Below are positions 1 to 25,834 of a stretch of DNA of 25,834 nt, in pieces. Source of the stretch: Candidatus Micrarchaeia archaeon (GTDB lineage Archaea; Micrarchaeota; Micrarchaeia; Anstonellales; Bilamarchaeaceae); NCBI GenBank assembly GCA_041650355.1, contig JBAZLI010000003.1, positions 1 to 25,834 of the forward strand, given 5' to 3'. The position numbers were made by a program, and so were the translations under genes. Each line of letters begins with the position of its first letter. Position 1 is the first letter of the stretch. The notes under the pieces are model-generated. The model did not search any database and was not told where the DNA came from. It worked only from the letters and a program-made list of their open reading frames with translations.

Positions 1-77
1 GTCTCCGCGATATGGCTCCCCACCATCCCGGTGGCCCCCGTGAGGAACACGTTCTTTCCGTTCCAGAATTTGTCCAT
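1..77 (-). CDS. rfbG: CDP-glucose 4,6-dehydratase, N-terminal fragment; the gene continues beyond the window start
   Basis: The reverse complement of 1-77 reads MDKFWNGKNVFLTGATGMVGSHIAE. This gives an NAD-binding Rossmann GxxGxxG motif typical of the N-terminus of CDP-glucose 4,6-dehydratases. The ATG at 77..75 lies 4 nt after the stop of the upstream rfbF, so the two are probably in one operon. Only 25 codons are visible. Confidence 0.45.
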   Translation of the reverse strand, partial: MDKFWNGKNVFLTGATGMVGSHIAE

Positions 78-81
78 GCAA

Positions 82-846
82 TCACCAGACTTTCCAGGGC
101 GCCTTTCCGGAAACCCAGAGCTCCTCGAGGTCGTTCTTGTCCCTGAGTTTGTCCATGGGCTTCCAAAAGCCGGAGTGTCTGTACGCCATCATACCCCCTT
201 CGGCAGAAAGCTTTTCCGCCGGTTCCCGTTCCCAGGCGGTTTCGTCCCCTTTTATGTAATCGAACACAGCAGGCTCAAGCACGAAGAAGCCGCCGTTTAT
301 CCAAACGCCGTCGCCCTTGGGCTTTTCCGAGAAATTTTTCACGGATTCCCCCTCGATGTTCAGCACTCCGAAGCGGCCCGGCGGCTGCACCGCAGTCACA
401 GTTGCGGGCTTCCCGTGCTTTTTGTGGAATTGGACCAGGTCCCTGATGTTTATGTCCGAAAGTCCGTCCCCGTAAGTAAGCATGAATGCACCGTCTATGT
501 ACTTCTGGACTTTCTTCACCCTCCCGCCAGTCTGCGTTTCCAATCCTGTATCCACGAGGGTGACCTTCCAGTCCTCGCTGTGCGTGTCGTGCACTTCCAT
601 CTTGTTGCTTTTCAGGTCTATTGTGATGTCCGAGCGGTGCAAAAAGTAGTTGGCGAACCATTCCTTTATCATGTAGCCCTTGTAGCCGAGGCACACCACG
701 AACTCGTTGAAGCCGTAGTGCGAGTATGTTTTCATTATGTGCCACAAGATGGGCATGCCGCCTATTTCGACCATGGGCTTCGGCCTCACGCTGGTCTCCT
801 CGCTCAGCCGTGTGCCCAGCCCCCCTGCAAGAATAATAGTCTTCAT
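82..846 (-). CDS. rfbF: glucose-1-phosphate cytidylyltransferase
   Basis: The 254-aa product starts MKTIILAGGLGTRLSEETSVRPKPMVEIGGMPILWHIMK and continues through YGDG, PPGRFG, INGGFFVL and GFWKPMDKLRDK. This is the near-invariant signature of the RfbF/DdhA family. The ORF track begins at a GTG at 855, but the in-frame ATG at 846 gives the family-consensus N-terminus and has a GGTGG Shine-Dalgarno-like motif upstream. Confidence 0.85.
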   Translation of the reverse strand: MKTIILAGGLGTRLSEETSVRPKPMVEIGGMPILWHIMKTYSHYGFNEFVVCLGYKGYMIKEWFANYFLHRSDITIDLKSNKMEVHDTHSEDWKVTLVDTGLETQTGGRVKKVQKYIDGAFMLTYGDGLSDINIRDLVQFHKKHGKPATVTAVQPPGRFGVLNIEGESVKNFSEKPKGDGVWINGGFFVLEPAVFDYIKGDETAWEREPAEKLSAEGGMMAYRHSGFWKPMDKLRDKNDLEELWVSGKAPWKVW

Positions 847-880
847 ATAGCCCACCTACCTAAGTTCTGCGGGAGTTTTT

Positions 881-1549
881 TTAAATAGTCTGATTAAGCT
901 CCTTGAATTTTTTTATGCCCTTGGGAGTCCCTATGTCGTATATGGCGCATTCGGTTTCATAAGCCAGCAGCGCACCTTCATAAGCCAATTTCGGGAAAAT
1001 CTCCCTTTCCAGGCTTATCTCCATCCTCTTCGCGTAATCCGGGAGGTCCTTCCTCCTGATGAAGCACATGCCAGTGTAAACCTTTCCCTTTCCTTCGGTC
1101 GATTTCTCCATGAATTCGGCCACTTTCCCGTCCGCAGTCCTGACCGCCCCCCGCGCCTTCCTCTCCTCGTTGGAGAGCAGGAGCGCGCTCCTGTTCCTGT
1201 TCTCGCAGAAGGACATGAAGCCCCGGAGGTCGAGCGGATAGAGGAAAGTGTCCCCGTTGCACACGAAGAAGCGGTTCGGGAGGTCCTTCTTCATGTAAAT
1301 CAGGGCCCCGCCGGTTCCGAGCGGCTCATCTTCCACGAGCACATCCACATTGTCATCCTTGAATTTGAGGAATTCCTCGCCTTTGTAGCCGGCAAGCAGT
1401 ATTATCCTGTCGAAATGGCCCGAGTAAAGCCTTATGAGGTGCGAAAGGAACGCCTTCCCGTTTACCTTTATGAGCGATTTCGGGACCTTTCGCGTGATTG
1501 CACCAAGCCTTCTGCCCTTTCCACCGCACAATATGTACAGAATGCGCAT
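881..1549 (-). CDS. hddC: sugar-1-phosphate nucleotidyltransferase, probably D-glycero-alpha-D-manno-heptose-1-phosphate guanylyltransferase (HddC-like)
   Basis: The 223-aa product starts MRILYILCGGKGRRLGAITRKVPKSLIKVNGKAF with a G-rich NTP-binding loop, followed by EDEPLGTGGAL and FFVCNGDTF, which is a nucleotidyltransferase fold. The assignment to HddC is by context: it sits divergently from hddA-gmhA-gmhB. The ORF track extends it to 1885, but that N-terminal extension overlaps hddA and has no protein-like composition. The ATG at 1549 is verified. Confidence 0.6.
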   Translation of the reverse strand: MRILYILCGGKGRRLGAITRKVPKSLIKVNGKAFLSHLIRLYSGHFDRIILLAGYKGEEFLKFKDDNVDVLVEDEPLGTGGALIYMKKDLPNRFFVCNGDTFLYPLDLRGFMSFCENRNRSALLLSNEERKARGAVRTADGKVAEFMEKSTEGKGKVYTGMCFIRRKDLPDYAKRMEISLEREIFPKLAYEGALLAYETECAIYDIGTPKGIKKFKELNQTI

Positions 1550-1615
1550 AATCCTGTTTTTCAGCAAATATTTATAATCGCGAATGCTATTAATATCGGA
1601 TTTCTGGGGAAACTT
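1550..1615. promoter_or_regulatory. divergent AT-rich promoter region between hddC(-) and hddA(+)
   Basis: A 66-nt AT-rich spacer (tttataatcgcgaatgctattaatatcgg) carries TATA-like boxes in both orientations about 25-30 nt from each start codon. Confidence 0.5.
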
Positions 1616-2623
1616 ATGGTTAAGACGATAAAATCGCGCGCACCCATGCGCATAAGCTTCGCAGGCGGAGGCACTGACGTGGCCCCGTTCAGCGACGAGT
1701 ACGGGGGCGCGGTGCTCAACACCGCGATTTCCAAGTACGCCTACGTGACGCTCATCGAGAGAGACAGCGGCATAGTGCTCAAGTCCTCGGAATACATTCC
1801 GGGGCTCCAGTACAACGAGAAGCGCGAGCTTGTGGAAGACGGGAAGGTTGACATACTCAAGGCGACGATAAAGAACTACCTGCACAGCAGCAAGGGGATG
1901 GAAATTTCCTTCTTTCTTGACGCGCCCAGGCGTTCTGGTCTCGGCGCATCGGCATCGGCGTTCGTGGCGCTGCTTTCAGCGATAAACCAGGCCGAATCCC
2001 TGAGCATGACCCGGAAGAGGATTGCCGAGGAGGCGTGGCGGCTGGAGCGCGAGGAGCTCAACAACATCGGGGGCAAGCAGGACCAGTACGTGAGCGCCTT
2101 CGGCGGGATAAACTACCTGGAATTCTCTTCGAAGGGCGTGGACGTTTTCCCGCTCAGAATGGATGACAGGACCGCGATGGAGATGGAAAGCAGGATAATA
2201 ATATTTTATTACATGCCTAGGGACGCCTCCGGGGCCGTGCTCGAAAGGCAGATAGCGAACGTGATGGAAAAGAAGAAGGAGACGATAGACGCGCTTCTCA
2301 GGAGCAGGGAGATTGCAAGAGAGATGAAGCAGCTGCTCCTGAACGGCGACGTTGAAGGGGTGGGGAGACTTCTCGACGAGGGCTGGATGGAGAAGAAGAA
2401 ATTCTCGGATTCTATTTCATCCCCGGAAATTGATTCGCTCTACGCCCACCTGAAGGAGAAGGGCGTCATCGGGGGGAAGATAAGCGGCGCAGGCGGAGGG
2501 GGCTTCATGTTCGTCCTGTGCGAGGAGAACAAAACTCTTGACGTTTACTATTACCTGCTCGAGCTTGGGCTCTCGCCCATATTCCTGAGCATAGACAAAA
2601 GGGGTGCGGCGACATGGGCGTGA
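1616..2623 (+). CDS. hddA: GHMP-family sugar kinase, D-glycero-alpha-D-manno-heptose 7-phosphate kinase-like
   Basis: The 336-aa product starts MVKTIKSRAPMRISFAGGGTDV. It has the GHMP motif PRRSGLGASASAFVALLSAI and a C-terminal GGKISGAGGGGFMFVL. The start at 1616 was chosen over the ORF-track start at 1415 because the upstream part overlaps hddC and the promoter. It overlaps gmhA by 10 nt. Confidence 0.75.
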   Translation: MVKTIKSRAPMRISFAGGGTDVAPFSDEYGGAVLNTAISKYAYVTLIERDSGIVLKSSEYIPGLQYNEKRELVEDGKVDILKATIKNYLHSSKGMEISFFLDAPRRSGLGASASAFVALLSAINQAESLSMTRKRIAEEAWRLEREELNNIGGKQDQYVSAFGGINYLEFSSKGVDVFPLRMDDRTAMEMESRIIIFYYMPRDASGAVLERQIANVMEKKKETIDALLRSREIAREMKQLLLNGDVEGVGRLLDEGWMEKKKFSDSISSPEIDSLYAHLKEKGVIGGKISGAGGGGFMFVLCEENKTLDVYYYLLELGLSPIFLSIDKRGAATWA

Positions 2624-3177
2624 GCGAAGGGAAGAAGGGCCTCGCGGAGGCGCTGGAAAAAATCAGCGGGGCGGAAATAGTTGAATGCTCCGCGGCGCTT
2701 GCGGACGCGCTGAAGCGCGGGAACAAGATACTTATTGCGGGCAATGGAGGGAGCGCAGCCGACGCCCAGCATTTCGCGGCTGAATTGGTGTGCACATTTG
2801 AAGACAGGGGAAGAAAGGCGCTTCCCGCATATGCGCTCACCACGAATTCAAGCGTGATGAGCGCGTGGGCGAACGATTTTTCCTTTGATTCCGTATTCAG
2901 CAGGCAGGTTGAAGCGCTCGGGAGCAGAGGGGACGCGCTGGTTTCCATCACCACGAGCGGGAAATCCAAGAATATTCTACTTGCGATGGAAAAGGCGAGG
3001 GAAAAAGGGCTGAAGAACATCCTGCTTTCAGGAAAAGGCGGAGGGGACGCGGCGAAGCTCGCGGACATCGCGATAATTGTTGATTCGAGCAGCACGCCCC
3101 GCATACAGGAATGCCACATATTCTGCATACACGAGATATGCGCGATTCTGGACAGGGAGTTCAAAGATGAAAAATAA
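2614..3177 (+). CDS. gmhA: phosphoheptose isomerase (SIS domain); D-sedoheptulose 7-phosphate isomerase
   Basis: The 187-aa product has the SIS-domain hallmarks KILIAGNGGSAADAQHFAAEL, SVFSRQVEALG, ALVSITTSGKSKNIL and a conserved C-terminal QECHI.C.HEIC.ILD. Confidence 0.85.
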   Translation: MGVSEGKKGLAEALEKISGAEIVECSAALADALKRGNKILIAGNGGSAADAQHFAAELVCTFEDRGRKALPAYALTTNSSVMSAWANDFSFDSVFSRQVEALGSRGDALVSITTSGKSKNILLAMEKAREKGLKNILLSGKGGGDAAKLADIAIIVDSSSTPRIQECHIFCIHEICAILDREFKDEK

Positions 3178-3631
3178 GGCGCTTTTCCTGGACCGGGACG
3201 GGACGATAATCGAGCATGTGCCCTATATAAGCGACCCTGCGAAAGTGGGGCTCGTAATGCCCGTAATCCGGAAAATGCTGGAGTTCCAGCGCAAGAATTA
3301 CCTCGTCATAATAATAACCAACCAGTCTGGAATCGCGCGCGGATTTATAACGCAAGAGGAGTATGATGCAGTTAATACGAAGATGCTCAAGCTGCTCGAA
3401 ATCGCGGGCGTAAGAATAACCGGTATTTTCATGTGCCCTTCGCATCCTGATGAAAAAGACCCGCGGAGGAAGCCGAACCCAGGCATGATCCTGGAAGCGG
3501 CGGAGAAATTCAACATCGACCTGCCCGAGTCAATCATGGTCGGGGACTCAGAGAACGATTTGGAGGCCGGGAAAAGGGCTGGAGTGAAAATATCGCTTCC
3601 GGTCGCGAAATTCCTTAATTTCTCACTCTGA
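3167..3631 (+). CDS. gmhB: D,D-heptose 1,7-bisphosphate phosphatase (HAD superfamily, histidinol-phosphatase-like)
   Basis: The 154-aa product starts MKNKALFLDRDGTII, giving the DxDGT HAD motif I. It continues ITNQSGIARG, CPSHP.....RKPNPGM and MVGDSENDLEAGKRAG, which are HAD motifs II-IV. The ATG at 3167 is verified and overlaps the gmhA stop. Confidence 0.8.
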   Translation: MKNKALFLDRDGTIIEHVPYISDPAKVGLVMPVIRKMLEFQRKNYLVIIITNQSGIARGFITQEEYDAVNTKMLKLLEIAGVRITGIFMCPSHPDEKDPRRKPNPGMILEAAEKFNIDLPESIMVGDSENDLEAGKRAGVKISLPVAKFLNFSL

Positions 3632-5248
3632 GCGCATGAGCATCCACACGATTTCCACGTGCGAGTCCTTCATGCCGACGCGCCTGAAAGCAGAGCGCAG
3701 GAGCTCTATGTCCTCCTTTCCGAAAGCCCTGAGGAGCGAGAGGAAGACGAAATAAATGGCGCAGCAAACGAGGAACAGAATTCCCAGGACTCCGAACTGC
3801 CATACCTTCTGGAAAGCCGGGCTGGAAGCTATTTCAGCCGGAAGAGGGACGCTGAACCCGAATAAAACCGCGAAATAATCCTTCAGCAGGAGGAAAGCGC
3901 CCAGGGCCAGGAGGGCGGCAAGGAAGGGGCGCACGCTGCCGGCTAGGAAAGTGCCGCCCGCGAACTTTCTGGAATAGTAAATCAGCAGGAGCGAAACCGA
4001 GATAAGGGCGATTGCTGAAGCGAACGCCGCGCCCTCCATCCCGTAGCCGGGTATGAGCAGGACATTGAGAACCACGTTGAGGAGCGCTCCGAACACCGCG
4101 ATTCCCAGTTCCACTTTCATCAGCCTCATCGCCGCAAGGACCGAACTGTGAACCGTGCTCGCGGTCCTGAGGAACACCCCTATTGTGAAGATGGAGAGCA
4201 CAAGCGCCCCGGATGCATACGCAGAGCCGTAGAAAAGCACGAGTATCTCTTTCGGGAGCGATATGAGCAGCATCGCCGCCGGAACCATGAGTATGAGCAC
4301 CCAGCGCGTCGCGAACGTCGAGCTTTCAAGCATCTCTTTCTTCTTGCCCTTCGCATAAAGCTCGGATATTATCGGAAGGAATATGTTGCCTAGCGCGGAC
4401 GGGAATATGGAGACCACCCCTCCGAGCGTGGTAGCCATTGCGTACACCGCTATTACGCCCGCGGCCTTTGAGGGGTCTATCATGTATCCCAGCATTATCC
4501 TGTCGCTCGACGAGATGAGGATCCACATCGCTGTTATGACCGAGAGCACGGCTCCGAAAGGGACCGCCTCCTTCAGCGCCTCCACCTGGTCTTTCAAGCT
4601 GACTTCCGAGGCTATGCCGCTCTCATCAATCATCTTCTTCACGTACCAGAAAGAGAGGAGGGCCGCGAGCACGAACGAAGCCACATAAGCAGCGGTGAGG
4701 CTCAGCACGCTGGAGCCGATGAAAACGAAAAGCAACACAGTGAGCACGAGCTTGAGGGCGTGCTGGCTGTTGGAAAGCAGGACCTGCGTCCGCACGTTCT
4801 TCATGCTCAGGAGCGAGTAGCTGTTCAGGTTGAGCAGGCTGTTCACGAGCACGAAGAACGCGAGCACCTGCATTACTATTTCTAGGTCCGGATTCCCGGC
4901 GCTCTCTGCGATGTAGGGCGCCCCTATCATTATGAGAATGCCCATGAGCACCGAAAAGAAAGTGACGAACCAGTATGCGCCCCTCAGCAGCGCATATGCC
5001 TTCTTTTTCTCGCCTTTCCCCATATAGTACGGTATGAAGCGTGTGAAGGCCGCGAACAGTCCCAGATCCCCGAAAATCCCGAGTATGCTTATGAAGCCCA
5101 GTCCGAGGTAGAAAGTGCCTATGTCCTGCTGGCTGAACAGGCGCGTGGACACCATAAGGTAAACGAAAGAGATGATTTTGAAGAACAGGTTGCCGACAAG
5201 GCCCCACACAGTGCCCTTCACGACCGTTTTTTGTTCCTCGAGCGCCAT
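3623..5248 (-). CDS. wzx: polysaccharide/oligosaccharide flippase of the MOP superfamily (Wzx-like)
   Basis: The 541-aa product is strongly hydrophobic throughout, with about 12-14 predicted TM segments. The N-terminal VKGTVWGLVGNLFFKIISFVYLMVSTRLFSQQDIGTFYL is typical of the polysaccharide biosynthesis protein (Wzx/RfbX) family. It is convergent with gmhB, with a 9-nt overlap of the 3' ends. Confidence 0.75.
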   Translation of the reverse strand: MALEEQKTVVKGTVWGLVGNLFFKIISFVYLMVSTRLFSQQDIGTFYLGLGFISILGIFGDLGLFAAFTRFIPYYMGKGEKKKAYALLRGAYWFVTFFSVLMGILIMIGAPYIAESAGNPDLEIVMQVLAFFVLVNSLLNLNSYSLLSMKNVRTQVLLSNSQHALKLVLTVLLFVFIGSSVLSLTAAYVASFVLAALLSFWYVKKMIDESGIASEVSLKDQVEALKEAVPFGAVLSVITAMWILISSSDRIMLGYMIDPSKAAGVIAVYAMATTLGGVVSIFPSALGNIFLPIISELYAKGKKKEMLESSTFATRWVLILMVPAAMLLISLPKEILVLFYGSAYASGALVLSIFTIGVFLRTASTVHSSVLAAMRLMKVELGIAVFGALLNVVLNVLLIPGYGMEGAAFASAIALISVSLLLIYYSRKFAGGTFLAGSVRPFLAALLALGAFLLLKDYFAVLFGFSVPLPAEIASSPAFQKVWQFGVLGILFLVCCAIYFVFLSLLRAFGKEDIELLRSAFRRVGMKDSHVEIVWMLMRSE

Positions 5249-5329
5249 CGCACTACCTTTTTACAATCTGGTTTCACTTCTCCACCTCTATTTATTAAAT
5301 TTCTTCAATATTTATTTCCGGTCATTCTC
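5249..5329. promoter_or_regulatory. divergent promoter region for wzx(-) and gatE(+)
   Basis: An AT-rich spacer with tttattaaatttcttcaatatttattt about 25 nt upstream of the gatE ATG. Confidence 0.45.
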
Positions 5330-7102
5330 ATGAAGCTAGGCCTTGAAATCCACCAGCGGCTGGATACGCACAAGCTTTTCTGCAGCTGCCCAGCGAAAGA
5401 GGGCAGAGGCGAGCCCAAAAAAGTCGTGCGCACGCTCCACCCGGTTTACAGCGAGATGGGCGAGGTGGACAAAACATCCCTTGCGGAAGCCGAGAGGGAG
5501 CAGACTTTCGAATACCTGTTTTACGATGACTGCTGCTGCCTCGTGGAGCTTGATGAGGAGCCGCCGCATCCGCTTAACGCGGAAGCCCTGCGCATCGGGC
5601 TTGAAATCGCGCTCCAGCTCAAATCCAGGCCCGTGGACGAAGTGCACGTGATGCGCAAAACAGTGATAGACGGGAGCAACACGTCCGGATTCCAGCGCAC
5701 AGCGGTAATCGCGATGGGCGGGAAGGTGGAAAGCAAGAACGGCGACGTGCGCGTGAGCACAGTTGCAATAGAAGAGGAGAGCGCGGGCATAGTTGAGAAA
5801 AAAGGGGGGAGAGCGATATATTCACTCGATAGATTAGGAATTCCGCTGGTCGAGATAGGGACCGAGCCGGACATAAAAAGCCCCGAGCACCTCAGGGAAA
5901 TTGCCGAGAAAATAGGGCTCATGCTCAGGGCTACGGGGAAGGTCATGCGCGGCCTCGGAACGATAAGGCAGGACGTGAACGTGAGTGTGGAAGGCGGCGC
6001 GCGGGTTGAGATAAAAGGCGCCCAGGACTTGAAATCCATTGCGCTTATTGCGGAAAACGAGGCGAAAAGGCAGGAAGCCCTGCTTGCGACAATAAGGGAA
6101 GTTGGGAAAAGATTCGGCGGAAAAGCCGAGTTGAGCGGAAAAATCCTGGACGCGAGCGATTTGTTCAAAGGGACTCAGGCGAAGCTTCTGAAAGCCGGAC
6201 TGGATTCAGGGCAGAAAGTGCTTGGAATGAAGCTGGAAAGGCACGCAGGGCTGCTCGGAAAAGAGATAAACCTGGGCAGGAGGTACGGAACCGAGCTGAG
6301 CGACTATGCGAAAACCGCTGGCGTGAAAGGGCTGATACACAGCGACGAGGACATGGAAAAATACGGAATTGCGGATAAAGAGCATGCCGATATTTGCAGG
6401 ATGCTCAAAATGGAAAAAGAGGATGCGTTCGTGCTTGTGGTCGCGCAGGAAGGCGTTGCAAAAAAAGCCCTGGAAAAAGCGCTTGCGCGGGCAAGGATGG
6501 ATTTCATCCCGAAGGAAACCAGGAAAGCCAACGCGGACGGCACCAGCTCGTTCATGCGCCCTCTTGCAGGGCGCGCGAGGCTTTATCCCGAAACCGACAT
6601 CCCGCCGGTGCGCGTAAGCGCGGAACTGCTCGATGAAACAAGGTCCGGGGCTTCCGAGAGCCTGGAGCAGAAGAGGGAGAAGCTTCTCAAGCTGCTCAAC
6701 AAGGATATGGCAGAACGGATGCTGCGCTCCAGGAACCTGAATGTTTTCGAAAAGCTGGTTGAGATGAAAATCGAGCCTACGCTTGCAGCCGCGACTCTGG
6801 AGGATACGCTCACAATGCTCAGGAGGGAGGGCGTGGAAGTAGGCGGGGAGCATGTGCTCGCGCTTTTCGCAGAGTACCAGAAGGGGAGCTTCGTGAAGGC
6901 CGCGATACCGAATTTGCTGAAGGAAACCGCAAGAGGAAAAAGCTTGGAAAATGCCCTTGACGAGAAGCAGCTGCGGAAAATAAGCGGAGCGGAACTAAGG
7001 AAAATAATAAGGGAAAACAGCAAAAGCATGGCCGCGATAATGGCCAAGTACCGCCTGCGCGTGGATTCAAAGGAGGTTGCGGAGCTGATAAAGTCTATGT
7101 AA
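5330..7102 (+). CDS. gatE: glutamyl-tRNA(Gln) amidotransferase subunit E (archaeal GatE)
   Basis: The 590-aa product starts MKLGLEIHQRLDTHKLFCSCP, matching the GatE N-terminus. It has an inserted AspRS-like domain and a C-terminal YqeY-like tail (AELRKIIRENSKSMAAIMAKY). The ORF track starts earlier at 5231, but that part overlaps the wzx start and promoter. The ATG at 5330 is verified. Confidence 0.9.
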   Translation: MKLGLEIHQRLDTHKLFCSCPAKEGRGEPKKVVRTLHPVYSEMGEVDKTSLAEAEREQTFEYLFYDDCCCLVELDEEPPHPLNAEALRIGLEIALQLKSRPVDEVHVMRKTVIDGSNTSGFQRTAVIAMGGKVESKNGDVRVSTVAIEEESAGIVEKKGGRAIYSLDRLGIPLVEIGTEPDIKSPEHLREIAEKIGLMLRATGKVMRGLGTIRQDVNVSVEGGARVEIKGAQDLKSIALIAENEAKRQEALLATIREVGKRFGGKAELSGKILDASDLFKGTQAKLLKAGLDSGQKVLGMKLERHAGLLGKEINLGRRYGTELSDYAKTAGVKGLIHSDEDMEKYGIADKEHADICRMLKMEKEDAFVLVVAQEGVAKKALEKALARARMDFIPKETRKANADGTSSFMRPLAGRARLYPETDIPPVRVSAELLDETRSGASESLEQKREKLLKLLNKDMAERMLRSRNLNVFEKLVEMKIEPTLAAATLEDTLTMLRREGVEVGGEHVLALFAEYQKGSFVKAAIPNLLKETARGKSLENALDEKQLRKISGAELRKIIRENSKSMAAIMAKYRLRVDSKEVAELIKSM

Positions 7103-7114
7103 CTATGGTTACAT

Positions 7115-8443
7115 TCAATCCTTCAGCGCCCGCTCAACTATTTTTTCGCTCTCGCCCAAATAAGTAGAGTAATCGAACAACTTATCCACTTCCTTTTTGC
7201 CCATCTTCTTCCCAGCTTCGCTCGCGGCAAATAATACCCTGAGATGTTTCCCTTCCCTGAAAGCTTTCTGGCTCAGCTCCCGCACGCATTCGTGCGCCTC
7301 CTGCCTTCCCATCATCCCTCTTTCCGTAATTGCAATCATCAGTCTCTCGGCCATTATCAGGCCGTTGGTGAGCTCCAAATTCCTCTTTATGTTCGCAGGG
7401 AAAAATTCCAGGCCCTCGAGTATCGCAGTAAGCTCCTTCAGCATGTAGTCCAGCACTATGAAGCTCTCGGAAAATATGAATCTTTCGTTCGCCGAGTTAG
7501 TCAGGTCCCTCTCGTGCTCCAGCGCGATGTTCTCCATCGCAACCGCTACATTCCCCCTTACTACGCGCGCAAGGCTGCACACTCTTTCGCTCTTGTGCGG
7601 ATTCCTCTTGTGCGGCATCGTTGAGGAACCCACCTGCTTTTTTCCGAAAGATTCCCCAACCTCCCCAATCTCCGTGCGTTGCAGATTCCTCAGCTCCTTC
7701 GCGATTTTCTCGGCTCCAGCCGCAGTGAGCGCCAATATCCCCAAAATCTCGGCATGTCTGTCTCTCTGCACGATTTGCGTCGCGACCGGCGCAGGCTCCA
7801 GCTTCAGTTCATCCATCACCAGCTTCTCAATTTTCTCCCCCTCCCCTTTGAACGTCGCCATCGTTCCCACAGCTCCGCTCATCTTCCCCACGAGAATCCT
7901 TTTTTTAGCCTCCTTGAGCCTCTGCAGATTCCGCCCTGCTTCCTGGTAATAAAGCGCGAATTTCATCCCATATGTAGTAGGAGTTGCGTGCTGGCCGTGC
8001 GTCCTCCCTATGCAAATAGTTCCCTTATGCGTAACCGCAAGTTTCTTCAGCACAACCCTCAATTCCTTCAGCCTTTCCTCAATCTGCGCAATCGCATCCC
8101 TGAAAATGAGCGCAGTGGCAGTATCCTCAATATCGTAGCTCGTGGCCCCCAGATGCACGTACGCACCCGCGCCCCCTGCCTGCTCGCTGAGCGCCTTCAC
8201 CATAGCCATCAAATCGTGGTGAATCTCATCCTCGATTTCATTCACCCGTTCCATTTTAACCCGGGCCTTTGCACCCTCTATTTTCCCGACTGCATCCCTG
8301 GGAATATTTCCCAGCTTCGCATGCGCCTTCACAAGCGCAATTTCGACATCCATCCACCTGTCCAGCTTCGTCTTGTCGCCGAAAATCCCGCTCATCCCGG
8401 TCCTGTACCTTCCGTCCAAAGGTGAAACGATATCCATAAGCAT
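7115..8443 (-). CDS. purB: adenylosuccinate lyase
   Basis: The 442-aa product has SPLDGRY near the N-terminus, the fumarase/lyase signature GSSTMPHKRNP and TSYDIEDTA. It is convergent with gatE across a 12-nt gap containing the palindrome TGTAACtatgGTTACA. Confidence 0.9.
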   Translation of the reverse strand: MLMDIVSPLDGRYRTGMSGIFGDKTKLDRWMDVEIALVKAHAKLGNIPRDAVGKIEGAKARVKMERVNEIEDEIHHDLMAMVKALSEQAGGAGAYVHLGATSYDIEDTATALIFRDAIAQIEERLKELRVVLKKLAVTHKGTICIGRTHGQHATPTTYGMKFALYYQEAGRNLQRLKEAKKRILVGKMSGAVGTMATFKGEGEKIEKLVMDELKLEPAPVATQIVQRDRHAEILGILALTAAGAEKIAKELRNLQRTEIGEVGESFGKKQVGSSTMPHKRNPHKSERVCSLARVVRGNVAVAMENIALEHERDLTNSANERFIFSESFIVLDYMLKELTAILEGLEFFPANIKRNLELTNGLIMAERLMIAITERGMMGRQEAHECVRELSQKAFREGKHLRVLFAASEAGKKMGKKEVDKLFDYSTYLGESEKIVERALKD

Positions 8444-8498
8444 CCCAATTCCCTTATCGGAAACCGCATTTTAAAGCTTAATCCACGAACATAATTCC

Positions 8499-9824
8499 AT
8501 GTACTCTTCAAAGATTTCCGCGATGCTGAAGAAGGCAGGGATTTCCATAGGCGACCTAGTGAGAATTGAAAAAGCCGGCCACACCCACGAAGGCATACTC
8601 ATGCCCCGCGCAGGAGAGAGCGATGAGCTGGTGCTCAAGCTCGAAACCGGCTACAACATAGGGATAACTCTTGAAGGCGCGAAGATGGTCCTGATAGAAA
8701 AAACTCCAAAGAAACCCGAACCCAGCGAGAAATCCCATCCTCGCGGCGAAATCGCGATTCTCGGCTGCGGAGGCACCATCTCTTCGAAAGTGGACTACAA
8801 GACCGGCGCAGTTTCCCCTGCATTGAGCCCTGAGGACATTTCCAAATCCTTTCCGCTCCTTAATTCAATAACCTCTTTTCACACTCTTTCCCTTTTCCAG
8901 CTCCTCTCCGAAGACATGACAGTGGGGCACTGGAAGAAAGCCGCAGAAGCTGTCGCAGAAGAAATCAAGCAGGGCTCCAAGGGCGTCGTGCTCATGCACG
9001 GAACGGACACGATGCATTACACTTCAGCCGCGCTGAGCTTCGCGCTCCAAAATCTCCCGGTTCCAGTAGTGTTCGTGGGCTCCCAGCGTTCTGCGGACCG
9101 GCCGAGCAGCGACAACGAGCAGAACCTCCTGAACGCGGCACTCGTTGCGAAATCCGGCATCGCGCACGCGGGGATATGCATGCACGCTAATTCCAGCGAC
9201 GATTTCTCCTATTTCCATTTGGGAACAAAGGCGAGGAAAATGCACACTTCCCGCAGGGACGCGTTCAAGTCCATAAACTCCCTGCCGCTCGCAAAAGCAG
9301 ACTACAAGACAGGCAAAGTCGAGCCGCTCATCCAGGATTACAGCAGGCGCGACGAGAAAAGAAAGCTTGAGATGCACAACCACTTCTCTGATAAAGTGGG
9401 AATGCTTTACATGCACCCTGGCATAGACCCTAAACTTGTAGAGGCGTTCTCCGAATATGACGGTTTGGTGCTCGTGGGGACCGGCCTGGGACACATGCCT
9501 GCAAACCTCGGGAACGACAAAATGAGCAAAAGCCTTGTTCCCGCAGTGAAATCACTTATTGATTCCGGAATCCCGACCGTGATGAGCTCCCAGACGATTT
9601 ACGGGAGGATAAACATGGACATCTACTCGACAGGCCGCGCGCTCCAGCAGGCGGGGGTCATAGGCAACGGCGCTGACTGGACTCCTGAAACCGCGTTCGT
9701 CAAATTGAGCTGGGTTCTCGGGAAAGAGAAGAAGATGGAAAAAGTGAAGGAGCTGATGATGAAAAACATCGCGGGGGAAATAAGCGAGCGCACGAATTAC
9801 GAGGAAAAATTCATTGATATCTAA
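8499..9824 (+). CDS. gatD: glutamyl-tRNA(Gln) amidotransferase subunit D (archaeal GatD, asparaginase-like)
   Basis: The 441-aa product has an N-terminal GDLVRIEKAGHTHEGILMP beta-barrel domain. An asparaginase domain follows, with ILGCGGTISS, GVVLMHGTDTMHYTSAALSF and VVFVGSQRSADRPSSD. A TATA-like ttttaaagc sits about 22 nt upstream of the ATG, so the transcript is probably leaderless. Confidence 0.9.
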   Translation: MYSSKISAMLKKAGISIGDLVRIEKAGHTHEGILMPRAGESDELVLKLETGYNIGITLEGAKMVLIEKTPKKPEPSEKSHPRGEIAILGCGGTISSKVDYKTGAVSPALSPEDISKSFPLLNSITSFHTLSLFQLLSEDMTVGHWKKAAEAVAEEIKQGSKGVVLMHGTDTMHYTSAALSFALQNLPVPVVFVGSQRSADRPSSDNEQNLLNAALVAKSGIAHAGICMHANSSDDFSYFHLGTKARKMHTSRRDAFKSINSLPLAKADYKTGKVEPLIQDYSRRDEKRKLEMHNHFSDKVGMLYMHPGIDPKLVEAFSEYDGLVLVGTGLGHMPANLGNDKMSKSLVPAVKSLIDSGIPTVMSSQTIYGRINMDIYSTGRALQQAGVIGNGADWTPETAFVKLSWVLGKEKKMEKVKELMMKNIAGEISERTNYEEKFIDI

Positions 9825-9950
9825 CCTTTCCATCCGCCATCTATTTCACGCATGATCTTTTGCGTGCTCTTCTTTGATTTGAATGTGCCTGCCAGCTTCT
9901 TTAGCTTAATTATTTTTTTGTCAGGTTTTTCCTGCTTCTGGCCCATCCAA
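9825..9950. terminator. convergent intergenic region with oligo-T tracts (archaeal-type terminators)
   Basis: A T-rich stretch ttaattatttttttgtcaggtttttcctgc lies between the 3' ends of gatD(+) and the NurA-like gene(-). Confidence 0.4.
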
Positions 9951-10967
9951 TCATCTAAAGGGCCTTGAATTTCTTCTCAGTGGCATCATCCCGAATCCGC
10001 TCTGCATCGCAAGGCTCTTCTGCGCCCTCTCCAGCTCCAGCGGGTCAAGCGCAGCCCTCAAATCCGCCTCGATGAGCACCGCAGGATACGCGTAGCTCCT
10101 GTTTATCCTGGAAAGCGAATACACGAACGACGCAATCCCGCTGAAATCAGGGGAAAAGAATTCCACCCTGAGCGGCCTGTCCCCTTCCACGGGCTTCAGG
10201 TACATCGCGTTCAGCGCAGACCCGTATTCCCCGAAATCCCTGAGCACCGAGTGCCTCTTTGCATCCGCAGTATATTTGAAAGCGAAAGTGCGCTCCCCTT
10301 CCCTGAGCAAATGGCTCAGGAAAACAGAATCCGAAGTGTGCACGTCCACCTCCGCTCTCACTATATCCACGAACCTTTTCGCCCTGCTGTCCTTTATCAC
10401 TCCCACCATTTCGCATTTCCCTTCCTTCGCGCTCTCAAAAAGTTTTCTGTACAATCTCACCAGATTGTGATACTCATACGCAATGTCACTGTCATCCGGA
10501 GGCTTGTCCGAAGGGAGCGGAACCAGCGAGCCGTCCATGAGCATGAACTTCGGACTCTTTTTCTCAATCGCATCAATCGCGCACTCGATTTCCTTCCTTA
10601 GCCTGAACAGCGACCTGAACGCCATCACCTCGCGCTCATCCAATCCCAACTTTATTTCGTAATCCGGCTCCGGGAACGCGTTGGGCAGGTACTCGTGCGA
10701 AACCAGACCAGAATTGTTGTAATCAAAAAGCGCAGCCGCGGCCCTTGCAATCACCAAATCCGTCCCGTGCATTTCCTGGGCCAATAAACCGCCATCCACA
10801 GCGCCCACCAATCCATCCACTTTCACTTCCTTGAGCGGATGCACAAGCTCCTTTTCCAGCGCCTCGACAAAAACGTGGTTTGCCACCCTGAATTTCGCGG
10901 CTTTCCCCCTGATTTCATCCTCCATCGCACGTATGTGCTCAGCCGCGGCCTTGATTTTTTCGAGCAT
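9951..10967 (-). CDS. nurA: NurA-domain 5'-3' nuclease-like protein (stand-alone)
   Basis: The 338-aa product has two motifs, LVGAVDGGLL and FMLMDGSLVP, at the spacing expected for NurA-family nucleases (RNase H-like fold). The assignment rests on motif recall only. No herA, mre11 or rad50 is present in the window. Confidence 0.45.
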   Translation of the reverse strand: MLEKIKAAAEHIRAMEDEIRGKAAKFRVANHVFVEALEKELVHPLKEVKVDGLVGAVDGGLLAQEMHGTDLVIARAAAALFDYNNSGLVSHEYLPNAFPEPDYEIKLGLDEREVMAFRSLFRLRKEIECAIDAIEKKSPKFMLMDGSLVPLPSDKPPDDSDIAYEYHNLVRLYRKLFESAKEGKCEMVGVIKDSRAKRFVDIVRAEVDVHTSDSVFLSHLLREGERTFAFKYTADAKRHSVLRDFGEYGSALNAMYLKPVEGDRPLRVEFFSPDFSGIASFVYSLSRINRSYAYPAVLIEADLRAALDPLELERAQKSLAMQSGFGMMPLRRNSRPFR

Positions 10968-11001
10968 AGTTTTAAATTCCGATTATAAGTTATTAACCCT
11001 T
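10968..11001. promoter_or_regulatory. divergent promoter between nurA-like(-) and pth2(+)
   Basis: agttttaaattccgattataagttattaaccct has TATA-like boxes in both directions about 20-30 nt from each ATG. Confidence 0.45.
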
Positions 11002-11388
11002 ATGGGCATTCTCGATTCCCTCAGGGCAAAAAATTCGGATTTGAAGCAGGCGATAGTGGTGCGCACTGATTTGGAGATGGGCAAAGGCAAGGCAAGCGCC
11101 CAGGTCGCGCACGCCTCGCTCTCCTCTTATATAGATGTAGAGCATACCGACCATTCAATCGCGGAAAAATGGATTGACGAGGGGATGAAGAAGATAGTAT
11201 TGAAAGTGAAGGACGAAAAAGAGCTTTTCCTGTATTTCCAGCACGCCAAGGACGCAGGGCTTCCGGTTTCCATAATAAGGGATGCAGGCCTTACACAAAT
11301 AGAAAGCGGAAGCGCCACATGCTTCGCCATCGGCCCCGCACCTTCATCAGACATAGACAAGATAGTGGGAAAGCTCAAGCTCCTCTGA
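11002..11388 (+). CDS. pth2: peptidyl-tRNA hydrolase, archaeal type (Pth2)
   Basis: The 128-aa product has LKQAIVVRTDLEMGKGKASAQVAHASL and GLPVSIIRDAGLTQIESGSATCFAIGP, which is the PTH2 family signature. The ORF-track N-terminal extension was rejected. The ATG at 11002 is verified. Confidence 0.85.
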   Translation: MGILDSLRAKNSDLKQAIVVRTDLEMGKGKASAQVAHASLSSYIDVEHTDHSIAEKWIDEGMKKIVLKVKDEKELFLYFQHAKDAGLPVSIIRDAGLTQIESGSATCFAIGPAPSSDIDKIVGKLKLL

Positions 11389-11446
11389 TGCGTGCTTTCG
11401 CTGCCTCCACGGGCTTATTTTTAATCATTTGGCGCCTAATCCATCC

Positions 11447-11962
11447 ATGATACTTTCCGACAAGGACATAATGGCGTACATGCGCAAGGGCGCGATAAAA
11501 ATCCGGCCTTTCAGGAAAGAGCAGCTCGGAACCGCGAGCGTGGACCTCACCCTTTCAGGCAAATGGGAATTCTTCAAGAAGAAGCTCCTCGGAGCCCAGG
11601 TGGACTTGGAAAAAGTGCCTTTCCGTGAGGCAGTTGAAAAAGTGCATGCGGATTACGCCATCCTGGAGCCGGGGCAGATTGTGCTCGCGGAAACCCTGGA
11701 GAAAATCACGCTACCGGCAAACATAATGGGCAAGCTCGAAGGCAGGAGCAGGTACGCGCGCATGGGCCTCTCAGTGCACATCACGTCCGCGATAGTGCAG
11801 CCCGGCTCCAGCAACCACCAAATCCTTGAAATACTGAATTCAGCCCCGTTCGCAATAGTCCTGCACAAGGGAATGCGCCTCTCCCAGATTGTTTTCCACG
11901 AACTGAAGAGCCCGAGCTCGAAGCCCTACGCGAAATTCGGAAGCATAGCGAGAAACCAGTGA
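11447..11962 (+). CDS. dcd: dCTP deaminase
   Basis: The 171-aa product starts MILSDKDIMAYM, the classic Dcd N-terminus. It also has SVDLTL, KLEGRSRYARMGLSVH and a conserved C-terminal region. Confidence 0.85.
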   Translation: MILSDKDIMAYMRKGAIKIRPFRKEQLGTASVDLTLSGKWEFFKKKLLGAQVDLEKVPFREAVEKVHADYAILEPGQIVLAETLEKITLPANIMGKLEGRSRYARMGLSVHITSAIVQPGSSNHQILEILNSAPFAIVLHKGMRLSQIVFHELKSPSSKPYAKFGSIARNQ

Positions 11963-11966
11963 GCGC

Positions 11967-12506
11967 ATGGAAGAAAAATGGAAGGGCGCAGCCGAAATCC
12001 TGCTCGCAGCCTTATTGGCGTTTTTCTCGTTTCTGCTCAGTCCCTGGCTCGCCCAGAACTTCGCGCCGTTTGGCTACGTGGGCGTTTTCCTTTTCTCCGT
12101 CTTCGCGTCTGCGACAATTTTTCTCCCTGTCCCATCCTGGATCCTGGTGTTCTCGCTTGCCCAATCTTTCAACCCTCTGCTCCTTGGCATATCCGCCGGC
12201 CTGGGTTCGGGCATTGGCGAGCTCAGCGGCTACCTTGCCGGGCGCGGAGGAAAATACCTGATCGGCGGCGACAAGACCGCATTTTTCGAGGAACATAAAA
12301 AATGGATAGTGAAAGCCGAGTTCCCCACCTTATTCATCGTGTCGTTCCTGCCCAATCCTTTTTTCGACATAGCCGGAGTCGCCGCAGGAATCCTTAACGT
12401 TCCGCTCTGGCGCTTCCTTCTGGCAGTGGTGCTGGGAAAAATCCTGCGGTTCACCCTGCTTGCATATTTCGGAATCCAGATTCTCGGAGCCTTCGGGCTG
12501 ATGTGA
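11967..12506 (+). CDS. small polytopic membrane protein, DedA/VTT (SNARE-associated, YqaA-like) family candidate
   Basis: The 179-aa product has 4-5 hydrophobic segments. FLFSVFASATIFLPVPSWILVF and a glycine-rich loop GLGSGIGELSGYLAGRGG resemble the VTT domain. It follows dcd after 4 nt. Confidence 0.45.
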   Translation: MEEKWKGAAEILLAALLAFFSFLLSPWLAQNFAPFGYVGVFLFSVFASATIFLPVPSWILVFSLAQSFNPLLLGISAGLGSGIGELSGYLAGRGGKYLIGGDKTAFFEEHKKWIVKAEFPTLFIVSFLPNPFFDIAGVAAGILNVPLWRFLLAVVLGKILRFTLLAYFGIQILGAFGLM

Positions 12507-12510
12507 CCGC

Positions 12511-13080
12511 ATGCCCAAATTAGTAATCCTGGACCTGGACGAAACCCTGCTCCGCATTCCAGCGGACTGGGAGAAAGTAATGGCAGAAGTGATTGAATAC
12601 GGCAGAAGCCAGGGCGCCGCGTTCAACCCTTCCGACCAGGTAATCCCGCTCTCCTCCGCAGTTTCCAGCACGCCTGAGCGCAAATTGGAAGTGGATTCCA
12701 TATGGCGCAGGCACGAACTCTCTTCAATTGAAAAATCCGGCGTCGTGCGCTACGCGAAAGCCGAGAGTTTCGTGAAAAAAATGAAGAAGCGCGGCATGCT
12801 TCTCGCGATAGCCTCGAACAACACCCACGCAACCGCGGAGAAGGCGCTGGCTCTCGCTGGGCTCTCGCAGTTTTTCGACTTAATAGTGTGCAGGGACGAC
12901 GTTCATGAAACAAAGCCCGGCCCGGAGATGCTCCTCAGAATCCTGGACAGGTTCGGAATCGCAAAAGAAGAAGCTGTTTTCATAGGCAACAGCGAGACGA
13001 GCGACGCACCTGCAGGAAAAGCCGCAGGCGTAAGAACGCTCATAGTGAAGCCGGATTCCGCATTCCCGCAAATTGAATAA
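12511..13080 (+). CDS. HAD-superfamily hydrolase (phosphatase)
   Basis: The 189-aa product starts MPKLVILDLDETLL, giving the DxDET HAD motif I. It continues LAIASNN (motif II), K (motif III) and FIGNSETSDAPAGKAAGV (motif IV). Confidence 0.75.
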   Translation: MPKLVILDLDETLLRIPADWEKVMAEVIEYGRSQGAAFNPSDQVIPLSSAVSSTPERKLEVDSIWRRHELSSIEKSGVVRYAKAESFVKKMKKRGMLLAIASNNTHATAEKALALAGLSQFFDLIVCRDDVHETKPGPEMLLRILDRFGIAKEEAVFIGNSETSDAPAGKAAGVRTLIVKPDSAFPQIE

Positions 13081-13146
13081 ATCCTGCCGAAGCGTGTTAA
13101 AATATAGTTTTTTAAGTTCTTCCCCCATATATCTTTTTGTGGGTGG

Positions 13147-13926
13147 ATGGACGCAAAACGTAGCCTAACTAGAAAAGATCCAGGCACTTACAGAGAGGGC
13201 TACAATAGCACCCCTAAACACGGCCCGCTGATTCTCCATCCGCTGCTTGACAGCATGCTCGCCGTGAATCCGGCCCAATTCATAAGCCGGAAGATAGATG
13301 AAACGCTCGTAAAGATTCCGGGCGCTCTCAAAACAGACCAACCGATATGGACGTTTGAAGTCGTAGTTTTTCCAAAGCCCTATGGCGCTTTTGAAAAGGG
13401 CGTGGATATAATAGACCCGATAACAGGCTGGATTTTCCCGTGGATGCAGATACCCGGAAGCGCCTTCGGGGTTAAAGGCATTGCCCTTCAATTCATTCCT
13501 TCCTTATCGGGCAGCGGTGAAGGCACCGTTGTAAGCCCCAGAAATTCAAAAGCCATCATTACGGTGGAAGATTTTATTCAAGGGGCCATGGGCGAGGGAG
13601 CTGTGCATCCAGGCTCTCGTTTGGCCACAGTCAAGGCGGCAACCGGAAATCAGCTTCGCACGCTCAAGCGGCCACCCACCGAAGGAATACGCATTGCAAC
13701 TAGATGTGCATTTGACTGGAATCTCATAAGCCTTGCGGACCATCCGGATAAAGAAAGGTTCTGGCTCGTATTTTTGCAGCCCATCGCCAAATCCATGGTG
13801 CCCGAATCATCCGAACAAAAACCTCCGGATTCCACGTCAAGCAGGATTCCGAAAAGAGTTGACATACAACCCGATTCTGAAGTCGAAGTATTGATGCACG
13901 GGCTTAAAGAAGTACTGGGCAAATGA
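13147..13926 (+). CDS. hypothetical protein (ORFan; coding status uncertain)
   Basis: The 259-aa ORF has no family signature I can recognise. Its amino-acid composition and lower GC differ from flanking genes. Several overlapping minus-strand ORFs of similar length exist, which is typical of non-coding or decayed sequence. Confidence 0.25.
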   Translation: MDAKRSLTRKDPGTYREGYNSTPKHGPLILHPLLDSMLAVNPAQFISRKIDETLVKIPGALKTDQPIWTFEVVVFPKPYGAFEKGVDIIDPITGWIFPWMQIPGSAFGVKGIALQFIPSLSGSGEGTVVSPRNSKAIITVEDFIQGAMGEGAVHPGSRLATVKAATGNQLRTLKRPPTEGIRIATRCAFDWNLISLADHPDKERFWLVFLQPIAKSMVPESSEQKPPDSTSSRIPKRVDIQPDSEVEVLMHGLKEVLGK

Positions 13927-14136
13927 GCGCCCGCCCCCTAATCCTGAAAAGAAAAAAGTGCAGGAGTCATTTTGGCTGTTGCCAAAAGTTCCTTCATTTT
14001 AAAAATAAAATGCAGGGAGCAAGATTGTCAGCTTGCTGGCAATTTTTGGTCGCCAGACCAAAGCTTTTGAACTTGCGCAGCTGCTAGAGCACCAGACCCT
14101 GAATCTGGCACGTTTGACCGGGCTCCGCCATCCCTG

Positions 14137-14200
14137 CACCATATCCCTTTCTTTTTAGAAAAAAGAAAGGTCTGAGGTCTTTACCCCAAAGAAAAACTAT
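14137..14200. repeat. intergenic repeat element, copy A (pyrimidine/purine hairpin plus CTGAGG-ACCCC-AAAGAAAAAC module)
   Basis: An 11-bp perfect hairpin CCTTTCTTTTT-ag-AAAAAGAAAGG at 14146-14169 is followed by tCTGAGGtcTTT-ACCCC-AAAGAAAAAC. The same module recurs at 15434-15474, and a truncated copy at 15523-15539. Confidence 0.6.
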
Positions 14201-14218
14201 CTTTGAGGTTAATATCAA

Positions 14219-14376
14219 TAGCCCCGACCGGATTTTCTCTACTCCCGCTGCCGATAAGCGAACGGGGGTATCCAGGAATAAGGGGGTTCCTTTCAAACAA
14301 AATAAAACCCCCTGTCTTTCGAACCGGTGTCACAAGGTCCAGAGCCTCGTATCCTTGACCGCTAGACTACGGGGCT
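14219..14376 (-). tRNA. tRNA-Gln (anticodon CUG) with a putative ~85-nt intron in the T-loop
   Basis: The minus strand reads 5' AGCCCCG UA GUCU AGCGGUCAA GGAU A CGAGG CUCUGGA CCUUG UGAC ACCGG UUCGAA. This runs through the acceptor stem, D-arm (with G.U pairs as in Pyrococcus tRNA-Gln), anticodon arm with loop CU-CUG-GA, and T-stem with a UUCGAA T-loop start. The T-arm does not close locally. About 85 nt further 3' lies UCCGGUCGGGGCCU, which is the complement of both the T-stem and 6 of 7 acceptor positions, plus a discriminator. Exon 1 is 14318-14376, the intron is about 14233-14317, and exon 2 is 14219-14232. Position 1:72 would be A.C. Confidence 0.55.
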
Positions 14377-14466
14377 ATTGCAGATGACTTACTCTGCAAA
14401 AGTTTTTATATATCCCGCCCCCATCTACAATAAGCAGCAATTACGATTTGTATTGGAGGTGTTCGA
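14377..14466. promoter_or_regulatory. bidirectional promoter region for tRNA-Gln(-) and the stomatin gene(+)
   Basis: An AT-rich core tttttatatatc at 14403-14414 serves both directions. On the minus strand atatataaaaac lies about 27-37 nt upstream of the tRNA 5' end. On the plus strand, a GGAGGTG Shine-Dalgarno motif sits 6 nt before the ATG at 14467. A hairpin GCAGATGACTTACTCTGC abuts the tRNA 5' end. Confidence 0.5.
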
Positions 14467-15243
14467 ATGGCATGGGAAGTCCTTGTTGGTTGCGCGCCCG
14501 TGGTGGCAATAGGCGCTCTGGCGATTGCGGCCGCTTCAATAAAGATAGTGATGCAGTACGAAAGCGGGATAGTGTTCACGCTAGGAAAGTTTTCAGGCAT
14601 TGCGAACCCCGGGATAAATTTCATCATCCCGCTGATACAGAGCATGCGCAAGGTGGACACGAGGATACTCACGATCGACATTCCCAAGCAGGAAGTCATG
14701 ACCAAGGACAACGTGCCGATGGGCGTTAACGGCGTCGTATTCTTCAAGGTGGAAAACGTGGAGAAAGCGGTGCTCCAGATACAGGATTACCACTATTCCG
14801 TTTCCCAATACGCGCAAACAGCTTTGAGGGACGTGATAGGCAGCAAGGAGATGGACGCCGTGCTTTCCAACCGCGACGAAGTCGCGAACGAGATAAAGAT
14901 AATAGTGGACAAGGAAACCACGGAATGGGGCATCGACGTCACCAACATAAAAATCCAGGACATCGAGCTTCCAGCGGACATGAAGCGCATAATGGCGAGG
15001 CAGGCCGAAGCCGAGAGGGAGAAGCGGGCCAAGATAATAGAGAGCGAGGCCGAGCTCATGGCATCGGAAAAGGTGGCGAAGGCCGCGCAGATGCTTGCCA
15101 GCACTCCGGGCGGGTTGCACCTAAAGACGCTCCTCACGATTTCCAACGTCGCGGCGTTCGACGGCAACTCGGTGGTTTTCGTGACTCCGATTGAATTGCT
15201 GGAAGCGATAAAGGGCTTTACGGGCATGAAGAAAAAGCAATAG
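14467..15243 (+). CDS. SPFH/band-7 (stomatin/prohibitin-like) membrane protein
   Basis: The 258-aa product has an N-terminal TM helix. The SPFH domain follows, with IVMQYESGIVFTLGKFSG, RILTIDIPKQEVMTKDNVPMGVNGVVFFKV and AEAEREKRAKIIESEAEL. Confidence 0.85.
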   Translation: MAWEVLVGCAPVVAIGALAIAAASIKIVMQYESGIVFTLGKFSGIANPGINFIIPLIQSMRKVDTRILTIDIPKQEVMTKDNVPMGVNGVVFFKVENVEKAVLQIQDYHYSVSQYAQTALRDVIGSKEMDAVLSNRDEVANEIKIIVDKETTEWGIDVTNIKIQDIELPADMKRIMARQAEAEREKRAKIIESEAELMASEKVAKAAQMLASTPGGLHLKTLLTISNVAAFDGNSVVFVTPIELLEAIKGFTGMKKKQ

Positions 15244-15284
15244 CCCTTTTATTCTTTTTTATTCCTATTATACTACTATTTCTC

Positions 15285-15356
15285 GGGCTGGTAGATCAAC
15301 GGCAGATCGCATCGTTCGCATCGATGAGGCTGAGGGTTCAAATCCCTCCCAGTCCA
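15285..15356 (+). tRNA. tRNA-Ala (anticodon CGC)
   Basis: GGGCUGG UA GAUC AACGGCA GAUC G CAUCG UUCGCAU CGAUG AGGCU GAGGG UUCAAAU CCCUC CCAGUCC A. The cloverleaf is intact, with the G3:U70 wobble that is the universal alanine identity element. The anticodon loop is UU-CGC-AU and the T-loop is TTCAAAT. There is no encoded CCA. A TATA-like attcctattatac lies about 20-30 nt upstream. Confidence 0.85.
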
Positions 15357-15365
15357 TACCCATAT

Positions 15366-15474
15366 CCCCTTTTCTTTTGACTCAGCGGTCGACTATTCGA
15401 CCGCTTCGCCGTAAAAACCTTCGGTTTTTCCGGAAAAGAAAAGGGGCTGAGGGTTTCACCCCTAAAAGAAAAAC
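15366..15474. repeat. intergenic repeat element, copy B: 13-bp terminal inverted repeats enclosing two perfect hairpins, followed by the conserved module
   Basis: CCCCTTTTCTTTT (15366-15378) and its exact reverse complement AAAAGAAAAGGGG (15434-15446) flank a 55-nt core. The core contains hairpin GCGGTCGA-ctat-TCGACCGC (15385-15404) and hairpin AAAAACC-ttc-GGTTTTT (15413-15429). CTGAGGGTTTC-ACCCC-TAAAAGAAAAAC follows, as in copy A. A third perfect 9-bp hairpin TTGCCTCGA-aacg-TCGAGGCAA sits at 15501-15522. Confidence 0.6.
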
Positions 15475-15522
15475 GGCTTGAATTGCATTTCGACCACAAT
15501 TTGCCTCGAAACGTCGAGGCAA

Positions 15523-15560
15523 TCCCCCAAAAAGAAAACTATATATTCTATATCTGTTTA
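15523..15560 (+). promoter_or_regulatory. BRE/TATA-like promoter for mscL, overlapping a third truncated copy of the conserved module
   Basis: cccccaaaaagaaaac-tatatattctatatc. A purine-rich BRE-like stretch is immediately 5' of TATATATT, and the ATG at 15579 lies about 27 nt downstream of the TATA. Confidence 0.45.
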
Positions 15561-15578
15561 TCCTGCTTGGGTGGATTT

Positions 15579-15884
15579 ATGGGATTGATTCAGGAATTCA
15601 AGGATTTTCTGCATGAATACAAGGTGATGGGGCTTGCAGTGGCTTTCATCATGGCCGTGGCCACGAACACGCTCATAAAGGCGCTCGTTGACGACCTGAT
15701 AATGCCCTTTGTAGGCATAGTGCTCCCGAATGGCGATTGGAAAACCGCGACTCTCGCCCTAGGGCCGCTGCTCCTGAAATGGGGCGACTTCCTGAGCGCG
15801 CTCATAAACTTCCTGATAATGGCATTCGTGGTGTTCATCATCGCGAAGATGGTGCTCAAGGAGGAGAAAGTGACAAAGAAATAA
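15579..15884 (+). CDS. mscL: large-conductance mechanosensitive channel
   Basis: The 101-aa product starts MGLIQEFKDFLHEYKVMGLAVAFIMAVATNTLIKALVDDLIMPFVG, which matches the MscL TM1 consensus (EFK.F..RGNV.DLAVGVIIG..F..IV.SLV.DIIMP). A second TM helix and a charged C-terminal tail follow. The ATG at 15579 was chosen over the ORF-track start at 15483. Confidence 0.8.
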   Translation: MGLIQEFKDFLHEYKVMGLAVAFIMAVATNTLIKALVDDLIMPFVGIVLPNGDWKTATLALGPLLLKWGDFLSALINFLIMAFVVFIIAKMVLKEEKVTKK

Positions 15885-16031
15885 TTTTCCTTTTTTGTTG
15901 TATTTGTAAATTCGAACGCGGTTCTCATTTACAAATGCCCAAAAATTTTTGCTAAAATTTCTGGCATGCTTTTTTAAATCTGCACATCCAAAACATTTTA
16001 CTTCTATACATCTATTCATCAGTGATGCTGG

Positions 16032-17114
16032 ATGATTCCTAACATATACCAGGGCGATTATCGCAGGCTGATAATATTCCCGCTCATACTCCTGGCCGTT
16101 TCGGCGTTCTTCATTCCGCAGATAAAGCTCGGGGTGGACTTCCAGGGAGGAACCCTCATCATAATAGACCTGGAGGAGCACGTGGACGCGGACCAATTGC
16201 GCAACAGCCTCGCGTTGGAAGGCCTCTCAGGAACCGTGAAAGTGTACACCACCTCATTCGGGGAAAAAGCCGAGGTGGAAATCCCGCAGAATCCGGATTT
16301 GGTGAAAGCGGATTCCTTGATAGGCCTGTTCAACACAAAACTGGAAGAGGTTTCCAGGCTGGAAGCCCAGGCGAACGCCAATTCCTCGTACATGGGCCAA
16401 TACCTTGACGAGCGGAAGAACCTGAACAACATTTCCAATTCCTTATTCGCGCTCGCAGGCAACGACACGAATGCCGGGGATTTCGAAAACCTGAACGCGC
16501 TCAAGTCCGCTGTTTCAGCTTCTTACCGTTCAGTCTACGACAATTACAAATCCACAATCTCCAAGTCAATAGACAAATACGTGAAATACAGCTCGTTCAG
16601 CATACAGAGCGTCAGCCCGGCGCTTAGCGCCCAGTTCATAACCAACGCCCTCAACGTGGCGGCAATAGCAGCAATCCTCACCACCATCCTGGTATTCATC
16701 TTTTTCAGGGACTTCATACCCAGCATCGCGGTCATAACTGGCGCGCTGTGCGACGTGTTCATCGCATTGGGCGCGATGGGGCTCTTGGGAATCCCGTTCA
16801 CGCTAGCTTCCTTCGCAGCCCTGCTGATGATCCTAGGTTTTTCGCTGGACACGGACATACTGCTCACGATGAGGATGCTCAAGCGCGCAGGGGACCCCAG
16901 GGAAAAGGCGTTCGACGCGATGAAGACCGGCGTGACGATGAGCGTCACCGCGTTCTTCTCATTCCTCATACTTTACCTGATAAGCATGTACACGCACATC
17001 GCAATCTATTCCGAAATCTCGGGAGTCGCGCTCGCGGGCCTGTTCGGCGACATATTCGCCACATGGTGCATAAACGCGGTCGTGCTCCTGCTTCACGTGG
17101 AGGGAAAATTATGA
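16032..17114 (+). CDS. secF: protein-export membrane protein SecF
   Basis: The 360-aa product has an N-terminal TM helix, GVDFQGGTLIII, a periplasmic domain, then a C-terminal six-TM bundle (DVFIALGAMGLLGIPFTLASFAALLMILGFSLDTDILL). Its stop overlaps the secD start as ATGA. Confidence 0.85.
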   Translation: MIPNIYQGDYRRLIIFPLILLAVSAFFIPQIKLGVDFQGGTLIIIDLEEHVDADQLRNSLALEGLSGTVKVYTTSFGEKAEVEIPQNPDLVKADSLIGLFNTKLEEVSRLEAQANANSSYMGQYLDERKNLNNISNSLFALAGNDTNAGDFENLNALKSAVSASYRSVYDNYKSTISKSIDKYVKYSSFSIQSVSPALSAQFITNALNVAAIAAILTTILVFIFFRDFIPSIAVITGALCDVFIALGAMGLLGIPFTLASFAALLMILGFSLDTDILLTMRMLKRAGDPREKAFDAMKTGVTMSVTAFFSFLILYLISMYTHIAIYSEISGVALAGLFGDIFATWCINAVVLLLHVEGKL

Positions 17115-18763
17115 TAGCTGACCTGCTCAAGGAAAGGAGGAACCAGCTCCTGCTCGCGCTCTTCGCGCTCTTCCTAGGCGGCACTTTGCTCTATTCCAAA
17201 TACTCCGGGCTCATACTCCTGTTCGCGTTCTTCCTTTTCGGGACTTTCTCCACCGTGTGGAAGAACAAGAACGCGCGCTTCCTTTCCCTAGCGCTCCTGA
17301 TAGTGCTTTCATTGGCCAACGTCGCGTTCAACGGCGTGAAATTCGGGATAGACTTCTCAGGGGGAACCAGGATACCAGTGGTGCTCGAGCACTCAGTGAG
17401 CGAGTCCACCATGACCGAAATGGTGCAAATAATAAAGAGCAGGGCCTCGGTCCTCGGTCTTACGGAAGTGAAGGTCCGCGCGGTCGGAACCTCGCAGATA
17501 GACGTGGAGGTTCCGGGCACGGACGAGAACCTGATAAAGAGCATAGAGGATGTCCTGAGGCACCAGGGTGTTTTCGAAGGGATAGTGGACGGTAAAGTCG
17601 CGCTTAGCGGCGAGGACATACTTCCTGGAACCATATACTCCATATCCGCGACCCAGCTGAGCGGAGCTGACTGGGGCGTGGGATTCTCAGTCACCAGGAG
17701 CGGCGCTGACGCGTTCGCCCAGACGGTGAAGGGGAAAGCAGAGTACCCATTGTACATGTTCCTCGACAGGCCCAAGGACGCGGCGATTTTCATCTCCCTG
17801 GAGGACCTCAAGGGAGGCAAGACCATCGCGGACAAGGACGTGCTGGAAATGGCCAACAAGTCCCTGCGGCTCGACGGGGACGACATCCAGCTTTTCATAC
17901 TGGACGATTTCGGCTACAACGCGACCGCGAACGGCACTAAGGCCCTGGTTTCCGCGAACTTGGACAATTCCACCAAAGAGAAAATACGCTCGCTCGGCTT
18001 CAACGTCACCGAAGTCGAGGACATAAAGCCGGTGTTCAGGACCGGCGCTTCGGCCCGCGACTCGGCGATGGAGCAGTGGCCCGCGATAGGGCTGCTTTCA
18101 GCGCCCCGCCTCTCCGCCGGAGTGACCAACGGCGTGCCTTCCTACGGATACTCCATAACAGGCGCGGCTCAGGGCGTGGGCACCGAGCGCGCGGTGAACG
18201 CGCAGAACGAAGTGAAAAAAATCACCTCGATTTTGAAAGGCGGCTCGCTTCCGGTCCAAATCTCATTGGGCAGCAGGACCTCCATCCCTGCGCCGCTCGG
18301 ACAGCAGTTCCTCCAGCTCAGCCTCCTGGGCATACTCGCATCCATAATCGCGATATCCCTTTTCGTTTCGGTGCGGTACAGGCACTGGAAGCTCGTGCTC
18401 CCCATAGTCGCGGTGAGCATTTCCGAGCTCATAATACTCGTTTCCCTGCTCGGCTCGTTCACAATTGATTTGGCGGGCATGGCCGGAATCCTCGCGGCCC
18501 TAGGAGTCGGAGTGGATTCGCAGATAGTCATTACCGACGAACTGGCGAAGAAGGACGGGAAGAACCACGAGGAAAAGCTCTCGCACGCGTTTGACATCAT
18601 AACGACCAACGTCGCTGTCGCGGTTGTTGCAATGCTGCCCCTGCTTTTCAGCGGCATGGTAGAGATAATCGGGTTCGCGCTCTCCACCATAATAGGCTCA
18701 CTGCTCGGATTCATGCTCTCCAGGCCGGTCTACGCGCTCCTCGTGGAGAAGCTGATGGAATAA
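17111..18763 (+). CDS. secD: protein-export membrane protein SecD
   Basis: The 550-aa product starts MIADLLKERRNQLLLALFALFLGG. It has GIDFSGGTRI, a large extracytoplasmic domain and a C-terminal TM bundle (GMAGILAALGVGVDSQIVI). GGAGGG lies upstream. The ORF-track start at 16748 is an artefact, because that portion overlaps secF in another frame. Confidence 0.85.
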   Translation: MIADLLKERRNQLLLALFALFLGGTLLYSKYSGLILLFAFFLFGTFSTVWKNKNARFLSLALLIVLSLANVAFNGVKFGIDFSGGTRIPVVLEHSVSESTMTEMVQIIKSRASVLGLTEVKVRAVGTSQIDVEVPGTDENLIKSIEDVLRHQGVFEGIVDGKVALSGEDILPGTIYSISATQLSGADWGVGFSVTRSGADAFAQTVKGKAEYPLYMFLDRPKDAAIFISLEDLKGGKTIADKDVLEMANKSLRLDGDDIQLFILDDFGYNATANGTKALVSANLDNSTKEKIRSLGFNVTEVEDIKPVFRTGASARDSAMEQWPAIGLLSAPRLSAGVTNGVPSYGYSITGAAQGVGTERAVNAQNEVKKITSILKGGSLPVQISLGSRTSIPAPLGQQFLQLSLLGILASIIAISLFVSVRYRHWKLVLPIVAVSISELIILVSLLGSFTIDLAGMAGILAALGVGVDSQIVITDELAKKDGKNHEEKLSHAFDIITTNVAVAVVAMLPLLFSGMVEIIGFALSTIIGSLLGFMLSRPVYALLVEKLME

Positions 18764-18824
18764 ACAATTTTTGACCCTCAGTCCCCTAGCGCAAGCCATA
18801 TAAATCTTTTCGCCGTAACCATAT

Positions 18825-19043
18825 ATGGTGATGTGTATGCTCAAAACCACAGTGCTTCTCCGCGAAGACGTCTACGAGATGCTGGTGCGGGAGTTCGGGA
18901 AAAGGAACGTCTCCAAAGGCATAAACGAGTACCTGTTCGAGCATATGTTCACTGAGAATCAGAAAGACATGTTCGCCAAGGACAAATGGCTGCAGAAAGC
19001 AGGAACCAGGGACCTGAGGGACCACCATGAGCGTGACCTTTGA
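18825..19043 (+). CDS. vapB: putative antitoxin (VapB-like small DNA-binding protein)
   Basis: A 72-aa ORF lies immediately upstream of a PIN-domain gene and overlaps it by 17 nt. The overlap is classic type II TA architecture. The TATA-like catataaatc is at 18804-18813. The start may instead be the ATG at 18837 (MLKTTVLL), giving a leaderless transcript. Confidence 0.5.
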   Translation: MVMCMLKTTVLLREDVYEMLVREFGKRNVSKGINEYLFEHMFTENQKDMFAKDKWLQKAGTRDLRDHHERDL

Positions 19044-19395
19044 CAGCTATGCCTGGATAGAATATTTTTCCGGGAGCACGAAAGGGGAACGCGTCAGGCG
19101 CATTGTGGATGACACAGGGCAGATATTCACGCCTTCCATCTGCCTGATGGAAATAGTTTCAAAATACATCCGTGAGGGAAAACCTTTCGCGGACAGGGCG
19201 GATTTCATCATGTCCCGCAGCAGTATAATAGACATCACCAAGGAGATTTCCCTGCTTGCGGCCGAGCTCAAGGAGAAAGAGAAGCTGCCTGGAGTGGATG
19301 CCCTAATATACGCGTGCGCCCGGTCCAGGAGTTCCAACCTGCTCACCGGAGACCAGCATTTCCGCGGCAAGGACGGAATAGATTTCCTGGATTGA
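19027..19395 (+). CDS. vapC: PIN-domain ribonuclease toxin (VapC family)
   Basis: The 122-aa product starts MSVTFDSYAWIEYFSG. An acidic residue at position 6 begins the PIN fold. It has ICLMEIVSKY and a C-terminal GDQHF, which are PIN catalytic acidic positions. Confidence 0.7.
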   Translation: MSVTFDSYAWIEYFSGSTKGERVRRIVDDTGQIFTPSICLMEIVSKYIREGKPFADRADFIMSRSSIIDITKEISLLAAELKEKEKLPGVDALIYACARSRSSNLLTGDQHFRGKDGIDFLD

Positions 19396-19446
19396 ACAAA
19401 ACACGCATTTATATTTTTGCATTTCCATCCTACTTCGGGTGCTGCT

Positions 19447-19932
19447 ATGGAAAAACTCTACGAAGATGCGGAAACCGGATGCTGCCCGCGGTTCGACCCC
19501 GGACCCTGGGACAAAAAGCGGATAACCTGGAAGAACAAGCTGTTCCTCAAGGACCGCGTATTAAGCATTTTTCACATCCCGCTGAATTTCGGCCAGGTAA
19601 TCGTGAAGAACATGGAAATGATACAAAAGGCGGACGCGCTTTCTCCCAAGCCGCTCATGCTCTCGGACGAGAATTCCATTTTCGGAAGCGACGTGTACAT
19701 CGCAACTTCCAAGGAAGTCCCGGGCGCGAACATGGTGAAGATTTCCGGAACGTTCCTCTCGAAAGTTTTCGAAGGCCCTTACCAGGACATGGGCAAATGG
19801 ATTGCCGAAATGCACGAATACGCAAAATCGGAAAAGGAGGAGCCCAAGAAAACGTATTTCTTCTACACCACCTGCCCGAACTGCGCAAAGCACTACGGCA
19901 AGAATTACACTGTAATTCTAATGCAGGTCTGA
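19447..19932 (+). CDS. conserved hypothetical protein
   Basis: The 161-aa product starts MEKLYEDAETGCCPRFDPGPWDKK and has a C-terminal FFYTTCPNCAKHYGKNYTVIL. Its composition is coding-like and consistent with neighbouring genes. I do not recognise the family with confidence. The ATG at 19447 is verified. Confidence 0.5.
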   Translation: MEKLYEDAETGCCPRFDPGPWDKKRITWKNKLFLKDRVLSIFHIPLNFGQVIVKNMEMIQKADALSPKPLMLSDENSIFGSDVYIATSKEVPGANMVKISGTFLSKVFEGPYQDMGKWIAEMHEYAKSEKEEPKKTYFFYTTCPNCAKHYGKNYTVILMQV

Positions 19933-19956
19933 CGATTTGCCCCAATCGAAATAGTT

Positions 19957-20643
19957 CTATTCCTTCACGACAGTTCCGTTGTGCGATTTTCCTTCAATGG
20001 CTTTCTTCACGTCCTCAAGGTTCCTTCCATTCACGAAATGGGCCTCGATTTTGGAGCGCGCGATGAGCTTGCACGCCAGCAAATCGAACACGAAGTTCTC
20101 CCCTGCCCTGCGCGAATCCCCCTTTGTCGCCAATTCAATCAGCTCCGCGTACTTCATCCTCTGGAACTTCTTAGCCTTGGGGTTGTTCCTCGGGTTCGAA
20201 TCGTAAATCCCATCCACGTTGCTCATGTTCACGAGCCTTTTCGCGTGCAGCGCCTCTGCAAGCAAAGCGGAATCAGTGTCCGTGCTTATCCCGGGGATGG
20301 TCCCGCCCATGACCACGATCCTGTGGTCCATCGCAGCGTTGCGCGCCTCGTTGAAATTCGTGATCACTTTGGGGTGCGCGTGCCCTGCGAGCGCGCCTCT
20401 AATCAGCGCGGCGTTCTGCCTGGTGCTCACAATCGCTATCTCGTCCGCCTCGAATTCGTTCGAGCCCAGCTCGCGCGCCGCCTGCGCGTAAATCCTCGCG
20501 GTCCTCCCGCCCCCTGTGACAATCCCGAAATTCAGCCTGCTTTCAGCAAGAACCTTCACCAGCTTCTTCACGAATTCCGCGTCCGGCGTGCCTTCGGGGT
20601 TTATTATGCCCCCTCCAAGAGAAAGAACTATCCATTCAGCCAT
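19957..20643 (-). CDS. pyrH: uridylate (UMP) kinase, archaeal type
   Basis: The 228-aa product has LSLGGGII, IVTGGGRTARIY, IVVMGGTIPGISTDTDSALLAE and NVDGIYDSNP, which are amino-acid kinase family signatures. Confidence 0.9.
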   Translation of the reverse strand: MAEWIVLSLGGGIINPEGTPDAEFVKKLVKVLAESRLNFGIVTGGGRTARIYAQAARELGSNEFEADEIAIVSTRQNAALIRGALAGHAHPKVITNFNEARNAAMDHRIVVMGGTIPGISTDTDSALLAEALHAKRLVNMSNVDGIYDSNPRNNPKAKKFQRMKYAELIELATKGDSRRAGENFVFDLLACKLIARSKIEAHFVNGRNLEDVKKAIEGKSHNGTVVKE

Positions 20644-20712
20644 GCAATCACGCGTTTATTTGTTCGCCCATATTTTAAACGTTTGCCGGCCTTAACCTAT
20701 CCAGGTGTTTTG
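20644..20712. promoter_or_regulatory. divergent promoter between pyrH(-) and the translin-like gene(+)
   Basis: cccatattttaaacgtttgcc. A TATA-like motif lies about 30 nt upstream of the ATG at 20713. Confidence 0.4.
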
Positions 20713-21255
20713 ATGCTTGACATAAAGGACATAGAAAAAGCGCTGATAAAAAAAGAGGCAGTTCTCGACGAGCTGATAAGGAAGAACAGGGAGATAGTGC
20801 GCACCACCGCGAATTCCATCAAGGAGATGCACGCCGGAAAGCCCGCAGAGGCGAAGAAGCTCCTGGATTCAGCGGAGAAGGAGATGCGCGCCCTCTCGGC
20901 TTTGGTTTCCGAACACGGCATGGACTCCCACCACATAATGCAGGAGTACGCCGAGGCGCGAATACTTCTATTTGCGATAGAGCGGAAAGAGCTTCCTTCC
21001 AGCACCGACCTTGGCGTAACTCCTGAATCCTACCTGAGCGGGCTCCTGGACTGCATGGGCGAGCTCAAGCGCGAGATGTACGAGTCCCTGCGGAAAGGGA
21101 AGCGCGAGGACGCTGAGTACTTCTTCGGGCTCATGGAAAAAATCTACGACGAGCTTTTGCCGCTCAAGTTCTCGTCCGCGCTCCTTCCGGATTTCAGGAG
21201 GAAGCAGGACGTCGCGAGGATGCAGATAGAACAAGCCAGAGGCGAACTTTTATAA
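20713..21255 (+). CDS. all-alpha protein, translin-family candidate
   Basis: The 180-aa product is predicted to be all-helical. SGLLDCMGELKREMYESLRKG and EYFFGLMEKIYDELL resemble translin/TRAX helices. The assignment is by recall only. The ORF-track start at 19981 is an artefact overlapping pyrH. Confidence 0.35.
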   Translation: MLDIKDIEKALIKKEAVLDELIRKNREIVRTTANSIKEMHAGKPAEAKKLLDSAEKEMRALSALVSEHGMDSHHIMQEYAEARILLFAIERKELPSSTDLGVTPESYLSGLLDCMGELKREMYESLRKGKREDAEYFFGLMEKIYDELLPLKFSSALLPDFRRKQDVARMQIEQARGELL

Positions 21256-21285
21256 ATTTTTTAAATGATTTAGGACCGTGAAAAC

Positions 21286-22344
21286 ATGAAAAAACTCCTC
21301 CTGCTCCTTCCGGCGCTGCTCATTCTCCTCGCCGGCTGCCCTGGGACGCCTCCGGACCAGCCCCCGCAGCAGAACATCACCATTACCCATGTGAACGTGA
21401 GCCAGTTCACCGTTACCATGGAAACGGAAACGATAATAACCGGCGAAAACGTGATAGTGATAAACAACACCCAAAACGAGACCAACACGACCGCGAACAG
21501 GAGCATACCCGATTACACTTTCAACCCGAACCAGACGCTCGCGGTTTATTTCATAAACGTCTCGTACATAAAGGATTGGTCCCCCAACGCGAGCAATGAG
21601 CGCCAGGGCGAGGCGATACTCCTGAAAAAAGGGGATGCCGACATACTCATAGACGCAGGCCCGAAGGAGCGCGCCGTTTATCTGGTAAACTTCCTGAGGG
21701 AAAAAGGCGTGGATGATATAGATCTCCTGGTTTCCACGCATGCGCGGCCCGAGAACTACGGAGGGATGGACACGCTCCTGGACCACATAGATGTGGAAAT
21801 GTTCCTCTGGACAGGCTACGACGGCGGGGATTCCGCCTACGCGGCGGCAGTCCAGAAGGCCAAGAGCGAAAGCAGGAAATCCATGGAATCCAAGTACCTC
21901 CAGAACATCAGCATAAATGGAATAAACATCCTGGTGATAAACCCCCGGGACGGCGACGCGCGCTTCAAGTCCATAGACAACGACGGCATAGTGCTCAAGA
22001 TAACCGACAGGAACTTCTCGCTCATGACCACCGGGGACATAGCCTACGGCGCGCAAACCCTGATAGCCAATGCTCCGGACTACAGCCCTGCGTGCAACGT
22101 GCTCCAGATACCGAATTCCGGCCTTGGGACAGGGAGCTCGCAGATAGACGTGTTCCTGGTGAAGGTGAAGCCCCAGTCCGCGATAATAACCGGCTCGCAT
22201 TTCGACCCTGCGAACGAGCGCTATTCGCTGACCGAGCGCCTCAAGCTCAGGAACATCACCTACTACACTAATTTCCAGAACAAATCAACCAATGTGGTGA
22301 AAATAGTCACGGACGGCTACACCTACTCAATTTTGACCAGCTAG
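21286..22344 (+). CDS. lipobox lipoprotein with metallo-beta-lactamase fold (ComEC/Rec2-like MBL domain), N-glycosylation-sequon rich
   Basis: The 352-aa product starts MKKLLLLLPALLILLAGC, a signal peptide plus a lipobox Cys. A Pro/Gln linker follows, then GEAILLKKGDADILIDAGPKE, VSTHARPENYGGMDTLL and TGDIAYGAQTLIA, which are MBL-fold elements of ComEC-type beta-lactamase domains. It has about 13 N-x-S/T sequons. Confidence 0.6.
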   Translation: MKKLLLLLPALLILLAGCPGTPPDQPPQQNITITHVNVSQFTVTMETETIITGENVIVINNTQNETNTTANRSIPDYTFNPNQTLAVYFINVSYIKDWSPNASNERQGEAILLKKGDADILIDAGPKERAVYLVNFLREKGVDDIDLLVSTHARPENYGGMDTLLDHIDVEMFLWTGYDGGDSAYAAAVQKAKSESRKSMESKYLQNISINGINILVINPRDGDARFKSIDNDGIVLKITDRNFSLMTTGDIAYGAQTLIANAPDYSPACNVLQIPNSGLGTGSSQIDVFLVKVKPQSAIITGSHFDPANERYSLTERLKLRNITYYTNFQNKSTNVVKIVTDGYTYSILTS

Positions 22345-22492
22345 ATTTTGCCGGAAAAAAGAAACGGGTGAGTGCAGGAGCAAGGCAAGCTGAAGACAAG
22401 AGATAAAGGATGAGAAAGATAAAAAGACAAGGGAAAATAGAAAAAAAGGTCCGGAAAAAACAGGAAATAAGGCTAAAAGAGAAAAAGAAATG
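22345..22492. repeat. ~150-nt strand-asymmetric purine tract (the pyrimidine/oligo-T side is the psmA 3' UTR)
   Basis: The plus strand is almost exclusively A/G (ccggaaaaaagaaacgggtgagtgcaggagcaaggcaag...ggtccggaaaaaacaggaaataagg). It is bracketed by a direct repeat CCGGAAAAAA. On the minus strand it supplies multiple oligo-T terminators downstream of psmA. Confidence 0.5.
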
Positions 22493-23200
22493 CTATTTCA
22501 GGAACTTCGCGATCTCCTTCTCGCTCATCGTCACGAACTTCTTCCTGCTCCCTTCGACATAGGAGATTTCCACGTTTTCCCCCTGGAGCTTCTCCTCGCT
22601 GGTCTTCTTGAGCGCGTTGAGCGCGAGCCCTATCGCATCGTCCAGGCCCATGCCATCCTTGTACCCCTTTTCCAGAATCTCGTCCACTTCCTTTTTCCCG
22701 CTCCCTATGGAATCGGCCTTGAACCCGGTCATCGCCCCTGAAGGCTCGGCCTCGTACAGCCTCGGCCTGTCGTCATAACCAGCTATGAGCAGGGAAACAC
22801 CGAACGGCCTTATCCCGCCGTACTGCGTGTAAACCTGCATGAGGTCGCAGATGTCCCTCGCAATGGTCTCCACGGGTGCCGGCTCGCTGTAGCTCAGCCT
22901 GTGCTTCTGCGCCTCCAGGCGCCCTGTATCCACCAGCTTCCTCGCGTCCGCGATGAGCCCGGAAGCCGTGAAGGCGATGTGCGAATCTATGTCGAACACC
23001 TTCTTGAGCGAGTCCGGCACTATGAGCTTGCTGTAAGTGCTTTTGTGCGCTATGAGCGCGACGCTGTCCTTCGCGACTATTCCTATCGCGGTTGCGCCTC
23101 TTTTCACTGCCTCCTTTGCGTATTCAACCTGGAACAGCCTGCCGTCCGGGCTGAACACAGTGATGGCCCGGTCGTATGCCTGCGGAGAAACCCCGTACAT
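22493..23200 (-). CDS. psmA: proteasome subunit alpha
   Basis: The 235-aa product has YDRAITVFSPDGRLFQVEYAKEAVKRGATAIG, the canonical proteasome alpha N-terminus. It continues GLIADARKLV and IRPFGVSLLIAGYD. Confidence 0.9.
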   Translation of the reverse strand: MYGVSPQAYDRAITVFSPDGRLFQVEYAKEAVKRGATAIGIVAKDSVALIAHKSTYSKLIVPDSLKKVFDIDSHIAFTASGLIADARKLVDTGRLEAQKHRLSYSEPAPVETIARDICDLMQVYTQYGGIRPFGVSLLIAGYDDRPRLYEAEPSGAMTGFKADSIGSGKKEVDEILEKGYKDGMGLDDAIGLALNALKKTSEEKLQGENVEISYVEGSRKKFVTMSEKEIAKFLK

Positions 23201-23302
23201 AAATTCACCTCGTTAATCTCACTCCTAAATTAGTTTCACCGGTATTGTGAACCTATTTCATATATAAATCTATTCATTCTTATTGCTGAACGGGAGGTAA
23301 TA

Positions 23303-23701
23303 ATGCGGCTTGTTCATCTGCTTTACGCATCACTTTTCGTTCCGCTGGCTTTCGCCTACACACTGGAGCAGCTCGCGCTTCCGGCATTGTGCATTTCCGC
23401 ATTCGCGATACTTCTGGCAATCGCGGCTGCCGCCTTCATATACTATAATGCAGAAAATAAAGAAGAGAGCCAGGAAGAAGAGCGTTCTGATTCAATCCAG
23501 CCGGAAAAACCCGCACACAGCCCGGCCTCCGGCGCCCATCCAGCCCATGCGGCTTCTTTGGCCCGCCAGGCACAGTCCGAGCCAATCCCGGCCCATAACT
23601 CCGGGCGCAAAATGCTCATGGCGCTTTTCGTGCCTGCGCAGAAATCCAACGGCTGGAAATCAGAAACAAGGGCCCGGATGTTCAGCATCTCAGAGAACTA
23701 G
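23303..23701 (+). CDS. small membrane protein, hypothetical
   Basis: The 132-aa product has two N-terminal hydrophobic helices, then a Pro/His/Ala-rich acidic tail. A strong GGGAGGT Shine-Dalgarno motif lies 5 nt before the ATG, and a catatataaatc TATA is upstream. Confidence 0.45.
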   Translation: MRLVHLLYASLFVPLAFAYTLEQLALPALCISAFAILLAIAAAAFIYYNAENKEESQEEERSDSIQPEKPAHSPASGAHPAHAASLARQAQSEPIPAHNSGRKMLMALFVPAQKSNGWKSETRARMFSISEN

Positions 23702-23704
23702 CAA

Positions 23705-24487
23705 TCATTTCCTCTTCCTGGATTTCGCAGGGCTTTTTTTCACGTTTCCCCTTGGTCCACGCTTCTCCTTCCTCCCTGGCCCGCGCTTCGCTTTTCGGAG
23801 CTTGCGCGAAGTTTTCACCGAACCTCCACGCATGCGCGGAAGCGCATTCCTGATTGCGGAAGATATCCCCTCGTACACGTTCTCGTCCACCACCCCCAAG
23901 TAAATCCCCTTGCCGAAAGGGGTGGGCTGCTCCGCGTTCGCGACCACGACGCGCACCTTCTTCCCTACCTCCAGCCCGCCGAGCTCAGCCCTGGAGCTTT
24001 CTATTTCCCCGCTCCCGTTGAGCGAGTATATGTCCAGGTGCGTCGGAGTGGCCAGCACGAGCACGCTCTGCTCCGGGCTGCCGCCCCTCTTTATCGCGCA
24101 TCCGCAAACCATTTCGTAATCAGGAATCTCCATGCCCTTCGCGCGCTCCGCGAGGTCCGAAGTCTCGAACGCCCCCTCGTTCCCGTTGAAGGAAAGCCCG
24201 TTGGTTATGCGCGTGACGCTCCTGTGCGGGTCCACCATGCTCCTTTCAACGGTCCATTCGTTCACTTTCAGGAGCTCTTCGCTCAGCTCCAGATTGAATT
24301 TCAATTGCTTCAGAATCCTGCGCCTCGCCAGCGCCCTCGTATTCAATATCATCTCCGCGATTTCCGCCTGCTTTATGTTCCCCTCCATTGCATTCCCGGG
24401 CGCATGCGCTTCGCTGAATTTTTTCCTTTTTTCTCGTTCCTTTACAGCAAAAGCTTCCCGCCTCTTCGCGAGCTTCATGCGTTCCAT
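23705..24487 (-). CDS. hypothetical nucleic-acid-binding protein with Lys/Arg-rich N- and C-terminal tails
   Basis: The product is about 260 aa from MERMKLAKRREAFAVKEREKRKK to GPGRKEKRGPRGNVKKSPAKSRKRK. A central beta-rich region has VGKKVRVVVANAEQPTPFGKGIYLGVV. The ORF-track start at 24565 would place a TTTTAAATTA TATA box inside the coding sequence. The internal ATG at 24487, about 22 nt downstream of that TATA, is the more likely leaderless start. Confidence 0.45.
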   Translation of the reverse strand: MERMKLAKRREAFAVKEREKRKKFSEAHAPGNAMEGNIKQAEIAEMILNTRALARRRILKQLKFNLELSEELLKVNEWTVERSMVDPHRSVTRITNGLSFNGNEGAFETSDLAERAKGMEIPDYEMVCGCAIKRGGSPEQSVLVLATPTHLDIYSLNGSGEIESSRAELGGLEVGKKVRVVVANAEQPTPFGKGIYLGVVDENVYEGISSAIRNALPRMRGGSVKTSRKLRKAKRGPGRKEKRGPRGNVKKSPAKSRKRK

Positions 24488-24843
24488 GGCGGAATAAATG
24501 CGCACATAATTTAAAAGCCTAATTCCGCCCGGCCATCGGCTTGCAATAGTCCGCAAATCATCCATCTCCAGGAGTTTTTCCTCGGCGCCTTTATACTCCG
24601 CTTTTCGCCCTGCGCGTGTGTGGGATTTGGTAAATTTTAGGTAATTCTACGTCGTAAAAATGCGTTTTCCCTGATGCAGAACATTTATAAAGTGTAATGG
24701 AAAAAGCTGTTTATCCGCCGGTCTCTGCACATAGAGCTGGCGTGATTTCTGTGGAACGATGCGTTGGACGAATGATTCTGCGCAATTGCCGCGCTTGAAG
24801 CATTGCTTCTGTGCGGCCTGATATTGAAACGATGGTGGTATGA

Positions 24844-25834
24844 ATGGATGGAAACTCAACTTGGAAGTCTGGTTTGACAGCTTTGCTCGTGTTCGCGTTC
24901 TTCGCGGGCGCGCTTTTCGCCGATGCACCCACTGTGGGCACGGTATACGTGAGCGGGTTCAACGCCACCGGACAGGTGGTATTCGCCTCATTTGAACTTG
25001 CCGGAGGCGACCCGAACGTCACTTCCTGTCACTACAATCCAAGAATAGGCATAGCCGGCTGGCACCTGATGAACGAGTACAACAACATCCATCTGCTCTG
25101 CTACGACTCCAATGCCGACCTCCATGAAGCCCCTTCGCTCGATACCATACGCGTCCAGGCCACCAACGCGAACGGCACCGGCGAATCGCCAGCCAACGTA
25201 ACTCTTGATATATCGCCTCCAAGCACCTGCGACGTTTCAGCCATAGACGAGCTTTCAGCTTATGCTTATGTCACCGGCACTACGATATACTATAATAACA
25301 TATCAGCCGGCGATTTCAACGTAACCGTTGATGCTGCCGACGACGACTCAGGAATCTACTACGTAAGCTTCCCGGGCACGGTTTCCAACGGAGACTACGC
25401 ATACAGCGTCCCCTACCTGCTTAACTATAACTGGACCACATCCAGCACCGCGACCTTCAATCCGGCAACAGCGACCTGCTACGACAACATGAGAGTGAAC
25501 AACGACACCACCACGTTCAGCGTGATTCTGGACAACACCGCGCCGGTTATTGGAACGGTTTCCATAGTTCCATCCTACTTCAACGGGAGCATGCGTTATG
25601 TTTCAATACTCTCCAACATATCCGCTACAGCCAGCGACAGCGGCTCAGGAATCAATGAATCCACCTGCGAATACTACACTGATGGAAGCACCTGGACTGC
25701 GGCAGACGGCTACACCGGCGGCGAGTGCTATGAAACTGACGCTGACACGTCCGCGGCAAGCGAGATAAACATGCGCGTATGGGACAACGTCAACAACTCG
25801 GACGCAGACAACGGAACCCCGCCCCCCGTTGACG
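24844..25834 (+). CDS. secreted/surface glycoprotein, 5' partial; the gene continues beyond the window end
   Basis: The ORF runs open to the window end. It starts MDGNSTWKSGLTALLVFAFFAGALFADAPT, a signal peptide. It has more than ten N-x-S/T sequons in 330 aa and is Thr/Ser/Asn/Tyr-rich. This composition is typical of archaeal S-layer or surface adhesin proteins. Confidence 0.55.
   Translation, partial: MDGNSTWKSGLTALLVFAFFAGALFADAPTVGTVYVSGFNATGQVVFASFELAGGDPNVTSCHYNPRIGIAGWHLMNEYNNIHLLCYDSNADLHEAPSLDTIRVQATNANGTGESPANVTLDISPPSTCDVSAIDELSAYAYVTGTTIYYNNISAGDFNVTVDAADDDSGIYYVSFPGTVSNGDYAYSVPYLLNYNWTTSSTATFNPATATCYDNMRVNNDTTTFSVILDNTAPVIGTVSIVPSYFNGSMRYVSILSNISATASDSGSGINESTCEYYTDGSTWTAADGYTGGECYETDADTSAASEINMRVWDNVNNSDADNGTPPPVD

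Follow-up and report, generated by a model that had tools for sequence, protein, structure and literature searches.

Four adjoining genes in a 25,834-nt stretch of a Micrarchaeia contig (the whole of it hereafter called the window) are likely, judging from sequence comparisons and a predicted structure, to produce GDP-heptose for a surface glycan. [quoted passage not shown] This chemistry is established for C. jejuni (PMC10680097). The pentose-phosphate pathway is missing in many Micrarchaeota (PMC5864196), which bears on the supply of sedoheptulose-7-phosphate. Family comparisons favor the complete GDP-heptose pathway that an earlier note on this DNA had proposed: the kinase groups with heptose-7-phosphate kinases, not fucokinases, and the transferase lies nearest to Yersinia pseudotuberculosis HddC (YpHddC) by sequence and predicted fold, not to the fucose- or mannose-1-phosphate enzymes that the note had named as competitors. 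None of the four enzymes attains its NCBIfam equivalog cut-off (HddA, HddC, GmhA, GmhB), and we treat them as divergent members of their families.

Gene layout and the divergent spacer

The module is arranged around a 66-nt divergent intergenic spacer (1550–1615). On the plus strand, the hddA-like kinase gene (1616–2623, 335 aa) is followed by gmhA, encoding a SIS isomerase (2614–3177, 187 aa), and by the gmhB-like HAD-IIIA phosphatase gene (3167–3631, 154 aa). With overlaps of 10 nt (hddA/gmhA) and 11 nt (gmhA/gmhB), these genes probably form one translationally coupled operon. A MOP flippase gene on the minus strand (3623–5248, 541 aa) converges on gmhB, and their 3′ ends overlap by 9 nt. 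Also on the minus strand, the single-domain HddC-like NTase gene (881–1549, 222 aa) precedes rfbF (82–855, 257 aa, or 254 aa from an alternative start at 846, the latter being the length called elsewhere) and an rfbG-like N-terminus of 25 codons, called as an open reading frame from position 77 down to the window edge (1–77). The gaps between the three are 25 nt (NTase to rfbF) and 4 nt (rfbF to rfbG) and therefore resemble the spacing of one operon, so the hddC-like gene is probably cotranscribed with rfbF and rfbG. Gene starts are backed by alignment to relatives and agree with the products of 335 and 222 aa called by NCBI. The gene calls, the spacer and both overlaps described in the earlier note were all reproduced, and each family that it named was recovered in Pfam and NCBIfam profile searches.

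The spacer is 68% A+T, compared with 47% across the window, and contains two TATA-like boxes, TTATAAAT at −28 to −21 relative to the NTase ATG and ATTAATAT at −27 to −20 relative to the kinase ATG. From these features we infer putative back-to-back archaeal promoters, and the box spacing would suit leaderless transcripts. A σ70 scan of the spacer found nothing, although its model is inapplicable to archaea. The window also encodes GatD/GatE, NurA, Pth2, a proteasome α subunit and SecDF, which confirm its archaeal origin.

Assignment of the sugar-processing enzymes and the flippase

The kinase contains both GHMP_kinases_N and GHMP_kinases_C (Pfam), and its top NCBIfam match is HddA (NF049969, 226 bits against a cut-off of 600). 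Over its full length it matches the heptose-7-phosphate kinases in the PDB with 201 (3K85), 187 (4N3O) and 186 bits (4USK, WcbL). A fucokinase identity was rejected on its lower scores, 94.5 bits for the NCBIfam model and 73 bits for FKP in the PDB. [quoted passage not shown]

GmhA is a predicted sedoheptulose-7-phosphate isomerase. It scores 191.5 bits with TIGR00441 (cut-off 209.45) and 188.7 with PRK13936, and among PDB entries it matches 1TK9, the phosphoheptose isomerase of C. jejuni, best (170 bits, residues 12–183). The match to DiaA is weaker, at 117 bits.

The GmhB-like protein is predicted to be a heptose-1,7-bisphosphate 7-phosphatase. It falls short of the cut-offs of PRK08942 (136.5 bits, cut-off 178) and α-GmhB NF050049 (111 bits, cut-off 250) and exceeds that of TIGR01656 (135 bits, cut-off 84); in the PDB it matches the GmhB enzymes of M. 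loti (2O2X, 100 bits) and E. coli (3L8E, 82 bits). The HAD motifs DRDGT, TNQSG, RKP and GDSENDLEAG are all present. In the tree, it clusters with the HAD domain of NTase–GmhB fusion proteins (96% bootstrap), and this clade does not contain the CxH...CxC Zn-binding cap motif. Scores are slightly higher against the β-pathway model and the β-pathway structure, in a family whose α and β classes were left unseparated by the tree.

The neighboring rfbF gene encodes a protein that would serve as a glucose-1-phosphate cytidylyltransferase, with a full-length match of 443.7 bits to the TIGR02623 equivalog (cut-off 300.25) and a Pfam NTP_transferase domain. The 25-residue rfbG-like translation, MDKFWNGKNVFLTGATGMVGSHIAE, weakly matches the CDP-glucose 4,6-dehydratases 1WVG (E 0.009) and 1RKX as its best PDB hits, with FWxGKxVFxTGxTG in common. 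It is probably an SDR enzyme of this type, an identity strengthened by its place directly downstream of rfbF and by the SDR gene that follows an rfbF-like gene in the closest relative. Together the two enzymes would provide CDP-glucose and CDP-4-keto-6-deoxyglucose, which may feed dideoxyhexose synthesis, as the earlier note suggested; in the window, the CDP-sugar genes comprise rfbF and these 25 residues, as the second gene runs off the edge and the remainder of the operon is located past position 1.

The flippase was described earlier as a MOP-family protein, and Pfam agrees (Polysacc_synt 84.7 bits, Polysacc_synt_3 60, MurJ 47, MatE 44). The sequence thus places it in the MOP superfamily as a Polysacc_synt/Wzx-type protein. 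From end to end it shares 44% identity with an orthologous flippase beside the heptose module of one relative (L008), and the closest relative has a 516-aa Polysacc_synt gene at the matching convergent position.

Nucleotide and sugar specificity of the HddC-like enzyme

The top PDB sequence match of the NTase is YpHddC (6JQ8/5XHW, 79 bits, residues 4–214), ahead of GMPPB at 61 bits. Its AlphaFold model (pLDDT 92.6) again retrieves 6JQ8 first in Foldseek (E 8e-19, TM 0.82/0.81). The sequence VEDEPLGTGGA aligns to the HddC motif EXEPLGTGGA, in which Glu80 of YpHddC makes two hydrogen bonds to guanine (PMC6981941).

We consider it improbable, at roughly one chance in ten in our estimation, that the module yields CDP-, UDP- or ADP-heptose in place of GDP-heptose. 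Such a product would be in keeping with the divergence of the NTase, which reaches 71 bits with the NCBIfam HddC model against a cut-off of 300, and with departures from the reference motifs: Ser53 of YpHddC is Leu here, so that L(S/A/G)X(S/G) is not strictly met, and the Pro and second Glu of EXEPLGTGGA vary among Micrarchaeota orthologues. Archaeal heptose nucleotidyltransferases of a different fold have moreover been reported to yield ADP-, CDP- and UDP-heptose (PMC11461863). The guanine-binding Glu, however, is kept in the window NTase, in four aligned Micrarchaeota orthologues and, without exception, in the 45 NTases that a genome scan located next to HddA-like kinases; CTP- and UTP-dependent relatives carry other residues at this position, where the window RfbF also aligns differently. 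Mutation of Glu80 in YpHddC lowers GTP use and brings no pyrimidine use (PMC6981941). The top sequence matches are all GTP-using enzymes (HddC, GMPPB, leishmanial GDP-mannose pyrophosphorylase and VTC1), as are the top fold matches except for the catalytically inactive GMPPA subunit.

With GTP as the favored nucleotide, the sugar could still differ, and an equally small probability attaches to an enzyme that acts chiefly as a mannose-1-phosphate guanylyltransferase, supplies GDP-mannose for glycosylation in general and lies beside the heptose genes by chance or for dual use; the pathway would then not be dedicated. The top NCBIfam match is indeed a mycobacterial mannose-1-phosphate guanylyltransferase model (89 bits, followed by archaeal GlmU at 76 and then HddC), Foldseek matches 3–9 (TM 0.80–0.85) consist of GDP-mannose pyrophosphorylases together with the related GMPPA subunit, YpHddC itself accepts α-mannose-1-phosphate (PMC6981941), and promiscuous enzymes may be favored in reduced DPANN genomes. 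Against this, the NTase is single-domain at 222 aa, as HddC is, and has no C-terminal left-handed β-helix (LbH) of the GMPPB type. In a neighbor-joining tree it falls outside the LbH-bearing clade, as sister to archaeal NTase–GmhB fusions (88% bootstrap), with 38% bootstrap at the deep node that places it on the HddC side. These fusions, 375 aa long, are its nearest relatives outside Micrarchaeota and lie on archaeal contigs with GHMP kinase and SIS isomerase genes next to them; a 574-aa NTase–kinase fusion also exists (P0096). In five of the six Micrarchaeota loci the NTase gene is divergent and either adjoins the kinase gene or is separated from it by a single GT4 gene; in the sixth it sits ∼4.6 kb upstream, past a copper-resistance island. 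In a wider set of 80 HddA-like loci from GTDB genomes, an NTase is found within 5 kb of the kinase in 45. Because the guanine motif is common to HddC and GMPPB and YpHddC was assayed with mannose-1-phosphate (PMC6981941), the case for heptose-1-phosphate specificity is carried entirely by context and fusions.

A conserved core in a variable glycan island

The order kinase–gmhA–gmhB is identical across the six Micrarchaeota loci, with overlaps in nearly all of them (7–13 nt for kinase/gmhA). Within the same 5 kb, the 80 wider loci contain GmhA in 48 cases, GmhB in 42 and all three partners in 29. Other neighbors vary and include flippases, GT4 enzymes, SDR enzymes, methyltransferases and rfbF/G; the rfbF/rfbG pairing is found in one close relative only, and the flippase in two. 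The four-gene core is thus conserved in layout, whereas the wider locus is better described as a glycan island of changing content than as a fixed unit.

It is very improbable, more so than either reading above, that the genes are a recent gain from bacteria now decaying or unexpressed, or that they serve a non-glycan role through a soluble heptose metabolite, in either case feeding no surface glycan. In favor of such a reading, the module is far commoner in bacteria than in archaea, the window contains no glycosyltransferase or AglB, and heptose phosphates and NDP-heptoses act as signals in other systems (PMC11461863); against it, the module matches its flanks in G+C, its genes are intact with catalytic motifs kept at 57–70% identity across several Micrarchaeota lineages and at a syntenic site adjoining gatE, its NTase and GmhB clades are archaeal, and flippase, GT4, SDR and methyltransferase genes recur around it.

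For the production of GDP-heptose for a surface glycan, the activated sugars would presumably enter a lipid-linked glycan by way of glycosyltransferases encoded elsewhere, and the adjoining flippase would carry this glycan over the membrane, where it would be attached to surface proteins. The earlier note had pointed out two secreted proteins dense in sequons, and these are borne out. The protein at 21286–22344 (plus strand) has 13 N-X-S/T sequons, compared with 4.2 ± 1.8 in composition shuffles, and that at 24844–25834 (plus strand, running off the window end) has 14, compared with 6.2 ± 2.2; the other 21 window proteins have 0–5 each. Both open with a hydrophobic signal-like segment, lipobox-like (…LLAGC) in the first. 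The first gave no Pfam match and is a candidate N-glycoprotein; the second, whose sole Pfam match is a sub-threshold DUF7743, is a candidate surface glycoprotein. Any tie of the two to the heptose locus is speculation.

The suggestion that heptose is unusual for archaea was overstated: it is present in the N-glycan of Thermoplasma acidophilum (PMC11407970), and kinases of the HddA type are known from many bacteria and from at least nine lineages of archaea, whether or not the three partner genes lie close by. As an annotation the result is sound, though ordinary, in that the gene set is widespread in bacteria and found in several other archaeal lineages; its carrier here is a tiny, probably host-dependent archaeon of the Micrarchaeia.

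Gene layout and surroundings of the locus

An ORF map drawn over window positions 1–7000, read together with the raw sequence, places on the minus strand an hddC-like NTP-transferase gene (881–1549, 222 aa), rfbF (82–855), and the first 25 codons of an rfbG-like SDR gene (77 down to 3), which continues past the window edge. The plus strand carries an hddA-like GHMP kinase gene (1616–2623, 335 aa), a gmhA gene for an SIS protein (2614–3177, 187 aa), and a gmhB-like gene for a HAD protein (3167–3631, 154 aa). Convergent with the HAD gene is a minus-strand gene for a membrane protein, a MOP flippase (3623–5248, 541 aa), beyond which the next gene, GatE, starts at 5330. The 66-nt spacer that the earlier note had placed between the divergent nucleotidyltransferase (NTase) and kinase genes is exact on this map, as are the overlaps it had described, 10 nt for kinase/SIS and 11 nt for SIS/HAD. 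The start codons are backed by the orthologue alignment and by the lengths of identical NCBI proteins (335 and 222 aa), and the window kinase has an identical (100%) counterpart in a Candidatus Micrarchaeia MAG. The G+C content of the region is uniform. We propose that hddA-gmhA-gmhB would constitute one translationally coupled operon and that hddC-rfbF-rfbG, with minus-strand gaps of 25 nt (hddC-rfbF) and 4 nt (rfbF-rfbG), is probably a divergent operon.

The divergent spacer (1550–1615) is 68% A+T. Read by eye, it contains the TATA-like sequences TTATAAAT, at −28 to −21 from the hddC start, and ATTAATAT, at −27 to −20 from the hddA start; these positions would fit two back-to-back archaeal TATA boxes with leaderless mRNAs. 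A scan of positions 1–5400 for sigma-70 promoters and intrinsic terminators gave counts not above those of shuffled sequence, and because the sigma-70 model is not applicable to archaea, the TATA-like boxes were judged by eye instead. A second short divergent spacer of 81 nt (5249–5329) runs from the flippase start to the GatE start.

The rfbF and flippase assignments of the earlier note are both upheld by domain searches. RfbF matches TIGR02623 over its full length at 443.7 bits, past the equivalog cut-off of 300.25. The flippase matches PF01943 (84.7), PF13440 (60), PF03023 (47), and PF01554 (44), which are Polysacc_synt/MurJ/MatE domains of the MOP superfamily; it reaches no NCBIfam equivalog cut-off and is 44% identical over its full length to the flippase of a Micrarchaeota relative (locus L008). 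The best PDB matches of the 25-residue fragment are the CDP-glucose 4,6-dehydratases 1WVG and 1RKX (E 0.009–0.03), a short and weak match that, with a fitting position 4 nt after rfbF, hints that the fragment may be RfbG. For the DNA beyond position 1, exact-protein look-ups gave only a 7,957-bp Logan contig beginning near window position 61, and two exact-pattern scans of metagenome_contigs had no match. No glycosyltransferase was found in the window.

The remainder of the window encodes archaeal housekeeping proteins: GatE, GatD, adenylosuccinate lyase, NurA, Pth2, dCTP deaminase, SecF/SecD, UMP kinase, and proteasome alpha. The only RNA gene detected, a tRNA-Ala with anticodon CGC (15285–15356), sits in a lower-G+C gap between an SPFH/Band-7 gene and secF. 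The proteins encoded at 21286–22344 and from 24844 to the end, which had been put forward as candidate acceptors of the glycan, have signal-like N-termini and are genuine sequon-density outliers. These sequon-rich proteins are reasonable candidate N-glycoproteins, but nothing links them specifically to the heptose pathway. The 21286–22344 protein opens with a lipobox-like signal start, MKKLLLLLPALLILLAGC, and contains 13 sequons, with many falling within residues 1–80. Pfam gives no match for it; its middle region (…LVSTHARPENYGG…) resembles, by eye, a degenerate metallo-beta-lactamase/ComEC-type fold. The proteins at 23705–24565 (minus strand) and 13147–13926 (plus strand) also have no Pfam match, and the former ends in a very basic, Lys/Arg-rich C-terminal tail (…KRGPGRKEKRGPRGNVKKSPAKSRKRK).

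Assignment of the four core enzymes

In the proposed pathway, GmhA would isomerise sedoheptulose-7-P, an HddA-type kinase would phosphorylate C1 (the alpha anomer is suggested by the kinase family), GmhB would remove the 7-phosphate, and the HddC-like enzyme would activate the sugar with GTP. The kinase contains both GHMP domains, N-terminal (PF00288, 51 bits) and C-terminal (PF08544, 46 bits), each over its cut-off. Its best NCBIfam family is HddA (NF049969) at 226 bits, below the 600-bit equivalog cut-off and separated by a wide gap from the runner-up, fucokinase, at 94.5 bits. In a PDB sequence search, the kinase aligns over its full length with the solved heptose-7-P kinases 3K85 (201 bits), 4N3O (187 bits), and 4USK (186 bits), as compared with 73 bits for the FKP fucokinase domain and 50 bits for mevalonate kinase. 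The assignment as HddA rather than fucokinase therefore stands, with 186–201 bits to heptose-7-P kinases against 73–94 to fucokinase. A fucokinase/GDP-fucose salvage reading of the locus was rejected on the same scores (73–94 bits to FKP and about 200 to the heptokinases). The kinase is further linked to gmhA and gmhB by reading frames that overlap in the window and in its relatives.

The SIS protein passes the cut-off of SIS_2 (70 bits), falls just under that of TIGR00441 (191.5 bits, cut-off 209.45), and scores 188.7 against 276 for PRK13936. It matches C. jejuni GmhA (1TK9) at 170 bits and eleven more GmhA sequences at 129–145 bits. DiaA, at 117 versus 170 bits, was rejected as its identity.

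The HAD protein is of the HAD-IIIA/histidinol-phosphatase-like type (TIGR01656, 135 bits with a cut-off of 84; TIGR01662, 118 bits with a cut-off of 45) and carries all four HAD motifs, DRDGT, TNQSG, RKP, and GDSENDLEAG. It scores 75–100 bits against solved GmhBs and lies under every GmhB equivalog cut-off (PRK08942, 136.5 of 178; NF050049, 111 of 250; TIGR00213, 110 of 150). A histidinol phosphatase was rejected because HisB scores lower, at 59 bits in the PDB search, and because translation of the gene is coupled to that of gmhA. GmhB enzymes favor one anomer over the other, with ratios from 6:1 to 1:150 (alpha:beta), and usually have a CxH...CxC zinc cap (PMC9798254). This cap is absent from the window GmhB (CPSHPDEK-DPRRKP, around CPSHPDEKDPRRKP), which has no CxC pair; the pair is also missing from the GmhBs of four Micrarchaeota relatives (L003, L005, L006, and L008) and from the fusion proteins described below. 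Most other sampled GmhBs, both the beta-pathway references and those in an HddA context, keep the cap, and a solved GmhB from M. loti is likewise without it. With regard to anomer class, the NCBIfam beta model of GmhB scores slightly above the alpha model, and a neighbour-joining (NJ) tree scatters the beta references among alpha-context sequences with bootstrap values below 50%. The M. loti enzyme, which is the best solved match of the window GmhB, is one we take to be beta-preferring, as Wang et al. reportedly described in 2010. In the same tree, the Micrarchaeota GmhBs are sister to the fused HAD domains with 96% bootstrap. We note that C. jejuni relies on a single GmhB for the GDP-alpha and ADP-beta routes alike (PMC10680097).

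The NTase is the weakest link among the pathway assignments. It is a single-domain protein of 222 aa with PF00483 and PF12804 matches and without a C-terminal LbH domain. Its NCBIfam scores are 89 for a mannose-1-P guanylyltransferase model, 76 for archaeal GlmU, and 71 for HddC (NF049965, cut-off 300). The best solved sequence relative is HddC of Yersinia pseudotuberculosis (YpHddC, PDB 6JQ8/5XHW), with 79 bits over residues 4–214 and 31% identity, ahead of GMPPB (61) and RfbF (48). An AlphaFold model of the NTase (pLDDT 92.6, pTM 0.90) has the same HddC structures, 6JQ8/5XHW, as its top Foldseek matches (E 8e-19, TM 0.82/0.81), followed first by GDP-mannose pyrophosphorylase N-terminal domains and after these by RfbF, RmlA, and MurU. 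In YpHddC, a single-domain protein of similar length (∼225 aa), Glu80 of the EXEPLGTGGA motif contacts guanine through two hydrogen bonds, to N1 and N2, and its mutation lowers GTP use (PMC6981941). The window NTase shares the GXGXR loop and has VEDEPLGTGGA in exact register with EXEPLGTGGA; the guanine-binding Glu is conserved in four aligned Micrarchaeota orthologues and in all 45 kinase-adjacent NTases among the best 80 of at least 595 HddA-like loci. With HddC as the best solved match in both sequence and fold and the guanine-binding Glu kept, the family proposed earlier for the NTase is supported. Since EXEPLGTGGA is common to GDP-mannose pyrophosphorylases, the motif argues for GTP use and not for heptose.

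The enzyme also departs from YpHddC. The L(S/A/G)X(S/G) loop (L52-S53-L54-S55 in YpHddC) is not matched by the window NTase, which reads L-L-A-G with Leu at the Ser53 position, and in the EXEPLGTGGA motif the variable positions two and three differ from one Micrarchaeota orthologue to another. Leu occupies the Ser53 position in 4 of the 45 kinase-adjacent NTases from the best 80 of at least 595 loci, where S, A, C, L, and G are found. In an NJ tree, the Micrarchaeota NTases group as a single clade (97% bootstrap), separate from YpHddC and sister to the NTase domains of fusion proteins (88%); the group falls on the side of YpHddC and the annotated HddCs, at a deep node with only 38% bootstrap.

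The nearest relatives of the NTase outside Micrarchaeota are these fusions with a GmhB-type HAD domain, 375-aa proteins (P0130–P0134) encoded at L010:6001–7128, L011:6001–7128, L012:6001–7128, and L013:5179–6306. The contigs are archaeal as judged by gene content only, with MCM, L10e, and a presenilin-like peptidase close by, and the fusion genes are accompanied by genes for a GHMP kinase, an SIS isomerase, SDR sugar-modifying enzymes, methyltransferases, and GT4. Both fusion domains are sister to the separate Micrarchaeota NTase and GmhB proteins. A second Rosetta-stone link, from transferase to heptose kinase, is a 574-aa protein from a JGI metagenome (P0096) in which an NTP-transferase domain is naturally fused to an HddA-like GHMP kinase. 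Together, the NTase-GmhB and NTase-kinase fusions connect the NTases of this clade with the heptose pathway and back the pathway assignment, and the NTase gene itself is divergent from and adjoins hddA, a layout kept in relatives. Sequence, fold, motif, and fusions thus favor a predicted HddC-like guanylyltransferase. Its specificity for heptose is only inferred, because the motif and the fold are common to GDP-mannose pyrophosphorylases and YpHddC itself accepts mannose-1-P (PMC6981941).

Conservation of the core and its distribution

Six Micrarchaeota loci, with kinases 57–70% identical to that of the window, have kinase-gmhA-gmhB in the same order, and the reading frames overlap in nearly all six. 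The NTase gene is divergent from and directly adjoins the kinase gene in four of them (L003, L005, L008, and L014). A GT4 gene sits between the two in L006, and a copper-resistance island displaces the NTase gene on a JGI contig (3300075153, P0006/P0122). L006 is also syntenic on the other side, with GatE, PurB, GatD, NurA, and Pth2, which places the module at a conserved chromosomal site. In L006, gmhB is followed directly by gatE, without a flippase, so the window flippase appears to reflect an insertion or a deletion at this site.

The partners of the core are less constant. A MOP flippase is present in two of the six relatives as well as in the window, GT4 in three, and several SDR epimerase/dehydratase genes together with methyltransferase genes in two; an rfbF-like gene with an SDR gene occurs in only one, the closest relative (the JGI contig), which also has a convergent flippase. 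This variability indicates that the four-gene core is the unit and that its wider surroundings form a glycan island of variable content. The earlier claim of a single module accordingly stands for the four-gene core, which is kept, and does not extend to the flippase/rfbF surroundings, which vary among relatives. The interpretation as a heptose-precursor locus is supported overall: a GDP-heptose pathway, embedded in a variable Micrarchaeota glycan island, is the best-supported model for the predicted functions of the core.

On the JGI contig, the closest relative with context, the island that breaks the divergent hddC/hddA pair encodes a P-type ATPase, HMA proteins, a cupredoxin, and a MarR-like regulator, and hddC is separated from the rfbF-like gene by three genes without Pfam matches (288, 297, and 370 aa). 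In two other relatives (L006:1728–9916; L008:1–9265 and 12028–13929), up to five SDR epimerase/dehydratase/reductase genes and methyltransferase genes flank the core. These flanks recall the GDP-heptose tailoring enzymes of C. jejuni, suggesting that some lineages may make modified heptoses (6-deoxy, methylated).

A pattern search for HddA-like kinases, with one genome per GTDB species, gave at least 595 loci, and the best 80 were examined. The archaea among these best 80 of at least 595 include Micrarchaeota, Aenigmatarchaeota, Woesearchaeota, Bathyarchaeia, Hadarchaeota, Methanobacteriota, Methanogranum, Methanomassiliicoccales, and several Thermoplasmata. With a 5-kb limit on distance from the kinase, 48 of the 80 loci have GmhA, 45 have an NTase, 42 have GmhB, and 29 have the full set of three. 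The Thermoplasmata kinases, 38–40% identical to that of the window (L017, L019, L021–L024, and L055), have no gmhA, gmhB, or NTase gene within 5 kb; among the neighbors of one of them (L017), the only Pfam result was an uninformative DUF998 protein. Heptose in an N-glycan has been reported for a single archaeon, Thermoplasma acidophilum, yet these Thermoplasmata kinases stand alone. As reviewed in PMC11407970, this N-glycan (Vinogradov et al. 2012) is an archaeal precedent for heptose, and no biosynthetic genes are linked to it in the sources consulted. Literature searches on heptose in Micrarchaeota or other DPANN archaea, and on hddA in archaea, turned up no earlier report.

Relation to known heptose routes and to a predicted surface glycan

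One of the closest parallels is the GDP-heptose pathway of C. jejuni, in which the four steps are established (PMC10680097) and the same four enzyme families act in the same chemical order. C. jejuni also has the best or near-best solved relatives of the window kinase (4N3O, 187 bits) and isomerase (1TK9, 170 bits). The window differs in its archaeal host (DPANN, Micrarchaeia) and in having all four genes clustered with overlapping frames, whereas the C. jejuni gmhB is located away from the other genes and also serves ADP-heptose synthesis. The window proteins are divergent from the C. jejuni type, at ∼30–40% identity and below the NCBIfam equivalog cut-offs, and what they make would go into an archaeal glycan, one presumably linked to dolichol, rather than a capsule or a bacterial S-layer O-glycan. 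Burkholderia pseudomallei follows the same pathway logic with GmhA, the WcbL kinase, the WcbN phosphatase, and the WcbM transferase; WcbL (4USK/4UT4) matches the window kinase over its full length at 186 bits, and GmhA (2XBL/2X3Y) matches the window gmhA product at 145 bits. The B. pseudomallei genes stand in another order within the capsule locus of a bacterium, and their product undergoes tailoring to a 6-deoxy-heptose.

An HldE-type route to beta-NDP-heptose, which likewise begins with GmhA acting on sedoheptulose-7-P and includes GmhB, is reported as functional in archaea (PMC11461863). It relies on a ribokinase-family (PfkB) kinase and a transferase of cytidylyltransferase-like fold with (F/L)XXGXSTT; the window, in contrast, has a GHMP kinase and an enzyme of the NTP_transferase fold, and its predicted product is the alpha anomer linked to GDP. 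The analysis also shows an HddA/HddC-type (alpha, GDP) route, as predicted from the genes, in several archaeal lineages, so that the HldE-type route would not be the sole archaeal one. The advance is incremental, given the textbook chemistry, the heptose names already assigned to some of these archaeal proteins by automated pipelines, and the N-glycan precedent.

The pentose-phosphate pathway, a possible source of sedoheptulose-7-P, is present in only some Micrarchaeota, and Thermoplasmatales are the known partners of the acidophilic ones (PMC5864196). A broader joint reading, which we think improbable as a whole, is that Micrarchaeota, with small genomes and a host-dependent life, retain a GDP-heptose module that is dedicated and passed on vertically; that a surface glycan bearing heptose plays a central part in contact with Thermoplasmatales hosts, which have their own heptose-containing N-glycan, with the module mimicking or complementing the host glycan; and that the module's HddC and GmhB make up an archaeal subfamily of their own, with a GmhB cap lacking the Zn site and a fusion of the two in a sister lineage, which could depart from the bacterial paradigm in its specificity for anomer or nucleotide.

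With the divergent operon proposed here, GDP-heptose and CDP-(4-keto-6-deoxy)glucose would be made together, and the flippase presumably exports a lipid-linked glycan. To our knowledge, no experiments have addressed DPANN surface glycans, though the lifestyle of these archaea depends on surface contact with a host, and we know of no glycan data for any Micrarchaeon. The mechanism is unsurprising, and the locus is a useful lead on DPANN surface glycans: it predicts a heptose-containing glycan, possibly with a 6-deoxy- or dideoxyhexose, on Micrarchaeota surface proteins, and it supplies four small, expressible enzymes with which this prediction can be tested.

Follow-up and report, generated by a model that had tools for sequence, protein, structure and literature searches.

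The gain, movement and loss of archaeal tRNA introns, together with the fragmentation of tRNA genes, are a long-standing question, and the origin of these introns has been argued mostly from the Thermoproteales and a few organisms with split tRNAs. Archaeal introns excised at bulge-helix-bulge (BHB) motifs, such as the translocatable ones of the Thermoproteales and those of the intron-rich Micrarchaeum ARMAN-2, interrupt tRNAs at position 37/38, in the T-loop (59/60 region) and elsewhere, and homologous sequences occur in introns of different tRNAs and at different positions. Among archaeal tRNA introns, those of the non-canonical kind are considered able to translocate (PMC4390854), and a broad-specificity endonuclease is described for the host lineage (PMC3239211, PMC4390854). 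Short, non-coding, multi-copy and hairpin-forming sequences that show presence/absence polymorphism, nested loop insertions and insertion into RNA genes are known as MITEs, REP/BIME, Correia, Rickettsia palindromic and mitochondrial hairpin elements (PMC2800124). Further points of comparison are archaeal oligo-T terminators, H-DNA-forming mirror repeats, RNA triplexes of the ENE type (MALAT1/PAN) and the split tRNA genes of Nanoarchaeum equitans and Caldivirga.

Here we describe a repeat family of ~60 nt, previously undescribed and lineage-specific to a clade of Micrarchaeia (DPANN archaea), two copies of which (A and B) are found in the 25,834-nt stretch of Candidatus Micrarchaeia DNA analysed as a whole (the window). 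The family core consists of CCCATAT, a pyrimidine arm C3-4 T(a) C T(b), a loop, a purine arm A(b) G A(a) G2-4, the linker CTGAGGGTTTCA and a tail C4-5 A(a) G A(b). In our view copies A and B are probably members of a proliferating, intron-associated structured repeat rather than plain terminators. With archaeal BHB introns the family shares the sites of interruption, the BHB-like junctions predicted there and the recurrence of homologous sequence in different tRNAs. However, the conserved 60-nt core, the homopyrimidine/homopurine hairpin and the mirror purine tail have no described counterpart among those introns, and the family is also found outside tRNAs (3' flanks, inverted in 5' flanks, ORF starts), the window copies themselves not being introns. 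A literature search returned nothing specific on the element, its sequence or repeats in DPANN/Micrarchaeota tRNA introns.

Copy A spans 14139..14197 on the plus strand and is inverted relative to both flanking tRNAs. It is composed of CCATAT (14139-14144), the pyrimidine arm CCCTTTCTTTTT (14145-14156) followed by a loop AGA, the purine arm AAAAAGAAAGG (14160-14170), the linker TCTGAGGTCTTTA (14171-14183) and the tail CCCCAAAGAAAAAC (14184-14197), a mirror of the purine arm with run lengths 3,5. The covariance model R1 scores it at 74.2 bits (E = 6e-16). The first-pass annotation had described a perfect 11-bp hairpin CCTTTCTTTTT/AAAAAGAAAGG at 14146-14170 and, 3' of it, a module of CTGAGGTCTTTACCCC and then AAAGAAAAAC; all of these are present. 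The unit that it delimited is real, but the conserved part begins earlier, at CCATATCC (14139 in copy A, 15360 in copy B).

Both tRNA genes next to copy A lie on the minus strand and are interrupted in the T-loop. The 5' end of tRNA-Leu(CAG) (14011..14137) is 1 nt from copy A; its intron comprises ~40 nt (about 14026-14065), and in-silico removal of 39-41 nt leads ARAGORN to call tRNA-Leu(cag). In tRNA-Gln(CUG) (14219..14376), whose acceptor stem is visible as an 11-nt inverted repeat, the intron has 83-85 nt (about 14235-14317), as judged by in-silico splicing and subsequent ARAGORN prediction. A distance of 21 nt separates the 3' end of this gene from the copy A tail. The first-pass annotation had placed the elements near tRNA 3' ends; copy A is in addition next to the 5' end of tRNA-Leu. 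Intronless orthologues exist for tRNA-Leu(cag) in L002 and L003 (same strand) and for tRNA-Gln in L003. Unaided ARAGORN and Rfam missed tRNA-Leu and tRNA-Gln of the window, and model R1 could flag such disrupted tRNA genes that escape standard tRNA finders. The tRNA-Leu(CAG) gene at 14011-14137 was also overlooked in the first-pass annotation.

Copy B (15360..15474, plus strand) starts 3 nt past the discriminator base of tRNA-Ala(CGC), which is located at 15285..15356 on the plus strand (ARAGORN; Rfam tRNA 64.6 bits). Here CCATAT (15360-15365) precedes the pyrimidine arm CCCCTTTTCTTTT (15366-15378), a loop insert (15379-15433), the purine arm AAAAGAAAAGGGG (15434-15446), the linker CTGAGGGTTTCA (15447-15458) and the tail CCCCTAAAAGAAAAAC (15459-15474). 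As noted before, the two arms are pulled apart, by exactly 55 nt, and the same module as in copy A, CTGAGGGTTTCACCCC-TAAAAGAAAAAC, follows. Model R1 recovers copy B across the insert at 72.7 bits (E = 1.5e-15). Its predicted fold is Y-shaped, and the region 15357-15545 has a z-score of -7.6. Direct MAFFT alignment of copies A and B failed due to the 55-nt insert; repeat finding and reading of the sequence were more useful. Two perfect hairpins had been reported in the insert, and both exist, at 15384-15405 and about 15409-15433 (AAAAACC/GGTTTTT), but the stem of the first has 9 bp instead of 8. The nested insertion is likewise real, though not peculiar to this copy: it is one case of a clade-wide accretion of perfect 9-11-bp hairpins into loops. 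The additional perfect hairpin claimed downstream was recovered too (TTGCCTCGA-AACG-TCGAGGCAA, 15501..15522, unstranded, 9-bp stem and 4-nt loop) and belongs to the same accreted class. The hairpins at copies A and B are not chance occurrences; perfect hairpins with a stem of at least 8 bp number only four in the whole 25.8-kb window, three of them here. The motif patterns of the element are, within the window, confined to these sites. An orthologous copy B follows tRNA-Ala in L002, and an identical copy is present in L081.

A pattern scan that used the 3' module only returned 32 more copies in 30 metagenome contigs, nearly all of which also carry CCATATCC and a pyrimidine/purine hairpin upstream, although neither had been searched for. 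Model R1 detected 30 copies at E < 1e-8 (L001, L055 and L112 included); in the closest relatives, more members were added by the covariance model. It has to be noted that this census draws on fragments of many metagenomes and not on one complete genome. The idea of a repeated element holds, and the condition named in the first-pass annotation as refuting it, a motif without other copies and without conservation in relatives, is clearly contradicted by more than 30 copies beyond the window. The contigs L001, L002 and L055 represent Micrarchaeota-type MAGs, and the PolD small subunit encoded on L099 matches an NCBI 'Candidatus Micrarchaeia' protein with 100% identity. Among Rfam families, only tRNA-Ala reaches its gathering score across the whole window, and at E <= 5 nothing credible was found on either strand of 13850-15650.

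Most copies reside inside introns of several tRNA species, which are interrupted at position 37/38, in the T-loop or elsewhere. According to ARAGORN, the element is held by canonical introns in L085, L088, L089, L104 and L107; T-loop or late intron positions are occupied in L055, L084, L087 and L100. In many members the mature tRNA sequence is interrupted (L055, L084-L089, L099a, L104, L107, L112a). Neither window copy does this: copy B lies after tRNA-Ala, and copy A occupies the spacer of tRNA-Leu and tRNA-Gln, on the strand opposite to both. In about nine cases, including copy B, L002, L091, L092b, L095, L098, L101 and L106b, only 0-3 nt separate the start of the element from a preceding tRNA 3' end predicted by ARAGORN. 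At two independent loci (copy A and L099b/L112b) an inverted element is located 1-4 nt before the 5' end of a tRNA. Copies were also found at ORF 5' ends (L097, L105), and one between a promoter and its tRNA (L083). The tie to tRNA genes had been recognized from the window; what had not been foreseen is that the main home of the element is inside tRNA introns, where its base is predicted to be part of the BHB splice motif.

For the intron copies, deleting segments and rerunning ARAGORN proved too permissive for assigning exact splice sites, and yielded tRNA identity and approximate position only. In the predicted pre-tRNA fold of L088 we found a strict 3-4-3 BHB (3-nt bulge, 4-bp helix, 3-nt bulge), and approximate or near-canonical motifs appear in the minimum free energy (MFE) folds of L086, L107 and L099a; for L104 and L089 the MFE fold shows another pairing of the anticodon stem. 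In the predicted BHB, the CCC..GGG base of the element makes up the outer helix, and the basal helix begins at the 5' splice-site bulge. We propose that the long hairpin supplies the outer BHB helix in intron copies, so that the broad-specificity splicing endonuclease could remove the element harmlessly, which would allow it to persist and spread as a selfish passenger. Such splicing-based tolerance does not directly apply to the window copies, since neither lies in an intron; being outside mature tRNAs, they may be discarded with the trailer or leader.

Orthologous sites in more distant relatives are free of the element, and empty sites were seen in L002, L003, L113 and L114. For example, there is no element between tRNA-Leu and tRNA-Gln in L002 and L003, and at tRNA-Lys and tRNA-Arg(UCU) it is absent in L113 and present in L099 and L112. 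The 37/38 intron of tRNA-Cys has only 12 nt in L112, while it carries the element in L088 and L107. Duplicated flanks were found in L097 (39 nt) and L105 (51 nt), and of 12-13 nt at the tRNA 5' end in L083 and L106a; in L091 and L095 the 3' part of the tRNA is duplicated in tandem. Copies in position-37/38 introns have no flanking repeats. Since the flanking duplications vary in length and have partly diverged, they are not classical target-site duplications. As the element is a recognizable, recently active marker at varied sites with empty sites in relatives, the intron process becomes directly traceable in DPANN genomes.

The first-pass annotation had suggested a mobile MITE-like element or a small structured RNA. 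A repeated, structured, tRNA-tied and probably mobile element is supported, but membership among the MITEs is not established, given the internal hairpin arms, the lack of a fixed target-site duplication and the absence of any transposase seen. The family does have many dispersed copies with presence/absence polymorphism, as MITEs do. However, the inverted repeat is internal, forming a hairpin with a 3-4-nt loop, and the two ends of the element, CCCATAT... and ...AAAAGAAAAC, do not correspond in inverted orientation; duplications of 12-13, 39, 51 nt or longer, partly diverged, contrast with the fixed length typical of MITEs. Compared to MITEs and palindromic elements, the family thus has neither terminal inverted repeats around its core nor an identified partner transposase, and its tie to tRNA exon ends is extreme. 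In the flanks examined we encountered no transposase, the neighbours being housekeeping genes, and our search gave no transposition mechanism, enzyme or clean pair of empty and filled sites with exact boundaries. As regards a possible mobilization of the IS200/IS605 or REP/RAYT type, there is no conserved upstream target tetranucleotide and no transposase was seen. Transposition of the element is proposed here. Both its spread and its local instability, in the form of duplications, tandem arrays and hairpins accreted into loops, most likely arise from events at the DNA level that the hairpin- and triplex-forming sequence promotes.

The hairpin is maintained in the family by compensatory changes. 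Of its 11 pairs six vary on both sides, pairing holds in 99.7% of the cells, and none of 500 shuffles reaches this. In 26 of 28 copies the tail repeats the purine arm in mirror order in its purine run. Among the 11 asymmetric copies nine are mirrors and none is a direct repeat, a result not reached in any of 100000 permutations; a tail acting as Watson-Crick partner of the pyrimidine arm fits none of the 11 either. These tests were based on run-length parsing, a sliding mirror/direct score being uninformative for A-rich runs. In four orthologous pairs all three segments changed together, and the divergent variant L092b, which has two interruptions, is also mirrored. Covariation of three segments is rarely met with in nature and is a signature of a constraint of the triplex type. 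From it we infer an intramolecular triplex under selection, with H-DNA and, on the complementary strand, a pyrimidine-purine-pyrimidine helix as the candidates. The strong conservation and the three-way covariation could also mean that the element has a host function instead of spreading selfishly.

It is possible, although we advance this only tentatively, that both arms and the mirror tail fold as a triple helix which drives the biology of the element, i.e. that the family is a selected triplex-forming device. Candidate forms would be chromosomal H-DNA or, where the complementary strand is present as RNA or single-stranded DNA, a U.A-U/C+.G-C helix. The element has a homopurine-homopyrimidine tract with mirror symmetry, as known from H-DNA, and the interruption in arm and tail covaries. 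Unlike in H-DNA or ENE triplexes, its G-run and C-run are complementary and not mirrored, and the triplex is predicted here purely from covariation. If formed, it might stall replication or transcription at tRNA genes and thereby cause template switches, duplications and hairpin accretion that create and move tRNA introns; alternatively, it might protect a processed RNA end beside a tRNA. Should one of these apply, the family would be the first triplex-based element known from nature, mobile or regulatory, that is connected with the disruption of archaeal tRNA genes.

T-runs occur on both strands of the element, and bidirectional termination had been ascribed to them. This is possible for the minus strand of copy A, where T5 (14196-14192) and T6 (14164-14159) follow tRNA-Gln at a distance of 22 and 55 nt, but weak for copy B, which offers only T4CT4 after tRNA-Ala, compared to T6-T7 at gene ends in the window. 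One could go further and regard the family as a dedicated cis-regulatory tRNA module, a bidirectional oligo-T terminator or insulator, perhaps with a promoter, which selection keeps at the borders of tRNA genes and whose copies resemble each other due to function and not mobility. The copies starting directly past tRNA 3' ends and the inverted ones just 5' of tRNAs would fit, as would the similarity of the T-rich arm of the inverted element to the TATA region of tRNA-Ala and a tail adjoining the TATA box of mscL in L001. Yet we consider such a module unlikely: in tRNA introns, where most copies sit, or in the promoter-tRNA gap of L083, termination would abolish the tRNA, and a terminator role is hard to square with copies inside tRNA transcription units in general. 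Conservation moreover extends far beyond the T-runs, oligo-T termination requires no mirror tail, and ORF 5' ends are occupied as well. Archaeal oligo-T terminators are similar in having T-runs soon after tRNA 3' ends, on both strands, whereas those of the family are interrupted, shorter than those at the gene ends of the window, tolerated inside transcription units and accompanied by conserved non-T segments. Within a proliferating intron-associated repeat, the T-runs of the window copies may add some termination, with the T5 and T6 runs of copy A acting after tRNA-Gln, and tRNA-Leu might have its TATA-like promoter in the T-rich, A/T-centred hairpin that lies 20-30 nt before it.

The strong folding (z = -7.6) and covariation would also fit a functional structured RNA. 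Archaeal BHB excision yields circular introns, so a stable, possibly circular RNA could arise from introns or trailers. Another version follows the logic of the MALAT1 ENE and mascRNA: MALAT1 is matured by RNase P beside a tRNA-like RNA (PMC13541005), and a U.A-U/C+.G-C triplex on the complementary strand might guard an RNase P-made end upstream of a tRNA. A perfect 9-triplet register is available on the minus strand of copy A, in which TTTTTCTTT would run parallel to AAAAAGAAA while TTTCTTTTT pairs in Watson-Crick fashion, ending 8 nt before the 5' end of tRNA-Leu. The complementary strand has the order of an ENE plus A-tract (U-rich, stem-loop, U-rich, A-rich), immediately 5' of a tRNA at two loci. 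In contrast to the ENE, orientation relative to transcription is mostly opposite, and the archaeal host has no poly(A) context. At ~21 of ~29 sites the strand that is competent for the triplex (pyrimidine-pyrimidine-purine) lies antisense to the tRNA, with no known promoter to transcribe it, and the sense RNA would require a purine-motif triplex, for which there is little support in RNA. Considering also that no Rfam family matches on either strand, we regard a functional RNA as improbable and retain the proliferating repeat.

tRNA genes are classical integration targets, and partial tRNA duplications flank the copies in L091, L095, L083 and L106a. That the copies are scars of such events, i.e. 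att-site remnants of plasmids or viruses, as integration has been proposed as a source of tRNA introns and fragments (PMC3293823), is nonetheless very hard to believe, since one att core cannot explain the same 60-nt element with at least 10 tRNA species and at several positions, no integrase or foreign genes are adjacent in the flanks examined, and scanning viral contigs with the module pattern gave 0 matches. Two other readings were discarded. For a C/D-box or K-turn RNA, reading of the sequence reveals CUGA but neither a C box nor G.A pairs. Split tRNA genes, in which the tail would serve as promoter of the 3' half, show some likeness: sequence straight after the tRNA 5' exon is followed by a T-run, and position-37/38 copies have a complementary AUAUGGG before the 3' exon. 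However, in the family the halves are adjacent, 3' exons lack a preceding TATA, most copies have none after the tail, and the BHB predicted is a normal one in cis.

On the mscL side of copy B, a truncated tail copy had been noted before the TATA box, and CCCCCAAAAAGAAAAC (15525-15540) does adjoin TATATATT. This second tail copy is fused to the TATA box of the mscL promoter (15525..15548, plus strand), with mscL, assigned by Pfam, at 15579-15884. In L001 there is a single tail, GGTTTCACCCCTAAAAGAAAAC, immediately adjoining TATATAAT. A purine-rich stretch (AAAAG or AAAAC) before a TTTATATA-type box is found at several promoters of the window, e.g. those of SPFH and mscL.

Re-examination of the window bore out the sequence statements of the first-pass annotation. 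Copy A of the ~60-nt element (14139-14197, +) contains a perfect 11-bp pyrimidine/purine hairpin, and in copy B (15360-15474, +) the same arms are separated by 55 nt enclosing two hairpins; a third perfect hairpin (9 bp) and a partial copy of the tail lie upstream of the mscL TATA box. The shared sequence starts earlier than had been proposed, at CCATATCC. In the entire window there are four perfect hairpins with stems of at least 8 bp, three of them in this region, and the fold of 15357-15545 reaches z = -7.6.

The copies are embedded in a housekeeping stretch of archaeal chromosome (GatD, NurA, dCTP deaminase, HAD hydrolase, SPFH/band-7 protein, MscL, SecF), the SPFH protein being 94% identical to that of L001, a Micrarchaeota-type MAG, and 82%, 79% and 75% identical to others. 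The only window tRNA detected by ARAGORN and Rfam was tRNA-Ala(CGC) (15285-15356, +). Both missed tRNA-Leu(CAG) (14011-14137, -) and tRNA-Gln(CUG) (14219-14376, -), which were recovered by in-silico removal of T-loop introns of ~40 and 83-85 nt, respectively; relatives likewise have the two tRNAs upstream of SPFH, on the minus strand. For Micrarchaeum, non-canonical introns, in the T-loop (59/60) and elsewhere, have been described, as has an epsilon2 splicing endonuclease of broad specificity (PMC3239211). The left half of the map therefore reads tRNA-Leu (-), 1 nt, copy A (+), 21 nt, tRNA-Gln (-), shared TATA region and SPFH (+), and the right half tRNA-Ala (+), 3 nt, copy B (+), hairpin, second tail, TATA box and mscL. 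The TATA region of the left half is a single palindrome, TTTTTATATAT (14402-14413), ~26-37 nt upstream of tRNA-Gln (-) and ~55 nt before the start codon of SPFH (+), and is probably a divergent promoter common to both. Two window ORFs (13147-13926, 259 aa; 17191-17898, 234 aa) gave no Pfam match.

In keeping with the family of elements suspected earlier, a metagenome scan with the 3' module alone, CTGAGGNNTTYACCCC(N)AAARRRRAA, yielded 32 matches in 30 contigs, against ~2 chance hits estimated from the pattern's information content, and more copies were present in the closest relatives. Nearly all matches carry, outside the searched pattern, an upstream CCATATCC and a perfect pyrimidine/purine hairpin of 11-13 bp. 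Loop inserts like that of copy B occur in L103, L106a and L085/L094 (L numbers denote compared loci from relatives' MAGs and metagenomes, letter suffixes the copy), and in L101 the hairpin is precisely deleted. A covariance model trained on 23 copies retrieved 30 copies at E < 1e-8, among them those of L055 and of L001 and L112, which belong to one MAG, the window's closest relative; it found none in ~40 more distant Micrarchaeota/DPANN loci. The viral contigs scanned had no copy either. The carrier contig L099 codes for PolD, fibrillarin and RtcA, its PolD small subunit matching an NCBI 'Candidatus Micrarchaeia' protein at 100% identity. The element matches no Rfam family, nor is it mentioned in the searchable literature. 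The finding is real and of greater interest than the initial proposal: the copies make up a hitherto undescribed family of structured repeats that is clade-specific, associated with tRNAs and introns, and marked by covariation of a triplex type. Its kind, a translocatable archaeal tRNA intron sequence or a miniature palindromic repeat, is already known; the variant and its three-segment architecture are not.

The hairpin is kept through compensatory change: 6 of its 11 pairs vary on both sides with 99.7% of cells paired, none of 500 shuffles matched the observed covariation values, and slid controls collapsed. The purine tail is the mirror (reverse, not reverse complement) of the purine arm. 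Copies were parsed into successive segments of the form C(n)T(a)CT(b), A(b)GA(a)G(m) and C(k)A(a)GA(b). Tail and pyrimidine arm agreed in the proximal run length a for 26 of the 28 copies, and k = n+1 held for 24 of 28. Of the 11 copies in which a differs from 4, nine show exact mirror symmetry and none a direct repeat, an outcome reached by 0 of 100000 permutations; as the scan pattern left the arms unconstrained, it is not an ascertainment effect. All three segments changed jointly in four orthologous pairs (window A/L001A, window B/L002B, L099a/L112a and L099b/L112b). The divergent L092b, located after tRNA-Trp, with two interruptions and a linker that measures only 6 nt, is likewise a mirror.

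Homopurine-homopyrimidine sequence with mirror symmetry is the classical motif of H-DNA. Read along the complementary strand, the element runs pyrimidine (Hoogsteen strand), stem-loop, pyrimidine (Watson-Crick strand), loop and purine, and copy A there provides a perfect register of nine T.A-T/C+.G-C triplets; the strand shown would permit a purine-motif triplex only. As an alternative to a triplex, a shape-reading DNA-binding protein could recognise the weak/strong base-pair pattern, which would then be read as a direct repeat.

The element nearly always starts immediately after the end of a tRNA exon. It resides in canonical 37/38 introns of tRNA-Leu(UAA), tRNA-Cys(GCA) and tRNA-Arg(UCU) (L085, L086, L088, L089, L099a, L104, L107, L112a), in T-loop or later introns of tRNA-Leu(CAG), tRNA-Leu(UAG) and others (L055, L084, L087, L096, L100), or 0-3 nt past the 3' end of complete tRNAs for Ala, Ile, Trp and Arg (window B, L002, L091, L092b, L095, L098, L101, L106b). 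In L083 and L106a the start of a complete downstream tRNA is duplicated as a 5' fragment of 12-13 nt, which the element follows. Inverted elements abut a tRNA 5' end at two independent loci (tRNA-Leu, window A/L001A; tRNA-Lys, L099b/L112b), and a few copies are found at ORF starts, with duplications of 39 nt (L097) and 51 nt (L105). Anticodon arm and intron are predicted to fold into a bulge-helix-bulge (BHB) splice motif, strict in L088 and near canonical in L086, L107 and L099a, in which the basal CCC..GGG of the element forms the outer helix beside the 5' splice-site bulge; this would account for the position of the element right behind the exon. In L097 (~6300-6480, -), the element separates the 39-nt copy of the ORF 5' end from the complete ORF, and the three differences between the two are all synonymous, which points to a possible BHB-type intron in an mRNA. 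Downstream of tRNA-Trp in L092 (1726-1935; also L110), two members are arranged tail to tail, ~95 nt apart, one of them being the divergent form, whose arm measures 16 bp and whose linker 6 nt.

Orthologous sites differ among relatives. The tRNA-Gln/tRNA-Leu spacer harbours the element in the window and L001, not in L002 and L003; at the tRNA-Ala 3' flank both the window and L002 have it, their inserts being placed differently, L001 retains it in half-degraded form and L003 lacks it. For tRNA-Leu(CAG), the T-loop intron of L055 contains the element, the window has a different 40-nt intron, and L002 and L003 are intronless. The tRNA-Cys 37/38 intron measures 12 nt in L112 and contains the element in L088 and L107. 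In L099 and L112 the element accompanies tRNA-Lys and tRNA-Arg; in L113 (~70% PolD identity), tRNA-Lys, tRNA-Arg(UCU) and tRNA-Cys have other short introns or leaders and lack it. Together with the tandem arrays of L095 and the duplicated flanks, these differences indicate the behaviour of a proliferating element. The mobility postulated in the first-pass annotation is thus probable; membership in the MITEs is not established, as neither a transposase nor an integrase was seen in the flanking regions, nor a fixed target-site duplication. The introns of tRNA-Gln(CUG) also differ: the window has its T-loop intron, L003 (990-1062) none, and L001 (1790-1945) and L002 (3795-3905) different introns at other positions, implying very fast intron turnover at one gene. 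Sequences closely related to the 40-nt intron of the window tRNA-Leu(CAG), AGCUUU...CAGCAAGCUGACA, are found in L099 (~5990-6040), within the T-loop intron of tRNA-Arg(UCU), and in L086, where they occupy the same position in tRNA-Leu(UAA); this is a second intron family shared by different tRNAs.

The 55-nt stretch of copy B had been regarded as a nested insert. It is better seen as one instance of a wider process in this clade, the accretion of hairpins into loops. Compared with other archaeal loci, element-bearing loci are 4-7 times richer in perfect hairpins (stems of 9-11 bp, loops of 3-4 nt), which form arrays beside tRNAs and also nest in the loops of other hairpins (L002, 4943-5028; L083, 13357-13478; L085, 2548-2674). 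In L001 copy A, a related hairpin with AAAACCTTCGGTTTT lies elsewhere, between CCAATATCC and the pyrimidine arm. Copy B is therefore no full-length element from which copy A arose by deletion; rather, loops gain hairpins by accretion. Such accretion is reminiscent of hairpin creation by template switching. Another parallel is found in some mitochondria, with their repetitive hairpin-forming elements (PMC2800124). Arrays near tRNAs were noted in L001, L002, L083, L085, L094, L095 and L099, some hairpins being clearly related across genomes (ATTCGTCG-N4-CGACGAAT).

Both window copies are external to the mature tRNAs and would thus be removed along with trailer or leader. True gene ends in the window have T6-T7 runs. 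Of the terminator function ascribed to the T-runs, an accessory role is plausible for copy A, whose minus strand offers T5 and T6 after tRNA-Gln; copy B has only T4CT4 after tRNA-Ala. An accessory promoter role of copy A is likewise plausible, because its T-rich hairpin, centred on A/T and located 15-33 nt upstream of tRNA-Leu, resembles the tRNA-Ala TATA region. Neither is the main purpose of the family, since most members lie inside tRNA transcription units, in line with the earlier view that these are not plain terminators. In the mscL promoter, the second tail (15525-15540) may serve as the purine-rich, BRE-like part; L001 has a single tail, which directly adjoins the TATA box.

Other structured sequences were observed near tRNAs. 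Upstream of tRNA-Leu(CAG), three relatives (L001, 1553-1661; L002, 3625-3790; L055, minus strand) share a conserved mini-helix absent from the window. It repeats the first 12-13 nt of this tRNA (GCAGGGGTGGCG), followed by hairpins and the complementary CCCGCCA...CCCCTGC, and may either mimic an acceptor stem or represent an alternative first exon. In L112, a structured, GC-rich non-coding stretch of ~140 nt (4075-4215) is located between the promoter region of tRNA-Lys and the tRNA-Cys gene; it is partially conserved in L099.

Follow-up and report, generated by a model that had tools for sequence, protein, structure and literature searches.

The window, meaning the whole 25,834-nt stretch of DNA analysed here, carries on its minus strand two neighbouring tRNA genes, tRNA-Gln(CUG) and tRNA-Leu(CAG), each of which is interrupted in the T-loop, and on its plus strand the genes for GatE and GatD. 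The main features are as follows:

14403..14413, minus strand: TATA-like box ATATATAAAAA, ending 27 nt upstream of tRNA-Gln position 1
14318..14376, minus strand: tRNA-Gln(CUG) exon 1, positions 1-59 (59 nt; equal to nt 1-59 of the intronless L084 gene)
14233..14317, minus strand: 85-nt insert in tRNA-Gln(CUG), an intron at T-loop position 59/60
14219..14232, minus strand: tRNA-Gln(CUG) exon 2 (14 nt), comprising U60, the T-stem 3′ strand CCGGU, the acceptor 3′ strand CGGGGCU and the discriminator A73
14066..14137, minus strand: tRNA-Leu(CAG) exon 1, through T-loop A59 (72 nt)
14025..14065, minus strand: tRNA-Leu(CAG) intron at 59/60 (41 nt; orthologous to the L060 intron)
14011..14024, minus strand: tRNA-Leu(CAG) exon 2, U60 to A73 (14 nt)
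8499..9824, plus strand: GatD (Pfam GatD_N, Asparaginase, Asparaginase_C)
5231..7102, plus strand: GatE (Pfam GatB_N, GAD, GatB_Yqey)

The host is a DPANN archaeon of the Micrarchaeota. It is placed in the Micrarchaeia because the GatD encoded in the window matches, at 100% identity, a protein with the annotation 'MAG: Candidatus Micrarchaeia archaeon', with the next matches lying at approximately 73% identity or lower and coming from Micrarchaeota-type MAGs. GatD is a subunit of the amidotransferase that turns Glu-tRNA-Gln into Gln-tRNA-Gln, and the Pfam domains of the two proteins bear out an earlier reading of this DNA (hereafter the first-pass annotation), which had assigned both GatD and GatE to the window. 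Adenylosuccinate lyase, NurA, Pth2, dCTP deaminase, the proteasome alpha subunit and SecDF are encoded here as well, and Pfam scans revealed no EndA domain among the window ORFs. In addition, a PIN-domain ORF (19027-19395, plus strand) lies just 5′ of a 424-aa ORF (19981-21255, plus strand) whose only match is to the Translin family, in its C-terminal part (residues 320-417).

Exons, spliced product and detection of the tRNA genes

Read on the minus strand from 14376, exon 1 of tRNA-Gln(CUG) comprises the acceptor 5′ strand, the D-arm, the anticodon arm with CUG, the variable loop, the T-stem 5′ strand and U54-A59 (AGCCCCG-UA-GUCU-AGCGGUCAA-GGAU-A-CGAGG-CUCUGGA-CCUUG-UGAC-ACCGG-UUCGAA), and exon 2 supplies the remainder of the molecule; CCA is not encoded in the gene. 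The first-pass annotation had placed a tRNA-Gln(CUG) with a T-loop intron of about 85 nt at 14219-14376, and these coordinates proved exact. In the predicted product, ...GGUUCGAA is joined to UCCGGUCGGGGCUA(CCA), and the spliced exons form a 73-mer that is identical at 73/73 positions to the intronless tRNA-Gln(CUG) gene of another Micrarchaeota MAG (L084, 2291-2363), a sequence to which the Rfam tRNA model assigns 62.3 bits (threshold 29). Across these 73 nt of exon sequence there are no differences from the genes of L084, L060 and L145 and one difference from those of L002, L019 and L110. The claim that the downstream 3′ half could hardly have arisen by chance was likewise upheld, as the expected number of exact matches to the 14-nt 3′ exon in a stretch of about 300 nt is approximately 1e-6.

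The acceptor end, in contrast, had been misread. An A1·C72 mismatch and only six of seven acceptor pairs had been reported on the basis of a 3′ end written as ...GGGGCCU, whereas the sequence reads CGGGGCUA and the acceptor stem consists of seven out of seven Watson-Crick pairs, including A1-U72. The first pair A1-U72 of tRNA-Gln is recognised by GatDE (PMC2943598). Because this pair is present, the acceptor end is that of a usual archaeal tRNA-Gln and has no bearing on GatDE recognition, so that the relevance to GatDE once attached to the mismatch falls away.

In the raw window, neither ARAGORN nor Rfam at its gathering threshold detected the unspliced tRNA-Gln locus or the tRNA-Leu(CAG) locus (14137-14011), and the sole tRNA found by these tools was tRNA-Ala(CGC) at 15285-15356; a permissive Rfam search added a 15.5-bit partial match to the 5′ exon of tRNA-Gln. 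The ARAGORN check proposed in the first-pass annotation therefore missed the locus as it stands in the window, but called tRNA-Gln(CUG) once the 73-mer had been spliced in silico. The misses at both genes are attributable to limits of the tools and not to gene absence. A simple structural scan covering the whole window on both strands, which permitted inserts and asked for an acceptor stem of 7 bp, for U8 and A14, for a GG in the D-loop, for GTTCRA and for a T-stem of 5 bp directly adjoining the acceptor 3′ strand, returned exactly three loci, every one of them a tRNA, compared with 0.125 matches in each shuffled window. As standard tRNA finders overlook both tRNA-Gln(CUG) and tRNA-Leu(CAG), the MAG would seem to lack the two, which is the 'incomplete tRNA set' problem of DPANN genomes; according to Kaneta et al. 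(2018), such incomplete sets point to undetected disrupted genes (PMC5829648).

The order of tRNA-Gln(CUG) followed by tRNA-Leu(CAG) is also found in relatives. The interrupted tRNA-Leu(CAG) had gone unnoticed in the first-pass annotation. The spliced tRNA-Leu(CAG) of the window is identical at 86/86 positions to the intronless L145 gene, and in the MFE structure of its precursor both the acceptor stem and the T-stem are retained, along with a helix that closes the intron (AGCUU/AAGCU). Its 41-nt intron occurs in an independent Logan contig (L144) as well and is clearly orthologous to its counterpart in the L060 Leu gene, with a similarity of z=8.9. Between the two genes lies a perfect A/T-rich inverted repeat (CCCTTTCTTTT-TTCTA-AAAAGAAAGGG, 14145-14171), partly kept in L060, which could be a terminator or a processing hairpin; this repeat also gave rise to a spurious mir-4679 match.

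Upstream of tRNA-Gln, the TATA-like box sits inside a motif (ATATAAAAAC.TTTGCAG) that has been kept upstream of the orthologues in L060, L002, L017, L019 and L084, and the gene is followed by a T-run (14196-14188). As sequence signals, the two would be consistent with an expressed tRNA-Gln gene.

Intron junction, predicted motif and recurrence at 59/60

Within its A run, the insert tolerates three junctions (57/58, 58/59 and 59/60), the mature product being unchanged by the choice, and bulge geometry favours 59/60 over the other two. The bulge-helix-bulge register was fixed from the canonical 37/38 intron (32 nt) of the orthologous L002 gene, in which loop positions 32-35 pair with intron positions n-5..n-2, with 36, 37 and i1 making up one bulge and n-1, n and 38 the other. 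Transposed to 59/60, this register has positions 54-57 paired with n-5..n-2 and leaves n-1, n and U60 bulged beside the T-stem. The 85-nt intron ends in ...GUAG-AGAA-AA, and its G-A-A (14237-14235) pairs with C56-U55-U54, giving a helix H composed of U54-A, U55-A and C56-G and then a G57·A mismatch (3/4 pairs), with the 3′ splice site in a 3-nt bulge formed by the intron A-A (14234-14233) and U60 (14232). The interior of the intron holds two hairpins, the GGGGG/CCCCC hairpin that the first-pass annotation had already described (14313-14281) and a second one at 14270-14240.

Folding with RNAfold reproduced this arrangement in two settings. For the T-arm and intron alone, the unconstrained fold contains the T-stem (5 bp), the 3-nt bulge and a 3-bp H at -34.8 kcal/mol, and an identical T-stem, bulge and 3-bp H form in the complete precursor when constraints are limited to the cloverleaf stems. 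In either setting, the 5′ site (between G57 A58 A59 and A G A C) lies in a multiloop, in a 7-nt segment ahead of the two intron hairpins. The unconstrained global MFE of the whole precursor (-63.3 kcal/mol) is a non-cloverleaf structure with exon 2 paired to the intron, and is more stable than the cloverleaf by 8.7 kcal/mol; motif evidence was taken from the constrained and local folds and not from this one. The junction folding suggested in the first-pass annotation thus does give a BHB-like motif in its relaxed form, with an exon helix h, a 3-nt bulge containing the splice site and an adjoining H, and on this model the intron is predicted to belong to the relaxed hBH (BHL) class of archaeal endonuclease-type introns. 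The strict hBHBh′ (3-4-3) form was ruled out, as H is 3 bp plus G57·A, the 5′ site is located in a loop, and beside it no h′ helix (i2.. with n-6..) formed in the precursor folds. An H with three pairs has a chance of about 1 in 16 by itself, and a perfect 4-bp H about 1 in 32; the 3/4 pairs in tRNA-Gln are weak alone and fit the strong pattern across the T-loop intron set. Other intron or RNA classes were also considered and rejected, namely a group I or group II intron (such introns have a catalytic core hundreds of nt in length, whereas the insert is 85 nt, with no Rfam match even at E<=10) and a C/D-box sRNA inside the intron (no UGAUGA or CUGA box by eye and no Rfam match).

The T-loop intron set derives from a survey in which one genome per GTDB species was scanned with the first 20 nt of tRNA-Gln, yielding 108 stretches, nearly all of them DPANN-labelled. 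Introns of the 109 tRNA-Gln genes with the shared 5′ 20-mer were located through spliced alignment, with the intronless genes serving as the profile, and the layouts were as follows:

No intron: 41 of 109 tRNA-Gln genes
D-loop only: 23 of 109
37/38 only: 13 of 109
D-loop + 37/38: 12 of 109
D-loop + 37/38 + T-loop: 6 of 109
T-loop only: 5 of 109
37/38 + T-loop: 5 of 109
D-loop + T-loop: 1 of 109
Other sites: 3 of 109

Among these 109 related genes, window included, all T-loop introns (17/17) are compatible with 59/60, a position that also suits L145 and two ARMAN-2 cases. In the 16 T-loop introns besides that of the window, H has 4/4 pairs in 11, 3/4 in four and 2/4 in one; a perfect H is typically UUCG/CGAA and then AG/U (the slash in AG/U marking the splice site), and local MFE folds mostly show a stem, a 3-nt bulge and a helix as in the window. 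A 59/60 intron is present in 18 of the 110 DPANN-type tRNA-Gln genes examined. The first-pass annotation had held such an intron to be informative about lineage and endonuclease type, which stands, given the DPANN host and a motif class cleaved by the ARMAN-2 epsilon2 EndA, but it had overrated the rarity of introns at this site.

Several surveyed loci have other peculiarities. In L117, L123, L129 and L136, the first 16 nt of tRNA-Gln(CUG) are not tRNA-like and the remainder, including the 3′ acceptor strand, is intact, which probably reflects either an intron close to position 16/17 or a 5′ piece that is split off. L032 contains an orphan 5′ tRNA-Gln fragment (1244-1263) with no 3′ end within 400 nt, and L088 contains the 5′ 20-mer and then, 152 nt later, a complete tRNA-Gln(UUG); these two may be multi-intron, split or duplicated genes. 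The taxonomy of L004, L008, L011, L016 and others, binchicken MAGs labelled 'uncultured Methanosarcinales archaeon', looks doubtful, their T-arm (GGCAG/CTGCC) and intron layouts being those of Woesearchaeota-labelled contigs.

If the 85-nt insertion had inactivated the gene, the locus would be a decaying tRNA pseudogene and another tRNA-Gln would decode CAG. This explanation would suit a locus that ARAGORN and Rfam leave uncalled, with an imperfect H and a global MFE that is not a cloverleaf. It is nevertheless very unlikely, as all 73 exon positions match intact orthologues despite divergence in the flanking spacers, the promoter motif has been retained, the insertion coincides exactly with the recurrent 59/60 site and has its 3-nt bulge in register, and the neighbouring tRNA-Leu is of like design and conserved in L060.

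An artefact of assembly or binning, in which metagenome misassembly put 85 nt into the tRNA, was considered in the light of Logan contigs from SRR8542065. Two of them, from the same organism, flank the Gln intron, L001 ending at tRNA-Gln exon nt 30 and L144 ending in tRNA-Leu exon 1, and among the Logan contigs retrieved there was no independent contig across the Gln intron. However, both contigs break off inside tRNA exons, in which the related genomes here do not differ, and sequence common to co-occurring genomes makes assembly graphs branch; the contig ends fit such branching at shared tRNA exons, or strain heterogeneity in intron content. Moreover, a chimera is unlikely to hit 59/60 precisely, spare both exons and create the bulge-helix register, and the Leu intron is confirmed by L144. 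Misassembly is thus extremely improbable. The locus is very probably a functional Micrarchaeota tRNA-Gln(CUG) gene with a single non-canonical 85-nt archaeal intron at 59/60.

Known archaeal introns and a proposed splicing pathway

T-loop introns have been documented in Micrarchaeota before, with experimental confirmation, and the tRNA-Gln locus is a further example in the expected lineage. In ARMAN-2 (Candidatus Micrarchaeum acidiphilum), Fujishima et al. (2011) described a pre-tRNA-Cys(GCA) with a 13-nt intron at 59/60 and a relaxed hBH/BHL motif, which shares phylum, intron position and motif class with the window tRNA-Gln (PMC3239211). The ARMAN-2 intron is cleaved in vitro, whereas the Gln intron of the window is considerably longer (85 nt), folds into two hairpins, has an H of three pairs plus a G·A mismatch and is known from sequence and folding. 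A second ARMAN-2 precursor, pre-tRNA-Pro(GGG), contains two T-loop introns, at 53/54 and 59/60 (PMC3239211). Although it likewise represents a 59/60 T-loop intron in Micrarchaeota, it combines a strict hBHBh′ motif with the additional intron, unlike the single intron and relaxed motif of the window tRNA-Gln.

Canonical 37/38 hBHBh′ introns, such as that of the L002 tRNA-Gln, offer a geometric counterpart in which 37/38 in loop 32-38 corresponds to 59/60 in loop 54-60. The two arrangements are alike in their stem, in a 4-position helix between loop and intron tail, and in a 3-nt bulge cut after the second base; the window intron differs in lying in the T-loop, in having its 5′ site in a loop and in the absence of an adjacent h′.

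On this basis, a processing pathway may be proposed. The tRNA-Gln gene would be transcribed from the conserved TATA-box promoter. In the folded precursor, the T-stem (h) is predicted to stack on the 3-nt bulge A-A/U60 containing the 3′ splice site, with the short helix H (U54-A, U55-A, C56-G and then the G57·A mismatch) beyond the bulge and the 5′ site A59/A in a 7-nt loop before the two intron hairpins. This relaxed hBH (BHL) arrangement would be geometrically equivalent to a 37/38 intron shifted to the other 7-nt loop. Both sites would then be cut by the splicing endonuclease, the phylum's known enzyme being, according to the literature, a broad-specificity three-unit epsilon2 EndA. An RtcB-type ligase would presumably join the exons, after which CCA would be added, and the 73-nt tRNA would be glutamylated and subsequently amidated by the GatDE encoded 4-9 kb away.

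Published enzymology bears on the cutting step. The three-unit epsilon2 endonuclease of ARMAN-2 cleaves a 59/60 relaxed-motif precursor in vitro (PMC3239211), an epsilon2 EndA with the L2 (ASL) loop is also found in Mancarchaeum (Kaneta et al. 2018; PMC5829648), and efficient cutting of relaxed motifs is limited to (alpha-beta)2 and epsilon2 enzymes (PMC6379350). Since the 5′ site lies in a loop with no adjacent h′, cutting of the tRNA-Gln intron by the strict-specificity endonucleases alpha4 and alpha′2 is not expected (PMC3239211, PMC6379350). With two clean 59/60 cases, the window extends the evidence for tolerance of relaxed-motif introns in Micrarchaeota, and the presence of relaxed-motif introns here predicts a broad-specificity endonuclease in this genome.

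Intron layouts, shared families and possible turnover

In the window and its close relatives, the same mature tRNA-Gln(CUG) is encoded by genes with five intron layouts:

None: L084, L110 (L110 being 72/73 identical)
37/38 only: L017, L019
D-loop + 37/38: L002 (syntenic: GatE-ADSL-GatD-NurA-...-HAD)
37/38 + 59/60: L060, L145
59/60 only: the window

L060 is the closest relative at the locus. Its alignment with the window holds in the promoter, in the spacer between Gln and Leu, in the intron-bearing Leu gene and in the trailer, but fails across the Gln T-loop intron. The Gln T-loop intron of L060 is similar to the Leu intron of the window (z=7.0, with 0/500 shuffles as similar) and also to the Leu intron of L060 and the Gln intron of L145 (z=3.6 in each comparison). 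Accordingly, a family of introns with the pattern A[CG]CTTTGG...CAAAA.TTGCC...CAA is found at 59/60 in both tRNA-Gln (L060, L145) and tRNA-Leu (L060, window), at the following loci besides the window:

L060, 3039-3191: locus bearing the shared intron family
L060, 3414-3539: locus bearing the shared intron family
L145, 15984-16114, minus strand: locus bearing the shared intron family

This sharing suggests that introns were duplicated or transposed from one tRNA gene to its neighbour, accompanied by compensatory changes in the helix that closes them.

The Gln gene of the window is without the 37/38 intron and has an unrelated 85-nt intron at 59/60, although its flanks and the Leu intron align with L060. 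Comparison with every other T-loop, 37/38 or D-loop intron in the data set gave no convincing homology to the 85-nt intron, and an apparent collinearity with the 37/38 intron of L002 (ACAGG..CCTGGAT..GGAGT) lacked significance. There was no second copy in the window or in 140 loci, and no match in Rfam, phage genomes or viral contigs. In metagenome scans, a 28-mer across the uninterrupted anticodon arm had no match and a 23-mer retrieved 32 loci from other lineages with canonical 37/38 introns only, neither scan yielding a closer relative of the intron. As these searches found no orthologue, the predicted motif has no covariation support.

Archaeal integrative elements target the part of tRNA genes from the T-loop to the 3′ end, a classic integration site. 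The position of the insert in this 3′ part, together with the lack of relationship between the window Gln intron and the intron family at the same site in its closest relatives, would be in keeping with a mobile-element remnant or an integrase att-site scar. Such an origin is highly unlikely, however, given that neither a duplicated 3′ tRNA segment nor a target-site duplication is present, that the insert has no further copy in the window or in 140 loci and no match in phage or viral collections, that 85 nt is far below coding length, and that the bulge-helix register suits endonuclease splicing.

When the insert is read as an endonuclease-type intron of a functional gene, an analogy can be drawn with the Thermoproteales, in which multiple and non-canonical tRNA introns as well as intron transposition have reportedly been described (Sugahara 2008, Fujishima 2010). 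Members of this order have recurrent non-canonical sites including 59/60, up to three introns per gene, and related introns in different tRNA genes (PMC3239211, PMC4090602). The likeness between the Gln T-loop intron of L060 and the Leu T-loop introns of the window and L060 recalls the last of these features. The systems differ in that Thermoproteales belong to TACK and have an (alpha-beta)2 enzyme, whereas the window comes from a DPANN archaeon with presumably an epsilon2 enzyme and its Gln intron is without a detectable relative. By analogy, the five layouts, the 59/60 family shared by Gln and Leu and the unrelated window intron would resemble the Thermoproteales reports.

It is possible, and is proposed here tentatively, that the locus captures active, site-specific tRNA-intron turnover in Micrarchaeota. 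If true, introns would have been inserted or replaced at the T-loop site repeatedly, for instance through reversal of the endonuclease and ligase reactions or through recombination of one tRNA gene with another, and DPANN would join TACK as a second archaeal superphylum with such turnover. Together with the window, the relatives provide a compact comparative series for the gain, loss and movement of archaeal tRNA introns, with five layouts on identical exons and an intron family common to two genes.

One further element was noted in the Gln-Leu spacer of L060 (3325-3400), a 76-nt tRNA-Leu-like sequence (GCAGGGGTGGCGG...AAGCCCCTGCA) with 7-bp acceptor-like ends. The window has no such insertion, and the sequence may represent a degenerate copy of a tRNA.
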